From: Anaerolineales bacterium UBA3499
Lineage (GTDB): Bacteria; Chloroflexota; Anaerolineae; Anaerolineales; UBA11657
NCBI GenBank assembly: GCA_002377585.1
Contig: DFQC01000025.1
Coordinates: forward strand, 1,117-65,116
Direction of reading: 5' to 3'
Length of the DNA stretch: 64,000 nt
In this document: one piece after another, positions 1 to 64,000 of the stretch
How the letters are laid out: each line of letters opens with the position of its first letter
Numbering within the stretch: the first letter of the stretch is position 1
Notes under the pieces: model-generated
What the model was told of the DNA's origin: nothing
Databases searched by the model: none
Seen by the model: the letters and a program-made list of their open reading frames with translations, nothing else
Translations under genes and position numbers: made by a program

Positions 1-365
1 GAACAGTCGAACGTGAGGTGTTCCCAGGTTACATACTGGTACAAATGGAATTGTCTGAAGAATCATGGTATGTGGTACGCAACACTCCTGGAGTAACTGG
101 CTTTGTCGGTATGGGCAGTAAGCCCATACCTTTGCAAGAAAATGAATTCAAGCACATTATCCAACGTATGGAGGCTGATGCACCACGCATTACTGTAACA
201 TTTAAAGTGGATCAGAAAGTACGTATAATTGACGGTCCATTTAATGATTTCATTGGTACTGTAACAGAAATTGATGCTGACAGAGCTAAAGTACGTGTTA
301 TGGTATCTTTCTTTGGAAGAGAAACACCCGTAGAGCTCGATTTTCTACAGGTAGAAAAAATATGA
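1..365 (+). CDS. nusG: Transcription antitermination factor NusG, C-terminal part (5' end upstream of window)
   Basis: Frame is open from the window edge (..[15 protein letters not shown]..). KOW-type C-terminus: [33 protein letters not shown]. Followed by the canonical rplK-rplA-rplJ-rplL order. Confidence 0.85.
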
Positions 366-384
366 CAATAGTGGTGATAATATA

Positions 385-810
385 GTGGCTAAAAAAATAC
401 AGGCAAAAATCAGACTTCAATTAGAAGCAGGCAAAGCAAGTCCGGCTCCACCAGTAGGACCTGCATTAGCTGCTCATGGTGTAAATCTCATGGGATTCTG
501 CAAAGAGTACAATGCACGAACGCAGAATAGAACTGGTGAAGTAATCCCAGCAGATATATCAATATTTACTGATGGGTCTTTTAGTTTCGTACTCAAAACT
601 CCACCAGCAGCAGTATTATTGCGCAAAGCTGCTGGTGTAGATAAAGGTGCAGCAGATCCATTACGGGAAAAAGTAGGTAGGGTCACCAAGTCACAGATAA
701 GAGAAATAGCTGAAACAAAAATGAAAGATCTAAATGCACTAGACGTTGAAGCTGCCATGCTTCAAATTGAAGGAACAGCACGGTCTATGGGCATATTAGT
801 GGAAGGATAA
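385..810 (+). CDS. rplK: 50S ribosomal protein L11
   Basis: GTG start. [44 protein letters not shown].. is the classic L11 N-terminus. 141 aa. Confidence 0.95.
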
Positions 811-874
811 TTTATCTATCAGACGGTAACAATAGTATCACAGCCTATTAAGTAGTAATTCTGAGGAAAACATT

Positions 875-1588
875 ATGACCAAACGTGGCAAAAAATATCG
901 CAAGGCAGTTAGTAATATCCAAGCAAATGAAATGTATGCGCCACGCGATGCAGTAACATTAGCAAAAGAAAATTCTAGCGCTAACTTCGACGAAACTATG
1001 GAAGTTCATATACGTATGGGTATTGATCCGCGCAAAGCGGATCAACAAGTGCGTTCATCGGTATTGTTACCACATGGTCTGGGAAAACCTGTACGGGTAC
1101 TAGCCTTTGTAGAAGGTGAAGGCGCACGCATCGCTGAACAAGCAGGTGCAGATTTCATTTCTGATCAAGAAACAATACAGAAAATCAAAGATGGTTGGTC
1201 TGACTTCGATGCTACCATTGCAGTACCAGAAATGATGGGCACTGTAGGCAGTCTAGGTAAAATACTTGGGCCTAGAGGACTAATGCCAAATCCTAAAGCA
1301 GGTACAGTAGCACCAACTGAAGATTTGCCGCGTCTAATAAATGAAGCTAAGGCTGGAAAGATAGAGTTTCGACTAGATAAAACTGCAAATCTACATGCTC
1401 CTATAGGAAAAGTATCGTTTAGCGCCGACAATCTTTTTGATAATTTTATGGCCTTGTTTGATGCTGTTAGAAGAGCTAAACCGCCAGCAGCTAAGGGTAA
1501 TTACTTTCGTCGTATCACTCTCGCTACTACTATGGGACCAGCAATAAGAATTGATCCAAACTTAGTGGAGGTCGAAATAGCTGATTAG
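875..1588 (+). CDS. rplA: 50S ribosomal protein L1
   Basis: MTKRGKKYRKA.., FDETMEVHIRMGIDPRKADQQVR, GPRGLMPNPKAGTV. 237 aa, sits after rplK. Confidence 0.95.
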   Translation: MTKRGKKYRKAVSNIQANEMYAPRDAVTLAKENSSANFDETMEVHIRMGIDPRKADQQVRSSVLLPHGLGKPVRVLAFVEGEGARIAEQAGADFISDQETIQKIKDGWSDFDATIAVPEMMGTVGSLGKILGPRGLMPNPKAGTVAPTEDLPRLINEAKAGKIEFRLDKTANLHAPIGKVSFSADNLFDNFMALFDAVRRAKPPAAKGNYFRRITLATTMGPAIRIDPNLVEVEIAD

Positions 1589-1716
1589 AAGATACACACA
1601 TAATTTATAACTTGAAACAAATCGCCGTAGACAGTGGGTGCCCTATATTTTGTAGGACTTAATTTCCCGCAGAGGCAAATACTTTCAAATGAACATGCCT
1701 TGTTAGGCTGTGTCAC

Positions 1717-1770
1717 AAAGTCTTTGCATCTCATCGTCTATTTACACGATGTGAGCTAAAGACTTTTTTT
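1717..1770 (+). promoter_or_regulatory. L10-leader-type attenuator: long imperfect hairpin plus T7 run just upstream of the rplJ SD
   Basis: AAAGTCTTT(1717-1725) pairs with AAAGACTTT(1758-1766). The inner arms GCATCTCATCG/CGATGTGAGC pair with one mismatch and bulges. The run TTTTTTT ends at 1770. It lies in a 209-nt untranslated gap between rplA and rplJ. Confidence 0.5.
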
Positions 1771-1797
1771 ATGAATTACAAGCAAAGGAGTAAAAAT

Positions 1798-2334
1798 ATG
1801 GCAATAAGTAAACAAAAGAAACAAGAATTGGTTGAGGCATATACAGACCTATTGCAACGTAGCCAAGGTGTAATTTGGTTGAATAATAAAGGTCTGTCTG
1901 TTTCCGAAATATTCGAGCTTAGAAGCAGCATCAGAGAAGCTGAGGGGAAATGTAAGGTCACTAAGAATCGTCTCACACGTTTGGCATTGCAGAATGCTGG
2001 TCTACCAACAATGGATGAAGTCTTGACAGGGCCCACAATCACTGGATTTGCCCTTGGGGAAATACCAGCAGTCGCCAAAGCTATCGCAGATTTTGCGAAA
2101 GAGAATGACTCTGTAGAAATTAAGGGCGGATTAATGGGTACTGAAATATTATCTGCCGATGAATTGACAACCCTAGCAAACTTACCGCCACTTGAGATAT
2201 TACAAGCTCAATTACTAGGATTGATAAATGCTCCTGCTCGGCAAATTGCAGGAACACTTTCAAGCAGTGTCCGCCAAGTAATCAACGTAGTGAATGCATA
2301 TTCTGACTCTGAAACTCAGACTGTAAAGACGTAG
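1798..2334 (+). CDS. rplJ: 50S ribosomal protein L10
   Basis: ATG at 1798 is preceded by AAGGAG (1785-1790). MAISKQKKQELVEAYTDLLQRSQGVIW.. is L10-like. The track ORF start at 1771 abuts the terminator T-run and is unlikely. Confidence 0.9.
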   Translation: MAISKQKKQELVEAYTDLLQRSQGVIWLNNKGLSVSEIFELRSSIREAEGKCKVTKNRLTRLALQNAGLPTMDEVLTGPTITGFALGEIPAVAKAIADFAKENDSVEIKGGLMGTEILSADELTTLANLPPLEILQAQLLGLINAPARQIAGTLSSSVRQVINVVNAYSDSETQTVKT

Positions 2335-2397
2335 TTAACATATAAATAATAAGGTATACCAAACAATTAACAATACAATCATAAAGGAGAATGTATC

Positions 2398-2778
2398 ATG
2401 ACAGATTTAGAGAAATTAGTGGACCAGCTGAGCGAACTTACAGTTCTAGAAGCAGCTGACCTAACGAAAATGCTTGAAGAAAAATGGGGAGTATCAGCAG
2501 CAGCCCCAGTAGCAGCAGTAGCAGTGGCAGCTGGAGATGGTGCTGATGCATCTCCCGCTGAAGAAAAAGCGGAATGGAATGTAGTCTTGCAAGACCATGG
2601 TGCTAAGAAAATAGATGTTATTAAAGCTATTAGACAGGTAAGTAGCTTGGGTCTCAAGGATGCCAAAGAGGTTGCAGAGACTGCCGGATCCGTTGTTCTG
2701 GAAGCTGTAGCTAAAGAGGCAGCAGAGGATGCAAAAAAGACACTCGAAGAAGCTGGAGCCACAGTAGAGCTGCAATAA
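2398..2778 (+). CDS. rplL: 50S ribosomal protein L7/L12
   Basis: Ala-rich hinge [14 protein letters not shown]-terminal domain [51 protein letters not shown] is AAAGGAGA. Confidence 0.95.
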
Positions 2779-2872
2779 TGTCACTTGTGAAGCTAGAAAT
2801 TGTTCCATTTGTACTTAGTCATTGTGAGATCTACAAGTATGTTATGTTTACACAAACACCTAACAACTTTGC

Positions 2873-3385
2873 GTGATGAACCATAATGATGTCAATTTCT
2901 GTGTACGCTGCGGCAACGGCTTAGAAACAAGAGAACGCTCTGGTGCAAAACGCCCTGTTTGCACCAGATGTGACTACACTCACTTCTTTGATCCAAAAGT
3001 TGCTGCAGCAATGTGGTTGACACAAAATAACATGCTTCTTCTCGTAAGACGTGCTATAGAACCAGCAAAGGGACTTTGGACTATTCCTGGTGGGTTCGTA
3101 GATGCTTGGGAGAATCCTGCTGAAACTGCATCTCGTGAATGTAATGAGGAAACAGGCCTCAGAGTAATAGAAGCAAAACTCTTAGATTTAGTTCCTAGCC
3201 AAAATCAATCCAGTAGAGCCGGTTTTGTTATTTTTTATACAGGCCAAATCATATCTGGAGACTTAAAAGCAGGAGATGATGCCGATGCAGCAGATTGGTT
3301 CTACGTAAACCAATTACCTGAAATAGCTTTCGATGCAACCCAAACAATGATCAATCGTTGGAAAAATGGACTACTAGTCTACTAG
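2873..3385 (+). CDS. NUDIX hydrolase with N-terminal zinc ribbon
   Basis: CVRCG..x15..CTRCD gives four Cys. Complete Nudix box GFVDAWENPAETASRECNEETGL (Gx5Ex7REUxEExGU). Confidence 0.85.
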   Translation: MMNHNDVNFCVRCGNGLETRERSGAKRPVCTRCDYTHFFDPKVAAAMWLTQNNMLLLVRRAIEPAKGLWTIPGGFVDAWENPAETASRECNEETGLRVIEAKLLDLVPSQNQSSRAGFVIFYTGQIISGDLKAGDDADAADWFYVNQLPEIAFDATQTMINRWKNGLLVY

Positions 3386-3480
3386 AACATTACTGTCATA
3401 AATCACAAAATGAATCCTAATAACCAGATGCACCTACTAATATGCTAGAATAGAAAAAGATAAACACATATGGCAACAAT

Positions 3481-4008
3481 ATGATTGAAGTAAATATTGA
3501 CAGCATCAGAGTTAGTCTAATGTCTCAGCATCGAGTAGCAATATTAAAAAATGATGCGGGTAGCCGCTACCTCCCAATATGGATTGGACCATGCGAGGCA
3601 GATGCTATAACTGTTGAATTACAGGATATGGAAATGGCACGTCCTTTGACACACGATATACTAGCCAAGACTATTGAAAGTCTAGGCGGTGAGATATCTC
3701 ATGTAATTATCAAGGATCTAAGGAATGATGTGTTTTATGCCTATATTATAATCAATCAAGATGGGACACAGCTCGAGATAGATTCGCGACCATCTGATGC
3801 TTTGGCGCTCGCAGTACGAGCACAGGTACCAATATTCGTGGAAGAACAAGTAATGGACAAAGCTTCTATTGTTCCTGAAGACAACATTATGGATCAATAC
3901 AGCGACTTGGAAAATGACACAGATAATGACCGTGATTTGTCAGCATTTTCAGATTTTGTAGATACACTTGATTTGGACAACTTAGAATCAAATACAGGAA
4001 AAGATTAA
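3481..4008 (+). CDS. Bifunctional nuclease (BFN/DUF151) family protein with acidic C-terminal tail
   Basis: ..LPIWIGPCEADAI..ARPLTHDIL..EIDSRPSDALALAVR.. matches DUF151 hallmarks as I remember them. The C-terminus is D/E/N-rich. Confidence 0.7.
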   Translation: MIEVNIDSIRVSLMSQHRVAILKNDAGSRYLPIWIGPCEADAITVELQDMEMARPLTHDILAKTIESLGGEISHVIIKDLRNDVFYAYIIINQDGTQLEIDSRPSDALALAVRAQVPIFVEEQVMDKASIVPEDNIMDQYSDLENDTDNDRDLSAFSDFVDTLDLDNLESNTGKD

Positions 4009-4155
4009 AATAGTTTAGACACAAAGTTAGCATACAAACTAGTTACTATGACACACTATACATTTCTAAACTCCACTTAACAATTAGTATGGAGTAATTT
4101 GGATCAACTTAGTTCTTGTAATAGACAGTATATATATAGATTGCCACCAAGGCTG

Positions 4156-5517
4156 ATGGAAAACACGAGCCAAGATTTTATTCAACCTAACAACCTAGAA
4201 GCTGAAGAGGCAGTGATCGGATCAATTCTGATCGATCCAGACGCCTACTTTGAGGTAGCCTCCACCATAAGGCCAGATGATTTTTATCTTGTTAAACACA
4301 GATGGATTTGGAATGTTTTTATGACACTTCACGACCAAAACATGCCAATTGACCAACTAACTACTAAAGACGAATTAGAGGCTCGCAACCAACTAGAAGA
4401 AATCGGTGGTTTTGCTTACCTCACTCAACTGGTAACACGAGTACCAACAGCATTCAACGTAGCAGCTTATGCTAGGCTTGTCGAAGAAGCCGCCACTCGT
4501 CGCAGGCTAATAAGGGCCGCTGGAGATGTGGCTAAAATAGCTTATGATGAAAAAACCGACATCAACGAAGTAGTTAACCAATCAGAACAGGCACTTTTTG
4601 GAGTAACTGAAGGTCGTTCTACTCGCGACTTAGTACCTATTAGACAGGTCGCACATGAGTATTACGATCGAGTTCAGCAACTTTACGATAACCGAGGCAA
4701 AATTGTTGGAGTACCAACTGGATTTCAAGATCTAGATAAATTACTAGGAGGAATGCAAAAATCAGATCTTATTGTCGTAGCTGGTAGACCAGGTAAAGGA
4801 AAGTCGGCTTTCATGGTTTCAGTAGCCCTTAATGCAGCGCTCACCCACAAACAGAGAGTAGCTTTGTTTTCACTTGAAATGTCAAATGAACAAGTAATGC
4901 AGCGTATGGTCGCACAGGATAGCCATATCGACAGTCATAAACTGCGTATGGGTGAGCTCGAAGATGAACAGATGGACCGTTTTATTCACTCCGTCAATTT
5001 GTTGAGTGATGTAGGAGTATATTTAGATGATACACCATCAATATCAGCTATGCAGTTACGCTCTAAAAGTCGTAGATTAGCAGCAGAGATCAAGCTAGAC
5101 CTAATAATTGTCGATTATTTGCAACTAATGGTAACTGATCTCAGGCGTGACGCAAATCGCGTACAAGAGGTGTCAGAAATATCGCGTAGTCTAAAAGCAT
5201 TAGCGCGTGAACTACATGTGCCTGTACTCGCTGGAGCCCAGCTATCTAGGGGTGTAGAACAACGATCGGGCCAAAAACCATTGCTGTCTGATTTACGAGA
5301 ATCTGGCAGTATAGAACAAGATAGTGATGTAGTAATGTTTTTGCATCATCCTGATTCATGGGATGAAGACCCACAACGACAGCACGTGACTGAAGTAGTA
5401 GTATCAAAACATCGCAATGGAAAAACTGGTTCCATAGATCTGATATTTCTGCCACAATACGCTGAATTTGTTGATGCAGCACATAGAAGTATAGTTCTAC
5501 AGGAGGAACAAGAGTGA
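4156..5517 (+). CDS. dnaB: Replicative DNA helicase DnaB
   Basis: PNNLEAEEAVIGSILIDPD (DnaB N-terminal domain). Walker A GRPGKGKSAF. IIVDYLQLM, SRSLKALARELHVPVLAGAQLSRGVEQR, LSDLRESGSIEQDSDVVMFLH. ATG 4156 is preferred over the TTG at 4099. Confidence 0.9.
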   Translation: MENTSQDFIQPNNLEAEEAVIGSILIDPDAYFEVASTIRPDDFYLVKHRWIWNVFMTLHDQNMPIDQLTTKDELEARNQLEEIGGFAYLTQLVTRVPTAFNVAAYARLVEEAATRRRLIRAAGDVAKIAYDEKTDINEVVNQSEQALFGVTEGRSTRDLVPIRQVAHEYYDRVQQLYDNRGKIVGVPTGFQDLDKLLGGMQKSDLIVVAGRPGKGKSAFMVSVALNAALTHKQRVALFSLEMSNEQVMQRMVAQDSHIDSHKLRMGELEDEQMDRFIHSVNLLSDVGVYLDDTPSISAMQLRSKSRRLAAEIKLDLIIVDYLQLMVTDLRRDANRVQEVSEISRSLKALARELHVPVLAGAQLSRGVEQRSGQKPLLSDLRESGSIEQDSDVVMFLHHPDSWDEDPQRQHVTEVVVSKHRNGKTGSIDLIFLPQYAEFVDAAHRSIVLQEEQE

Positions 5518-6206
5518 AAGGATTCTCAGGATTCCCTAAAGGAAAAACTCGTGTCACCCTTGTTCCAAATTTGTTCTTTAGCGAACTACTGCCATATATT
5601 GACAATCTTGATGAACTAAAATTGACGCTGTACTGCTTTTGGAACCTAGGATTAAAAGAAGGTGATGTCAGATATCTTAGTCACAATGAATTACAAAAGG
5701 ACAAGGTATTAATTGAGAACTTTGATGAACCCGGTGTTACTGCTCTTAACCAAGCCCTAGAACGAGCGTGTGCTCGTGGCACTCTACTGAAGGTTAATAT
5801 AGCAATCGCCGCAGATAAAGAGGAACAGTATTACTTCCTTAACACACCTAAAGGAAGATCAGCTGTTGATAGTATAGCCAAAGGTAATTGGACCCCTAAC
5901 AGTCATCCTAATGATCCTATAAGTGTTGTTGTTGAAAGACCAAATATATTTAGTATTTATGAACAAAATATTGGAGCACTGACCCCGCTCATGGCCGACA
6001 AATTAATTGAAGCAGAAACAGAATTTCCGGATATCTGGTTGAGAGAAGCGATGAAATTAGCTGTAGAAAATAATGCACGCTCTTGGAGTTATGTAGATGC
6101 CATACTCAAACGATGGAAGCGTGAAGGAAAGGATAGTCAACATGGAAAAGGCAGATCGGACACTGAAAAGACTCGCCGAAAATATCTCGAATACCTCGAC
6201 AGTTAA
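5514..6206 (+). CDS. DnaD-domain replication/primosome protein (replisome-organiser-like)
   Basis: GTG start overlaps the dnaB stop (GTGA). The N-terminus VPNLFFSELLPYIDNLDELKLTLYCFW resembles a DnaD-type winged helix. The C-terminus ..ARSWSYVDAILKRWKREG.. resembles the DnaD/DnaB_2 motif. Confidence 0.6.
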   Translation: MKGFSGFPKGKTRVTLVPNLFFSELLPYIDNLDELKLTLYCFWNLGLKEGDVRYLSHNELQKDKVLIENFDEPGVTALNQALERACARGTLLKVNIAIAADKEEQYYFLNTPKGRSAVDSIAKGNWTPNSHPNDPISVVVERPNIFSIYEQNIGALTPLMADKLIEAETEFPDIWLREAMKLAVENNARSWSYVDAILKRWKREGKDSQHGKGRSDTEKTRRKYLEYLDS

Positions 6207-7512
6207 TAGCAAATCTACGAACGTAGCTGGATTGGGAGATGCCGACTGTCCTAATTGCCTTGGTATCGGTTTTGTAAGCTCGAATGCCGACATAGAAGAC
6301 CCAGAGTTCGGCCGGCTGTATCCTTGTTCTTGCCGATTTGAAGATTTACAACGTGCAATTACTAATCAAAAACAACTTTCCTCTACTTTAGGCCCACTGT
6401 CAAAAAAAACATTTGACAACTTTATTCCTTCAGGTAATACAACTGAACCAAGACAAAAGGATAGTTTGCAGCGAGCGTTTGAGCAATCACAAAGTTTTGC
6501 AAACACACCCGAAGGATGGATTGTGCTACACGGCGGCTATGGGTGTGGGAAGACTCACCTAGCAGCAGCTATCGCCAATCAATGCTTGTCTCAAGGTCAA
6601 GATGTGCTATTTGTGAACACTCCTGATTTGCTTGATCACCTACGTTCTACCTTTGCCCCAGGATCTACTATTGATTATGACGAGATGTTTGAACAGACAC
6701 GCAATATATTTCTATTGGTGCTCGATGATCTTGGTGCCGAGAATCCTACCCAGTGGGCTCAAGAAAAACTCTATCAAATCATTAATCACAGATATAATGC
6801 AGCTTTACCGACTGTCATAACTTGTAATGTAAATCTGGAAAGTATAGAACCGCGTATCAGAAGTCGACTGGTAGATATAGACTTAGTACGTAAATTAATC
6901 ATACAAGCACCAGATTTTCGCAGGGCTGACTCCGACCAAACTGACTTATCCTCACTACCAATACATTCTCGACAGACCTTTGAAACCTTCGAATCTAGAG
7001 CAGGTGAGATACCTTCAGAACATCACAAACGACTAAGTATTGCAGTAACAGCTGCAAAGAGCTTTGCCGAAAATCCAGAAGGATGGTTGTTATTAATTGG
7101 TGGTCACGGTTGTGGAAAAACACACTTGGCAGCTGCCGTAGCTAACTATCGCGTTCGGAATGGTAGTCCGGCACTATTTATTACTTCGGCGGATCTGCTT
7201 GATCATTTGCGAGCCACATTTAGTCCAGACTCATTGGTTCGCTTTGATAAACAGTTTGCAGAGCTACGTAACACACCACTACTTATCCTAGATGACCTTA
7301 CATTGGAAAGCGCAACACCATGGGCAAGAGAAAAACTAATGCAACTGATTGATCATCGATACGTGACACGTCTACCTACAGTTATCACAACATCTGCTGA
7401 TAAATCTGATCTGGGAACTAGATTAGAAAGCCGTCTTTTAAATCCTGCAATAAGTACTATATGCCCTATTACTGCACCAATGTATAAAGGCAAGAAACGT
7501 AGGTCACGCTAA
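6142..7512 (+). CDS. Helicase-loader-like protein: Zn-ribbon plus two tandem DnaC/DnaI-type AAA+ modules
   Basis: CPNC..x22..CSC zinc ribbon. Module 1: TFDNF, GGYGCGKTHLAAAIAN, LLVLDDLG, RIRSRL. Module 2: TFETF, GGHGCGKTHLAAAVAN, LLILDDLT, RLESRL. The start is uncertain (ATG 6097, ATG 6142 or TTG 6232), and both ATG options overlap the upstream gene. Confidence 0.75.
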   Translation: MEKADRTLKRLAENISNTSTVNSKSTNVAGLGDADCPNCLGIGFVSSNADIEDPEFGRLYPCSCRFEDLQRAITNQKQLSSTLGPLSKKTFDNFIPSGNTTEPRQKDSLQRAFEQSQSFANTPEGWIVLHGGYGCGKTHLAAAIANQCLSQGQDVLFVNTPDLLDHLRSTFAPGSTIDYDEMFEQTRNIFLLVLDDLGAENPTQWAQEKLYQIINHRYNAALPTVITCNVNLESIEPRIRSRLVDIDLVRKLIIQAPDFRRADSDQTDLSSLPIHSRQTFETFESRAGEIPSEHHKRLSIAVTAAKSFAENPEGWLLLIGGHGCGKTHLAAAVANYRVRNGSPALFITSADLLDHLRATFSPDSLVRFDKQFAELRNTPLLILDDLTLESATPWAREKLMQLIDHRYVTRLPTVITTSADKSDLGTRLESRLLNPAISTICPITAPMYKGKKRRSR

Positions 7513-7525
7513 TTGCCAAAACATC

Positions 7526-8449
7526 TTGATGGTCCAGACAAAGCTTAATAAGCAAGCACAAAAATCCTTTATAGCATGCGTTAGTATCATATTGATATGT
7601 CTGCTTACCTATGGACTACTTACAACATCAGCACAATCTGTACCGCCCCATCCTTTCTACAGCGAGGATGAAAAAGAACACACTACACAAATAATAGCCT
7701 ATAGAGGAGGCTCAGGGCTGTGGCCAGAAAATACTCTATACGCTCTTCAACAGTCTAAAGCAATCGGTAGTGATGCAATACAAATGGACGTACGAATTAG
7801 CTTAGATAACACACTTGTTGCTATGCATGATAGCACTGTGGATAGAACAACCAATGGATTTGGTGCTGTAAACCAATTAAATTTAACTGAATTGCAAAAT
7901 CTAGACGCAGGTTATCAATGGTCACAAGACGCTGGATCAATATTCAAATACCGTGGCCAGGGTATCACCATCCCAACCATTGCTGAAGTATTTGCAGAAA
8001 TAGATAGCATGCAAATATATGTTGACATTAAAGATGATGATTTCTTTCCAGCAAACCTACTCTGCATGAATATTCGAAATTACAATATGGCTCAAAAGAT
8101 ACTAGTATCGGCCGATAATGATGTGGTTCTTGAACATTTTAGAGAAACGTGTCCCGAAATAGCCACGGCCGCTAGTGATAAAGAACAAAAGGTCTTTACT
8201 GCACTGAATGCAGCATTCTTGACCCCTATCTATAGCCCAAGCTTTCATTTAGTGGAGTTGCCACCAATTTGGTACGGCTTACGACTTATTACACCTAATC
8301 TAGTACAATCGGCACATCTAAGAGGTTTAAGAGTCCACGCAGTAAACATCAATAAATCCGATCAAATGGAACTTATGATACAACAAGGAATAGACGGTGT
8401 TGTTACAGGTCACCCTAATCTTGCAATTGAGGCTATCAATGCGAATTAA
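7526..8449 (+). CDS. Membrane-anchored glycerophosphodiester phosphodiesterase (GDPD) family protein, with non-canonical catalytic residues
   Basis: N-terminal TM segment. IIAYRGGSGLWPENTLYAL..DAIQMDVRISLDNTLVAMHDSTVDRTT aligns to the GDPD HRG..ENT..ExD..HD..R pattern, but with Y for H and Q for E. Confidence 0.7.
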   Translation: MMVQTKLNKQAQKSFIACVSIILICLLTYGLLTTSAQSVPPHPFYSEDEKEHTTQIIAYRGGSGLWPENTLYALQQSKAIGSDAIQMDVRISLDNTLVAMHDSTVDRTTNGFGAVNQLNLTELQNLDAGYQWSQDAGSIFKYRGQGITIPTIAEVFAEIDSMQIYVDIKDDDFFPANLLCMNIRNYNMAQKILVSADNDVVLEHFRETCPEIATAASDKEQKVFTALNAAFLTPIYSPSFHLVELPPIWYGLRLITPNLVQSAHLRGLRVHAVNINKSDQMELMIQQGIDGVVTGHPNLAIEAINAN

Positions 8450-8489
8450 TGTTATTGAGTGGAGCACACAAAATACAGATGGTCAATAA

Positions 8490-9176
8490 TTATTTATCAT
8501 CTGTGTAAGTAACATTCAATTCTGTCAATTTACCACTAGCCATAAAAATAACTCTCTCGGCGATGTTAGTAGCACGATCACCTATCCGTTCTATATTATG
8601 AGCCACAAACAGAACTGATAGTAAGTAATCAGTCGATTGACTAGCATCACGTGTTTCTCCTACGAGCTTATGGAACAACATCCTATGTTGAGTATCAAGA
8701 CTGTCATCATTGTCTGCTACATCATATGCTAAATTTGCATCGTGTTCTGTATAGGCTACCATCGCCCTTCTTAACATGTCACGACATTGACTAGTCAGTT
8801 GATATATAGCATTAGGAATATCCCGTTTTGGAACCATTTCCACACGCACAGCCAATTTAGCTATACCTGCAGCATAATCACCAATACGCTCCAGCTCAGT
8901 AACTATATTCATAGTTGCTACAATTAACCGTAAATCCACAGCCACAGGTTGCTGTGTAACCATAATATGTAAGCAGTGCTCTTCAAGCTCGAAACGCTTT
9001 GTATTAATATGGACATCCTCTGCAATAACTTCTTGAGCAAGCTCCACGTCACAAGCAGCAAAAGCATTTATGGATTTATCAATAGCAGTATCTACCTTAC
9101 TACTCAACCGTATTATGTCATCCATGATACCTTTTAGATGTTCGTCTAAAGTAGCACGAGTCTGAATGTTGTCCAT
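8490..9176 (-). CDS. phoU: Phosphate signalling complex protein PhoU
   Basis: Two PhoU repeats with ..ELERIGDYA.. and ..NIERIGDRATNIAE... ATG 9176 lies 7 nt after GAGGAG. Sits downstream of pstB. Confidence 0.9.
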   Translation of the reverse strand: MDNIQTRATLDEHLKGIMDDIIRLSSKVDTAIDKSINAFAACDVELAQEVIAEDVHINTKRFELEEHCLHIMVTQQPVAVDLRLIVATMNIVTELERIGDYAAGIAKLAVRVEMVPKRDIPNAIYQLTSQCRDMLRRAMVAYTEHDANLAYDVADNDDSLDTQHRMLFHKLVGETRDASQSTDYLLSVLFVAHNIERIGDRATNIAERVIFMASGKLTELNVTYTDDK

Positions 9177-9204
9177 AATCCTACTCCTCAAATTACAATA
9201 TGGG

Positions 9205-9942
9205 TCACACTGATACTAGTATCTCTTCTCCACCCGCTTCTAATTGACTTGCAAACTGATCTGGAAGCCCATTGTCCCGAACCGCTTGCGCTGCTGCACT
9301 AACATTATAATCAACTCTTCTATAATCAACGTGTATTTTTCCTGCGTCAAGTATTAGCAACACATATCCAGCGCGGAAGTCACCATCTTTAGGTTTTCCA
9401 ACCGACCCAGTGTTAATAAACATAGTACCATCTACATATTTCTGGTAATGTAAATGTGTGTGCCCACATAAAAGCACATCAGTCTCCGCCATTCTAGCAA
9501 TACGCTCAAAAGTTGATTCGCGCCGATCAGCAAACAAATACTCATTAGTAGAACGTGGACTACCATGTACAAGCAGTAATCTGTGTCCCAAACGCTCCCT
9601 ACGAATAGATTTCGGAAATTCTCTCAAGTAATCTTTTCCTTCAACATTAGTATTTTGCTTTGTCCATAAGAGAGAAGTATTACTACGTGCGACATCATCT
9701 GGATTATTATAAGCACAGCCACAGCTCGCTCTATCAAAACCAACAGCATCATCATAGTTGCCCATTACTGTTGGTATATTGTTCTTACGCACAAAATCAA
9801 TTGTGTCGTTTGGATATGCTCCATAACCAACTAAATCACCCAAACAATATATCTCGTCTGGTTGTACATAATTAATATCCTTCCATACTGCCTCTAAAGC
9901 ATGAATATTCGAGTGTATATCTGACAATATAGCAATTTTCAT
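9205..9942 (-). CDS. Calcineurin-like metallophosphoesterase (YfcE/MJ0936-like)
   Basis: ILSDIHSN, CLGDLVGYG, GNYD, LVHGSP, CGHTH motifs in canonical order. Confidence 0.8.
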   Translation of the reverse strand: MKIAILSDIHSNIHALEAVWKDINYVQPDEIYCLGDLVGYGAYPNDTIDFVRKNNIPTVMGNYDDAVGFDRASCGCAYNNPDDVARSNTSLLWTKQNTNVEGKDYLREFPKSIRRERLGHRLLLVHGSPRSTNEYLFADRRESTFERIARMAETDVLLCGHTHLHYQKYVDGTMFINTGSVGKPKDGDFRAGYVLLILDAGKIHVDYRRVDYNVSAAAQAVRDNGLPDQFASQLEAGGEEILVSV

Positions 9943-9944
9943 GC

Positions 9945-10706
9945 CTAACCAAAACGACCTGTAACATAATCTTCAGTTCGTTGCAACGATGGTCGCGTGA
10001 AAATAGTTGTAGTCTCATCAAATTCTATCAATTCGCCTAACCAGAAAAACCCGGTTTTATCGGATACACGAGCCGCCTGCTGCATATTATGAGTCACAAT
10101 AACAATAGTATAGTGTTCCTTCAGTTCCTGTATCAGTTCCTCTATTTGATTTGTCGCAATAGGATCCAAAGCAGAGCATGGTTCATCCATTAAGATTACA
10201 TCCGGAGTAACTGCCAATACACGGGCTATACATAAACGCTGCTGCTGACCTAATGATAGAGACAAAGCCGGTTGTTTCAAATCTTCCTTTATTTCATCCC
10301 ATAGGGCAGCTGCACGCAGAGACTGCACAACTAATTCATGCAAGTCATTACCAGTAGCTATTCCCAACACACGTGGACCAAAAGCTACGTTATCAAAAAT
10401 AGATTGTGGAAATGGATTCGGTCTCTGGAAGACTAAACCTACTTGACGACGTAATTCAGTTTCATCAATATTTGGCGCATAAATATTTTGACCATTTAGA
10501 ACTATGCTGCCACTAATTCTAGTATCAGTAATAGTATCATTCATACGGTTAAGACAACGTAAAAAAGTAGACTTACCACATCCCGAAGGCCCAATAAGTG
10601 CCGTAATCTCACGCGGTAATACTGTCATGTTTACATCACATAAAGCTTGCGTATTACCATAATAGAAGTTTAGCTGCTCAATCTGGAAAGTTATCTCATC
10701 TGACAT
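9945..10706 (-). CDS. pstB: Phosphate ABC transporter ATPase PstB (consensus NBD core, altered signature LSLGQ)
   Basis: [66 protein letters not shown]-terminal YVTGRFG. Confidence 0.9.
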
Positions 10707-10716
10707 TGTATTTTAC

Positions 10717-11478
10717 CTATCCGAACCGACCGGTAATGTATTCTTCCGTCTGCTTTTCACGTGGAGCACTAAATAGGTCTTCACCACTGCCCCATTCCAC
10801 CAATTCTCCTTGTAGCATAAATACTGCCAAATCAGCAATGCGAGCCGTCTGCTGAATACTACTAGGAGCAATAACAACTGTATAGTCCTGCTTAAGGATC
10901 TGAAGCGAAGATTCGACTTTTGCGGTGGAAATAGGATCAAGACCTGAAGTGGGTTCGTCAAGCAATAATACTTCAGGTGCTAGAGCCAACACTCTGGCAA
11001 TACACAGTCGCTGCTGTTGTCCTCCAGATAATGCATTAGCAGAATCGTCCAGTCTATCCTTCACTTCGTCCCACAATGCAGATGAACGTAAGCTACCTTC
11101 AACTGCATCATCCAACTTAGCTCGACGTCGCTCCCCAGCCAATTCCAAACCATAAGTTATATTTTTTCGAATTGAAAAGGGCAATGGTATAGGCTGAGCA
11201 AAAACGATACCAACTCGCCTACGAAGCGAAATTACATCCACGTTCCTATCGAAGATATTAGTGTCATCTAGCATAACTTCGCCAGATATACTGACATCAA
11301 GAAGATCATTTAGTCTATTGAGAGTACGGAGCAAGGTACTCTTACCACCCCCGGCTGGACCAAATAGAGCTGTTATAGCATTTTCAGGAATATCCAAACA
11401 AACATCACTCAGAGCTTGAGTACCATCATCATATCCTACTGACAACTCATTTATTCTAATTTTAGGATTATCGAACAT
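10717..11478 (-). CDS. pstB: Second PstB paralog (canonical LSGGQ, but no H-loop His and a shifted Q-loop)
   Basis: [68 protein letters not shown] (Ser where the H-loop His is expected), YITGRFG. Confidence 0.85.
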   Translation of the reverse strand: MFDNPKIRINELSVGYDDGTQALSDVCLDIPENAITALFGPAGGGKSTLLRTLNRLNDLLDVSISGEVMLDDTNIFDRNVDVISLRRRVGIVFAQPIPLPFSIRKNITYGLELAGERRRAKLDDAVEGSLRSSALWDEVKDRLDDSANALSGGQQQRLCIARVLALAPEVLLLDEPTSGLDPISTAKVESSLQILKQDYTVVIAPSSIQQTARIADLAVFMLQGELVEWGSGEDLFSAPREKQTEEYITGRFG

Positions 11479-11487
11479 TGTAGTATC

Positions 11488-12342
11488 CTACCATTCTCGT
11501 TTACGACGCTGCCAGCTGCGCACACTTGCAGCCAATATATTCATGATCAGTACAAACGCTAGGAGCACAGTCGCTGTACCATATTGAATCGTGATAGGCA
11601 TTTCTGGCACTTGGGTGGATATAACAAAAAGATGATAGGGTAATGCCATAGTCTGATCGAAAATAGAATTAGGTAACTTTGGCAGAAAGAATGCAGCGCC
11701 CGTAAAAAGAATTGGAGCAGTTTCACCAGCTGCTCTATTCAAACCAAGAATAACACCAGTAAGAATACCCGGTAATGCTTGAGGCAGCACTACTCGACGA
11801 ATAGTCTGCCATCGTGTAGCCCCCATGCCAACGCTTACCACCCGGAAGCTTTGGGGTACCGCTCGCAACGCTTCTTCCGCTGTACTAATTATTACGGGGA
11901 TAGTCATAATTGAAAGTGTAAGACAGGCTGCGACTATTGAAGAACCCAGGTCTAGAAATAGCACAAATAGTCCCAATCCGAACAACCCGTATACTACCGA
12001 AGGAATACCTGCCAGATTCACAATTGCCAGACGGATCATACGCGTCCAGTAACTATCAGCTGCATATTCTGAGAGATAGATTGCTGATGCTACTCCTAGA
12101 GGTATTGATATAAGACCAGTACCAACCACAAGATAGATTGTCCCAATAATAGCTGGCCATATACCACCCGATCTCATACCATCACGCGGCATCTCTAACA
12201 AGAATTGCCATGACACAGCTTCTGCGCCTGAGAAAAAGATAGAACTTACTATGATAATTATTGGGACAGCTGTAGCTACAGATGCTAAGCCTATAACTGC
12301 AAATACTATTCTCTCTGTATGGTGTCTAGATAAACGTATCAT
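11488..12342 (-). CDS. pstA: Phosphate ABC transporter permease PstA
   Basis: Six-TM permease with an EAA-type loop: ..EEALRAVPQSFRVVSVGMGATRWQTIRRVVLPQALPGILTG... Sits between pstC and pstB. Confidence 0.85.
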   Translation of the reverse strand: MIRLSRHHTERIVFAVIGLASVATAVPIIIIVSSIFFSGAEAVSWQFLLEMPRDGMRSGGIWPAIIGTIYLVVGTGLISIPLGVASAIYLSEYAADSYWTRMIRLAIVNLAGIPSVVYGLFGLGLFVLFLDLGSSIVAACLTLSIMTIPVIISTAEEALRAVPQSFRVVSVGMGATRWQTIRRVVLPQALPGILTGVILGLNRAAGETAPILFTGAAFFLPKLPNSIFDQTMALPYHLFVISTQVPEMPITIQYGTATVLLAFVLIMNILAASVRSWQRRKREW

Positions 12343-12359
12343 ATCGCTTTAAAGCTATT

Positions 12360-13289
12360 TCAAGACAGCAATCTCTCTGTACGTTTACGTGCACGGAACA
12401 ATACTGCCGAAGCAGTAATATTAACTGTCAGGCTAACAAGAAACAATATAAGTCCGATAGAAAAAAGTACATGATAATGTAAACTTCCATTAGCCACTTC
12501 TCCCATCTCGGCTGCTATAGTAGCCGTCATAGTACGAAGCGAAATGAAAAGCGAACCTAACCCGGATGCCATCTGTGGTGCATTTCCGGTCACCATCATG
12601 ACCGTCATAGTTTCCCCAATAGCACGACCAATTCCCAACATCGTTGCTGTCAACACCCCTGACCTAGCTGCTGGCAAGGTCACACGCCAGATTGTTTGCC
12701 AACGTGTAGCACCAAGAGCAAGTGCCGCATCTCTATATGCTTTAGGAACGGCATCCAATGCATCTTCAGCTACGCTGACAATAGTAGGAATGGCCATGCC
12801 AGCTAATAGTACGGCACCAGTGAATGCGGTAAGACCTGTAGGAAGATAAAGCTCTTCACGCACTAGAGGCGCTAACACAGTAATCCCCAGAAAACCTAGC
12901 ACAACTGAGGGTACACCTCCTAAGACTTCTACTAACGGTTTTAATATTTCGCGTAACCAGAGAGGCGCAATTTCCGCAATAAATATTGCAGTCATCAATC
13001 CAAATGGAATAGCGATGAAAGCTGCTCCGAGTGTAATGATTAGAGAGCCGCTTAAAAGTGGTAGAACTCCAAAATAATTCTCAATAGGATACCATCTTTG
13101 ACTCCACAAATCCCTAGCTTGTAATTCTCCAAAAGTAGGTAGTGACTCCTGCATCAAGAAAAGAAAGATAAGACCGACAAACACAACTGCCGAATAACCT
13201 GAAATGCGGATAATTGCTTCCACAACAAATTCAAGCAGTTGACGATATTTGGTATTGAAGATCATTTTGCTATTCATAATTTTTGTCAT
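12360..13289 (-). CDS. pstC: Phosphate ABC transporter permease PstC
   Basis: ..EDALDAVPKAYRDAALALGATRWQTIWRVTLPAARSGVLTA.. Sits between pstS and pstA. Confidence 0.85.
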   Translation of the reverse strand: MTKIMNSKMIFNTKYRQLLEFVVEAIIRISGYSAVVFVGLIFLFLMQESLPTFGELQARDLWSQRWYPIENYFGVLPLLSGSLIITLGAAFIAIPFGLMTAIFIAEIAPLWLREILKPLVEVLGGVPSVVLGFLGITVLAPLVREELYLPTGLTAFTGAVLLAGMAIPTIVSVAEDALDAVPKAYRDAALALGATRWQTIWRVTLPAARSGVLTATMLGIGRAIGETMTVMMVTGNAPQMASGLGSLFISLRTMTATIAAEMGEVANGSLHYHVLFSIGLILFLVSLTVNITASAVLFRARKRTERLLS

Positions 13290-13328
13290 TCTTCCTAATA
13301 TCTTTTCCAGTCACTTTACTCTTACACT

Positions 13329-14222
13329 CTAGTTCACAGGTACAAAGCCTAGTTCCTCGACAATTGACTGTGCTGGTTCGCTATAGATCCAGTCAATATA
13401 ATCCTTGGTATATCCAGTCGCTTCTTCTGGTAAGTACATATACAGTGCACGTGAAATAGGATATGTATCATCAATTACAGTCTTGATTGTAGGCATAATA
13501 TATAAGCCATCATCACTTGGAGATACAGCGACGGTCTTTACTCCATCTGTCACATATCCGAGACCTTCATATCCTATAGCGTTCGGATTCTGGGATATTT
13601 CGGATGTTATACCCTCCGATGAGGGTAACAACAAAGTACCGGGAGAAAAGAAGGTTTCATCATTCTTATTACCCTTACGAACTACAGACTCCAGGAAATA
13701 CACATGCGTACCTGAGTTAACTTCACGTGACAGACAAACAATTGGACGATTCTCGCCTCCTACATCTACCCAATTAGTAATTTTGCCACTAAAAATGTCA
13801 GACAATTGTTGCAATGTAAGTCGCTCAATCGGATTCTGTGGATGTACTATCACCGCTATGCCATCGCGCGCTATAACATATTCCACTGGTGCATAACCGT
13901 TCTCTTTGGCATTAACAACTTCTTTTTCCTTTATCCTTCGAGATGCATTTGCTATGTCTACAGTACCATTTATCATTGCAGCTATGCCTGTTCCAGATCC
14001 TCCACCGGTTACAGATACACTAACATTTGGGTATGCCTCATTGTAAGCCTCAGCCCATGCTAACGCTAAATTGACAATGGTATCGGATCCCTTATTTGTC
14101 AAAGTAACACTATCCATCATATTAGCATTTTGCGACCTGTTGATTTTTGCACCGCATGCACTGAATAGTAGAGCTCCGATCACAAAGATAATGATGATGT
14201 ATCGACTACGTGCCACTCGCAT
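13329..14222 (-). CDS. pstS: Phosphate-binding lipoprotein PstS
   Basis: Start taken at MRVARSRYIIIIFVIGALLFSAC (lipobox LFSAC). GSDTIVNLALAWAEAY, VTGGGSGTGIAAMINGTVDIANASR, REVNSGT. First gene of the pst operon. Confidence 0.85.
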   Translation of the reverse strand: MRVARSRYIIIIFVIGALLFSACGAKINRSQNANMMDSVTLTNKGSDTIVNLALAWAEAYNEAYPNVSVSVTGGGSGTGIAAMINGTVDIANASRRIKEKEVVNAKENGYAPVEYVIARDGIAVIVHPQNPIERLTLQQLSDIFSGKITNWVDVGGENRPIVCLSREVNSGTHVYFLESVVRKGNKNDETFFSPGTLLLPSSEGITSEISQNPNAIGYEGLGYVTDGVKTVAVSPSDDGLYIMPTIKTVIDDTYPISRALYMYLPEEATGYTKDYIDWIYSEPAQSIVEELGFVPVN

Positions 14223-14346
14223 GTAGACACTATACTGTAATAACAAGAAGAGGAAAGTGATATTGAATTAATAAGAGATAAAGTTTTTGTTAAATATAAT
14301 TAATGTTCCTACATCAAACTAATCAGATGAATTTAGAGACATGCCC

Positions 14347-14364
14347 TTTACATTGGGTTTACAT
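14347..14364. promoter_or_regulatory. Candidate Pho box: TTTACAT-N4-TTTACAT (11-bp period) upstream of pstS
   Basis: Exact 7-nt direct repeat at 14347-14353 and 14358-14364. It fits the TT(A/T/C)ACA half-site of Gram-positive PhoP boxes. It lies about 125-140 nt upstream of the pstS start. Confidence 0.35.
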
Positions 14365-14411
14365 GTATCAATTTATGCGAATTTTGGTATCCCTAAATTA
14401 AGGAGGTGAGA

Positions 14412-15563
14412 TTATTTGTCGGCTCGTAATAACGTAAAGCTAATGATTGCACCAGTCTCAGGAGCATTTTCAGCCCATATAACCCCGCCATGGGCTTGTA
14501 CAATATGATTAGCAATCGCTAAACCCAGTCCAGTGCCAGCACCTTTCCGAGTACGATCCGCCCGGAAAAACCGTTCGAAAATACGCGGCAAATCATCTGG
14601 ATGGATTCCAGGACCAGAATCCTGTATTTCAATTCTCACGCACTCATCCTCGGCAATTGCACTAACAATCACACTGCCATCCGAAGGAGTAAACTTTATA
14701 GCATTATGAAATATGTTACTTAATACTCTTTGTACTTGATCTGCATCAGCCCATACTGGGACATCTGTACATTCGGTCATATGAAACTGTATGGATTTGA
14801 GGTCAGCTTGAGGTTGCAAACGTTCAATTGTTGGCATTATCAACGTAACTGCATTAGCGGAGTCCAATTTGATAGCAAACCGCCCAGACTCTATCAGCGA
14901 TATGTCTAGTAACTCTTGGGCCATTTCCTTTAGCGTGTCAGTCTCGGTGGTCATTTTTTCAAGAGCAGATATAGTGTCCGCAGACTGTTCTCGAGCCATT
15001 AGCATGTCCAAAAGTAAACGAATTGAAGTCAACGGTGTACGTAATTCATGTGATATGTTTGCAAACAGATCACGCCTAGCCTGTTCCGAATAATGTAAGT
15101 TAGAAACATCAGACAAAGCAAGGACAGCTCCATAATCGAATCTCAATGCTCGTACCTGGTAAACACTATCCTGAAACTCAGATTGCCATTCATATAATTC
15201 TTCGTCAGTTTCACCTGACACCACGCTACGACATTCCAACTCAAACTCCTCAGAGTGGGTATAGCTCACAATACTAACTCCTGGATCCGATATGTCACCG
15301 AAAATCTGCACAGCTATAGGATTTGCATATAACAGATTGAGCTCCGAATCAATCAAAAGTAAAGCTTCTTCCAGTACACTGCTAGCAGCCTGCCACCTTG
15401 CACTCTGTACTTTCTCTACCTCGGATTTTGTCTCTAGATCATCAGTTAAGACCTTTATTTGACGTCGCATAGTATCTATACGTTGTTTCGATAGTACGTA
15501 ATAGCGTACAAATAATAAAACAACGAATAAACCGATTGCTATAAGCACTAAACTATTCGTCAT
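14412..15563 (-). CDS. Sensor histidine kinase, PhoR-like
   Basis: N-terminal TM segment. H-box ISHELRTPLTSI, N-box IFHNAIKFT, G1 DSGPGI, G2 GTGLGLAIA. Start overlaps the regulator stop (ATGA). Confidence 0.85.
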   Translation of the reverse strand: MTNSLVLIAIGLFVVLLFVRYYVLSKQRIDTMRRQIKVLTDDLETKSEVEKVQSARWQAASSVLEEALLLIDSELNLLYANPIAVQIFGDISDPGVSIVSYTHSEEFELECRSVVSGETDEELYEWQSEFQDSVYQVRALRFDYGAVLALSDVSNLHYSEQARRDLFANISHELRTPLTSIRLLLDMLMAREQSADTISALEKMTTETDTLKEMAQELLDISLIESGRFAIKLDSANAVTLIMPTIERLQPQADLKSIQFHMTECTDVPVWADADQVQRVLSNIFHNAIKFTPSDGSVIVSAIAEDECVRIEIQDSGPGIHPDDLPRIFERFFRADRTRKGAGTGLGLAIANHIVQAHGGVIWAENAPETGAIISFTLLRADK

Positions 15564-16240
15564 TCCTCAAACCGATATCCAACACCACGAACTGTTACTA
15601 TTCGGACAGGCTTAGATGGATCAAGCTCTATTTTCTCTCTTAACCAGCGTATATGTACGTCAACAGTATGTGTATTACCAACATAGCTGTAACCCCACAC
15701 TTTTTCCAACAACAAATCGCGTGATAAAACAGCCCCTTTATTCCTAATAAGTTCAGCCAGTAAGTTGAATTCCTTTTGTGTCAGATGTACCTCCGCATCA
15801 TCTTTGGATACACGACGAGAAGTAAGATCAAGGCTGATATCGCCTGAGGTCAATTGCATTTGGTTTTCTTGCTTGTCATTCCTAGTACGTCGTAAAAGTG
15901 ATCTGATACGCGCTAGTAATTCTCCTAGACTAAATGGTTTGACCACATAATCGTCAGCACCGGTTTCAAGACCAACAATTTTGTCCATCTCCGTACCGCG
16001 AGCTGTAAGCATAATTATCGGCACATTAGAATCACGCCGCAGCGCACGACATACAGAAAGACCATCCATTTCCGGAAGCATCAAATCTAACAATATCAGG
16101 TCAGGACCTTCTTCTTTTGCCTGTTTTAAACCATCAAGCCCATTGTCAGATAGGATTACTTCATACCCCTCAGACTCTAATCCTGCTGACAATGCTTCGC
16201 GCACCGTGTCATCATCTTCCACTATTAATATTGTAGGCAT
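15560..16240 (-). CDS. OmpR/PhoB-family response regulator
   Basis: ILIVEDD, LILLDLMLPEMDG, YVVKPF. C-terminal winged helix ..LTQKEFNLLAELI..VDVHIRWLREKIE..IVTVRGVGYRF. Confidence 0.9.
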   Translation of the reverse strand: MPTILIVEDDDTVREALSAGLESEGYEVILSDNGLDGLKQAKEEGPDLILLDLMLPEMDGLSVCRALRRDSNVPIIMLTARGTEMDKIVGLETGADDYVVKPFSLGELLARIRSLLRRTRNDKQENQMQLTSGDISLDLTSRRVSKDDAEVHLTQKEFNLLAELIRNKGAVLSRDLLLEKVWGYSYVGNTHTVDVHIRWLREKIELDPSKPVRIVTVRGVGYRFEE

Positions 16241-16436
16241 CTCAAAATGTCCCGGTTACTATATGTATGTTCATGAGAAGTACATGATACCGCAGACTAG
16301 ATGTTTATGGATAGTTCAAACGTCAATTCTGAAAACACAAATTCTATATTCATAACTTGCTGTCAAACAAATTGGTGTATATTAGCATGAGCGTAAACTA
16401 TTAAAACGTCTTGGATATTATAAAGAGGAACTTGGC

Positions 16437-16757
16437 ATGAATATAGATAATGCTATTGATGACATTGTTTTACTTGTACAGCGAGATGGGCAACCACTTA
16501 AAGGTCTTGGGATTAGGGATAAAAAAATTTATGTGCGTCTTAAGGGGTATGATAGCATCGGCCTGTGGGTAGAATTGCCAGATTATAATCTACCTCAACT
16601 TGCGCATTCAGAATCAGGACCACAAGATGAGATCACAGCAGACGCGTGTGCATTAATTCCTTGGACAGCGATAGAAACAGTGGTTCATTTTCCTGATTTA
16701 GAAGGCTTTGACTTCCCGAAACCAGAAGTTGATCAGCTAGGTTTTCAGAGTGAATAA
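16437..16757 (+). CDS. Hypothetical protein (106 aa)
   Basis: ORF with an AGAGGA SD-like element upstream. No motif recognised. Confidence 0.4.
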   Translation: MNIDNAIDDIVLLVQRDGQPLKGLGIRDKKIYVRLKGYDSIGLWVELPDYNLPQLAHSESGPQDEITADACALIPWTAIETVVHFPDLEGFDFPKPEVDQLGFQSE

Positions 16758-16841
16758 GCCCTAGTATTTGCACATATAAATTAAATGCATATAACAAATG
16801 TCTCAATCTCATTCTAGTCAAGATAACCCAGCGCAAATATT

Positions 16842-17882
16842 GTGAATACTTACAGACTAGCACTAATTGGCTTTGGAAACGTCGGTCAAGGTCTGGCAAA
16901 AATCCTGCTTGATCGCAGCGCCTGGCTGGAAGAGAGATTTGGTACATCATTTGTCATTGTAGCAATTAGTGATATACACAAAGGTAGCTGCTATGATCCA
17001 GCTGGACTATCCATATCCGAACTGTTAGATTCAATAGATAATACTAACAATCTCGAAGGAGTCACAGCTCCGCATCAAGGATGGGATTCTCTGCAGACCA
17101 TACAAGATAGCAACGCAGATGTCATAATAGAAATTAGCTATACTGATTTAGAAACTGGAGAACCAGCGCTCACACACGCTCGAACAGCTCTCCAGTCTGG
17201 AAAACATGTAGTAACTACAAACAAAGGTCCAATAGCGTTATATTTCCCAGAATTAATTGATCTAGCACACAAACACAATGTAGAAATTGGAGTGGAAGGC
17301 ACGGTAATGAGTGGCACTCCTGTTCTAAGTGTCGGTATGGATGTTATGCAAGGAGCTGGAATCAATAAAATAGAAGGCATACTTAACGGCACGACAAATT
17401 ATATTCTTACTCAAATGGAAACTGGTATGAGCTACAGCGAAGCACTACTTCAAGCACAAGATCTTGGTTATGCTGAAGCCAATCCAGATGGAGATGTAAA
17501 AGGTCATGATGCAGCTGGAAAAATAGTGATCTTGGCAAACCTACTAATGAATGTACCGCTAAGAATGCAAGATGTATCCTGCAAAGGTATCACGCACATT
17601 ACAGAAAAAGACATCAGAGCTGCATCCAAAGAAAAGAAACGCTGGAAACTTGTCGGCATACTGGACAAAACAGATAATGGATGTGAAGCAAGAGTACAGC
17701 CAGAATTACTGCCGCACAATCATCCTCTGTACTCAGTGAGTGGTGCCACCAATGCTATCACGTACAGTACAAAATTGTTGGGAGATGTAACATTGATTGG
17801 TCCTGGAGCTGGTCGTGTGGAAACTGGGTACGCATTATTAGAAGATTTGCTAGGCATCCTTAAAATCCAGAACGGGCAATAG
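16842..17882 (+). CDS. hom: Homoserine dehydrogenase (no ACT domain)
   Basis: GTG start. Rossmann LIGFGNVGQG. ..VVTTNKGPIA.., EGTVMSGTPVL, ILNGTTNYILTQM.., LGYAEANPDGDVKGHDAAGKIVILANL. Confidence 0.7.
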   Translation: MNTYRLALIGFGNVGQGLAKILLDRSAWLEERFGTSFVIVAISDIHKGSCYDPAGLSISELLDSIDNTNNLEGVTAPHQGWDSLQTIQDSNADVIIEISYTDLETGEPALTHARTALQSGKHVVTTNKGPIALYFPELIDLAHKHNVEIGVEGTVMSGTPVLSVGMDVMQGAGINKIEGILNGTTNYILTQMETGMSYSEALLQAQDLGYAEANPDGDVKGHDAAGKIVILANLLMNVPLRMQDVSCKGITHITEKDIRAASKEKKRWKLVGILDKTDNGCEARVQPELLPHNHPLYSVSGATNAITYSTKLLGDVTLIGPGAGRVETGYALLEDLLGILKIQNGQ

Positions 17883-17911
17883 GACTTATCTTCTAATAAG
17901 ACATACTTAAA

Positions 17912-19720
17912 CTAATTTTTTCCAATAGCTTCGATATACTCAAGCGACTGGTGTCGAAAGTAAGTGTTGTATAAATCAGCATAATGTCCAGAACAACCCA
18001 TTAAAGTACTGTGATTGCCTCGTTCAATTATTTTCCCTTGACGCATTACAATAATCACATCGGCTGAACGCACTGTAGATAATCTATGAGCAATCAAAAT
18101 ACTGGTGCGGTTCTTGACTATTAAATCAAGAGCCTCTTGAATCTGAGATTCAGTGAAAGGATCAACGCTTGCTGTAGCCTCATCAAGCAAAAACAGGGTC
18201 GGGTCTTGGAGTAGAACTCTATTCAAAGCCACCAGCTGTCGCTGGCCTAAAGATAATCGAGAGCCGCGCTCACCTACATCAGTCTTGATACCATCCGGAA
18301 GAGCATATAGCCATTCTCCATCACCAATACTGTGAGCTACTTCCAATATGTCACTATCACTAGCTTCTGGACAAGCATAACGAATATTATCAGCCAAACT
18401 TCCGGAAAACAGGAATGGGGACTGTGATACTATACCAATTTGCCGTCGATAATCTTGCAAATCAAAAGTGCGGATGTCTCTGCCACCAACACATATAAGT
18501 CCGCTCTGAAATTCGTAAAATCTTGCTAGCAATTTGACTAATGATGATTTGCCGGCTCCAGTATGTCCCACAAGAGCAACACTCTGTCCAGCAGCAATTT
18601 GTAGGGAAAAATCGTTGAGTACTTGCTCATTTTTCTCATAATGAAAGTCCACTTTCTCAAATGTAATATCTCCTGGAATGAGAGTCGAACCAGTACTCTC
18701 AGTTTGTAAGACCATAGATTCTGCATCAATTAGGGCAAACACCCGTTCGGCCGCAGCTAATCCGCCTTGAAACTGGCTCCAGAATGCGGCTAGCTGCATG
18801 ATAGGAAACCAGAAACGATCTACAGTTGATACGAAAAGATACCAGGCTCCAGCTGAAATTAGACCTACACCAGCAGCACGGCCACCTGCATATAACATTA
18901 ACGCTACGCCTATACCCACTAGACCATGTAATACTGGAAATACAGTCGAAAGCACCAAACCTCTCCGAAAGTTGATCCTATACGATTCTGTATTTACTGC
19001 AGAGAATTCTCCGTATATGGAGCCTTCCTGGCGAAAATTCTTCGCAACACTAATTCCTGTGATAGCTTCCTGAATGGCTGAATTTACATTAGCCATAGCT
19101 CTAGTGCCTTGTCTAGTGACCTTACGCGCAATCTTTCTCCACCCTTTAACTAAATAAAACAACAGGGGAGTAAGTACCAATTGTAAACATGCCAAACGCC
19201 ACTCGATTCTAAACAGGACAACTAACAGTACCAGCACTACTGCTACCTGGTTAAGAATATCCCCAACCAATCGCATAGTTTGACCAAATTCATGCGTATC
19301 AGAAGTCACTCTGCTAATGACTTTGCCCGAGATATGTTCGTCATAAAATGCAAGATCATGAAATACCGCTGCTTTAAATGCATCGCTACGCATCTCTAAT
19401 ACGACATCTGCTATCAGTGTAGTAAAGCCTCGGAAACGTATGTAGTTCAACACCCACACAACTACCCCTATGACCATGATTATCGCTATCAATCGAATCA
19501 GTATAGCTTGACCGCCGCCAGATGCTATCTGATCTACTCCTTGTGCTACTATCACAGGAAAAGCCGCGCTTAACAGAGAAAGCAATATTAAAGATACGAC
19601 AACTATAGCCAACCTTACTTTGTAAGGTTGAACGTAATGCCAGATTCTACGAACTAAATCACTATCACTGTAGTGACGATCATATGAATCAGTGGCTAAT
19701 CCACCAAAGACAGATGTCAT
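17912..19720 (-). CDS. ABC exporter half-transporter (TMD-NBD), with degenerate signature LSLGQ
   Basis: Six-TM N-terminal half. GHTGAGKSS, LSLGQRQLVALNRV, LFLLDEATASVD, LIAHRL. Confidence 0.9.
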   Translation of the reverse strand: MTSVFGGLATDSYDRHYSDSDLVRRIWHYVQPYKVRLAIVVVSLILLSLLSAAFPVIVAQGVDQIASGGGQAILIRLIAIIMVIGVVVWVLNYIRFRGFTTLIADVVLEMRSDAFKAAVFHDLAFYDEHISGKVISRVTSDTHEFGQTMRLVGDILNQVAVVLVLLVVLFRIEWRLACLQLVLTPLLFYLVKGWRKIARKVTRQGTRAMANVNSAIQEAITGISVAKNFRQEGSIYGEFSAVNTESYRINFRRGLVLSTVFPVLHGLVGIGVALMLYAGGRAAGVGLISAGAWYLFVSTVDRFWFPIMQLAAFWSQFQGGLAAAERVFALIDAESMVLQTESTGSTLIPGDITFEKVDFHYEKNEQVLNDFSLQIAAGQSVALVGHTGAGKSSLVKLLARFYEFQSGLICVGGRDIRTFDLQDYRRQIGIVSQSPFLFSGSLADNIRYACPEASDSDILEVAHSIGDGEWLYALPDGIKTDVGERGSRLSLGQRQLVALNRVLLQDPTLFLLDEATASVDPFTESQIQEALDLIVKNRTSILIAHRLSTVRSADVIIVMRQGKIIERGNHSTLMGCSGHYADLYNTYFRHQSLEYIEAIGKN

Positions 19721-19721
19721 T

Positions 19722-21515
19722 TCAATTACCCTTTCCTAGTAAATCTTGATCGCCTATGTAGTGCGAGAAGATACGTTTATAGGCAAGCGAATTTTCCATG
19801 AGATCATCATGATTTCCAACATCTGTCACTTGACCCTGTCGAAGAACCACAATGAGATCCGCCCAGCGAATTTGAGACAAGCGATGTGTAATCAAGAATG
19901 TTGTACGACCCTTAGATGCTTCACGAATAGCACTTTGGATCTGGTCTTCAGTCGCACTATCAATCGCACTAGTAGAATCATCCAAAATCAGAATGCTCGG
20001 ATCCGTGAGAAAAGCACGGGCCAAAGCCAGACGCTGACGCTGTCCCCCAGACAGTTTAGTGCCACGCTCACCTATTATGGTCTTATATCCATTCTGGAAA
20101 TCCAGAATGAAATCATGGGCCTGAGCTGCGCGCGCAGCTGTCTCAATCTGCGCCTGGGTAGCACCAGGTAATCCGAATGCTATATTTTCTGCAATACTAC
20201 GTGAAAACAAGAATAAATCTTGCTCAATGATAGAAATTTGTTTTCTCAATGAAGATAGATTCCAATCACGCACATCTATGCCGTCAACAATGACACTACC
20301 ATTTTGGACATCGTAAATTCGGTTTATCAATTTGACTAAAGTCGATTTTCCAGAACCAGTTTGACCAACAAGCGCGATGGTTTGACCTGGAGCTGCACTA
20401 AACGAAATATTTTTTAGTACATTATTGTCTGATGCATATCCAAATGACACATTATTAAACTTAACAGCACCATTGATTACACCTTCATGACCAACCACAT
20501 TCTCATCAAGCTTAGTTTCACCTGTGATCAGCTCCAACATACGCCGTGCTCCCGCCAGACCTAACGCTACCTGAGAATAAGAAAATAAGGATACAAAAAC
20601 TGGAAAACCCAACAAAGACAATAGTCCCATGTATGCCACTACATTACCAACTGAGATAGCACCCGATCTAAACAATGTTACTGCATGCCAAAAACCAAAT
20701 GCATTTGCTAAACCCATTAGTAGTAATGGCATGAAACGCGCTTCTACACAACCTTGATCAACAAAAGCATCGCGGTATTCTTTTGCCTTTTGTAGGAACC
20801 GCTTAGTCTCAGACTCTTCTTGTGCAGCTCCCTTGACTGTCTCTACTCCATCTATCACTTGCGCAAGATGAGCATTAAGGCCTCCAAATGTTCGTCTAAC
20901 TCGCTCCGAGATAGGTCTTAACTCAGCTAAATACTGCCACAATGCAATTACATACAACACCAAAAACGCTAACGGTACTATCATGAGATCCGCATGTATA
21001 TAGAAAGCAAAAATAGCCGGCATAAACAAAAAACTACCCGAACCGATTACCAGATTTAGTCCAGGGTTAAACATAAGATTAATCTCTCGCACATCGTTAG
21101 TTGCACGTGCCATTACATCTCCGACTGCATACATATCGTGAAATGTCATGCTCTTTCCTATTAAGCTAGAATATAACTCATCGCGCGTGTCACGCTCCAT
21201 ACGCTGCCCTATTATCTCGGCTGAGATATTACGCATGAGAATGCCAACCGCTCTAGCTATTTGAGTCAAAAGGACCATTGTCGAAGACCACAAAAGATGC
21301 TCATAATCAGGTTGTGGTTGCGTGCGCACAAAAACATCAAAAGCTGCCCCTATTAGAATAGGTACCCATGCCGCAAGCGCAGCATTAGCAAATGATGGGA
21401 TAATCATGCCAATTACTGACCAGATGTGACGCTTAGAATGTGACATCATCCAACTTAAGGATGAACGCGTGTCGGTTTTTATCTGATCTTTTACTGAAAA
21501 TTCACTATATGTCAT
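19722..21515 (-). CDS. ABC exporter half-transporter (TMD-NBD), with Walker-B ..DD (no catalytic Glu)
   Basis: GQTGSGKST, LSGGQRQRLALARA, ILILDDSTSAID, LITHRL. ATG 21515 (MTYSEF..) is preferred over the track start at 21578. Confidence 0.9.
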   Translation of the reverse strand: MTYSEFSVKDQIKTDTRSSLSWMMSHSKRHIWSVIGMIIPSFANAALAAWVPILIGAAFDVFVRTQPQPDYEHLLWSSTMVLLTQIARAVGILMRNISAEIIGQRMERDTRDELYSSLIGKSMTFHDMYAVGDVMARATNDVREINLMFNPGLNLVIGSGSFLFMPAIFAFYIHADLMIVPLAFLVLYVIALWQYLAELRPISERVRRTFGGLNAHLAQVIDGVETVKGAAQEESETKRFLQKAKEYRDAFVDQGCVEARFMPLLLMGLANAFGFWHAVTLFRSGAISVGNVVAYMGLLSLLGFPVFVSLFSYSQVALGLAGARRMLELITGETKLDENVVGHEGVINGAVKFNNVSFGYASDNNVLKNISFSAAPGQTIALVGQTGSGKSTLVKLINRIYDVQNGSVIVDGIDVRDWNLSSLRKQISIIEQDLFLFSRSIAENIAFGLPGATQAQIETAARAAQAHDFILDFQNGYKTIIGERGTKLSGGQRQRLALARAFLTDPSILILDDSTSAIDSATEDQIQSAIREASKGRTTFLITHRLSQIRWADLIVVLRQGQVTDVGNHDDLMENSLAYKRIFSHYIGDQDLLGKGN

Positions 21516-21637
21516 ATGATCGCGTACATTCAAATAGGGACTTCTAGTAAAGCAATAGCGTCCAATGATGGACGCCAAGTAAATTATAGTCGATTAGCAT
21601 CATGGATGTTACTAACCACGCGGTATAATCTGACTAA

Positions 21638-24418
21638 ATGCTCAATAGAATAACCCTACCCTTATTAACTATTATTACTTTAGCATCTGCGGTGCTGCGG
21701 TTCTATGACATAAATGCTATTCCACCTGGATTGCATTATGACATTGCTGCTAACGCCATTCTAGTAGAAGACATAGCATTTAAAGGTTTCAGACCAGTAT
21801 TCATCAGTGCTTACACAGGCAAAGAAGTCCTATTCTTTTACTCAGCGGCAGCAATTTTTAAAATGATTGGGTCCTCAATATTTGCACTAAAATTCACAGC
21901 AGCTATATGGGGAATAATTACTATCCCAATAACATTTTTCGCTATTAGACAGGTACTCAAACATCACCGACATTCACACTTTATTGCAATTACAGTAGCT
22001 ACATTTGTAGCTTTCTCTTTTACACATCTAGTGTGGTCAAGATTTGGTCTGCGTGCTATCACACAGCCAGCGATACAAGCATTAGCAATCGGATTATTGT
22101 TTCGAGCACTAAGACATAATAAATCTAGGGATTTCTTGCTTTCAGGACTATTGCTTGGGTTGACATTTCACACTTATTTAGCGGCAAGAGTACTACCTCT
22201 GGCATTGTTAATCAGCTGTTTGCCCATCGCTATATCATACCTCAATAAATCTATCAGAAAACAATGGAGACTACCCTTAAGAGGTGATCTGGTGCAATTT
22301 GTATTAGGTTTACTAATAGTGATAATGCCACTGATATTGCACTTCTATCAACATCCTCAAGAGTTTCTTACTCGAATAAACCAAGTTGGTCCAATCGCCG
22401 GAGAAACGGATTTGATAACAAAAGGCATAATAGGTGCACTAGGAATGCTGTTTGTTTCTGGAGAACCCTATGATCGCTTCAATATTCCGGATAAAACATT
22501 GTTTGATCCAATAACAGCAAGTTTGTTTTTACTTGGTCTTTTGATCACAATTTGGAAGCTATCAATTTCTCGAAAAAACAAGAGCACAAGCAATCCAATA
22601 AACACAGCAGCTATGTTGTTGCTTGTCGTCTGGCTGCCTGTTTTTCTGCTACCAACTGCATTGGCGGTACATGAAGTTTTCCCGTCCAACGTGCGTGCCT
22701 TTGGATTGTTTCCATTTATATTCGTTTTTCCCGCAATTGGATTGTTATCATTACTGTCGCCATTGGTATCCCGGTACAACACAGACCAACAAAAATCCAG
22801 TATTTATATGTTTGCTATCGCAATCATATTTACCCTAACCTGTGCTACCACAGTGAAAGATTACTTCCATATTTGGGCAAAACAAGAGACACAATATATA
22901 GTCAATGATGGCGATATAATGCACGCCGCAAAATATATCAACAGTAAGGAAGGTAATTATGAAAACACATATGTTAGTGCAATTCATCACCAACATCCCA
23001 CTATGGCTTATCTTGCTAATCGCTACGAAGACATAATGTGGCTACGTGGTGGAGAAACACTAGTTATTCCATCGATAGGACCCATATTATATGTTTTTCC
23101 ACAATCTGCGTTACCACCCGCAGACTGGATCTCGTCTTGGGAGTCAGCACTAGTTGCATCACCGGCTGACACATCTGGCAACTTAGATTTACTTGCATAT
23201 CATTTCAATACATCTACAGACATTCCACAACTAGAATTTCAATCAGTTTACGCAAAATTTGGACAGGTTGCTGAAATTACAGGTTTCCGAATACCAAAAT
23301 TACAAACCGAAGGCCATCTAAATGTAGATCTAAGAATTAAGATTCTGAATTCAGATAAAAGCGACTATCGATTTGTAGCAGACCTAGTGGATAGATGGGG
23401 ATATCATTGGAGCCAAGGATTTAATGACAGCTTCCAGTCTACTCAATGGCAATCAGGAGATACGATCATTGTCCGTACACAAATCCCTCGAAGAACAGGA
23501 ATGCCTCCTGGACAATATAATTTGGCTGTGACCATTTATTCTCCTAGCAGCAATCTAGCCCTGTCTTCTACATCCCATGATGGCAAAGTATCTAGTACTG
23601 CACAAATAGGGCCAATACAAGTCGCTCCTTCAACACGCACTGACGAGCTACCTATTCCTCAGCATGATAGATCAGACACATTCGGAAATCTTGAGCTATT
23701 TGGGTATGATCTATCTCAGCATGTATATAAACCAGGGGCTATTCTACCGTTATCTTTGTACTGGCGCTCTATCAATCCAACATCTCAAAACCAGAATGTC
23801 ATTTTAATGTTGGACGAACATATAATAGACTCCTCCGAGCCTGCCAAAGGCACTTACCCTACTAGCAAATGGACACCTGGGGAAATAGTCATTGATCATA
23901 GGTATATTAGAATACCTAGGGAAACCACACCTGGGAAATACAACCTTGGCATTAAATCTTCGTTAGATAATGACGCAATCGACAAAGTAATTTTGATGCC
24001 TATAGAAATTGAAAAGATAAATAGAGAGTGGAAAGCTACAATTCAAGAAAACAGGACTGAACATACAATAGGAAATGTGTTCCAGCTAGTTGGATATAAC
24101 ACAAGGTTCGATCAACAATTCAGCATACAACTAAATTGGAAAAGTCTACAATTAACTAATATTGATTATACAGTTTTTGTACATGCTTTTAACTCGGACA
24201 ATATATTAATAGGGCAGAGTGATAGTCAACCAGTAAATAACACATATCCAACTAGTTTGTGGGTACCAAATGAACACGTTGTAGATACTCATTATATTTC
24301 ACTTAATCCAGGAGAATATGACATAAAAATTGGATTGTATCTGCCAGAAACAGGCGATCGTTTAACCCTAAATAATGGTACAGATGCAATCATAATTGAA
24401 AATCTAATCGTTCCATAA
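21638..24418 (+). CDS. GT-C fold glycosyltransferase (family 39/ArnT/PMT-like) with a large C-terminal extracytoplasmic repeat domain
   Basis: About 12 TM segments. The first loop ..LRFYDINAIPPGLHYDIAANAILVED.. is typical of GT39-like enzymes. The C-terminal ~400 aa hold three related modules (YPTSKWTPGE..PGKYNL; YPTSLWVPNE..PGEYDIKIGLY..TGDRL). Confidence 0.6.
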   Translation: MLNRITLPLLTIITLASAVLRFYDINAIPPGLHYDIAANAILVEDIAFKGFRPVFISAYTGKEVLFFYSAAAIFKMIGSSIFALKFTAAIWGIITIPITFFAIRQVLKHHRHSHFIAITVATFVAFSFTHLVWSRFGLRAITQPAIQALAIGLLFRALRHNKSRDFLLSGLLLGLTFHTYLAARVLPLALLISCLPIAISYLNKSIRKQWRLPLRGDLVQFVLGLLIVIMPLILHFYQHPQEFLTRINQVGPIAGETDLITKGIIGALGMLFVSGEPYDRFNIPDKTLFDPITASLFLLGLLITIWKLSISRKNKSTSNPINTAAMLLLVVWLPVFLLPTALAVHEVFPSNVRAFGLFPFIFVFPAIGLLSLLSPLVSRYNTDQQKSSIYMFAIAIIFTLTCATTVKDYFHIWAKQETQYIVNDGDIMHAAKYINSKEGNYENTYVSAIHHQHPTMAYLANRYEDIMWLRGGETLVIPSIGPILYVFPQSALPPADWISSWESALVASPADTSGNLDLLAYHFNTSTDIPQLEFQSVYAKFGQVAEITGFRIPKLQTEGHLNVDLRIKILNSDKSDYRFVADLVDRWGYHWSQGFNDSFQSTQWQSGDTIIVRTQIPRRTGMPPGQYNLAVTIYSPSSNLALSSTSHDGKVSSTAQIGPIQVAPSTRTDELPIPQHDRSDTFGNLELFGYDLSQHVYKPGAILPLSLYWRSINPTSQNQNVILMLDEHIIDSSEPAKGTYPTSKWTPGEIVIDHRYIRIPRETTPGKYNLGIKSSLDNDAIDKVILMPIEIEKINREWKATIQENRTEHTIGNVFQLVGYNTRFDQQFSIQLNWKSLQLTNIDYTVFVHAFNSDNILIGQSDSQPVNNTYPTSLWVPNEHVVDTHYISLNPGEYDIKIGLYLPETGDRLTLNNGTDAIIIENLIVP

Positions 24419-24488
24419 AAACGTTAGTCAATATCACTATACGTAGAATCTGTTAGAATCACACCTATATGCAAAAGGAAATACAAAA

Positions 24489-25157
24489 ATGAACCGATCA
24501 CGAAATCCAAATCAAGCGCCCAAAGCACAGCCTAGTGCTGCTCGATGGATTGTGACTGCAGTAGCTGCAATCGCACTGACCATCCTAATATTCGCATTAT
24601 TACAAACTCAATCAAATGAAGAAAATTTATCGGAGGAATCTTTGATGTCCAATAAAGAATGGTCTAGTCCACCAAAAATGACTATTGACGAGCAAAATGA
24701 ATATACGGCTGTTATAGAAACTGACTTAGGCAACATTGTATTACGCCTTTTTGCTAATGAATCACCTATGACTGTCAACAACTTCGTGTTTCTAGCACAG
24801 CAAGGCTATTATGATGGAGTCATGTTTCATCGTGTGATTCATGATTTCATGGTACAGGGTGGTGATCCAACTGGAACTGGTTCTGGTGGTCCCGGTTATA
24901 TGTTCGAAGATGAAGTAAACAATGGACTGAAGTTTGACAGACCCGGACTTTTAGCAATGGCTAATGCGGGACCCGGCACTAATGGAAGTCAGTTCTTCAT
25001 CACTCATGTGCCTACACCACATCTGACCGGTAATCACACTATATTTGGAGAGGTAATCGAAGGTATGGATACCGTATTTGCAATACCTGAACGTAACCCA
25101 CAAAGAGCACAAGATAGTGGTGTCATTATGAGAAAGGTGACGATAAAAACCGATTAA
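24489..25157 (+). CDS. Membrane-anchored cyclophilin-type peptidyl-prolyl isomerase
   Basis: One N-terminal TM segment. FHRVIHDFMVQGGDPTGTGSGGPGY, LAMANAGPGTNGSQFFIT, HTIFGEV. Confidence 0.9.
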   Translation: MNRSRNPNQAPKAQPSAARWIVTAVAAIALTILIFALLQTQSNEENLSEESLMSNKEWSSPPKMTIDEQNEYTAVIETDLGNIVLRLFANESPMTVNNFVFLAQQGYYDGVMFHRVIHDFMVQGGDPTGTGSGGPGYMFEDEVNNGLKFDRPGLLAMANAGPGTNGSQFFITHVPTPHLTGNHTIFGEVIEGMDTVFAIPERNPQRAQDSGVIMRKVTIKTD

Positions 25158-25220
25158 TGTGTTGTTAAAAAAAACAACCAATCTTTGTATCTTGTACTAA
25201 GCAACACTGCGACCAAAAAC

Positions 25221-25961
25221 ATGAAAACCGCAATCGTGCTACCCACCTATAACGAATCCCAAAACATCGAGGGCATGATCGATGCATTATTAGATCTAGA
25301 AATTGGCCATATCCATGTGCTTATAGTAGATGACAACTCTCCGGATGGTACTGGAGAAATTGCAAATCAACTGGCAGAACAATTCCCAGAACAAGTAGAA
25401 GTAATGCATCGAATTGGCGAACGCGGTTTAGGTAGTGCATATATTGCAGGATTTAATCATGTACTTGAGACGGATGCAGATGCCGTAGTCCAAATGGATT
25501 CGGACTTTTCGCACTCACCACGCTATTTGCCGGAGATGCTAACAAGTTTGAGGGAAAGTGATGTAGTAGTAGGTTCACGCTATGTTACGGGAGGCCGGTT
25601 GGACGAGCATTGGGGCTTGGGACGCCGTTTACTGAGTGTATTTGCTAACAGTATATATACTCGTCTAATATTGGGTCTACATGTACGAGATGTGACTGCC
25701 GGCTTCAAGATATGGCGACGCGGTACACTACAAGGAATTGGCCTACATCGTGTACGTTCAAATGGTTATGTTTTTCAAGTAGAAATGGCTTATCTGTCCG
25801 AAAAGTTAGAGTATCGAGTGAAAGAGATTCCTATATATTTCGAAGACCGACGCATAGGACGCTCTAAAATGTCACAAAAAATTAAATTGGAGGCCGTGTG
25901 GCGCACCTTACAGGTAGCTCAAAGACACCGTCGGTTAACACAGGCTGACCGTCAGAAGTGA
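25221..25961 (+). CDS. Polyprenol-phosphate sugar synthase (GT2; Dpm1/Ppm1/GtrB-like)
   Basis: IVLPTYNESQNI, VDDNSPDGT, VQMDSDFSH, GSRY.. Stop overlaps the next gene's start (GTGA). Confidence 0.85.
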   Translation: MKTAIVLPTYNESQNIEGMIDALLDLEIGHIHVLIVDDNSPDGTGEIANQLAEQFPEQVEVMHRIGERGLGSAYIAGFNHVLETDADAVVQMDSDFSHSPRYLPEMLTSLRESDVVVGSRYVTGGRLDEHWGLGRRLLSVFANSIYTRLILGLHVRDVTAGFKIWRRGTLQGIGLHRVRSNGYVFQVEMAYLSEKLEYRVKEIPIYFEDRRIGRSKMSQKIKLEAVWRTLQVAQRHRRLTQADRQK

Positions 25962-28900
25962 AGTCTAACAAATTCTTTAGTAATTTGATCGTACCTCTGG
26001 CTTTAATACTGCCACCTCTGTTGTTATTTGCTAGTGTAACTATAGGTAACAAAACAATAATACCTACAGATAATTTGGTGCAATTTGAGCCTTGGAAAGC
26101 TGCCGCTGCTAGTTCTTTGATACAAGCCCCTCAAACCCCTTACAACGCCCTACTTTCTGATCTAGTGCTAGAAAACTACGCATGGAAACGTTTCATCAAC
26201 CATGCTATTGAAACACGACAAATACCATTATGGAATCCTTACTTGTTTGCTGGCACACCATTTCTTGGCAATGGCCAGCATTCCATGTTCTATCCATTCA
26301 GCGTATTTTTCTACTTCTTACCACTCGCGAAAGCATATGGTTGGTTTATTGTTTCACAATATGTCTTAGCTGGCATCAATATGTACCTATTTGCCCGAAC
26401 GCTACAGATTGGGCGCTGGGGTTCATTAATCGGTGCGACCATCTACCAAATTAGCTTATTCATGATAGTAAGTGCTGTATTTCCTATGATAATAGCGGGT
26501 GCGGTATGGCTCCCTATGATATTGGTCGCAGTGGGAGGACTAATACATCAAAAAACACTTTTTAGGAAATATTCGTTTATACCCTGGATTTCTTTAGGCG
26601 CAATATCAATAAGCCTCCAGCTACTAGCTGGACACCCGGAAATTGTCGCCTACTCGCTACTAATAGCAAGCTTATATGCAGCCTGGCATTCATTGAAATT
26701 AATCTTTAGTGACCATAGAGAAGATCTTCTACGGATTATATTTCATATGGGCTTAATGATAATTTTAGGCATTCTACTGGGTGCTGTACAGTTATTTCCA
26801 TTATTGGAAGCAGCTTCCAATAATTTTCGTGTGGATACAGCAAGCCTGACAGAAGTGCGTGAATGGGGCTACCCTGTCAGAAGACTAGTAACACTATTAA
26901 TACCAAATTTCTTTGGCAATCCTACCCACCACGCCTATTTTGACTGGTTCACTCAAGATTGGACACCAGTTCGCATCAATGCTCTAGGAGAGAAAATTGC
27001 CACGATCGACTGGGGTATGAAGAATTATGTTGAGGGCGGAATGTACGTAGGCATACTACCCCTTTTATTAGTGATAGTAACATTTACTAAACACTTTTAT
27101 AAAAGAAACATTCAGTCAAGCAAACGCTCAGATATTGGGTTCTTTTTTGTGCTATCTGCGCTAAGTTTAGCTTTTGTGTTTGGCACACCACTGTACGCAT
27201 TGATTTATTACCTACCAGGCTTGGGTCAACTACATTCGCCCTTTCGTTGGGTTTGGCCTTTGAGTATATGTTTAGCTACATTGGCAGCCTATGGCAGCAA
27301 CGAAATAATTCAATCCAAACACTCTGACAAAAAAGTCGTCTATCTTCTTCTAGCTCGAATTTCTATGTGGATTGGATCTATAGTGACAATTGGGGTTTTT
27401 CTGTGTTACATATTTTTTAACTCGTTAGAACCATTATTCGAACAAGCTTTATGGAATCTGGCAAAAGCAAGCAATTCCTTCGCCAACGCACGTATGTTTT
27501 TCTCCTACCAATCCCGTTGGGTATTGCAATTTGGAATAATATTTAGTCTTAGTGGATTCGTTCTGTGGAAAACCATTGCATCCAAACATAGAATGTGGAA
27601 GTACAGTCTATGGTCGATTATTGTAGTGGATCTATTTTTAGCAGGTCAAGGATTTAACCCTAGCAGCAATCCTAAAATACTCGATTACAAACCACCAATA
27701 ATAGAATTTTTGCACGAGGATGAAAGCCACTGGCGCTTTACCACCTATGATCCAAATGGGAGCAAGACCCTTAACGCTAATGCAGGTTGGTTATTCGACG
27801 TAGAAGATGTGCGTGGTTATGACTCTATAATACCTGCCCAGTATGTTGATTATATGCAACTGATTGAGCCGCAGAATGAACTGCAATATAATCGTATCTC
27901 CCCAATCACCACCTGGCAGGGACTACACTCTCCATTACTTGATTTGTTGAATGTCAAGTATGTCATTAGTGAGCAAAAGATCAATAGTCCAGAGAAGTTT
28001 GAATTAGTGTATGAAGGGGAAACACTAGTATATGAAAACCAACAGGTCATACCACGCGCCTATACACTTCCCGCTAGTTGCATCACTACAACCAATGATC
28101 TGCAATCTACTCTACAAGAAATTAACCCGCACCATGTCATAGTTTTAGATACACAGGACATTTCTAATTCCCACTCGCTAACCGCAGCGGCAACATGTCA
28201 GATAAAGCCTGCGCAAATAACTTCGTCACGACTTAATGAAGTGCAAATTGAGGCGCAACTATACCAGCCTGGATATCTAGTGTTGACAGATTCATACTCC
28301 GCTGGATGGCAAGTCTTTGTGCACAGTGAAGTAAACGAGGTAGAGACTAGAGTCGAACTAATAAGAGCCAATGGCAACTTCCGAGCATTATACTTAGAGC
28401 AAGGTAAACACTATGTGCGTTTCAATTATAGTCCGCTCTCCTTTAGACTAGGCGGTGTAATATCAACAATATCCATTGCTACATTGTTGATATTTGCAAC
28501 CATCTGGCTATGGCAAGTCTTCTATAAAGATAAAAAGACATCATCAGAGGCAAATATCGTCGCTAAAAACAGTCTAGCACCTATGGGATTCAATCTACTA
28601 AACCGCAGTATAGATTTCATTTTTGCAATGTTCTATCTGCGCATACTAGGACCCGCTGAATCTGGCAATTACGCAACTGCCATAGTAATTATTGGATGGT
28701 TTGAAATCTGGACTAATTTTGGTCTCAATACTTGGTTAACTCGCGAAGCTTCAAGAAATCTCGACTCTATAAACCAATATCTATCTAACAGCACTATCTT
28801 CCGGATAGCACTAGGGTTATTAACCATGCCACTATTTCTTGGAGCTATAGTTATCTACCAAAGAAATACCGGTTTGCTAGGTAGCGACACTGTGTTAGCA

Positions 28901-30043
28901 ATAATCCTCCTTGCTATAGGTATGCTATTTTCTTCGATATCAACGGGTTTGACATCCGTATTCTATGCTTATGAAAAAGCTGAGTACCCCGCAGCTGTTA
29001 GTAGTTTCAGCACTATTCTGAAAGTAGCCCTAGGATTAATTGCACTAATTCTAGGATATAGTTTTGTTGGCCTTGCTGGTGTGAGCATAGTAGTAAATAT
29101 AATCACGATGCTTACACTGTTCGTGTTAGTAAGAAGGTTGTTCTTCAAACCCCATCCTGAATTCAATGTAAAACTACAAAGACGTATGTCTACGGATTCC
29201 TTTCCTTTAATGCTTAACCATCTACTAGCAACTCTATTTTTCAAGATAGACATACCTATGATCCGCACTATGCGTAGCCAAGCTGAAGTCGGACGCTATA
29301 GTACTTCCTACAAATTCATTGAAGCTTTCAATATAATTCCTGCATTTTTCACTTTTGCACTATTCCCATTAATGAGCCGGCAAGCTAAAGATGACCAAGA
29401 AGCATTAACTAGAACCTACTATTTAGCTATCAAATTGCTTTTTGCCGTAGCATTACCGCTGGCATTAACAACTAGCTTTCTAGCCACACCTTTAGTACGC
29501 ATTCTAGGTGGGGAAGATTTTCTCCCACAAGGGGCAATAGCATTACAATTGATGATATGGTCAATCCCATTTGGATGGATCAATAGTGTGACTAACTATC
29601 TTTTAGTTGCTATTGATCAAGTACGAACAATAACACGGTCATTTGTAATTGCCACTGTTCTTAACATTGTGGTAAATACTATCTTCATCCCAATATTTGG
29701 ATTTCGAGCAGCAGCGATATCAACTATTTTGTCAGAAATAATACTAGGTACTCTATTCCAATGGACTTTGTATCGTAAGTTAAATCGTACGCCATGGGTA
29801 CAATTGTTCGGAAAAATAATCGCTTCTGCAGCTTTGATGGGTGTAATAACATGGATAGGCTTACAGTGGAGCATATTCTTGGGATTAATGTTCGGTATAT
29901 GTGCTTATCTCGCCACTATCATTTACATTGGGGCTTTTAATTCTCGAGAGATAAGTATAATCGTGGATTTGATGCCAGAATCAATCAAGCATCGTATTAG
30001 TAGCGCAATGCAAAATAACAGTAAAAACAATTATCTTAGTTGA
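25958..30043 (+). CDS. Fusion protein: YfhO-family GT-C glycosyltransferase (aa ~1-860) plus MOP/Wzx-type polysaccharide flippase (aa ~865-1361)
   Basis: N-terminal part has ..[26 protein letters not shown].. (YfhO hallmark), many TM segments and a large loop. The C-terminal part ..[30 protein letters not shown].. with 12-14 TM segments is typical of Polysacc_synt/MOP flippases. Confidence 0.7.
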
Positions 30044-30060
30044 CCTGTGAGGTTACATTT

Positions 30061-31392
30061 ATGATTATAAGAATTGAAAACATTGCCGACTATGTGGACC
30101 AAACAATTACCATACAAGGCTGGATATATGCCAAGACTGGTAAAGGGAAATTACACTTTATTCAATTGCGAGATGGCACTGGGATTGCTCAATGCGTAGT
30201 TTTCCAAAAGGAAGTGAGTGAGGAAGTTTTTGATGTAACTCAACAGCTGACTCAAGAATCATCTGTTTTGTTAACTGGCACAGTTCGAAAAGATGAACGA
30301 GCACCGGGTGTTCCAGGCGGATACGAAGTAGGAGTAACCGATATACAAGTAATACAGTCAGTCAATGAATATCCTATTACACCTAAAGAACATGGTGTTG
30401 AATTCTTGCTAGACCGGAGACACTTGTGGATTCGTTCATCACGCCAATGGGCTATTTTACGAATTCGAGCATGCATTATGCGTTCGATCAGGGAATGGTT
30501 AGATGAAAATGGATTTCTTGAGATGACCACACCTGTCATCACGCCAGCTGCAGTTGAAGGAACATCCACTTTGTTTGAAATTGACTACTTTGATAAAACT
30601 GCATACTTATGTCAAACTGGTCAACTCTACAATGAGGCCAATATTGCAGCATTTGGCAAGGTGTATGCATTTGGTCCAACTTTCCGAGCTGAAAAATCAA
30701 AAACTCGCAGACATTTAACAGAATTTTGGATGGTCGAACCCGAGATAGCATATTGTGATTTAGTTCAATTATTAGAAATAGAGGAACAGTTTGTCAGCCA
30801 TATTGTCCAATCTTGTCTGCAAAAATGCAGTGCTGAACTAGCACTTCTTGGTCGAGATATAAGTATGCTCAGCAATATCAAACCGCCTTTTCCTCGTATT
30901 ACTTATGATAATGCAATTGAACGATTAATCGATCTCAAAAACGAGACGGATGATCCAGAACAAAAATCTCTGATTGATATCGAATGGGGCGATGACTTTG
31001 GTGCTCCTCACGAAACTGCACTTACAAAAATGTTTGATAAACCTGTGTTCGTTACACATTATCCCACACAAGTAAAGGCGTTTTACATGCCAGTACTAGA
31101 AAATCGACCAGAGGTTTGCTACTCCGCTGATCTGTTAGCTCCTGAAGGTTATGGGGAAATTATAGGAGGATCAGAGAGAATACACGATCACGACACGCTA
31201 GTCAATCGAATTAAAGAACATGATCTTCCAATTGAAACTTATGATTGGTATCTAGACTTACGTAAATATGGCAGTGTGCCTCATTCTGGTTTCGGTTTAG
31301 GTATCGAGCGAACTGTGTCTTGGATATGTGGTATTGAGCATATACGCGAAACAAGTCCATATCCTAGAATGATAAATAGAGATAATCCATAA
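30061..31392 (+). CDS. asnS: Asparagine--tRNA ligase
   Basis: OB-fold N-terminus. Motif 2 [21 protein letters not shown]. Motif 3 [10 protein letters not shown]. The ~445 aa length is typical of AsnRS. Confidence 0.85.
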
Positions 31393-31435
31393 TTGGAATA
31401 TATTTTGTCAAGAAGTATTTCCAATATAGTAAGTT

Positions 31436-32581
31436 ATGCCCTATAGAACCCACGACACTATCCCTGTATGGGGACAATTACAAGACAGTGCCCTCCAACA
31501 GATGAACAACTGCCTCAAGCATGATAAGGCAGTTTTAGCAGCTCTAATGGCGGATCATCATCATGGATATGTACAACCTATTGGAGGAGTAATTGCATAC
31601 CATGAAGCCGTATCTCCTGCAGGAGTGGGTTATGACATAGCTTGTGGCAACAAGGCAGTACGTCTAGACATTTCAGCAATAGAGGTGCGTAACAATATAT
31701 CTACTATCATGAGTGATATCACTCGTAATATATCATTTGGGGTCGGAAGCAAGAATCAACAACCAGTTGATCACGCTATTTTCAATGATCCAATCTGGAA
31801 ACTGGAACCATTGATCAAATGGAAACACCTAGCTATATCACAATTAGGCAGCGTGGGAAGCGGCAATCACTACGTCGACATCTTTATTGATGAGCTAAAT
31901 AGAGTGTGGGTAGGAGTACATTTTGGTTCCCGGGGATTGGGACACAGAATTGCTACCCATTTCATAAAATCTGGTGGTGGCAAACCCAATGATGTCTCTC
32001 CGGTCGTGCTAAATGTAAACACTAATATTGGAGAGGACTACCTCAAATCTATGTCCCTTGCAGGTAGATATGCATACGCTGGTCGTAATTGGGTATGCAG
32101 AAAAATTGCAACAATCTTGGGAGCAAGCATCTTAGAAGAAGTTCACAATCACCACAACTTTGCATGGAAAGAACTTCACAACGACATGGAACTCTGGGTT
32201 GTACGTAAGGGTGCTACACCTGCTTATCCCAAGCAAAGAAGTTTTGTTGGAGGAAGCATGGGAGACATATCAGTCATTATAGAAGGATTAGATTCTAATG
32301 AGAGCAAAAAGGCTATATACAGTACCATACACGGAGCTGGACGTATTATGTCTCGCACTGAAGCCGCTGGCAAGTACCGAAATGGTAAAAGAAGCGGAGG
32401 CAAGATTTCTCGGCAGATGATGTTAGACTGGATCGAAAGAGAAAACGTTGAACTGAGAGGGGCTAATACAGACGAATCTCCACATTGTTACCGCAGACTA
32501 ACTCAAGTACTGAAGCATCACGCTCCAACTATTCGTGTTTTACATAAGCTGCAGCCTATAGGTGTAGCAATGGCACATTAA
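31436..32581 (+). CDS. rtcB: RtcB-family RNA ligase (short form)
   Basis: DHHHGY, GYDIACGN, GSGNHY, HNHHNF, GGSMGD, HGAGR motifs in RtcB order. Confidence 0.8.
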   Translation: MPYRTHDTIPVWGQLQDSALQQMNNCLKHDKAVLAALMADHHHGYVQPIGGVIAYHEAVSPAGVGYDIACGNKAVRLDISAIEVRNNISTIMSDITRNISFGVGSKNQQPVDHAIFNDPIWKLEPLIKWKHLAISQLGSVGSGNHYVDIFIDELNRVWVGVHFGSRGLGHRIATHFIKSGGGKPNDVSPVVLNVNTNIGEDYLKSMSLAGRYAYAGRNWVCRKIATILGASILEEVHNHHNFAWKELHNDMELWVVRKGATPAYPKQRSFVGGSMGDISVIIEGLDSNESKKAIYSTIHGAGRIMSRTEAAGKYRNGKRSGGKISRQMMLDWIERENVELRGANTDESPHCYRRLTQVLKHHAPTIRVLHKLQPIGVAMAH

Positions 32582-32622
32582 TCATAAGATTTTTGTTACA
32601 ACTAAAATTTTGCCAAAACAAT

Positions 32623-33435
32623 ATGAAAACAAAACCTGAAATCATCCATCACTCACAGGAAGATCACCTAACATTTGCAAAACAATTGGCCCATTCTGCT
32701 GGACAAAGGTTACTAAGCTCCTTCGGCAAAAGTATCGCAACAACTAAAGAGGACGGAACCACAGTGACTAGTGCTGATAAGGAAATAGACCAATTCATTA
32801 GTGAAGAGATTCAAGTCAGATATCCAATGGACAACATACTTAGCGAAGAATTGTCACCAAAATATACTGATAATGGAAGTGCTGTATGGATTGTCGATCC
32901 TATTGACGGAACGACCAATTACAGCCAGGGTCTGCCTCTTTGGGGTGTATCAATTGCTCGATTAGAAAATGGTTATCCTACAATCGGAGTCCTATATTTC
33001 CCTATATTGGACATGTTGTGCTATGCATCAAAAGGACAAGGAGCATTCGAAAATAACAAGCGTATTTCAGCTAGAAGACCAGCTGTTGTCGACCGCTATT
33101 CAATCTTTACGTGTAGTTCTGGAACTGAACGATATTACAAAATTGGAGAAGGCTTGCGGGCAAAAAGACGCACATTTGGATCGACCATCTACGAGCTGTA
33201 CTTAGTAGCTCGTGGGAATGCTCTATTTTGTGTGTTACCGGAACCCAAAGTATGGGATTTAGCAGCAGCCTGGTTAATAATTGAAGAATCAGGTGGAGCA
33301 ATCGCCACACTAAACGATCCTGAGCACTTTCCACTTACGAAAGAAATGCCTTATACAAGCATACAGCTACCTACCCTCGCCACTGCTAGTCTAGCAATGT
33401 GGAAGCGTATCCATGATCTGATTTGCATACAGTAA
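32623..33435 (+). CDS. Inositol monophosphatase family protein
   Basis: ..LSEE.., WIVDPIDGTTNY, WDLAAA. Start is ambiguous (TTG 32593 or ATG 32623). Confidence 0.8.
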   Translation: MKTKPEIIHHSQEDHLTFAKQLAHSAGQRLLSSFGKSIATTKEDGTTVTSADKEIDQFISEEIQVRYPMDNILSEELSPKYTDNGSAVWIVDPIDGTTNYSQGLPLWGVSIARLENGYPTIGVLYFPILDMLCYASKGQGAFENNKRISARRPAVVDRYSIFTCSSGTERYYKIGEGLRAKRRTFGSTIYELYLVARGNALFCVLPEPKVWDLAAAWLIIEESGGAIATLNDPEHFPLTKEMPYTSIQLPTLATASLAMWKRIHDLICIQ

Positions 33436-33465
33436 AATACTGTAATCTTGTGCAAATGAAAGAGG

Positions 33466-35169
33466 TTATGGATAAGGTATAATCAGTTTGCTTCCTATCT
33501 GTATACTGGCAGGATCTAGTATACGATTACGGTCAATTATCATCTGCATCGGAACTTCATACTGTATTGAAATACTTATCAAAGTATCCCCAGTCTGAAC
33601 CTCATGAAACCTCTGTACTGGGGTTGCTGTGGGCGGTTGAACAAGATTGTATGCAGGAGTTAGAGCAGGTAGAATGTCAGGCATCTTAATGTTCCCATCA
33701 AAATAACGACCAATAATTTCTTCTGGATAATCTGGGATATAACTTCGCAATGTCTCGAAAAATTCATTCGCATCAATTATCCGAAAACTACCTCTGCGAA
33801 ATAAATCGCGAGTGAAACTTCGGAATTTATTTTGCCCCATTTCATTGCGCAATTCATGTAGAAAACGGGCTCCAATCCGGTAAGTATTTTGCAACATTTC
33901 CTGTCTATTGTTCATATCATATACAGTACGATTCAAAGGACCTTTTGGCTGCCAGTAATTAATGCGGTCAGTCCAAAACCACTCCTGCATATCTGGATAA
34001 TATTTTTCGAGATACAAATATTCCGAATACATTGCAAAGGACGCACCTAACCAAGGTTCGCTGATTGCGTCATATCCCACTAATTCACCCCACCACAATT
34101 CTGAAAGCGTTAATGGGACAAGTACCATCAACAATGAATCGGGCTGGCCACTGTAATTATCAAACCCTTGTCCAGAATGAAGTAATAATCCGCTAGAAGC
34201 TATGCTCGAACGATAATGATTTTGAGCAATCACTAAGCTACGATATGGATAGTGCCCATAACTGTCATTGAACAACACTAGCGATCTAATAACGGCCTTG
34301 AGAACATCATCACCAGCATAACTATCTTCGGGTCTATGGAATAGATATATGGTGACACCAGCCTCGGTCTTAGTTTTTAGTTCATAATTCGGACTTGCAC
34401 TAAATGCAATGTTTCGCGCATTGTCCATTTGAAAGTACCAATCATTCCCTCTACGTTCTATAGGACCACCACTAGCAACAACAATCCCATCAGTAACTCT
34501 AACTAACAATTTATAGTCTGACACCTCCGTGACAACAGGCCAACTAACCCCAACATCAGGCCATCTGATCCAACCTATACCAGCTCTATAAGGCACAAGT
34601 CGCGGATACCAATTCACAAATTGCAATACATCTCCACTATACCCAATGTCACCCACTGGTCTAAGTGATGCTAAATTTACTTGTGTTGCTTCAAGGCCAT
34701 AGGTAATTGTTAGAATCCGAGATTCTTTTGGGTTTATAAATTTTGCTAATTGAAAATTAAGAAAACCATCAGAGGTGACTTGCATCTGTGATGCTTGAAG
34801 CTCAACACCATCTTTAATGCTCACTTCACTAAGAACAAACTGGTCAGTTTGCAAACCTGGAGGCAAGTAAAACACAAGCTCGTTCCAAACATCTGGCCCA
34901 GGATTAACTACCTCCACGAGCTGTGTGACTTTGGCACTATGACCAGCATAATCTAAAGAAACATCAAAAGTATAATTGATGATAGCACCTAATTGGCTGA
35001 CTATCTGATCATTAGAATTACCATCTCCCTCTAATACTGGTTTATCTCTAATGCCAGGAGGAACAAAAGTTGGTAAGGGTTGTGGAGTTGCCGGATTACT
35101 ATCAGCACATGATGACAAGCTATATATGATCAACAAACAGTATGTAATCCAAATAAATTTCCGTATCAT
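33466..35169 (-). CDS. Lipoprotein with M1-peptidase-like core lacking the HExxH/E zinc site, plus a C-terminal LysM domain
   Basis: Lipobox LSSC. LTLSELWWGELVG..EPWLGASFAMYSE aligns by eye to the M1 pattern HELAHQWFGNLV..WLNEGFA.Y, with all three zinc ligands replaced. C-terminal LysM: HEVQTGDTLISISIQYEVPMQMIIDRNRILDPASIQIGSKLIIP. Confidence 0.5.
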   Translation of the reverse strand: MIRKFIWITYCLLIIYSLSSCADSNPATPQPLPTFVPPGIRDKPVLEGDGNSNDQIVSQLGAIINYTFDVSLDYAGHSAKVTQLVEVVNPGPDVWNELVFYLPPGLQTDQFVLSEVSIKDGVELQASQMQVTSDGFLNFQLAKFINPKESRILTITYGLEATQVNLASLRPVGDIGYSGDVLQFVNWYPRLVPYRAGIGWIRWPDVGVSWPVVTEVSDYKLLVRVTDGIVVASGGPIERRGNDWYFQMDNARNIAFSASPNYELKTKTEAGVTIYLFHRPEDSYAGDDVLKAVIRSLVLFNDSYGHYPYRSLVIAQNHYRSSIASSGLLLHSGQGFDNYSGQPDSLLMVLVPLTLSELWWGELVGYDAISEPWLGASFAMYSEYLYLEKYYPDMQEWFWTDRINYWQPKGPLNRTVYDMNNRQEMLQNTYRIGARFLHELRNEMGQNKFRSFTRDLFRRGSFRIIDANEFFETLRSYIPDYPEEIIGRYFDGNIKMPDILPALTPAYNLVQPPTATPVQRFHEVQTGDTLISISIQYEVPMQMIIDRNRILDPASIQIGSKLIIPYP

Positions 35170-35276
35170 GAATACCTCAATTATCAAAATATACACCGAA
35201 ATCACATAGAATCATACCTCTAGCGGCAGTATGCACAGCAACCCCAATGGTATAATTAGGCTAGGAGGAAGTAGTT

Positions 35277-35921
35277 ATGGAAATCGCTTGGCATGGATAT
35301 TCATGCTTTAGGTTGACTGAGCGGAACTCAGCATCTATCGTTACAGACCCTTTCAACAAAAGTATAGGATTGACATCTTCTCGCCTAAAGGCAGATGTTG
35401 TCACTATTAGTCATGATGCTCCTGGTCATAACAATTCGGATAATGTGAAAGGAGCACGTACTATTACAGGTCCGGGAGAGTATGAAATTGGTGGTGCGTT
35501 CATAACCGGTGTGAACACATCATCCAATAAACAAGAAGAAAATTCTGAAACATCACCTAATACTGCTTACGTAATAGATTATGAGTCTGCAAGCGTCTGC
35601 CATCTAGGTGATATGAATGCTATTCCATCACAAACACAAATTGAAGCCTTAGGAACAGTAGATGTTTTACTTGTACCTGTAGGCGGAGGAAAGGGACTTA
35701 ATGCCGCTCAGGCTGCAGAAATAATAAGTTTGATTGAACCATCCATAGTAATTCCGATGCATTATAGAATTGGCAAAGTCAAAGTTAAGTTAGACCCATT
35801 GAGCCGTTTCCTGAAAGAAATGGGGTTGGGAAAAGTGCATTCTGAGCCTAACCTCAAAGTAATTAAATCTAGTTTACCTGAGGAGACACAAGTTAGAGTG
35901 CTAGATCCCAAGACAGGATAA
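35277..35921 (+). CDS. Metallo-beta-lactamase-fold hydrolase (UPF0173-like)
   Basis: MEIAWHGYSCFRL.., VVTISHDAPGH, HLGD, PMHY. Confidence 0.65.
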   Translation: MEIAWHGYSCFRLTERNSASIVTDPFNKSIGLTSSRLKADVVTISHDAPGHNNSDNVKGARTITGPGEYEIGGAFITGVNTSSNKQEENSETSPNTAYVIDYESASVCHLGDMNAIPSQTQIEALGTVDVLLVPVGGGKGLNAAQAAEIISLIEPSIVIPMHYRIGKVKVKLDPLSRFLKEMGLGKVHSEPNLKVIKSSLPEETQVRVLDPKTG

Positions 35922-35965
35922 ATATCAGTAGTTTATTTTTAAACTCAAATGACTTGAGGCTCGGA

Positions 35966-36265
35966 ATGGTAAAAATAATACTCACCTGGGACATTAAGCC
36001 AAATCTAGAGCAGGAATATTTTGATTTTGTTGTAAGAGAATTTGTGCCTGGGATTACCCAACTAGGCATAAAACCCACTGACGCCTGGTACACACTGTAT
36101 GGAGATTGTTCACAAATACTTACAGCTGGAGTGGCGGAAACAAAAGAGAAAATATATGAAATATTAAGCAGTCATGAGTGGGGACAATTAGAGACTCGAC
36201 TGCTTGATTTCGTAGATAATTTTGAACATAAAGTTGTAAATGCGCGTCAAGGATTTCAACTCTAA
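35966..36265 (+). CDS. Hypothetical protein (~99 aa)
   Basis: ORF only. No motif recognised. Start is ambiguous (TTG 35954 or ATG 35966). Confidence 0.4.
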   Translation: MVKIILTWDIKPNLEQEYFDFVVREFVPGITQLGIKPTDAWYTLYGDCSQILTAGVAETKEKIYEILSSHEWGQLETRLLDFVDNFEHKVVNARQGFQL

Positions 36266-36288
36266 CAACACTTCTTAGGTCACATCAA

Positions 36289-37446
36289 ATGGATAAGCAC
36301 ATATATATGGATCATGCTGCTACTACTCCAGTGGATGCTTCAGTCTTAGAAGCTATGCTACCATGGTTTACCAATGAATATGGGAATCCTTCTTCAATAC
36401 ATCGTTGGGGTCAGCGTACTGATTACGCCATCACTACAGCACGAGAGGAAATAGCTGAAATACTATGCTGTGAAGCAGATGAGATTATATTCACATCTTG
36501 TGGCAGCGAAAGCGACAATTTAGCACTTCGTGGAATAGCATTGGAAGCACGTGAGCTAGGTAAAGGTAACCATTTAATTATATCGTCTATAGAACACCCT
36601 GCAATCCTCAGAACTGCCCAAGAACTGGAACATCACCATGGCTTTGATATTACGATATTGCCAGTTGATCAACACGGACTAATATCTACAACAGATTTGA
36701 AAAATGTCATAAGGCCTGACACATTCTTGATATCTATTATGTATGCAAACAATGAAATCGGTGTTGTGCAACCCATTTCGGAACTTACTGCAATTGCTCA
36801 TGAACACAATATATTGTTTCACTCCGATGCCGTCCAGGCAGCCGGACAATTGCCATTAGACATTGAAAAATTGGGTGTAGACCTACTGTCTGTCAGTGCA
36901 CACAAATTTTACGGACCGAAAGGCGTTGGATTACTATATGCAAAACGTGACACACTAAAGCACTCCCACCAGACCGGTGGCAGTCAAGAAAATGGTCTGA
37001 GAGCAGGCACACAAAACGTTCCTTTAATAGTAGGTATGGCCAGAGCACTAACGATAGTTGCAGCTAGGAAGTCAAATGACAACAGTAAAATGAAAGTTCT
37101 ACGTGACAAACTTATTGAATCTGTGTTAGACACTATACCAGACTCAATCCTAACCGGTCATCGCACTTGTCGTTTACCCAACAATGCTAGCTTTGCATTT
37201 GAAGGAATAGATGGCAATGAGTTAATAATGCATTTAGACCTATTAAATATTGCCGCTAGTTCAGGATCAGCATGTAAGACTGGTAATCCAGAACCATCAA
37301 GTGTCCTTACTGCACTTGCTCTATCACCGAAATTATCTCTTGGATCATTACGCTTGAGTTTAGGACGCGATACAAACGACAGTGATATAGAATATATACA
37401 ACAAGTTCTTCCTAAGGTTATTAATAATATGAGAGGCGCTCTTTAG
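36289..37446 (+). CDS. Cysteine desulfurase (NifS/IscS class V aminotransferase)
   Basis: YMDHAATTP, PLP lysine SAHKFYGPKGVG, active-site loop SSGSAC. Confidence 0.9.
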   Translation: MDKHIYMDHAATTPVDASVLEAMLPWFTNEYGNPSSIHRWGQRTDYAITTAREEIAEILCCEADEIIFTSCGSESDNLALRGIALEARELGKGNHLIISSIEHPAILRTAQELEHHHGFDITILPVDQHGLISTTDLKNVIRPDTFLISIMYANNEIGVVQPISELTAIAHEHNILFHSDAVQAAGQLPLDIEKLGVDLLSVSAHKFYGPKGVGLLYAKRDTLKHSHQTGGSQENGLRAGTQNVPLIVGMARALTIVAARKSNDNSKMKVLRDKLIESVLDTIPDSILTGHRTCRLPNNASFAFEGIDGNELIMHLDLLNIAASSGSACKTGNPEPSSVLTALALSPKLSLGSLRLSLGRDTNDSDIEYIQQVLPKVINNMRGAL

Positions 37447-38516
37447 TGAAAAACGATCGAATAGCAGTTGCAATGAGTGGTGGTGTTGACAGTTCAGTTG
37501 CTGCTGCGCTACTTAAAAGACAGGGGTATGATATTTTTGGGATAATGCTCCGACTTTGGAGCGAGCCAGGACAGGATAATAACGGTCAAAATCGGTGTTG
37601 TAGCCCGGCATCAGTTTCACGAGCACGCCAAGTAGCCGCCATTCTTGATATCCCATTTTTCGTCATAGACTCACGTGAAGAATTTCACAAGAATGTAGTG
37701 CAGTTTTTTATAGATAAGTATAGTGCTGGTCTAACGCCAAACCCATGTCTTGAATGCAATCGCAATATACGATGGGGACACCTAATGCACAAAGCACTTT
37801 CTATGGGTGCTACACGTATCGCCACAGGACATTATGCGCGCATCATTCAGAATGAAGACAAATGGCAACTGCTTCGAGGACATGATAACAATAAGGACCA
37901 ATCATACGCACTAAGTATGCTTGGTCAATCTGACTTAAAACGTACATTGTTTCCTATTGGATCATACACAAAGAACAAAATAAGATCGCTAGCGAGCGAT
38001 TTTGCTTTACCAGTAGCGCAACGTCAGGACAGTCAAGACTTGTGCTTCTTGGCAGACAAGGACTACAGAAGATTTATGCATGATTACGCTCCAGAATCCC
38101 TTAATCCAGGACCTATTATGAACAGCAGTGGAGAAACACTGGGACAACACAAAGGACTACCGTTGTATACTATCGGACAACGTAAAGGTATAGGTATTTC
38201 TGCACCAGAACCATTATATGTTCTGTCTAAGAACCAATCAGACAATACTCTAATAGTAGATAAGCTTTCTAAGCTAGGAAAAAGCCACCTGAAAGCGAAA
38301 AATGTCAACTGGATCAGCGGTACTACAACAAAAGATAAAATCAGAGCTGAAGTACAGATCAGATACACAGCAAAAGCAGTAGGAGCTTGGATTAAACCTA
38401 TTGATGACAATGAGGTGGAAGTAGAGTTTGATCATCAAATCAATGATATTACTCCCGGACAGGCTGCAGTATTCTATCAGGACAGTGTTTGCTTAGGAGG
38501 AGGAGTGATTGACTAA
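37446..38516 (+). CDS. mnmA: tRNA 2-thiouridine(34) synthase MnmA
   Basis: PP-loop AVAMSGGVDSSVAA. ..CCS.., NPCLECNRNIRWG, GHYAR, DQSYAL, KDSQDLCF. Start overlaps the desulfurase stop (TAGTG). Confidence 0.9.
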   Translation: MKNDRIAVAMSGGVDSSVAAALLKRQGYDIFGIMLRLWSEPGQDNNGQNRCCSPASVSRARQVAAILDIPFFVIDSREEFHKNVVQFFIDKYSAGLTPNPCLECNRNIRWGHLMHKALSMGATRIATGHYARIIQNEDKWQLLRGHDNNKDQSYALSMLGQSDLKRTLFPIGSYTKNKIRSLASDFALPVAQRQDSQDLCFLADKDYRRFMHDYAPESLNPGPIMNSSGETLGQHKGLPLYTIGQRKGIGISAPEPLYVLSKNQSDNTLIVDKLSKLGKSHLKAKNVNWISGTTTKDKIRAEVQIRYTAKAVGAWIKPIDDNEVEVEFDHQINDITPGQAAVFYQDSVCLGGGVID

Positions 38517-38782
38517 TGACAACACCAGCTTATCTAATTGCAATCATATTAGCAACGCTCTACGGTGCACTGTTCCACCTATACAAAGGAGGAAATGCAA
38601 GTAAGATGCTACTCTACCTAGTATCTAGCTGGATGGGTTTTATCATAGGACACAATATTAGTCGAGTCGTGGCATCATCAATATATTCCATTGGTCCACT
38701 AAATGCAGGTATGGCTTCAATAGGTTCGGGATTAGCTTTGGTGCTAGCTCACTGGCTATCAAAACGCAACCTTGAAGATTGA
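38516..38782 (+). CDS. Small membrane protein (88 aa, 3 predicted TM segments)
   Basis: Start overlaps the mnmA stop (TAATG). Hydrophobic segments throughout. Confidence 0.5.
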   Translation: MTTPAYLIAIILATLYGALFHLYKGGNASKMLLYLVSSWMGFIIGHNISRVVASSIYSIGPLNAGMASIGSGLALVLAHWLSKRNLED

Positions 38783-38951
38783 CAAACAATATATTTGACT
38801 CCAAAAAACTATCAGGTCAAGTTAATCCACTTTATGCCTACCCTAAGACCAAAAATAATCTCTCTATACACTGAAAAACTGCTTGATTATCTTATTTAGA
38901 CCAGTCTGTATCACAGATTAGTCTGAATCCAATTTATGCTATAATCCCAAA

Positions 38952-39362
38952 ATGGATGTTAAGTTTCGAGAATCTAATCCAAAAACTGGATGTAGGCTAC
39001 CAGCTATCATAGGCATAACATTAGTATTGATGTTTGTTACTATAACAGTATTACTAGTTATGCTTGTACGCAATCCCGAACTCACACAACTTGTCAGAGA
39101 TATACTGATAATCACTCTGGCAATTGTAGGATTATTTATTGGTATAGCGATGATTGTAGCAATATTCCAAATCACCAAGTTTATACGTCTACTACAACAT
39201 GACATCAAACCTATATTGGAACAAGCCAATGAGACACTCAGCACAGTGCTTAGTACTGCTAGTATGGTCAACGAAAACCTAACAAGGCCTATTATGAAGA
39301 TCGCTGGAACTTTATCAGGAACAATACAGTTCTTGAAAATGATATGGCCTAATCGTAAATAA
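38952..39362 (+). CDS. DUF948-like membrane-anchored coiled-coil protein
   Basis: N-terminal TM segments followed by a helical segment. It precedes a YtxH gene, a pairing I recall for DUF948. An extended -10 element, TGcTATAAT, ends 6 nt before the ATG. Confidence 0.45.
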   Translation: MDVKFRESNPKTGCRLPAIIGITLVLMFVTITVLLVMLVRNPELTQLVRDILIITLAIVGLFIGIAMIVAIFQITKFIRLLQHDIKPILEQANETLSTVLSTASMVNENLTRPIMKIAGTLSGTIQFLKMIWPNRK

Positions 39363-39403
39363 AATAACAAGTAACAGTGAATGAAATTATAAAGGAGTAA
39401 ATC

Positions 39404-39751
39404 ATGTCAAACAACAACAATAGCGACTTTGGTGCATTTTTTTCTGGATTTGTCATTGGTGGACTTGTTGGAGCAGCAGTTGCCCTAGTTCTGGCTCCAC
39501 AGAGTGGTCAAGAAACCCGTACCCAAATCCGTCAAAAAGGAGTAGAACTGAAAGAGCAAGGTGCGAACAGTTGGTACAGTGCTAAAGAAAGAGCACAGCA
39601 TGCAGCCGAAGATGGCAAAATGCGAGCTGCAGAAATGGCTTCTGAGATGCGAAACAAGGCTGAAGAAATAGTCCGCGAAGCTGCAAAAACTGCCACAAAA
39701 AAGGCGCGCGGTACCAAAAAATCTAGTAATACTAATAAAGATACCGATTAA
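39404..39751 (+). CDS. YtxH-family protein
   Basis: FFSGFVIGGLVGAAVALVLAPQSGQETR is the YtxH glycine-zipper/APQSG signature. The rest is a charged helix. Confidence 0.7.
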   Translation: MSNNNNSDFGAFFSGFVIGGLVGAAVALVLAPQSGQETRTQIRQKGVELKEQGANSWYSAKERAQHAAEDGKMRAAEMASEMRNKAEEIVREAAKTATKKARGTKKSSNTNKDTD

Positions 39752-39754
39752 AAC

Positions 39755-41401
39755 TTAGGGTCGAGAATCAACTTGGGACATAACAGATGAAATAGCCTTA
39801 GGGGTCATATCAAGCACATCACTAGCAAGTACACTTGCTGTCGTACCTACCTCTGACAAGGCTATTGTTCCTGCTAGGCCATGTAAAAAAGTTCCGACTA
39901 TAGCAGCTTGATAAGCTTGCATTCCCTGCGCAAGAAGTCCTGCAATCACGCCAGCCAACACATCTCCAGTCCCTGCGCAAGCTAGTGCTGAAGTAGCGAA
40001 AGGATTGACACTAACATCACCCTCAGGTGTAGCCACCACAGTAAAAGCACCCTTGAGAACAATAATATGTCCCCATTCGGCCGCAAAGCGACTAGCCATA
40101 CCAATCCGATCTGATTGTATATCATCTATTGACAGTCCGGTAAGAAAAGCCATCTCACCAGGATGCGGAGTAAGAACAGAATTCTCTGGCAAACGCAAAT
40201 ACCATTCCGGCAAATCTGCCAGTAATCTCAAACCATCAGCGTCGACTACTGTAGGAGGTAATTGCACTATATCGAATTCAGCATTAGTGTTACCCTTACT
40301 TTTAACAGCAAAACCTATACCTCCACTTACATCATCTTGAACAGATGAAAATATTCCATGTATGAAATCTGCTGTTGGCCTTTCAGTACCCAAACCAGGA
40401 CCAAGCAACAATGAATCGACTTTTTCAAATGCTTGACGAAGAATAGAAACTCCAGAATCAGAAATTACACCCATATCGCTAGGTAAAATTATATAAGTAG
40501 CCTCTGGCAACTGTGAAGCAACAATCCCATGAATAATGCCTGGCACAGCGACAGTCACCAAACCTGTACCCACCCTATACGCGCCTGCTGCAGCCAAATA
40601 AGCTGCTCCGGAGTAATTAATTGATCCAGCCACTACTAGAGCAGTACCAAAAGTGCCTTTATGAGAGTCACGTGACCGTTCAGGTATCATTGAGCCAACA
40701 TCCGCTCCGGAAGCCAGATTTAATTGTATTGAATCAAGTGCGGACAAGTCTGAGGGCCACCCTATATCAGCTAAAACCAATTCTCCAACTGCATTTGCTC
40801 CTGGAAATATAAATTGACCGATCTTCGCTGCCCCAAAAGTAATACTAACATCAGCATACAAAGTATTATCATCAACCACACCCGTATCACAATCCAAACC
40901 GGATGGACAATCAACTGCAACACGCAATACTTCGCGTCCATCCAATTCAACTGATGCAACTCCTAACATTTTAGCTGCCATGCTCTTGAGTGGAACTCTA
41001 GCACCAGTACCGAATATGGCATCTATGAAAACATTTGCTCTACGAATTTCCCTTATATATGTCTCCATTTCATAATCATCTTCTGGGGTAATCACGGTAG
41101 CACCAGCCAGCAAAGCTTTTTGCTGATTATCAGCATTATTATCATTCGTATTTATAGTAAAAACATTGACACTGGCACCAGACGCAGCTAATAACCTGGC
41201 AACAACAAATCCGTCTCCTCCATTGTTTCCAGGACCCGTAACAACCACAAAACTTTTGGAGGGTACATCGGTAATTCTCTCGCATATATGCTCAAACACG
41301 GCACTACCTGCCATTTCCATCATATGATCATAGGACACACCGCAAGAAAATGCTTCAGACTCAAGCATATGCATTTGTTCAACAGTAACTATTTTTGGCA
41401 T
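39755..41401 (-). CDS. nnr: Bifunctional NAD(P)H-hydrate repair enzyme Nnr (epimerase plus ADP-dependent dehydratase)
   Basis: YjeF_N motif VVTGPGNNGGDGFVVAR. C-terminal kinase-like domain HKGTFG.., GTGDVLAGVIAGLLAQG. Confidence 0.9.
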   Translation of the reverse strand: MPKIVTVEQMHMLESEAFSCGVSYDHMMEMAGSAVFEHICERITDVPSKSFVVVTGPGNNGGDGFVVARLLAASGASVNVFTINTNDNNADNQQKALLAGATVITPEDDYEMETYIREIRRANVFIDAIFGTGARVPLKSMAAKMLGVASVELDGREVLRVAVDCPSGLDCDTGVVDDNTLYADVSITFGAAKIGQFIFPGANAVGELVLADIGWPSDLSALDSIQLNLASGADVGSMIPERSRDSHKGTFGTALVVAGSINYSGAAYLAAAGAYRVGTGLVTVAVPGIIHGIVASQLPEATYIILPSDMGVISDSGVSILRQAFEKVDSLLLGPGLGTERPTADFIHGIFSSVQDDVSGGIGFAVKSKGNTNAEFDIVQLPPTVVDADGLRLLADLPEWYLRLPENSVLTPHPGEMAFLTGLSIDDIQSDRIGMASRFAAEWGHIIVLKGAFTVVATPEGDVSVNPFATSALACAGTGDVLAGVIAGLLAQGMQAYQAAIVGTFLHGLAGTIALSEVGTTASVLASDVLDMTPKAISSVMSQVDSRP

Positions 41402-41466
41402 TGATTTGGGTCCACAAAGTTTGCAGATGATACCATGCTGTCACTCATACTGACTTGTTGTAATAG

Positions 41467-41540
41467 TACCCCCGAGAGGACTTGAACCCCTAACCTGCGG
41501 ATTAGAAGTCCGCCGCTCTATCCACTTGAGCTACGGGGGC
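41467..41540 (-). tRNA. tRNA-Arg (anticodon TCT)
   Basis: Reverse complement is GCCCCCGTAGCTCAAGTGGATAGAGCGGCGGACTTCTAATCCGCAGGTTAGGGGTTCAAGTCCTCTCGGGGGTA. It has a 7-bp acceptor stem, a GCGGA/TCCGC anticodon stem with loop CT-TCT-AA, and a GGTTCAAGTCC T-arm. 74 nt, no encoded CCA. Confidence 0.9.
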
Positions 41541-41607
41541 AGGATAGAAGTTAAAATTGTACCACTACAACGCCAACTTAAATGTATATTTCAAGCAAAA
41601 TCAATAG

Positions 41608-42675
41608 CTAAAGTATTCCTAGTGGATCTTCCGGATTGACACCTGAGGTGAAAGGTATCTTACGATCAACATTGGTCAATTGATAAACAAGTCCCAGCCA
41701 ATTGTTGAACACTGCTTTACCAGTATCTCTCCAAGTATTATGTAGATACATTTGAATCTGCTCTTCTGGAAAAGGAGGTTGTACTTTACCTTGTTTTTTA
41801 GCAATCCTTACTTGTTCCTGATAATTGTCGGCAATGGCCATGGCTTCAATATCAAAATAGTTATCAGGATGAGGCGGATAATCTACAATATCATCGCTGT
41901 AAAAAAGTTGAATATCTCGCTTATACTCCTTGAGCAAGCTACCCGTATAATATTCAGGATGCCCCTGCAAATAAACCACACGAAACTGGTCTGGACTGAC
42001 AGCCATATGTACCTCACCATCACTGTTTTCCACTAAAACTCCGACGCCGACTTCTTGGAGTTGCTCACGAGTCACATCATTATGACGTGAGTGAGGAACG
42101 TCAAATCGCGTATTAATATCTCGCAAAATAGGATGTTTCGTTTCAACAACATAATGATTATATACACCCCATTTTTTTCGTTCTAACGATTTGCGATCAA
42201 TATCATATAGTTGCTTTAATAGCGCATGCGTGGCCAAACACGAACATAATACTGACGTAACATTTTCCAAAGCCCAGTTGAACACAGCATTCAATGGCTC
42301 CCAAAAAATCTGCTGGTCTAGAACAGGACTTTGTATATTAGCACCCGTAATAATAAGAGCATCTAGCCCTAAATGACGTATCTGCTCAAAATCCATGTAA
42401 TATTTATTAATATATGCCTGCGTATCCTTGCTGCGTGGTAGTCCATTTACTGAAAATGGGTGTACAAATAGTTGGGCAATTTGGTTGCAGCTACCAACTA
42501 ACCTTATAAACTGTTGTTCAGTTACACGAAGAGCGGAATCAGGCATCAAGTTAAGTAAGCCTATATGCAATTCCCGAATATCCTGGTGAGTAGCCCGATC
42601 CAAAGTTAATACGGTTTGACCATCCTGCCGTAACTTTTCAAAAGCAGGTAAAGAATTGTGAGCAACTATTGGCAT
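41608..42675 (-). CDS. metA: Homoserine O-acyltransferase MetA
   Basis: MPIVAHNSLPAFEKLRQDG.., LIITGA, SVLCSCLATHA, LQGHPEY, NNWLGLVYQ. Confidence 0.9.
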   Translation of the reverse strand: MPIVAHNSLPAFEKLRQDGQTVLTLDRATHQDIRELHIGLLNLMPDSALRVTEQQFIRLVGSCNQIAQLFVHPFSVNGLPRSKDTQAYINKYYMDFEQIRHLGLDALIITGANIQSPVLDQQIFWEPLNAVFNWALENVTSVLCSCLATHALLKQLYDIDRKSLERKKWGVYNHYVVETKHPILRDINTRFDVPHSRHNDVTREQLQEVGVGVLVENSDGEVHMAVSPDQFRVVYLQGHPEYYTGSLLKEYKRDIQLFYSDDIVDYPPHPDNYFDIEAMAIADNYQEQVRIAKKQGKVQPPFPEEQIQMYLHNTWRDTGKAVFNNWLGLVYQLTNVDRKIPFTSGVNPEDPLGIL

Positions 42676-42697
42676 GTATTTGTTTCCATTGCTTTAC

Positions 42698-43189
42698 TTA
42701 TTGTAAGCCTTCACGAACTGAGGTAATACGATTGGTATTAAATCCAAGCCAATGCATACGTCCAATGTAACGAGCATGTTCAACTTTGACGCAACGATCC
42801 ATTATTACTGACAACCCACCCTTTTCACCAATTAGTGCACCATTCTCATTGATCACTGTAAATTGACACCATAGACTAGATGCTTTAATCGCCACCGCCT
42901 CCTCAGCAATAGCAGGCAAGGCTGCAGGAGCTCTAAAGACGTTGACCATATCAACCTCAACCGGAACGTCCATAAGAGTTTCATAGCTTGCCTCCCCTAA
43001 CACCTCCGACTCACGTGGATTCACTGGAATAATTCGATATCCATGACTTTGCAGATAGGCGCCAACAAAATAACTAGCTCTTAAGACGTTACTTGAGAGA
43101 CCGACTATAGCTATCGTCTTGGTATTATGTAATAATTTCTGAATAGTGCCTTTATCCTGATATCTAGTTACATCAAATGTAGTGGTCAT
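42698..43189 (-). CDS. CoA-binding domain protein (YccU/YneT-like)
   Basis: IAIVGLSSNVLRASYFVGAYLQSHGYRIIPVNP.., VDMVNVFR. Confidence 0.8.
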   Translation of the reverse strand: MTTTFDVTRYQDKGTIQKLLHNTKTIAIVGLSSNVLRASYFVGAYLQSHGYRIIPVNPRESEVLGEASYETLMDVPVEVDMVNVFRAPAALPAIAEEAVAIKASSLWCQFTVINENGALIGEKGGLSVIMDRCVKVEHARYIGRMHWLGFNTNRITSVREGLQ

Positions 43190-43200
43190 ACTAGTTTCAC

Positions 43201-44511
43201 CTATTTGTTATCTTTACTTTGCAGTTCTAAGAAGCCTTGGTCCAAATCCCATATCAAATCATCAATTTGCTCAATCCCCACTGAAAGTCGAATAGTACCC
43301 TGACCGATCCCTGCAGCCACTAACTCTTCATCACTGAGCTGCCTATGCGTGGTGCTAGCAGGATGAATCACTAAACTTTTTGTGTCTCCTACATTTGCTA
43401 AATGGGACCATAATGTGAGACCACTGATAAAATCCTGACCAGCCTGACGACCGCCCTCTAGATCAAACGTGAACACAGCTCCAGCACCCTTCGGCAGATA
43501 TTTATTTGCTAAAACATTGTATTTGCTTCCTTCAAGACTAGGATACATGACTTTGCTTACTAGATCATGCTGGTCTAGATATTCCGCAACAGCTTTTGCA
43601 TTGGCAACATGACGATCCATACGAATTGAAAGTGTCTCCATGCCTTGCAGGAATAAGAAAGCATTTAATGGGCTCATGGCTGCACCAAGGTCACGTAAAG
43701 TTTCAGATCTTAGCTTCATCAGATATCCATACATGCCAAATGTGTCGTGAAATGCAAGACCATGGTAGGCTGGTGATGGTTCCGCTATGACTGGAAATTT
43801 GCCGTTGGACCAATTAAACTCACCTGAATCTACTACTACTCCCCCGATACTGGTCCCATGTCCACCAATAAACTTAGTCGCAGAGTGAACTACAATGTCT
43901 GCTCCCCACTCAATGGGTCGACACAGATAAGGGGAAGCAAATGTGTTATCAATCATCAATGGTATGTCATGCTCATGTGCAAGCACTGCAATTGCTTCAA
44001 TATCTAACACATTACTAGTTGGATTACCTATCGTTTCTCCATAAAAAAGTTTTGTATTATCTTGAATTGCCTGTCGCCAAGCATCAAGGTTATCAGGATC
44101 AACCCAACTCACTTCAACGGACATCTTATGAAATTGATGCTTAAATTGGTTGATAGTACCACCATAAATAGCTGTTGAGGATACTACATGATCACCGGGG
44201 TCCAACATAGTGAATAAAGCTGCTGCCTGAGCTGCAATACCACTCGCAAAACCTACTGCTCCACAGCCACCTTCCAGACTAGCAATCCGTTCCTCAAAAG
44301 CAGCTACGGTGGGATTCATTATACGAGAATAAGTATTCCCATATTCTTTTAGATCAAAATAAGATGCGGCCGATTCGGAATCTTCAAACACAAAACTGGT
44401 TGTTTGAAAGATGGGTACAGCACGGGCTCCCGTGTTTGGATCTGGTCGTGCTCCGGCATGTACCTGCCGGGTATCAAAACCAAAATCGCGACTCTTATCA
44501 AGTTTGCTCAT
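43201..44511 (-). CDS. metY: O-acetylhomoserine sulfhydrylase (MetY)
   Basis: TRQVHAG.., YSRIMNPT, DNTFASPYLCRPIEWGADIVVHSATKFIGGHGTSIGGVVV, SLGDTKSLVIHPASTTH. Confidence 0.9.
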   Translation of the reverse strand: MSKLDKSRDFGFDTRQVHAGARPDPNTGARAVPIFQTTSFVFEDSESAASYFDLKEYGNTYSRIMNPTVAAFEERIASLEGGCGAVGFASGIAAQAAALFTMLDPGDHVVSSTAIYGGTINQFKHQFHKMSVEVSWVDPDNLDAWRQAIQDNTKLFYGETIGNPTSNVLDIEAIAVLAHEHDIPLMIDNTFASPYLCRPIEWGADIVVHSATKFIGGHGTSIGGVVVDSGEFNWSNGKFPVIAEPSPAYHGLAFHDTFGMYGYLMKLRSETLRDLGAAMSPLNAFLFLQGMETLSIRMDRHVANAKAVAEYLDQHDLVSKVMYPSLEGSKYNVLANKYLPKGAGAVFTFDLEGGRQAGQDFISGLTLWSHLANVGDTKSLVIHPASTTHRQLSDEELVAAGIGQGTIRLSVGIEQIDDLIWDLDQGFLELQSKDNK

Positions 44512-44801
44512 AATTGTCCTATTGGTTACACCTTTTCTACTGATTTTTTCATTATATTAATACCTTCAGCTTGTTACTAAGACAGTTATTCTTGTAATTA
44601 CAATAATATTAATGCATCTACACCTATACTATTTCTTTAACATCCAGTAAGTAAGAAACATATTGTAACAGTATAAAACATTTGTTACTACATTTAGCAT
44701 ATGTAATAATACAATTCATAGTCCATATTTGTCTCTAGCCAGGCAAACATATATATCAAGAGTAGTCTGTGCAACAGATACATCTGCAGAATGAGTATAA
44801 A

Positions 44802-46106
44802 TCAAGACAATTCTAAATCAGGCCGACTATCCAAAAATTTAGCAATACCCAAATAATCTTGTACAGCATCCGACAACTTATTAATACCATCCTCTAACAC
44901 AGTCAAATCAGATGCTATGGATAAACGTATATAATGCTGACCCTCCGAGCCAATCTTACCAAATGACTGACGATCCAAAAAAGCTATGTTGTGATAATAG
45001 AGCGCAAACATCTGAAATAATCCTGCAGGAGATGTTTGCGCTCTATCAGTGGAGCTCAAATTAGCATAATAATCAACCAGTCCCAGCTTATTACAAACAC
45101 TGGAAATATTAGGGAAGAGATAGAATGCGCCACCAGGTTTCGTACAAGAAATCCCTGAGATCTCGTTCAATTTCTTCAATATTGCATCACGTCTGACTTG
45201 AAAAGTCTCAACCATATTACCTATACATTTTTCCGACAAATGGCTTTCCAGAGCAACTCTAGCTCCCTCCTGATTATAAGGAGGAACACAGGAAAAATAA
45301 TTGATATTGAGGTTTTTGAAGATACTTGCTTCTTCCCTGGAGGGAAATAGTGCATAGCCAATTCTGCCACCAGTCCAAGCATAAGTTTTAGAAAATCCAC
45401 TAGCAATTATAGTCCTGCTTTCCATACCTGAAACTGAGGCGATAGAGGTATGATTTTGATCATCAAACACAATATTCTCATAGATCTCATCTGAATATAC
45501 CCTAACCTCCTCAGAACATTGTTCCAGAATAACTTCAGCAATGTCTTCTAACTGTTTGTGTGATACCACTCCACCTGTAGGATTTGACGGAAAGTTTAGA
45601 TAAATCAACTTAGTTTTGGGAGTTATCAGATTCGCAAGAGCTTCCGGAGTAAAAGCAAAGTTGGATTTCTCATTTAAATGCAAAGGAATTGGCACTGCAC
45701 CTACATATCTCACAAATGACTCATAGATTGGGAATCCAGGGCTTGGATATATGACCTCATCTCCGGGATTACAGTAAACCTGCTGAGATAATCCTATAGA
45801 TGGTTTGCCACCTGGGAAAACAACTACTCTCTCAGGATCTACAACAATACCACGCGTCTCAGATATCTGATTAGATATTGCCTCTCTAAGAGTCAGCAAA
45901 CCCTGCGGGTCACAGTAATGAGTGTTGTCGAGATCTAACTGCCTCTTGATTTCATCCTTTATGTGAGTTGGTACGGGAAAGTCAGGCTCACCAAGATTTA
46001 GTTTGACGACATTACCTGATAAATGCTCAACAACATCTATATGTGGACCAATCTTGAAAGCATTTTCTGTGTCAATACTAAACGTCCTGTCAGAATAAAG
46101 TTTCAT
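44802..46106 (-). CDS. Class I/II PLP-dependent aminotransferase
   Basis: LNLGEPDFP, FPSNPTGG, SGFSKTYAWTGGRIGY (PLP Lys), R near the C-terminus. Substrate cannot be told from sequence. Confidence 0.8.
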   Translation of the reverse strand: MKLYSDRTFSIDTENAFKIGPHIDVVEHLSGNVVKLNLGEPDFPVPTHIKDEIKRQLDLDNTHYCDPQGLLTLREAISNQISETRGIVVDPERVVVFPGGKPSIGLSQQVYCNPGDEVIYPSPGFPIYESFVRYVGAVPIPLHLNEKSNFAFTPEALANLITPKTKLIYLNFPSNPTGGVVSHKQLEDIAEVILEQCSEEVRVYSDEIYENIVFDDQNHTSIASVSGMESRTIIASGFSKTYAWTGGRIGYALFPSREEASIFKNLNINYFSCVPPYNQEGARVALESHLSEKCIGNMVETFQVRRDAILKKLNEISGISCTKPGGAFYLFPNISSVCNKLGLVDYYANLSSTDRAQTSPAGLFQMFALYYHNIAFLDRQSFGKIGSEGQHYIRLSIASDLTVLEDGINKLSDAVQDYLGIAKFLDSRPDLELS

Positions 46107-46149
46107 GACCTAATGATTTTTTACTATAGAGATCATCGCTACAGTCAGA

Positions 46150-46302
46150 TTAGCCATCATCGATAGCTCTACGAAATTGTTGTTCATCCTCCTCAGTATG
46201 TTTGACCACACTTTCATCTTCCTCAGGCTTATCCCAATCTATATCTTCGTCATCTAAGTCAAGCGCATCATCAATTGAACGTTTAATCTCTTTTTCTGAC
46301 AT
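46150..46302 (-). CDS. Small highly acidic protein (50 aa), not in the ORF track
   Basis: GGGAGG (46312-46307) followed by caat and then ATG. Translation: MSEKEIKRSIDDALDLDDEDIDWDKPEEDESVVKHTEEDEQQFRRAIDDG*. It ends 43 nt upstream of the aminotransferase start on the same strand. Confidence 0.5.
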   Translation of the reverse strand: MSEKEIKRSIDDALDLDDEDIDWDKPEEDESVVKHTEEDEQQFRRAIDDG

Positions 46303-46556
46303 ATTGCCTCCCAATCAAGTTTGGCCGCTACGTACTACTACTTCAGAAACAGGCAGGTAACATATACGAATTCTATTTTACATCAAACAAGTAAATCTGC
46401 TTTCGCCAACAAGATATTTTGCCATGTATCATACAGTTTGATCACACCTAGCTATTTGAGTGTAAATAACGCGGCATCGTGTATCAGTTTCATGTAGTTA
46501 GCAATCCGTCATCACCTTCACAAGTTTAGGATTAGTTCACTCAGCAAAATTGTAGA

Positions 46557-46582
46557 ATCAAAAAATCCGCTTTGAAGCGGAT
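46557..46582 (-). terminator. Weak intrinsic terminator (ATCCGC/GCGGAT stem, T5-6 run on minus strand)
   Basis: The minus strand reads ATCCGCTTCAAAGCGGATTTTTTGA. The stem is only 6 bp. Confidence 0.3.
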
Positions 46583-46621
46583 ATTTGTTACCTCCTTTAT
46601 GTTAGTTTTGTACAAATTTTC

Positions 46622-46786
46622 CTACAATCTTGAAACTACACCTCCTAAGATACTGAAAAACTTCATTACCGACGAAACCGATCTAGGATGGTCAATCCCT
46701 ACACTTATCTCACTATATTCTGAATGCTTTTCACAATCAGTTTTGATGAGTAAGAGTAATATATTAGCTAATTCTTTAGTAAACAT
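46622..46786 (-). CDS. Candidate leaderless small ORF (54 aa)
   Basis: MFTKELANILLLLIKTDCEKHSEYSEISVGIDHPRSVSSVMKFFSILGGVVSRL*. An extended -10 element TGgTAATAT ends 6 nt before the ATG. The weak terminator lies about 40 nt after the stop. The ORF is antisense to the 77-aa track ORF. Confidence 0.25.
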   Translation of the reverse strand: MFTKELANILLLLIKTDCEKHSEYSEISVGIDHPRSVSSVMKFFSILGGVVSRL

Positions 46787-46907
46787 GACCACATATTACC
46801 AGTAATATGAACAAATTCGCATTAACCTTTGGTTAAACATTTTTAATGAAATTCGTCAAAATAATGCGATAATTAGTAATATAAATGCGAATATAAATAA
46901 CTAAAAC

Positions 46908-48959
46908 ATGAAATATTTAACCCTAAAGCACCTATTCTATGTGGTGATTTTTTCTCTTCTAATAACGTCTTGTGACGCTCCAGACCCCGTGTCTCCGGGA
47001 GTAGCAGTTGAAGAATCAACCAAATCACTAGAACCAACTAAATCTATTGATATACCTACTCAAACCCCGAAAAACGCAATAGATTCAGATGAAATCAATT
47101 ATGCGATTTATACAGATTCGAAATCAAAAATATCAATTATATACCCTGAAAACTGGCAACAAATACCACGTGAAAATTACGTAGAATTTCATGGTCCAAA
47201 TGGCGATGTAATTTTCGAAGTTTTATACGTACATTTTCATGAACTTGACCAATGGGCCAATCAATATCTCTCAGAGTCTAATTACAAAGAAGAGTCTCGT
47301 GAGACTCTTCAATCTCCATTAGGATATATGAGTATCGGTAGCCTCCGTGATGGAGCTAAACATGCACGAGTAATTATTGGAAACGAGAAAGCTGGTCTCA
47401 TACTATTAGAAGCTACCACAGGTCCAGAAGATGAGTTCGAGGAGCATTTAGAACAATTCCAAATCATACTTGATTCTCTAAACCTGAAAAATGCCTCATT
47501 GTTTGATGGTTCAAACAATGACAACACTGAACATACAAAAGATGATTCCAATGAGCCCAACGAAGAAGATACTGAAAGCGCTCTGACAAAGACAATACCT
47601 GAGGACTCTGATACAACCATTTATACGGACTCTAAAACAGGATTGTCGTTTAGTTATCCAGCAAATTGGACCCTATTCCAACACGAGCATGACATAGAAT
47701 TCCAAGGACCAATTGGTGCGGTAACAATTATGATTACAGACGTACCCATGCGAGAACTAGAACAATTCGCACAGGACTTTTTCACTGAATCTGATGAATA
47801 CAAGGAAGAATCTCGCAATGCATTAGATGAGCCATCAGGATATATAAGCATAGGCAATCTTAGAGATGGAGCCCAACAAGCTCGTGTAATCATTGGTAAT
47901 GAACAAACAGACATAATAATTTTTGAAGCTACCACAGGCCCAGAAGATGATTTCGAAGAGCATTTGAAACAATTCCAAAATATACTTAATTCAATAAGCT
48001 TGCTAGAAGTCGATTCAGATGAATCGCAGGCACAGCAACAAGATTACAGTCCTACGCCAATCCCAAATTATGGTCCTAGTGCAATAACAATAGTGAATAC
48101 CAGTGAATTTAGTACTGACATAATGCAAGAATGGGCTTCATATTCAGAAGCTAAAATGGCTAATAGGAGAGCAGATATCCTAATGGTATTATGGCCAGTC
48201 GGAGAATTTGTAAAAGAAGGCGGTTTCTCTCACCCATTCGAGACAATGGAAGTAGTAATTACACCCGATGAAATTGATTACCTCATGAATGAAATAGAAA
48301 CGTGGCTTAGCAATCAACCCTGTATTTTGGATGACCCAGTACGATATTATGAAGAAGTAGAAATGTACCGTGATTGGCTTACTAGAGGTGCTGATGCATC
48401 AACTCAAATTACTATATGTCCAGCATCTAGATTAGTCCTGATGGGCCTACCGCCTGATATGAGGGACACCAATGATCCCAGATACCCAATAAACCTACAA
48501 GACTTTTTCATACATGAGCTTTATCATGCGTTACAACAAGATCTAATGGACGAATCCTGTAGGAGACTCGAAGAAAGATTGGATCGTGAAGAAACTAATA
48601 CGCCCTGGCTGGTCGAAGGCGGAGCAGACTATTTCGCTAAGCATGTAGTAGCCGAACTCACTGGAGCTTTTGATCCAATCAACACAATCCTACGCAATGC
48701 TCTTAATGCTTCCAGAGAAGAAGGTACTAATATCTATCAAGGCGGCATAGACAAAACCGGTGCTGCTGCTATGCAAATTCTTATTGAACTTGGAAAACTG
48801 GATCAAGAAAGGATTCTAGATGGCAGTCTATTTCATAACTGTGCCCGAGAAATCGAATACACTAATGATAAACCATATGTACTACAAGCAAAGAATTCTT
48901 GGTATATGATAGAAGAACGCAATGGTAGGTTTGTATTTAGTGAAGGGGTTCTAAGATAA
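46908..48959 (+). CDS. Lipoprotein with two tandem PsbP/DcrB-like modules and a C-terminal HExxH domain (putative secreted metalloprotease)
   Basis: Lipobox LLITSC. Two ~126-aa repeats. FIHELYHALQQD holds HELYH at 48513-48527. Confidence 0.65.
   Translation: MKYLTLKHLFYVVIFSLLITSCDAPDPVSPGVAVEESTKSLEPTKSIDIPTQTPKNAIDSDEINYAIYTDSKSKISIIYPENWQQIPRENYVEFHGPNGDVIFEVLYVHFHELDQWANQYLSESNYKEESRETLQSPLGYMSIGSLRDGAKHARVIIGNEKAGLILLEATTGPEDEFEEHLEQFQIILDSLNLKNASLFDGSNNDNTEHTKDDSNEPNEEDTESALTKTIPEDSDTTIYTDSKTGLSFSYPANWTLFQHEHDIEFQGPIGAVTIMITDVPMRELEQFAQDFFTESDEYKEESRNALDEPSGYISIGNLRDGAQQARVIIGNEQTDIIIFEATTGPEDDFEEHLKQFQNILNSISLLEVDSDESQAQQQDYSPTPIPNYGPSAITIVNTSEFSTDIMQEWASYSEAKMANRRADILMVLWPVGEFVKEGGFSHPFETMEVVITPDEIDYLMNEIETWLSNQPCILDDPVRYYEEVEMYRDWLTRGADASTQITICPASRLVLMGLPPDMRDTNDPRYPINLQDFFIHELYHALQQDLMDESCRRLEERLDREETNTPWLVEGGADYFAKHVVAELTGAFDPINTILRNALNASREEGTNIYQGGIDKTGAAAMQILIELGKLDQERILDGSLFHNCAREIEYTNDKPYVLQAKNSWYMIEERNGRFVFSEGVLR
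47109..48002 (+). repeat. Intragenic tandem duplication (47109-47486 and 47622-48002, offset 513 nt)
   Basis: Copy 1: YTDSKSKISIIYPENW...YKEESRETL..GYMSIGSLRDGAKHARVIIGNE..LLEATTGPEDEFEEHLEQFQIILDSLNL. Copy 2: YTDSKTGLSFSYPANW...YKEESRNAL..GYISIGNLRDGAQQARVIIGNE..IFEATTGPEDDFEEHLKQFQNILNSISL. The 3' halves are also close at the DNA level. Confidence 0.85.
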
Positions 48960-49126
48960 GCAAGTTACCTCTAAATCTGGCACATTGACTAGAATTTCTG
49001 TCAAATAACATACAACAAACTAAAACTACATCAATTTGGTGTAGCCAAACAGATTTAGATTGTATTGGAATAAAATCTCTGTAGAGTCCTGCTAGTACTT
49101 AATGCTAAGCAAGGTCACTAAAATGA

Positions 49127-49303
49127 TTAGATGACATTAAATACAAGATAAATCACTAATACACAAAAACTTAGCGCCAGAACTATCTTTACCGATCGCA
49201 AAGCGAATCTGATAGCAAGACCAAGTATACCTAGGGTAGCGAGAACGAACGACCAGTTAGGTATCCGAGAGAAGATATCAGGAAAATCAAGGTAATCAGC
49301 CAT
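49127..49303 (-). CDS. Small membrane protein (58 aa, 2 TM segments)
   Basis: GGAGG lies 8 nt before the ATG at 49303. MADYLDFPDIFSRIPNWSFVLATLGILGLAIRF..ALSFCVLVIYLVFNVI. Confidence 0.5.
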   Translation of the reverse strand: MADYLDFPDIFSRIPNWSFVLATLGILGLAIRFALRSVKIVLALSFCVLVIYLVFNVI

Positions 49304-49378
49304 AGATGCACCCTCCACAAGCTTACTAGATGCAAAAAAGATGCCAATTAAATTAATTTGTCGATTTTTGTGCTTTGC

Positions 49379-49405
49379 AAAAAGCTACTCTTCAACAGGT
49401 AGCTT
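49379..49405 (-). terminator. Weak hairpin terminator overlapping the stop codon of the Ubl gene
   Basis: The minus strand reads AAGCTAC-ctgttgaaga-GTAGCTT followed by TTTGC. The stem is 7 bp and the T-run is short. Confidence 0.3.
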
Positions 49406-49655
49406 ATTTATTTCCACCACTAACTGGTGGGAATAAACTAATTGAGTCAGAATCATTTAGGCAAGTATCCAACTCGCATGCAGCGTTATTGATAAAAGCA
49501 TTGCGCAACAAACCATTAGGTAACTCTAGTACTTCTGCAAGACCAATAACTGTAGTTCCAAAAGGAACTGTTACTGAGAATGGATTAGAATTATCCGGAC
49601 CAGGATGATAATCTCGGAGCAAAGCGTATAAGCGCACCTGTACTGTAATGTTCAT
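49404..49655 (-). CDS. MoaD/ThiS-family ubiquitin-like beta-grasp protein ending GG-NK
   Basis: MNITVQVRLYALLRDY...SISLFPPVSGGNK*. FPPVSGG is the MoaD/ThiS C-terminal hallmark, here followed by two extra residues. The ATG lies 1 nt after the upstream stop (TAGcATG). Confidence 0.75.
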   Translation of the reverse strand: MNITVQVRLYALLRDYHPGPDNSNPFSVTVPFGTTVIGLAEVLELPNGLLRNAFINNAACELDTCLNDSDSISLFPPVSGGNK

Positions 49656-49656
49656 G

Positions 49657-50109
49657 CTAAACTGGACGCAATCCCTTGTATACTTTTCTGCCCCCAAGCA
49701 TCCGGAATATTGTGCTTTCTTGACCTACGCGCCCTATCAAAGCCGCCAAATCCTTTATGGTAAGAGGTTGATTTCCATGAGCTAGCAATACTCGAAAAAC
49801 TGAATCGACCATTGCCATGCCCTCTGGTATATAACCTTCCTGGGTCGAGCAATGACTACGCACAACATATTCAACTGAATCAATCGAAAACACTTCTCCA
49901 GTTTGAGGATTAAACCAGTCTATTAGCTTGCGTTCACTATTACCGACATAGTCAAACTCTTTTTGATGACTTTCACAAAGCAGGCTATGGAGATAGGTAT
50001 GATATTCATCTTCACGTAGTGCCCACCAAGCAAAGTCAATATGCAAAAGAGTTTCATGGACAGCAATCTCAATATTTTCACTGCGCTTATCACCAGTAGC
50101 GGGTTTCAT
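49657..50109 (-). CDS. Hypothetical protein (~150 aa), with a possible C-terminal winged-helix/HARE-like segment
   Basis: No catalytic motif recognised. The C-terminus is VFRVLLAHGNQPLTIKDLAALIGRV. Start is ATG 50109 or TTG 50121. Translationally coupled to the Ubl gene. Confidence 0.6.
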   Translation of the reverse strand: MKPATGDKRSENIEIAVHETLLHIDFAWWALREDEYHTYLHSLLCESHQKEFDYVGNSERKLIDWFNPQTGEVFSIDSVEYVVRSHCSTQEGYIPEGMAMVDSVFRVLLAHGNQPLTIKDLAALIGRVGQESTIFRMLGGRKVYKGLRPV

Positions 50110-50127
50110 TCTAAATACCAAGACATA

Positions 50128-51711
50128 CTATGACGAATATCTCCAGTAAGCATCCCCTACATATATATAAGATAAATTACTGGCCAACTCTGCAAGAATA
50201 TATTCTGGGGGAGTCCTCCTTACAACATTAACCGCACTATATAATGTGTGCGTATGAACATTTCCCTGTGGTGTCAGTTGGGACAACTGTCGAAACATTA
50301 GTTCAACAATTCTTTCAACAGTTACACCATTACGTGATAAATCATCAGACAAGGCATCAACACCACCTACATCCTCAACATTTATGATATTTTCTTCAAC
50401 ACAACCCACAGAAATAGCACACTTACTTAGCTCAAAGTAAAATCTTTTATCCTCAACAAACAATGTCCTAACCCAATCCTTTATAGGATTGCGTTTCTCA
50501 ATAGATACGATACTCTCGCTCAGATCATCTCCCGGTGCAATAGTAATTCGAGCTCCTGTGATCACATCATACTTCTTGTAGAGTGGTGCCATGCCCCAAA
50601 CAAAACGCTCTTTCAATGCAACCCAACCTGGTAGACGCTGACCTGATAACGCATCAACAAATGTTATTTTTACACGGGGAGAAACAAGGGCGGAAGGGAA
50701 AAGGTGTGCTGTGTAAGCACTTAAAGGCAGCGTACCTGCCCTCAGATGTGGATAAGTCAGCACCACTTCAACCGAACCCTCAGTATCTTGCACTTCTATG
50801 TTTTCACTAAACTCATCACGCAACTTCAGAGACAGATTCCTCATGTCTTCCGTTAATGACTCCGTTATATAGCCAACAGACTCACATGCAAGATATCTCT
50901 CAGACATAACAATATCTCTGGGTTTCATATCAGTCAAATACCAGAGAACCTGACCAGAAGGACCAACATCTTCAAAACGTTCATCCCTCTGGAGAGCATA
51001 GTTAAGAGAAAAGACCAACAACTCCTCTTCACTCTCATCAGGCGTCATGCCGATATCCTTCAAAAGTTCCTTTGTAGATAATGGACGTCCGTCAGCCAAA
51101 TCTAGAGCAGCTTCAGCCAAGTTGAGATATCCAGTGTTGATATCAACTAACAAATCTACAGGAAACCAAGATCCGGACAAACGCACCAAATCGTTGTATT
51201 CAAGTAATTGAGCTTCAATTTTGTCTTCTAGGACTTGAGTATGCTCTTGAAATATCTGTTGCGCAGTTTCTGTCAATGGATTGGTATGACCATTACGTCC
51301 AAATTCAGTACTATCAATCAAAGAATTGTTTGCCATACCACTAACAAATTCACGAGTAATGTCATCCTCACATCGTACCTGCAAAACCCCATATTCACCA
51401 TAATCGGGATTATCACCATTACGAATTGAAATCACTTCACCATTTAAACCACCTAATAATGGAAAATTAATCGTTTGACCAGACACATAGGTTTTGTCAG
51501 GGCTATAAACTTCATCCCATACTTTACGCTCATTGCCAATCTTTTCTTGACGCTGTAGAAGTTGGCGTTCTAACAACGCCACAACAATTGCCGCAGTACT
51601 CCAAGGAGTCCCAGCTTCAAGAAGCAAGTGAATTACGTAATCGTAGTCTTCAGAATGGAGCGTAAAAGATTCAATCCATTCTATATCGGGCAAATTGTTG
51701 TTTGGTATCAC
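50128..51711 (-). CDS. Hypothetical protein (527 aa), family not recognised
   Basis: GTG start. No Walker, Rossmann or metal motifs seen. The N-terminus YVIHLLLEAGTPWSTAAIVVALLER looks like a winged helix. The SH3/Tudor-like stretch VYSPDKTYVSGQTINFPLLGGLNGEVISI is noted by eye only. Confidence 0.65.
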   Translation of the reverse strand: MIPNNNLPDIEWIESFTLHSEDYDYVIHLLLEAGTPWSTAAIVVALLERQLLQRQEKIGNERKVWDEVYSPDKTYVSGQTINFPLLGGLNGEVISIRNGDNPDYGEYGVLQVRCEDDITREFVSGMANNSLIDSTEFGRNGHTNPLTETAQQIFQEHTQVLEDKIEAQLLEYNDLVRLSGSWFPVDLLVDINTGYLNLAEAALDLADGRPLSTKELLKDIGMTPDESEEELLVFSLNYALQRDERFEDVGPSGQVLWYLTDMKPRDIVMSERYLACESVGYITESLTEDMRNLSLKLRDEFSENIEVQDTEGSVEVVLTYPHLRAGTLPLSAYTAHLFPSALVSPRVKITFVDALSGQRLPGWVALKERFVWGMAPLYKKYDVITGARITIAPGDDLSESIVSIEKRNPIKDWVRTLFVEDKRFYFELSKCAISVGCVEENIINVEDVGGVDALSDDLSRNGVTVERIVELMFRQLSQLTPQGNVHTHTLYSAVNVVRRTPPEYILAELASNLSYIYVGDAYWRYSS

Positions 51712-51753
51712 AGAGAAATTTAGCGTGGCAAACCAGAGTCAAGTACTATCTTT

Positions 51754-51783
51754 ATTATAAGCGTATAACTAATACGTTGTCAA
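51754..51783 (-). promoter_or_regulatory. Consensus sigma-70-type promoter TTGACA-N18-TATAAT for the 527-aa/150-aa/Ubl operon
   Basis: The minus strand reads cacattaTTGACAacgtattagttatacgctTATAATaaa. The -10 element ends about 42 nt upstream of the GTG start. Confidence 0.55.
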
Positions 51784-51887
51784 TAATGTGCACTCACAGA
51801 ATATAACTCCAATTATGTGAACTCGACCAATATATAATGTAACACTATCATGCCCGAAAATTCATCAACAATTGTTGTCTAAGCGAC

Positions 51888-53015
51888 CTAACCCACCTGA
51901 TCAGATTTTTCTGGAAAAAGACCCAGCACACCACTTTCATCAGCACTACAGATGCCACGCTCAGTAATTAAAGCTGTGACTAACCTAGAGGGTGTCACAT
52001 CAAATGCATAATTAGCGGCTGCGCTTGTTTCAGGAGTAAGTGCAACGGAACGAATCTCACCCTCATTTAAACCTATAATGTTTTTTACCTCTGACTCATC
52101 ACGCTGTTCAATAGGTATTTGAGCAATCCCATCCGTATTCTCCCAATCAAAAGTCGACGAAGGCAAAGCTACATAAAATGGAACGTTGTTGTCCTGTGCA
52201 GCTAAAGCCTTGAGATATGTGCCTATTTTGTTCGCAACATCACCTGTATAGACAGTACGATCAGATCCAGTGATTACCATGTCAACCATATCATGTTGCA
52301 TAAGGTGACCACCAACGTTGTCAGCAACAATGGTATGTGGAACTCCATGTTTACCAAGCTCCCATGCAGTTAAACGAGCACCTTGATTGCGTGGTCTTGT
52401 CTCGTCAACCCAGACATGGACCTTAATGCCATTGTCATGTGCCAAATATATAGGTGATGTAGCAGTTCCATAATCCACACACGCTAACCACCCAGCGTTA
52501 CAGTGAGTAAGGATGTTCACTGTTTCCCCGGATTTCGCCTCACTAATAGATTCAATCAGTCCAACACCATGTTCACCAATCAAACGACAAGACTCAAGCT
52601 CCTCAGCAGCAATTTCACCCGCAAGATCCAGTAATAGACGAATTTTTCCTTCCACATCTCCATCAAAATCCCGAAGACCTTTCATTTGACGGTCCAATGC
52701 CCAAAAAAGATTGACAGCTGTAGGACGCGAAGATCTCAACATGTCAACAGCTTGATCAATTTTCCGCATAAAATTTGACTCTGGCTCATCAGATACTGAA
52801 AGAGCAGCTAAATACATTCCATAAGCTGCAGTTACACCTATTAGAGGAGCACCACGCACATGCATATCTTTAATAGCAATAGCAGCCTCTTCTACAGTGG
52901 TTAGATCTTCTATTACAAACCTATGAGGCAACCATCTCTGATCAATAATCTGAACCACAGATTCATCATCTGATTTTATCCATATAGTGTTAAAGTGCTT
53001 ACCATCTACCTTCAT
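51888..53015 (-). CDS. mtnA: S-methyl-5-thioribose-1-phosphate isomerase (eIF-2B alpha/beta/delta family)
   Basis: IDQRWLPH, RGAPLIGVTAAYG, RPTAVNLFWAL, THCNAG, VDETRPRNQGARLTAWEL, GSDRTVYTGDVANKIGTY. Confidence 0.85.
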   Translation of the reverse strand: MKVDGKHFNTIWIKSDDESVVQIIDQRWLPHRFVIEDLTTVEEAAIAIKDMHVRGAPLIGVTAAYGMYLAALSVSDEPESNFMRKIDQAVDMLRSSRPTAVNLFWALDRQMKGLRDFDGDVEGKIRLLLDLAGEIAAEELESCRLIGEHGVGLIESISEAKSGETVNILTHCNAGWLACVDYGTATSPIYLAHDNGIKVHVWVDETRPRNQGARLTAWELGKHGVPHTIVADNVGGHLMQHDMVDMVITGSDRTVYTGDVANKIGTYLKALAAQDNNVPFYVALPSSTFDWENTDGIAQIPIEQRDESEVKNIIGLNEGEIRSVALTPETSAAANYAFDVTPSRLVTALITERGICSADESGVLGLFPEKSDQVG

Positions 53016-53030
53016 AAATGAAAATCCTCC

Positions 53031-54422
53031 TCAATAAATATCTTGCTTCATCCATTCCAACGGATTGACTTGGTTCCCATTGATCCATACTTCCCAATGC
53101 AGATGTGGTCCAGTAGATAAACCAGTATTACCGACGTACCCTATAAGGTCCCCACTAGCCAACTTTTGTCCTACAGATACTGCTGACTCTTGCTGATGCC
53201 AATACCCAGTAAATATCCCAATACCATGATCTATGATAGTTGTAGTTCCGCGAATGTCAAGTGTTTTCGACATGACAACCACCCCAGCAGCAGGCGCATA
53301 GATTGGCGTACCTTCTGATGCCCCAAAATCTACTCCCCCATGAAAAGTTCGGTAATCTTTCCCATTATAGCTCCTACGCATACCAAAACGAGTTGTAATG
53401 TAATCCATTGACATAGGATGGTCAAACCCATCTTCCCACAATTTGTTTTCAGTGAAGTTTGATACTGTATCTAAAATAATTTGATCCTCGGCGACACGTA
53501 CACTCTCATCCTCTAGCAACTTGGCCTTATCATGTCCCAAGACTAAACTCTGAGACCCATATTGCGCATCCGCAACTGGCAAACGCATCTCCAAAGTAAC
53601 TATCTGATCATCACTTCTCGTAGCAGTTACCCACAAATGGTATATTCCTGGATCAGACATTGCGTGCACACCTAAAAAAGACACTTGTCTTCCGTTGATT
53701 GACGAAAAATTCAATTTAGTACCATCAAAAAATCCTGTTACAGATGTTTCTTGATCTGTATCTACGCTAATTACTACTGGCTGACCCTGCCTTGGATGTT
53801 CATTGGATATGCTGATATCCTCAAATGGGCTAAGTATGCTGGCATTAGTTTTACTACCTGGAGAATACATCAATTCGCCCGGTAAAGTCACAGTTGCATT
53901 TGACCAGCCGTTTAATATCATAATTTCATAGGGACTACAATCAGCATTAATGGCCAAGCTCAGCAATGTATCCTGCTGCCCGATCACTGAAAATCCAACT
54001 TGATTGTATGTTTCCAGCTGGTCACTAATCTTATATATCAATGGCTGTCCGATATACAATGTATAAGGATTAACAATGCGATTCAGTTTAATTAGAGTAT
54101 CCAAATCGTTATTTAATTCGAGTGGCATGGAGAAGAACGATTCCCCTGGTTGTACCTTATGAGTATCAACTAAACCACTGACACCAAAATAATCCGACAG
54201 CAACAAAATCTGGCCAATTGATATCAATGATGGATTTTCTATGCCATTCAGTCTCTGAAGTGACTGTACACTACCCCCAAATTGCTGTGCAATAGAATAT
54301 AGAGTATCACCATCCTGTACTTGATACAAAGGCCCCTCTTTTTCCTCAGCATCAACAATACTATGAAAAGCAAATACTCCGCTAAAAAAAAAGAGGAAAA
54401 AACGAAATGGCAATGTGTTCAT
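53031..54422 (-). CDS. Secreted M23 peptidase with N-terminal LysM repeats
   Basis: Signal peptide. LysM: YQVQDGDTLYSIAQQFGGSVQSLQRLNGI.. plus two more degenerate copies. M23 motifs: HGGVDFGASEGTPIYAPAAGVV, GYVGNTGLSTGPHLHWEV. Confidence 0.85.
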   Translation of the reverse strand: MNTLPFRFFLFFFSGVFAFHSIVDAEEKEGPLYQVQDGDTLYSIAQQFGGSVQSLQRLNGIENPSLISIGQILLLSDYFGVSGLVDTHKVQPGESFFSMPLELNNDLDTLIKLNRIVNPYTLYIGQPLIYKISDQLETYNQVGFSVIGQQDTLLSLAINADCSPYEIMILNGWSNATVTLPGELMYSPGSKTNASILSPFEDISISNEHPRQGQPVVISVDTDQETSVTGFFDGTKLNFSSINGRQVSFLGVHAMSDPGIYHLWVTATRSDDQIVTLEMRLPVADAQYGSQSLVLGHDKAKLLEDESVRVAEDQIILDTVSNFTENKLWEDGFDHPMSMDYITTRFGMRRSYNGKDYRTFHGGVDFGASEGTPIYAPAAGVVVMSKTLDIRGTTTIIDHGIGIFTGYWHQQESAVSVGQKLASGDLIGYVGNTGLSTGPHLHWEVWINGNQVNPLEWMKQDIY

Positions 54423-54740
54423 TAATGTAAATATAGTATAGAAAAAACTTAGCCTAAAGTCTACAAATTCCTCAAAAGCATGTTAGTCTACTATAAACTA
54501 GATTAACAACAAATTTTGTCTATTTTGTCTATAGTATAATGCCTGCCCTCTAATAATTCTACGACAATTGCGTGAACACAACTTGGGTCGACAATCTCAT
54601 TAACTAGTGAGCGTAAAATACCAATTATCATTTCTGTTGATTATTGAATTACAAAACTAGCCCTGCTAGATCAAGCCCATCAAACCGTATCATGTCTAAT
54701 ATAGATTACTTGATTCTCACTTGGATTACCCACAGTTGAA

Positions 54741-54786
54741 ATAAAATAAAAACAGCACAGTCATTTTCCAAAATGATTGTGCTGTT
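54741..54786 (-). terminator. Strong intrinsic terminator after the L25/Ctc gene
   Basis: The minus strand reads AACAGCACAATCATTTT-GG-AAAATGACTGTGCTGTT followed by TTTATTTTAT. The stem is 17 bp with one mismatch. It starts 40 nt after the stop. Confidence 0.7.
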
Positions 54787-54826
54787 TAATTAGTACACAA
54801 ACTGAGATTATAACTAAGCCAATTGA

Positions 54827-55519
54827 TCATTCGGTGCTTTCGTCATTGTCACTTGCTTCCTCAAAATCATCATCAGCACCTTTACCCTTTTCAATGACTT
54901 CCACATCCTCAGCATCCAATTCCAAGCCTTCTTCATCTGTTTCTTCCTCTTCAACTTCAACAATTCCTGCATACGCAACCCTAGCTACAGCCTCTTCTAA
55001 ATCAGTCAATATATTTACACCTTCTGGCACATTCACATCAGATACTAATATAGTGTCACCGAGATCCGTTAAACCCTCCACACTTACCTCTATACTGTTG
55101 ATAATATCTTTTGGTAAACACTCAACCTCTAAATCGTACAAACTAGCCATAACTGCATATTCACCCGTAGCTACAGCAGGTGATTCGCCCACAAGAGTGA
55201 TTGGAACCGTAATAGTGAGAACCTGTTCCATATCTACCGCCATAAAATCTACGTGAAGTGGATTCCCTTTCAGCACATCTTTTTGTAATTCTCGGACAAT
55301 TGTCGTATGATTTTGACCATCAACCTCTAAATCAATTAATACCGTACCCTGCAATCTAGTAAGTATTTGTCCCGCTTCATGTGCAGGCAACTGAAGAGCA
55401 ATCGGGTCCATGTTGGTTCCATAAAGGACACCTGGCAATAGACCATCGCGTCTGAGCCGGTTTAAGCCTTTGCTGATAACAGTTCTTGTTTGTGCCTTTA
55501 ATAATGTGCTTTCCATCAA
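54827..55519 (-). CDS. rplY: 50S ribosomal protein L25/general stress protein Ctc, with acidic C-terminal tail
   Basis: ..RRDGLLPGVLYG.. plus the beta-barrel domains. The tail is EVEEEETDEEGLELDAEDVEVIEKGKGADDDFEE. Confidence 0.85.
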   Translation of the reverse strand: MMESTLLKAQTRTVISKGLNRLRRDGLLPGVLYGTNMDPIALQLPAHEAGQILTRLQGTVLIDLEVDGQNHTTIVRELQKDVLKGNPLHVDFMAVDMEQVLTITVPITLVGESPAVATGEYAVMASLYDLEVECLPKDIINSIEVSVEGLTDLGDTILVSDVNVPEGVNILTDLEEAVARVAYAGIVEVEEEETDEEGLELDAEDVEVIEKGKGADDDFEEASDNDESTE

Positions 55520-55674
55520 CTACCACCTTGCATATGATTGTCGTAAAATCAATTTAAGCTACTTGTCTGGACCATGACAAGCTAAATAAAATTACTGCCA
55601 TGACCACCTAACGATGTGAAACAGCGAATTCTATCTTGGGTGAGCATTTTAGTCAAGAACGATATGGTACGATT

Positions 55675-57255
55675 ATGAACATGAGCTCCATCAGAATCAT
55701 AATATTGGCATCCATTTTACTACTTGTAGGCTGTCAATCAGTAGATAAACCCAGTTCTGAAAATGTAACTGTTAGATTAATTCATGACAAAGTCAGAAGT
55801 ACTGTTAGTACAAGTAGCACAAACATTGATGATTTACTGTCAGAACAGGGATTAGAGCTAGGACCACTTGATCGAATTTTACCGAGTCAGTCAACTTTGA
55901 TCACCAACGGGATGGACGTCACTATCATCAGAGTGGAAGAAGAATTGCAAAGCGAAGATATAGTAGTTCCCTTCGAGAAACAAGTCGTACGTAATGATGG
56001 TCTCCCCGTTGGAGAAAGTCGCTTGCTACAAACAGGCACAAGTGGACTAGAGCAAATAACCTACCGCATTGTGAAAGAAGACGGCAATATAACATCTAAA
56101 TCAATATTACGACGTACGATGATGAAAAAACCCATCGATGAAATTATTATGGTAGGCTCTCAAGCTACCTATACCATCGTCCCAATAGAGGGTTCACTAG
56201 CATATATATCATCGGGTAATGCATGGATCATGAGCAAATCTAGCGGAATTAGACAACCTTTGACTGTAAATGGCTTATTAGACGGTCGTATATTCGAGCT
56301 ATCAGACGACAGTAGATATTTGCTGTACTCTAGCAAACCAAATCAACTGACAGCTCAGAAGGAATCATTTAACGAATTGTGGGTTGTAGATACAAACTCC
56401 ACAAATGCAGAACCGCTTGCACTGAACGTCCAGAATGTATTATGGGCTGCCTGGTCTCCTAAAGATCCATTAAGCATTGCATATTCCACAGGTGAACCTC
56501 GCACAACAGCACCTGGATGGCAGGCACACAATAATCTTCAGATAGCATCCTTCAATGAAATAGATACGGAAATTGTACATACAACAATACTAGAGCCATC
56601 AGCAGGAGGAAGTTATGGATGGTATGGCATGCAATTCGCGTGGTCTCCGAACGGCATATATATAGCCTATGCTCAAGCAGATAAAATTGGAATCATAGAT
56701 TTAAGCAATCCTACTAACCCTGTGAAAAAACAGCTTACTAATTTCTCCCACTATCAAACTTGGACTGACTGGGTATGGATTCCCGCACTGACCTGGTCTC
56801 CAGACAGCAAATTCATTTACACAGTTGCGCACGGTGAACCCATAGGACTAGAATTGCCCGAGGACAGTCAAATATTTAACATATCTGCACTTGCTATAGA
56901 TGGAAGCTTTCAAGCGATTCTAGCTGAACGTACTGGTATGTGGTCAAATCCAGTGGTGTCGCCAACAAGCAATTATGGTTTTCAAGTCGCATTTTTACAA
57001 TCAAACAATCCACTTCAAAGTGTCAATAGTGGATACACACTATCAGTAATGGAACAAGATGGTAGCAATACCAAGACTATTTTCCCAACATCAGGCGAAA
57101 CTGCTCTAAAGCCACAAAATATCACGTGGTCGCCAAACGGCGAACAAATTGCACTGATACATAAAGGCAATCTTTGGATAGTAGATAATGAATCATTGAT
57201 ATCTCAACAACTCACCAGTGACAGTCAAACAAGTCAACCAAGTTGGGGTAAATAA
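55675..57255 (+). CDS. Lipoprotein: DUF348-like and G5 domains followed by a TolB/PD40-type beta-propeller
   Basis: Lipobox LLVGC. G5 region: ..VVPFEKQVVRNDGLPVGESRLLQTGTSGLEQITYRIVKEDGN..IIMVGS. Repeated WSP motifs: WSPKDPLSIAY, WSPNGIYIAY, WSPDSKFIY, WSPNGEQIAL. Confidence 0.65.
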   Translation: MNMSSIRIIILASILLLVGCQSVDKPSSENVTVRLIHDKVRSTVSTSSTNIDDLLSEQGLELGPLDRILPSQSTLITNGMDVTIIRVEEELQSEDIVVPFEKQVVRNDGLPVGESRLLQTGTSGLEQITYRIVKEDGNITSKSILRRTMMKKPIDEIIMVGSQATYTIVPIEGSLAYISSGNAWIMSKSSGIRQPLTVNGLLDGRIFELSDDSRYLLYSSKPNQLTAQKESFNELWVVDTNSTNAEPLALNVQNVLWAAWSPKDPLSIAYSTGEPRTTAPGWQAHNNLQIASFNEIDTEIVHTTILEPSAGGSYGWYGMQFAWSPNGIYIAYAQADKIGIIDLSNPTNPVKKQLTNFSHYQTWTDWVWIPALTWSPDSKFIYTVAHGEPIGLELPEDSQIFNISALAIDGSFQAILAERTGMWSNPVVSPTSNYGFQVAFLQSNNPLQSVNSGYTLSVMEQDGSNTKTIFPTSGETALKPQNITWSPNGEQIALIHKGNLWIVDNESLISQQLTSDSQTSQPSWGK

Positions 57256-57256
57256 C

Positions 57257-60200
57257 ATGCGACGAGCGCTAACAATTTTAGCACCTATAGTAGCAATAAC
57301 GTCACTAATTGTGCTTGCAGTACTGTTATTTCAATATCGTACTCGGATTCGTGGACATTCATTGGGATTGCCTGCTCCAAATCTAGATCCAAGACCAAGC
57401 AATATGTTGGGCATTAATGTCGAATTGATAGATGAATCACCAGAAACAATTGATAAATCATTTGATGTTATTAGTAACACAGGATTTGGATGGGTCAGAC
57501 AAACTTTCTATTGGGATTTAGGAGAGTTTAACTGGTCTGCAACCGATAGATTAATAAATTCTGCAATTGCCAACGATTTGCAAATCATAGCAGTGTTAAC
57601 AAGCAGTAACATCCCAGATCAAACCAATGAATTTGCTCAATTCGCATACACATTTGCTAATCGCTACTCTGAACAAGTAGATACTTATCAAATTGGAGAC
57701 GAGCCTAATTTGATAAGCGCATGGGGCAGAACACCCTCGGCTGTGGAATACTCCAACCTACTTGCAACTATTTATCCTCTCATTCATCAAGCAGACACCA
57801 ATGCAACAATACTGACGGCAGGGCTCGCACCAACAACAGAGAATAGTACGGAAAACATCAATGATATCCTCTATTTGCGACAATTGTATGCCGCAGGAGC
57901 TGAGGATTATTTTGATGCGGTAGCTGGAAAACCATATGGATTCAACACAGGTCCAGATGATCGTCGGACAAACAATGATATTCTAAATTTCTCACGCTTT
58001 ATACTACTTCGCGAAGAAATGGAAAAATCTGGTGATAACAGTAAATTATTGTGGGCCAGTCAGTTTGGATGGTACGATCCTTTGGCCGCTACAAATCCAC
58101 AAACCACATGGGGCACAGTCAGCGAGGAACAGCAGAGCAATTTTACAATCACAGCTATAGAACGTGCACGCAATGAATGGCCCTGGGCCGGTGTATTAGT
58201 CTTGGAAAACTATTCTCCAGGAATCAACATCAAAGATCCACGCTGGGGTTTTTCTCTGACAAACCCGAAAGGAACATACAGGAAAATAATAACAGACTTA
58301 AAGAACTATTTATCCGTCGACGAAACTAGTGCAGCACGTCACGGAATACACCCTGCTGCAAGTCCATACGCCAAATATAGTAATGGGTGGGATTTCTCCA
58401 ACCTAGGAGCTGACATTCCACAAACCGGTCCTTCCAACATAACATTTACCTTTGAAGGATCTGAATTTGGTCTTATAGTTAGACGTGGAGACTACCGAGC
58501 CACTCTATATATTGACATCGACTCTAAACCCGCAAATTTGTTGCCAACTACCCAGAAGGGCGAAAGTTATCAAATTTTGACTGCACCTAATCTATCAACA
58601 CAAGTAGAACTCATACCTATAGCTAATAATCTAGAACCCGGCAAACACATTGCTAGGATACGCGCAGACCGTGGTTGGGACCAATGGGCAATAGTTGGAT
58701 TTTCAGTTGGGAATAAACCTGCCTATGACAGCAACCTCATTACATTATTTGCTTTGTTGTTGTTTTGCTCATCTGTAGGATATATGATGTTTAACCATAA
58801 AATTATCCTTGCTTTTCTCAGCAATATAATTTTGTACTTTACCAATAGAGTCAATATGCTATTCACACTTTGTTTAGGTACTGTATTCTGGATATCTGCT
58901 GGCATGACATGGGGACAGAATTTGCCTCAACTGTTTGTGCGACAAAACGAATTTGTGCCACTAGCAGTTACTACACTATCTGCTTTAGCATATTATGTAT
59001 CACCCTGGCTACTACTGTCATTACTAAGTTTGGTGGCATTACTGATACTTTTTTATCTACGTCCAGCTGTAGCATTAGCAATGATAGCTTTAGTCATACC
59101 ATTCTATCTTTATCCTAAACCAATGTTTGAAAGAATGTTCTCTACTACAGAAGTTTTCACTTTATTAACAACAGCCGCTGTATTAATTCGAAGCACAATC
59201 AATATCAGTTCATTAAGTCCAGATACATCATCATGGCAACTGAGATTAAGCTCCCTAGACAAGGCAGTTATAACTTTTGCCACTCTATCCTTAATTTCTA
59301 TATTAAGTGCCAATGAACTTGGTGCAGCTATAACGGAATTTAGAGTTATCATACTGGAGCCGGTCCTATTTTACGTCTTGGTGCGAATAGTTCCATTGAC
59401 TAAGAATGAGCTTGTCAGAATAAGTGACTATTTTGTCATCGGAGCATTTCTAGTAGCAGTCATAGGATTAATACAATACGCACTTGGTGTTAATTTGATT
59501 GCCGCTGAAGATGGAGTTATGCGCTTGAGAAGCATCTTTGGTTCTCCTAATAATGTAGGCCTCTATTTAGGAAGAGCACTACCAATTGCAATAGCTATGT
59601 CACTCATATCTAAGCCTCACATCAGCAAAATAAAACGGATAACATATATCACCGCCAGTATTTGTATGGCTGTCGCGATATTACTTAGTTTCTCGCGTGG
59701 AGCATTGCTACTAGGTATACCGGCTGCCACAGCCGCAATTATAATTTATTACAAAGGCAAAAGATCTATACTTCCATTGTCAGTTTTGCTTGCTATTGCT
59801 TGCATAGTATTTACTATCTTTTCTTCACACCCTCGTATAGCTAGCCTTACCAATCAGACAAATGGACCAACATTCTTCCGTATAAATTTATGGAATAGTA
59901 CACTTGATATGATAATAGATAAACCTATAACAGGAGTGGGGCTTGACAATTTTCTTTACTCATATCGTAGTAAATACATATCTCCAGATGCGTGGCAAGA
60001 TCCAAACATTTCCCATGCTCACAACATGATTCTGGATTTCTCTGCTAGATTGGGTTTGCCTGGTCTAGCATCTATCATGTGGATTCTCTACGCATTCTTT
60101 AAAGCTGCGAACAAGAATATAAGAAGCACTAGAGACCCTACATTACGATTACTTTATATTGGACTAACAGCCTCCATGATCAATTTTATTGCTCATGGAT

Positions 60201-60307
60201 TGGTTGATGCATCTTACTGGTTCATAGACCTAGCTTTTGCATTCATGTTAACTATTGCAATGATTCAGCGAACAAAAAATGTTGAGGTCAATGCAGAAAG
60301 TACTTAG
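57257..60307 (+). CDS. Fusion protein: N-terminal TM anchor, clan GH-A-like glycoside hydrolase domain, and multi-TM O-antigen ligase/polymerase (Wzy_C) domain
   Basis: Hydrolase-like part: GINVE.., GWVRQTFYWD, YQIGDEPNL (NEP-type acid/base motif). C-terminal ~500 aa have 10 or more TM segments with SFSRGALLLG and HAHNMILDFSARLGLPG (O-antigen-ligase hallmarks). The ATG at 57257 lies 1 nt after the upstream stop. Confidence 0.65.
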   Translation: MRRALTILAPIVAITSLIVLAVLLFQYRTRIRGHSLGLPAPNLDPRPSNMLGINVELIDESPETIDKSFDVISNTGFGWVRQTFYWDLGEFNWSATDRLINSAIANDLQIIAVLTSSNIPDQTNEFAQFAYTFANRYSEQVDTYQIGDEPNLISAWGRTPSAVEYSNLLATIYPLIHQADTNATILTAGLAPTTENSTENINDILYLRQLYAAGAEDYFDAVAGKPYGFNTGPDDRRTNNDILNFSRFILLREEMEKSGDNSKLLWASQFGWYDPLAATNPQTTWGTVSEEQQSNFTITAIERARNEWPWAGVLVLENYSPGINIKDPRWGFSLTNPKGTYRKIITDLKNYLSVDETSAARHGIHPAASPYAKYSNGWDFSNLGADIPQTGPSNITFTFEGSEFGLIVRRGDYRATLYIDIDSKPANLLPTTQKGESYQILTAPNLSTQVELIPIANNLEPGKHIARIRADRGWDQWAIVGFSVGNKPAYDSNLITLFALLLFCSSVGYMMFNHKIILAFLSNIILYFTNRVNMLFTLCLGTVFWISAGMTWGQNLPQLFVRQNEFVPLAVTTLSALAYYVSPWLLLSLLSLVALLILFYLRPAVALAMIALVIPFYLYPKPMFERMFSTTEVFTLLTTAAVLIRSTINISSLSPDTSSWQLRLSSLDKAVITFATLSLISILSANELGAAITEFRVIILEPVLFYVLVRIVPLTKNELVRISDYFVIGAFLVAVIGLIQYALGVNLIAAEDGVMRLRSIFGSPNNVGLYLGRALPIAIAMSLISKPHISKIKRITYITASICMAVAILLSFSRGALLLGIPAATAAIIIYYKGKRSILPLSVLLAIACIVFTIFSSHPRIASLTNQTNGPTFFRINLWNSTLDMIIDKPITGVGLDNFLYSYRSKYISPDAWQDPNISHAHNMILDFSARLGLPGLASIMWILYAFFKAANKNIRSTRDPTLRLLYIGLTASMINFIAHGLVDASYWFIDLAFAFMLTIAMIQRTKNVEVNAEST

Positions 60308-60372
60308 ATTGAAAATTGACTGCTATGGTAAAATTGCACAAGTTTGCATTAATGTAGTACCTGACTAAAAAA

Positions 60373-61332
60373 ATGCGTATACTCATCACAGGCGGAGCAG
60401 GTTTCATCGGCTCTCATCTATGTGATCGTCTCATAGCTGACGGACATAGTGTGATTGTCCTAGACAACTTGATAACTGGCAGTAAAGACAATGTATCTCA
60501 CCTAACTGATACAAAGGTATTCCGCTTCATTAACCAAAATGTAGCTGATTACATAAAACTTCCAAACCCAGTAGAAGCTGTAATGCATTTTGCCTCTCCA
60601 GCAAGCCCATCACAAACTGCGCCTAATGGATATCTGCAACTACCAATTCAAACGCTAAAAGCAGGTGCTTTAGGCACACTAAATGCACTGGGAGTGGCAA
60701 AAAGATATGGTGCACGTTTTATACTTGCATCAACATCGGAAGTATATGGTGACCCTTTAGTTCATCCTCAAAATGAAAATTACTGGGGTAATGTAGACCC
60801 AGTAGGACCACGATCAGTTTATGATGAGGCAAAACGGTTTGCTGAATCTTTGACAATGGCTTATAACCGAACTCACGGAGTTAGAACCCGAATCGTACGC
60901 ATTTTCAACACTTATGGTCCTAGAATGGCATTAAATGATGGTCGCGTTGTACCAAACTTCATATGTCAGGCACTAAAAGGCAAGCCATTGACTGTTTATG
61001 GTGATGGATCACAAACACGAAGCTTTTGTTATGTAGATGATCTTGTAGATGGCATCCTTCTCCTCATGTCATCAGAACTAACAGAACCTACTAATATTGG
61101 AAACCCTCATGAAGTCACGATATTAGAATTTGCTAACAAAATAAATAGCTTGACCAACAACGCCGCGGGTACTATTTTGGAAGATAAGCGTACCTTAGGA
61201 GATCCGCAACAACGTAAACCTGACATCTCAAGGGCTGGACAATTGCTAAGTTGGAAACCACAGGTAACATTAGAAGATGGTCTAACACGCACAATAGCAT
61301 ATTTTAAAGACAAATTATCTGACAGTATGTAG
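60373..61332 (+). CDS. UDP-glucuronate decarboxylase (UDP-xylose synthase)
   Basis: [79 protein letters not shown]. Confidence 0.9.
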
Positions 61333-61368
61333 ATCTTTATTCGAGTCACCCAATCAACACACAATGAC

Positions 61369-62223
61369 ATGTACCGAAACAAATTACAAACGAATATAAT
61401 ACTGTCAGTAACAATTATAGCTATCGGAATATTGTTATTATCATTAAGTTACAGACAATCATTAGGTAATTTCAAAAATGTAATTAGTATGATTCTGACA
61501 CCTTTACAAGTCAATATATTCTCTTTGGTTGAACCCCTTTACGCTAATGCACCCAATACTCCAGAGGAACTAGTCAATCTAAACGCAACTTTAACAGCAG
61601 AGATAGCATTGTTACGGTCTGAGAACATACGTATGAACGAAACAATATATGAACGAGATATGCTCGCAGCACTGCTCAATTACACTAAATTAGATAATGT
61701 ACATACATACATCAGCGCTAATGTAATCGGGAAAGATACAAGCAGTTTCTTACAGTACGTCATTATTGACATAGGCACAACTGGTGGTGTGCAACGTGAT
61801 ATGCCGGTTGTAACGGATTCAGGACTAGTCGGTATAATCAATGAGGCAACCCCTAGAGCCAGCAAGATATTACTTTTGAACAGTGACCAAATGGCAATTA
61901 ATGTCAGAGTTCAAAATTCACGGGCTGACGGAGTGCTATTCGGACAAGCATCCAAAGACCTAAGACTCAGATATGTCGCACTTGATGATAATATTAATGC
62001 GGGTGATTTAGTTGTTACTTCAGGACTAGGAGGTTCCCTTCCAGCTAACATTCCTGTCGGAGAAATAGCTTCTGTCCGTAGTCGCGCATATGATGTTTTT
62101 CAAGAGGCAGAAGTTTTGCCATTAGTTAACTTGGACAAAATAGAAATAGTGATGATCATTACTGACTTCACTCCCACCGAACTCAGCCCTCTCATAAGCA
62201 CTCCGATTCCAGACGACCTTTGA
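61369..62223 (+). CDS. mreC: Rod shape-determining protein MreC
   Basis: N-terminal TM segment, a coiled coil (LNATLTAEIALLRSENIRM), then VVTSGLGGSLPANIPVGEI. Confidence 0.85.
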   Translation: MYRNKLQTNIILSVTIIAIGILLLSLSYRQSLGNFKNVISMILTPLQVNIFSLVEPLYANAPNTPEELVNLNATLTAEIALLRSENIRMNETIYERDMLAALLNYTKLDNVHTYISANVIGKDTSSFLQYVIIDIGTTGGVQRDMPVVTDSGLVGIINEATPRASKILLLNSDQMAINVRVQNSRADGVLFGQASKDLRLRYVALDDNINAGDLVVTSGLGGSLPANIPVGEIASVRSRAYDVFQEAEVLPLVNLDKIEIVMIITDFTPTELSPLISTPIPDDL

Positions 62224-62726
62224 GAAATATAATAATTGCTCTATTAATAATTCCACTGCTAGCTATACTGCAGAGCACCCTTTTACCATATTTCAATTTT
62301 CAGAGTGCAGTCAGTTTGGATTTGGTATTGGTGATAGTACTGTCTTGGAATTTGGTATATCCTAATAGCGAAAGTATGTTCTGGGCACTGCTCGGTGGAT
62401 TAATGCTTGATGCGCTCTCAGGAGCCCATATGGGAACCAATATAATAGCACTCACTATGGCTAGTCTTATACCAAATTTGGTAAGCTCACGCATCTGGTC
62501 AACCCACATCCTACTAAGAATTTTTGTAGGCATAACTGGTACCGCAATCTACTATATCGTATATTTCATATTATTAACTACAACTGGTTGGCAAACTAAA
62601 TGGTCAAATCTACCAACGGATAAGTTAGTTAATTCAATCATGATTAACGTATTTGTTATGATTCTAATCCTGCCATCAGTACGATGGATAGCCCTGCGAA
62701 TAACAAAGCGCAACATTGATATATAA
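62220..62726 (+). CDS. mreD: Rod shape-determining protein MreD
   Basis: 168-aa polytopic membrane protein. Its start overlaps the mreC stop, and mrdA follows. Confidence 0.7.
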   Translation: MRNIIIALLIIPLLAILQSTLLPYFNFQSAVSLDLVLVIVLSWNLVYPNSESMFWALLGGLMLDALSGAHMGTNIIALTMASLIPNLVSSRIWSTHILLRIFVGITGTAIYYIVYFILLTTTGWQTKWSNLPTDKLVNSIMINVFVMILILPSVRWIALRITKRNIDI

Positions 62727-62727
62727 G

Positions 62728-64000
62728 ATGAATCCATCACCATTTGTAACTCCCTGGAGAGTTGGAACACTATATAGCCTGATGGCTATATCCATCATAG
62801 CATTTACTGGGCAGCTCCTTCGATTGCAAGTCATTCAACATGAAGAATTCTCTGCGCTAGCAATCGAAAACCGACAAGCACGAATAAATGCCCCAGCTCA
62901 GCGCGGAGTGATTTATGACCGCAATGGCATAATACTTGCGCACAATATACCATCGTATGATGTAGTCATAACTCCAGCAGAACTTCCTGAAGATGATTTA
63001 AGATTACAGGAAATATATCAGCGAATAGCTACAGTCACTGGAGCGCCGATTAATACCCCTCCACTTGATGCAGGAAATGCTAGTAGAAATAGGATCGGTG
63101 AAGATGCACCACCACCTGGCATTACAGAAGTTGTTTTCTTACAAGAATCAATTGCACCTTATGAATCAGTAGTTGTCGCACCAAATGTAGATAGAACGGT
63201 AGCCCTAACACTTAGTGAGGAGCTTCGCAACCTCCCAGGTGTAGGAATACAGATCACACCAATGCGCGATTACCCAACAGGCGCACTTACATCACATGTA
63301 ATTGGATATATGGGTCCAATTACAGAAGCAGTAAAAGATTTTTATTCAGAAAGAGGATTCGATGCTTCTAGAGACAAAATCGGTTACTCTGGAGTAGAAG
63401 CTTTTATGCAAGATACCCTAGCAGGTCAAAACGGCTCCAAGCTAATAGAACAAGATGTCGCAGGCTTAGAATTAAGAGTTATAGGTGAAGTGAAAAACCC
63501 AATACCTGGTAGAAGCATAATGTTGACCATTGATACACAACTACAAGCAATTTCTGAGGCTGCGTTAAGGCAACGCATGAAAATAGAAAATCAAAGCAGG
63601 GACGGACAGCCAGTCACTAATGGAGTCGTCATATCTATGAATCCACAGACTGGTGAAATTCTGTCAATGGTTTCGTTGCCCAACTATGACAATCAGCAAT
63701 TCGCGCGGTATATTCCAGTAGATTACTACACTGAACTACTGAACCATCCGCATAAACCTTTACTAAACCAAGCAATCAGTGGGGAGCACCCACCTGGTTC
63801 TGTGTATAAGTTAGTAGTTGCATCAGGAGCTCTACAGGAAGAAATTGTAACTCCCGAACAATTTGTTGATGATCCAGGAGAAATTGAAATAGTCAACAGA
63901 TATTTTCCAAACGACCCTGGTAAGACCAGAAAAGTTGTTTGCTGGAAACGCGATGGGCATGGACCAGTCGACTTCATGACTGGCATAGCGCAATCCTGCG
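62728..64000 (+). CDS. mrdA: Penicillin-binding protein 2 (elongasome transpeptidase), 3' end beyond window
   Basis: Not in the ORF track because the frame is still open at the window edge. MNPSPFVTPWRVGTLYSLMAISIIAFTGQLLRLQVIQHEEF..RINAPAQRGVIYDRNGIILAHN... SxxK motif at ..PPGSVYKL... Confidence 0.85.
   Translation, partial: MNPSPFVTPWRVGTLYSLMAISIIAFTGQLLRLQVIQHEEFSALAIENRQARINAPAQRGVIYDRNGIILAHNIPSYDVVITPAELPEDDLRLQEIYQRIATVTGAPINTPPLDAGNASRNRIGEDAPPPGITEVVFLQESIAPYESVVVAPNVDRTVALTLSEELRNLPGVGIQITPMRDYPTGALTSHVIGYMGPITEAVKDFYSERGFDASRDKIGYSGVEAFMQDTLAGQNGSKLIEQDVAGLELRVIGEVKNPIPGRSIMLTIDTQLQAISEAALRQRMKIENQSRDGQPVTNGVVISMNPQTGEILSMVSLPNYDNQQFARYIPVDYYTELLNHPHKPLLNQAISGEHPPGSVYKLVVASGALQEEIVTPEQFVDDPGEIEIVNRYFPNDPGKTRKVVCWKRDGHGPVDFMTGIAQSC

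Follow-up and report, generated by a model that had tools for sequence, protein, structure and literature searches.

The locus analyzed here raises the question of why a ubiquitin-like protein (Ubl) is encoded at the end of an operon whose other two products fall into no recognizable family. The operon belongs to a marine Anaerolineae bacterium, and its three genes, termed A, B, and C, all lie on the minus strand of the window, i.e., the whole 64,000-nucleotide stretch of DNA that was analyzed. It opens with a sigma-70-type promoter (TTGACA-N18-TATAAT; 51754..51783, minus strand), which matches the consensus at 12/12 positions and is the only perfect promoter in the region. Gene A (50128..51711, minus strand) codes for a 527-aa protein from a GTG start and is followed, after an intergenic gap of 18 nt, by gene B (49657..50109, minus strand), which codes for a 150-aa protein from an ATG start. 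An alternative TTG start for gene B would yield a product of 154 aa. Gene C (49404..49655, minus strand), whose 83-aa product is a MoaD/ThiS/SAMP-type beta-grasp protein detected with the Pfam ThiS model, is separated from B by a single nucleotide at a TAG-c-ATG junction. A terminator-like hairpin (49377..49405, minus strand; delineated from sequence and folding) begins within the stop codon of gene C: its arms (AAGCUAC...GUAGCUU; folding energy –13 kcal/mol, z=–2.1) are followed by UUUUUG, corresponding to a T-run. The promoter, the succession of ORFs and gaps, and the hairpin overlapping the last stop codon were all recovered as an earlier note on this DNA had described them; in an Rfam scan, neither a riboswitch nor a leader turned up in the vicinity of the operon. 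A-B-C is one transcription unit under a near-consensus promoter. A perfect promoter is also retained 5′ of A orthologs and relatives at 41–86% protein identity, and across the class a promoter with at least 10/12 matches is present in 34/78 A loci versus 3/390 control windows, usually at a distance of 40–55 nt from the start.

The affinity of the gene C product to the MoaD/ThiS-type Ubls, which the earlier note had surmised from the sequence, is well supported by profile searches. It scores 26.5 bits against Pfam ThiS (PF02597; cut-off 22.5), its orthologs carry precomputed PF02597 annotation, and its profile matches solved MoaD, SAMP1, CysO, and ThiS chains (e.g., the MoaD structure 1vjk, E=1e-8), with its GG aligning to the C-termini of the MoaD, SAMP1, and CysO chains. 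Within NCBIfam it comes nearest to moaD_arch and SAMP1 without reaching the cut-off of either, and the scores fall short of the equivalog thresholds of TIGR01682 (19.4 vs 66.15), PRK11130 MoaD (21.6 vs 94), and NF041918 SAMP1 (24.5 vs 60). An HPGP motif is invariant in the ortholog alignment of this subfamily. The translated protein ends in SLFPPVSGGNK, with the G80-G81 codons at 49413–49418 and those of the tail N82-K83 at 49407–49412 (together 49407..49418, minus strand), so that, as had been noted, two residues follow FPPVSGG and the terminal GG is not free. Among the distinct orthologs, 10/34 end exactly at GG and the others extend beyond it by 1–37 residues, with tails of 0, 1–2, 4–6, 10–15, or 22–37 residues that are unrelated in sequence and unconstrained. 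By contrast, both the GG and the FPP(V/A)x ahead of it show no variation, one GG-less lineage excepted, among Ubls sharing only about 50% identity; this retention of the GG and its preceding residues, while the sequence after it drifts, is the signature of a processed and activated C-terminus. The GG is retained in 42/45 complete ORF entries of the subfamily (one further ORF, cut by a contig end, is outside this count), and the three entries lacking it are identical in sequence and represent one lineage (L007/L008/L011). There, the Ubl ORF is intact, the GG is lost, and a DinB gene intervenes between B and the Ubl gene, which hints at either a GG-independent function or gene decay.

Gene A yields no significant family match in Pfam, NCBIfam, PADLOC, or PHROGs, and 81 members scanned one by one with Pfam likewise showed no family match. 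Nor did profiles of the whole protein or of residues 186–266 and 446–527 recover sequence relatives in the PDB. A motif check of both A and B revealed no GxGxxG, JAMM, or CxxC motif, in keeping with the earlier note, which had reported neither of the first two in these partners. The same note had proposed structure searches for A: its AF2 model (pLDDT 86.9) matches solely B3 barrels and winged helices in Foldseek, and no known enzyme type. At the N-terminus, residues 11–63 (51523..51681, minus strand), a stretch flagged in the note, form a winged-helix-like domain according to the secondary structure of the model; the match of the model to the RNA polymerase (RNAP) delta subunit (RpoE, 9a6y_A; Foldseek probability 0.95, E=0.06) probably belongs to this region. 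Residues 190–262 (50926..51144, minus strand), the most conserved block, comprise a central winged helix with invariant columns (GHLNLAEAxLD...RFDEVGPxGxVLWxL) and an H-H-H-beta-beta pattern in the model. Foldseek suggests a B3/EcoRII-N-like pseudobarrel with the motif LTYPHLRAGTLPLS, which was placed at residues 313–447 (50371..50775, minus strand) because this is the sole beta-rich stretch of about 130 residues in the model; the top matches of A are the plant B3 domains of VAL1, FUS3, LEC2, and ARF and the B3-like domains of the restriction enzymes LlaJI.R1 and NgoAVII (probability 0.82–1.0, target TM 0.54–0.69, E=0.03–0.45). Conservation and the model further delineate a C-terminal winged helix (residues 448–527; 50131..50370, minus strand; PQGxVHAxTLYSAVNVxRR...VGDAYW), for which hhalign detected no relationship to the central one. 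The protein is acidic (pI 4.5), with a net negative charge on every winged-helix domain, a property more in keeping with protein scaffolding than with simple DNA binding. On the model-based assignments, A is most likely an acidic, enzyme-less scaffold in which three winged helices are combined with a B3/EcoRII-N-like barrel and one further, small beta domain.

The product of gene B combines a novel N-terminal domain, recognized from column conservation (residues 13–95; 49825..50073, minus strand; motif KPTLxTxFHIDFDWW), with a C-terminal winged helix (residues 98–150; 49660..49818, minus strand) indicated by sub-threshold Pfam matches and the helix pattern in its model. Across 107 sequences the most conserved positions include H23 (97%), D25 (97%), W28/W29 (99–100%), C45 (87%), H48 (88%), H86 (89%), and C87 (91%); from this pattern, C45-x2-H48 together with H86-C87 might constitute a metal site. 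No significant match was found in Pfam, NCBIfam, PADLOC, or PHROGs, and a profile of the whole protein recovered no sequence relatives in the PDB. The sub-threshold Pfam matches of the members are to WH_GDS1 (22/60), HTH_20 (14/60), and HARE-HTH (3/60). The model of B, built from 9 close sequences, has a pLDDT of 65, and its Foldseek list is meaningless; in hhalign, the winged helix of B and the central one of A pair at just 16% probability. The earlier note had described winged-helix/HARE-like stretches in both partners. The winged helices are upheld by the model, Foldseek, and the sub-threshold Pfam matches, but the HARE-HTH (PF05066) part is not, as no assignment by sequence is significant in either protein: A has 0 Pfam matches and 1/81 members at E=0.13, and B reaches E=0.23, with the same 3/60 members at E≤0.1. 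What speaks for HARE-HTH is the structural match of the A model to RNAP delta. Judged by eye alone, the best HARE-HTH-looking stretch is A 190–262 rather than the N-terminal one quoted in that note.

The phyletic pattern distinguishes the core of this system from its accessory component. Among the candidates scored, 1528 homologs of A were recovered at E≤1e-3, at least 571 species genomes carry a relative of A, and 80/80 fetched A loci are from Anaerolineae/Chloroflexota. B directly follows A in 87/88 loci, and the exception has just 59 nt of downstream sequence. A Ubl gene follows B in just 7/80 species loci. A-B is accordingly a two-gene core across Anaerolineae: about 90% of the species loci have the pair but lack the Ubl, which makes the Ubl an accessory, lineage-restricted third gene with a dispensable role. 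The link is exclusive from the side of the Ubl: in a reverse search, 36/36 strong metagenomic members of the subfamily with upstream DNA directly follow B, while weaker, generic MoaD matches have no A or B nearby. The B-C junctions of 34 distinct loci show a 4-nt overlap (11), a 1-nt gap (9), or a gap of 2–10 nt (8), amounting to 28/34 at 10 nt or less, even as the A proteins of these loci are only about 37% identical; such translational coupling implies that C is made together with B. The residues setting Ubl-bearing apart from Ubl-free A/B proteins (among them a GQ insertion at B 129–130, A K162, and B K145) are confounded by phylogeny, as there are only about five independent Ubl-bearing lineages. 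The earlier description of a self-contained three-gene operon therefore stands for the operon itself but not for the trio as a unit, and the proposed co-occurrence as neighbors holds for A-B and for the position of the Ubl after B, with the full trio in 7/80 species loci. Its suggestion of an unusual, unrecognized partner set for a Ubl is borne out, and the link is conserved and specific.

The surroundings offer neither Ubl machinery nor a consistent metabolic context. Motif patterns disclosed no E1, E2, or JAMM across the window and 1.9 Mb of related loci, where no credible motif for an adjacent, tail-removing JAMM/MPN+ protease was seen either. E1 and acceptor synthases (MoaE, ThiG, CysM) were also not found by motif in that DNA or among Pfam-scanned neighbors; Pfam and PADLOC found no E1, E2, or JAB in the same operon, the genes expected of Bil, Bub, and CBASS-associated Ubl conjugation/defense operons, and PADLOC gave no relevant match on the window. 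Activation and processing are hence assumed to occur in trans. A sulfur relay tied to the neighboring Met genes, as the note had entertained, is rejected: mtnA, an aminotransferase, and metY (also metA) adjoin A-B in the marine clade only, the soil-clade A-B-Ubl loci have unrelated neighbors, and there is no riboswitch. No fourth gene downstream of the Ubl is conserved across clades; in one soil locus alone (L111), the Ubl is followed by the gene for FdhD, a Moco sulfuration protein. A LysM-M23 peptidase gene is found upstream in 46/63 loci and the region is broadly syntenic across the class, so some adjacency could be passively inherited. A DinG-like helicase occurs near canonical A in just 1/80 species loci. 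A phage origin of the operon was considered and rejected.

A different kind of context comes from divergent copies of A. In P0216 and P0224 a whole A-like module is fused to an N6_Mtase domain, and the fusion operons also encode a giant helicase, another N6 methylase, and a 289–295-aa protein; helicase-nuclease genes share the operon with the fused modules, and toxin-antitoxin genes are neighbors. By eye, the 289–295-aa protein looks like the HsdS (specificity) subunit of a type I system; it has no Pfam match on record. The predicted folds and these fusions point to a role of A-B tied to nucleic acid, the chromosome, or a polymerase, and the domain make-up along with the methylase fusions suggests that the pair works on DNA or with the transcription machinery.

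Taken together, A and B most likely form a non-enzymatic complex, presumably one that binds nucleic acid, and our preferred reading, to which we give a probability of only about 0.35, is that this complex has in C its own dedicated Ubl, a partner or modifier that is processed and activated by enzymes encoded elsewhere. C would dock on A-B, its variable tail would be trimmed to expose the invariant Gly-Gly, the latter would be adenylated by an E1-like enzyme of the MoeB/ThiF/UbaA type encoded elsewhere, and the Ubl might then be joined to lysines of A, B, or recruited proteins with no E2/E3, in the manner of the archaeal SAMPs and Thermus TtuB. A rather doubtful alternative is that C joins A-B purely non-covalently, as a third subunit or a regulator whose beta-grasp body and flexible FPPVxGG tail would bind a groove on A or B like the MoaD tail in MoaE, with no activation, sulfur transfer, or conjugation. 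That the stop codon of B and the start codon of C overlap or almost touch in 28/34 loci suggests subunits made in equal amounts, and the lack of a nearby E1 or protease, the tolerance of tails up to 37 aa, and the GG-less lineage that retains the ORF would all be natural for such a subunit; against it, the GG and FPP(V/A)x are fixed at about 50% identity while the residues beyond drift, and the GG coincides exactly with the reactive end of MoaD and SAMP1. An unlikely possibility is that C serves A-B as a thiocarboxylate sulfur carrier, A-B being an unrecognized sulfur-using enzyme or nucleic-acid thiolation complex fed in most lineages by free sulfide or some other donor, and by a protein carrier in a few. 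To our knowledge, almost all characterized bacterial GG-ending ThiS/MoaD proteins are sulfur carriers, and TtuA/TtuB, CysM/CysO, and MetY/HcyS provide precedents for core enzymes with or without a carrier; the conserved C-x2-H...H-C set of B could bind a metal or cluster, and the short tails recall QbsE and HcyS. Against this, A and B present no catalytic fold or PP-loop, radical-SAM, or rhodanese feature, the A model consists of winged helices and a B3-like barrel, the two cysteines of B are below the usual need of a [4Fe-4S] cluster, and an adjacent E1 or JAMM, as in the operons of QbsE and HcyS, is lacking.

Readings that detach C from A-B, or the trio from the housekeeping genome, fare worse. 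We consider it improbable that C is an ordinary metabolic sulfur carrier (for Moco, Met/Cys, or thiamin) that lies beside A-B by inherited gene order with no functional link: the strong class-wide synteny, the proximity of metY, metA, and mtnA in the marine clade, and FdhD at L111 would be in line with it, but the HPGP subfamily is never away from B in 36/36 informative metagenomic loci, and the tight B-C junction has been kept over deep divergence while the genes downstream have not. Moreover, FdhD is limited to that one locus and the Met neighbors to one clade, the scores of 19–22 bits contrast with MoaD equivalog cut-offs of 66–94, and the adjacent genes include no Moco or thiamin partner. 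An anti-phage or restriction-like defense module is highly improbable. The fusions of A-like modules to N6-DNA methylases, with their helicase-nuclease and toxin-antitoxin company, and the B3-like and HARE-HTH-like domains typical of restriction enzymes speak for it; A-B, however, is single-copy and class-wide, holds a fixed syntenic position beside housekeeping genes (with core-gene conservation largely shown), displays no compositional anomaly at its locus, and is without a nuclease or ATPase. PADLOC and PHROGs gave no matches, and a defense-island origin was rejected. A bolder and quite unlikely reading is a "chromatin-type" bacterial Ubl system, in which the winged-helix/B3-barrel complex would receive, or itself attach, a dedicated MoaD/SAMP-like modifier with a processed tail; A-B would be target-cum-adaptor (E3-like, by analogy with UFL1-DDRGK1) and would borrow a housekeeping E1. 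Were it true, it would link an E2-less Ubl pathway to bacterial nucleic-acid-associated proteins and parallel the pairing of eukaryotic HARE-HTH proteins (ASXL) with the ubiquitin machinery.

A prior description of A-B-C or A-B did not turn up in the sequence libraries and literature searched, and the locus provides a Ubl with a previously undescribed, non-enzymatic winged-helix partner set. Ubiquitin has its prokaryotic roots in the ThiS/MoaD-type proteins, whose gene neighbors known to us until now were sulfur-transfer enzymes or full E1/E2/JAB cassettes. A Ubl found only beside, and usually coupled to, two non-enzymatic winged-helix proteins implies either a new type of target or adaptor in Ubl conjugation or a new Ubl-containing complex. 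Anaerolineae are abundant in oceans, soils, and bioreactors, and A-B is a strongly promoted pair across them. Establishing what the pair does would close a gap in the cell biology of Chloroflexota.

Among known systems, archaeal SAMP1/MoaD and Thermus TtuB are MoaD/ThiS-type Ubls that act both as sulfur carriers and as E2-independent protein modifiers; gene C likewise codes for a small beta-grasp protein with an FPPVxGG end and no E2/E3 encoded nearby, but it differs in its own HPGP motif, its variable tails, its scores under every equivalog cut-off, and its partners, where winged-helix proteins take the place of MoaE, TtuA, or UbaA, with no E1 in the neighborhood. QbsE/QbsD and HcyS/HcyD are sulfur carriers whose C-terminal extension is removed by a JAMM protease. 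Many gene C orthologs similarly have one or two residues after the GG, but the operon and its flanks are without a JAMM, E1, or acceptor enzyme, the tail spans 0–37 aa, and the metY neighborhood is clade-specific. The Bil/Bub systems (E1, E2, JAB, Ubl) are comparable in placing a Ubl in an operon with non-metabolic partners; unlike them, A-B-C has no E1, E2, JAB, or defense context, and its partners are core genes of the class. By analogy only, the trio, with several winged helices in its large protein, one in the small partner, and a Ubl besides, resembles UFL1-DDRGK1, the UFM1 E3 ligase built of tandem winged helices from two proteins: the A model matches 8b9x weakly in Foldseek (probability 0.25) and one B member matches Pfam UFL1 at E=0.026, a similarity that lacks significance and would be expected of winged-helix arrays in general, and no E1/E2 is known for the gene C Ubl. 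Finally, in comparison with the B3/EcoRII-N and winged-helix proteins (HARE-HTH, RNAP delta, ScpB), A is strongly acidic, lacks sequence-level membership (Pfam across 81 members; PDB domain profiles), and its domain combination with the coupled partner B corresponds to no described architecture; its likeness to them lies in the best structural matches of the A model and in the fusion of A-like modules to DNA methylases.

The operon on the minus strand of the window opens with a perfect TTGACA-N18-TATAAT promoter (51783-51754), and reading of the ORFs places behind it gene A (527 aa, GTG start, 50128-51711), gene B (150 aa, ATG start, 49657-50109, after an 18-nt gap) and gene C (49404-49655), which joins B through a TAG-c-ATG junction and codes for an 83-aa ubiquitin-like protein (Ubl) ending in SLFPPVSGGNK. 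RNA folding predicts a hairpin (-13 kcal/mol, z = -2.1) that opens within the stop codon of C and has a U-run behind it. Promoter, ORFs, junction and hairpin were each located on the minus strand as the earlier note had described them. The perfect promoter is kept 5' of A in relatives with A-protein identity as low as 41-50%, and its exact form, including the unusual 18-nt spacer, is found in loci L004, L006, L007, L009-L012, and L091-L097. Class-wide, a match of at least 10/12 positions, usually 40-55 nt from the A start codon, occurs in 34 of 78 loci, as against 3 of 390 control windows. This conservation and class-wide enrichment mark A-B as a separate transcription unit, which is probably strongly transcribed. 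About 85 nt 3' of the Ubl stop, beyond the hairpin, lies a small ORF of ~58-63 aa (49127-49318, minus strand), which recurs at this position in 8 loci of the marine clade and belongs to no Pfam family. Judging by its hydrophobic sequence (MADYLDFPDIFSRIPNW...), it may code for a membrane protein, and it could be co-transcribed with the operon if the hairpin is leaky.

Of the candidates scored, 1528 are homologous to gene A at E<=1e-3; all of these are unnamed or annotated as 'hypothetical' and lack a precomputed Pfam domain, and nearly all are 520-540 aa long. An exhaustive HMMER search recovered 1068 cluster representatives with a uniform architecture throughout, and a genome scan confirmed relatives in at least 571 species-representative genomes. 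All 80 of the A loci fetched are from Anaerolineae/Chloroflexota, and a Tara Oceans contig (P0001) matches the window identically. In 87 of 88 loci, B lies directly 3' of A, and the one remaining locus offers just 59 nt of downstream sequence; the Ubl, by contrast, comes after B in just 7 of the 80 species loci, one of them with a DinB gene in between. Clustering of the A proteins distributes the Ubl-bearing loci over about four or five clades (the marine clade including the window, L013/L097, the soil clade, L060, and L066), and the Ubl is absent from some members of these clades. The locus had been proposed as a self-contained trio; the adjacency of A and B stands, but the Ubl is not a constant member, and the trio is a universal A-B pair with an accessory Ubl.

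Viewed from the Ubl, the association is strict. When metagenome contigs were scanned with an alignment of Ubl orthologues, all 36 strong matches with upstream DNA had B directly upstream, along with A where the contig extends that far; the weaker matches are generic MoaD-like proteins ending in FPPVGGG, without A or B nearby. Among 34 distinct loci, B and C overlap by 4 nt (NTGA) in 11, are separated by 1 nt in 9 and by 2-10 nt in 8, and lie at least 28 nt apart in only 6; this tightness persists even where the A proteins of the lineages compared share no more than ~37% identity. Comparison of the genes 3' of the Ubl between clades found no conservation. The expectation that the three genes are conserved neighbors holds from the side of the Ubl and fails from that of A-B, most of whose loci lack it. 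Being exclusive and tightly coupled, the linkage ties the Ubl specifically to the A-B pair. As to the genes beyond it, five soil-clade loci (L105, L106, L110, L121, and L122) have a pair of small tandem genes 3' of the Ubl, which by eye resemble PII-like/YaaQ-type small regulatory proteins, and a single soil locus (L111, 6415-7251), unlike every other locus, has an FdhD/NarQ gene (formate dehydrogenase Moco sulfurtransferase) that is co-oriented with the Ubl and begins 178 nt 3' of it.

C scores 26.5 bits against Pfam ThiS (cut-off 22.5), and a profile built from C and its orthologues finds the solved chains of MoaD (1vjk, E 1e-8; 1fm0), SAMP1, and CysO, whose final residues line up with the GG. 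Among NCBIfam models, archaeal MoaD and SAMP1 come closest, every score being far under the equivalog cut-off; as judged by these profiles, C belongs to the ThiS/MoaD superfamily and to no named equivalog. The orthologue alignment defines a subfamily signature of an invariant HPGP motif and FPP(V/A)xGG. The GG is kept in 42 of 45 complete ORF entries and is followed by no residue (10 of 34 distinct loci) or by 1-2, 4-6, 10-15 or 22-37 unrelated ones. A constant GG ahead of a tail that varies freely is what one would expect if the C-terminus is trimmed before use, and we infer that the Ubl may be so processed. The three ORFs without GG (L007, L008, and L011) represent one lineage with an identical sequence in which GG is replaced by CS; its presence in three independent assemblies rules out a sequencing error, and the protein is either decaying or working without GG. 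The ORF is intact there, with CS followed by a 13-residue tail (7915-8199 in L007, 12584-12949 in L011), and the lineage has a DinB_2 gene between B and the Ubl and a DoxX gene after it.

The model of A is a confident one (pLDDT 86.9, pTM 0.69), and no solved structure matches it over its whole length. Its best local matches are the B3 DNA-binding pseudobarrels of VAL1, ARF1, FUS3, and LEC2, and it also matches the B3-like domains of LlaJI.R1 and NgoAVII (B3 probabilities 0.82-1.0, target-normalised TM 0.54-0.69) and the winged helices of RNAP delta (RpoE), ScpB, SelB, and forkhead; since all structural E-values are 0.03 or weaker, the resemblance is at the fold level only. Secondary structure was read as a predicted N-terminal winged helix (residues 11-63), small beta domain (80-124), helical hairpin (145-184), central winged helix constituting the most conserved block (190-262), B3-like barrel with the motif LTYPHLRAGTLPLS (313-447), and C-terminal winged helix (448-527). 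A displays no enzyme fold or catalytic motif, a Pfam scan of 81 members returned nothing recurrent, and domain-level profiles found no PDB relative. The protein is strongly acidic (pI 4.5; family median 4.9), with net negative charge on every winged helix. This acidity is no less compatible with protein-scaffold winged helices, such as those of the RNAP delta N-domain, ScpB, and UFL1, than with direct binding to DNA.

B combines a sharply conserved N-terminal domain (KPTLxTxFHIDFDWW, then C45-x2-H48 and H86-C87, 87-91% each) with a C-terminal winged helix; its model is poor (pLDDT 65) because it was built from only 9 close sequences. The cysteines and histidines could form a candidate metal site. 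Also near-invariant in this domain (49825-50073), which has no recognisable fold, are H23, D25, W28, W29, D64, and T70. The presence of winged helices in both partners, suggested by the earlier note, is supported, in A by the model and fold-level structural matches and in B by its C-terminal part, and a motif check agrees that neither has GxGxxG or JAMM motifs, nor CxxC. No described family includes A or B; the Ubl partner set is, as had been surmised, unrecognised, and it is enzyme-less. We infer that the two might assemble into a complex that associates with nucleic acid or polymerase.

Two divergent representatives (P0216 and P0224) carry the whole A-like module fused N-terminally to an N6-adenine DNA methylase domain; such fusions lie at 8001-11318 of L156 and 1742-4681 of L159 and belong to operons. 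The next gene codes for a 289-295-aa protein without a Pfam family that resembles a type I specificity (HsdS) subunit by eye, and after it comes a second N6 methylase. A 1637-1810-aa RNaseT-DinG-RecQ helicase with an N-terminus that is HARE-HTH-like by eye precedes the fusion in L156 to L158, and toxin-antitoxin genes (HEPN/Polbeta, PIN/PhD) occur near the fusions. B and the Ubl are absent from these loci. The fusions tie the A-like module to DNA transactions, and the loci have the look of an R-M or defence-type system, not described before, in which this module is the basis.

The A-B pair is embedded in a block of syntenic housekeeping genes (response regulator, DUF192, LysM-M23 peptidase, A-B, often then Hsp20 and Lon), with no riboswitch found near the operon; at the window start is a ribosomal protein L10 leader (1607-1778, Rfam RF00557, 49.7 bits). 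In the window, an IF-2B/MtnA-family gene (51888-53015) and a LysM-M23 peptidase (53031-54422) lie upstream of the operon, and an aminotransferase (44802-46106), a metY-type sulfhydrylase (43201-44511), a CoA-binding protein (42698-43189), a homoserine O-acyltransferase (41608-42675), tRNA-Arg(TCT) (41466-41540), and a YjeF-type NAD(P)HX repair enzyme (39755-41401) downstream. The synteny of this Met cluster (39755-46106 and 51888-54422) is confined to the marine clade, where alone mtnA, the aminotransferase, metY, and metA flank the operon; the soil-clade Ubl loci have different neighbors, and the suggested sulfur relay tied to Met genes is not sustained. Between the operon and the aminotransferase, a 683-aa protein (46908-48959, plus strand) looks secreted; its PsbP-like domain is internally duplicated, and the HELYH motif at its C-terminus could point to a metalloprotease. 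Its relatives have a faint Peptidase_M61 match, and it is a conserved neighbor of the operon in the marine clade.

We hold, with a probability of about 0.7, that the Ubl functions with A-B. Of the ways in which it could do so, we tentatively favor, at well short of even odds, a covalent modifier: the Ubl, as a dedicated partner trimmed at its C-terminus, would be activated by an E1 encoded elsewhere (a motif search of the window and of 1.9 Mb of related loci turned up neither a ThiF-type E1 nor any credible JAMM motif) and then joined to A, to B or to proteins brought in by them, by analogy to SAMP or TtuB. An exclusively non-covalent subunit is unlikely, and a sulfur carrier for an unrecognised A-B reaction is less probable still, although it fits the "accessory carrier" pattern of TtuA/TtuB and CysM/CysO.

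The remaining alternatives detach the Ubl from A-B or recast the operon. An ordinary metabolic carrier, adjacent through passive synteny, is improbable; although the surrounding block is syntenic, the strong Ubl matches with upstream DNA all adjoin B. Least probable by far is a defence module; the operon region has no GC anomaly, and scans for phage or defence families found none. With respect to known systems, the defining partners of the MoaD/ThiS pathways, of the QbsE/HcyS-JAMM systems and of the E1/E2/JAB conjugation operons are all missing at the A-B-Ubl locus, and no prior description of the system was found in the family libraries or literature searched; what is new here is a Ubl paired with a novel, non-enzymatic partner set.
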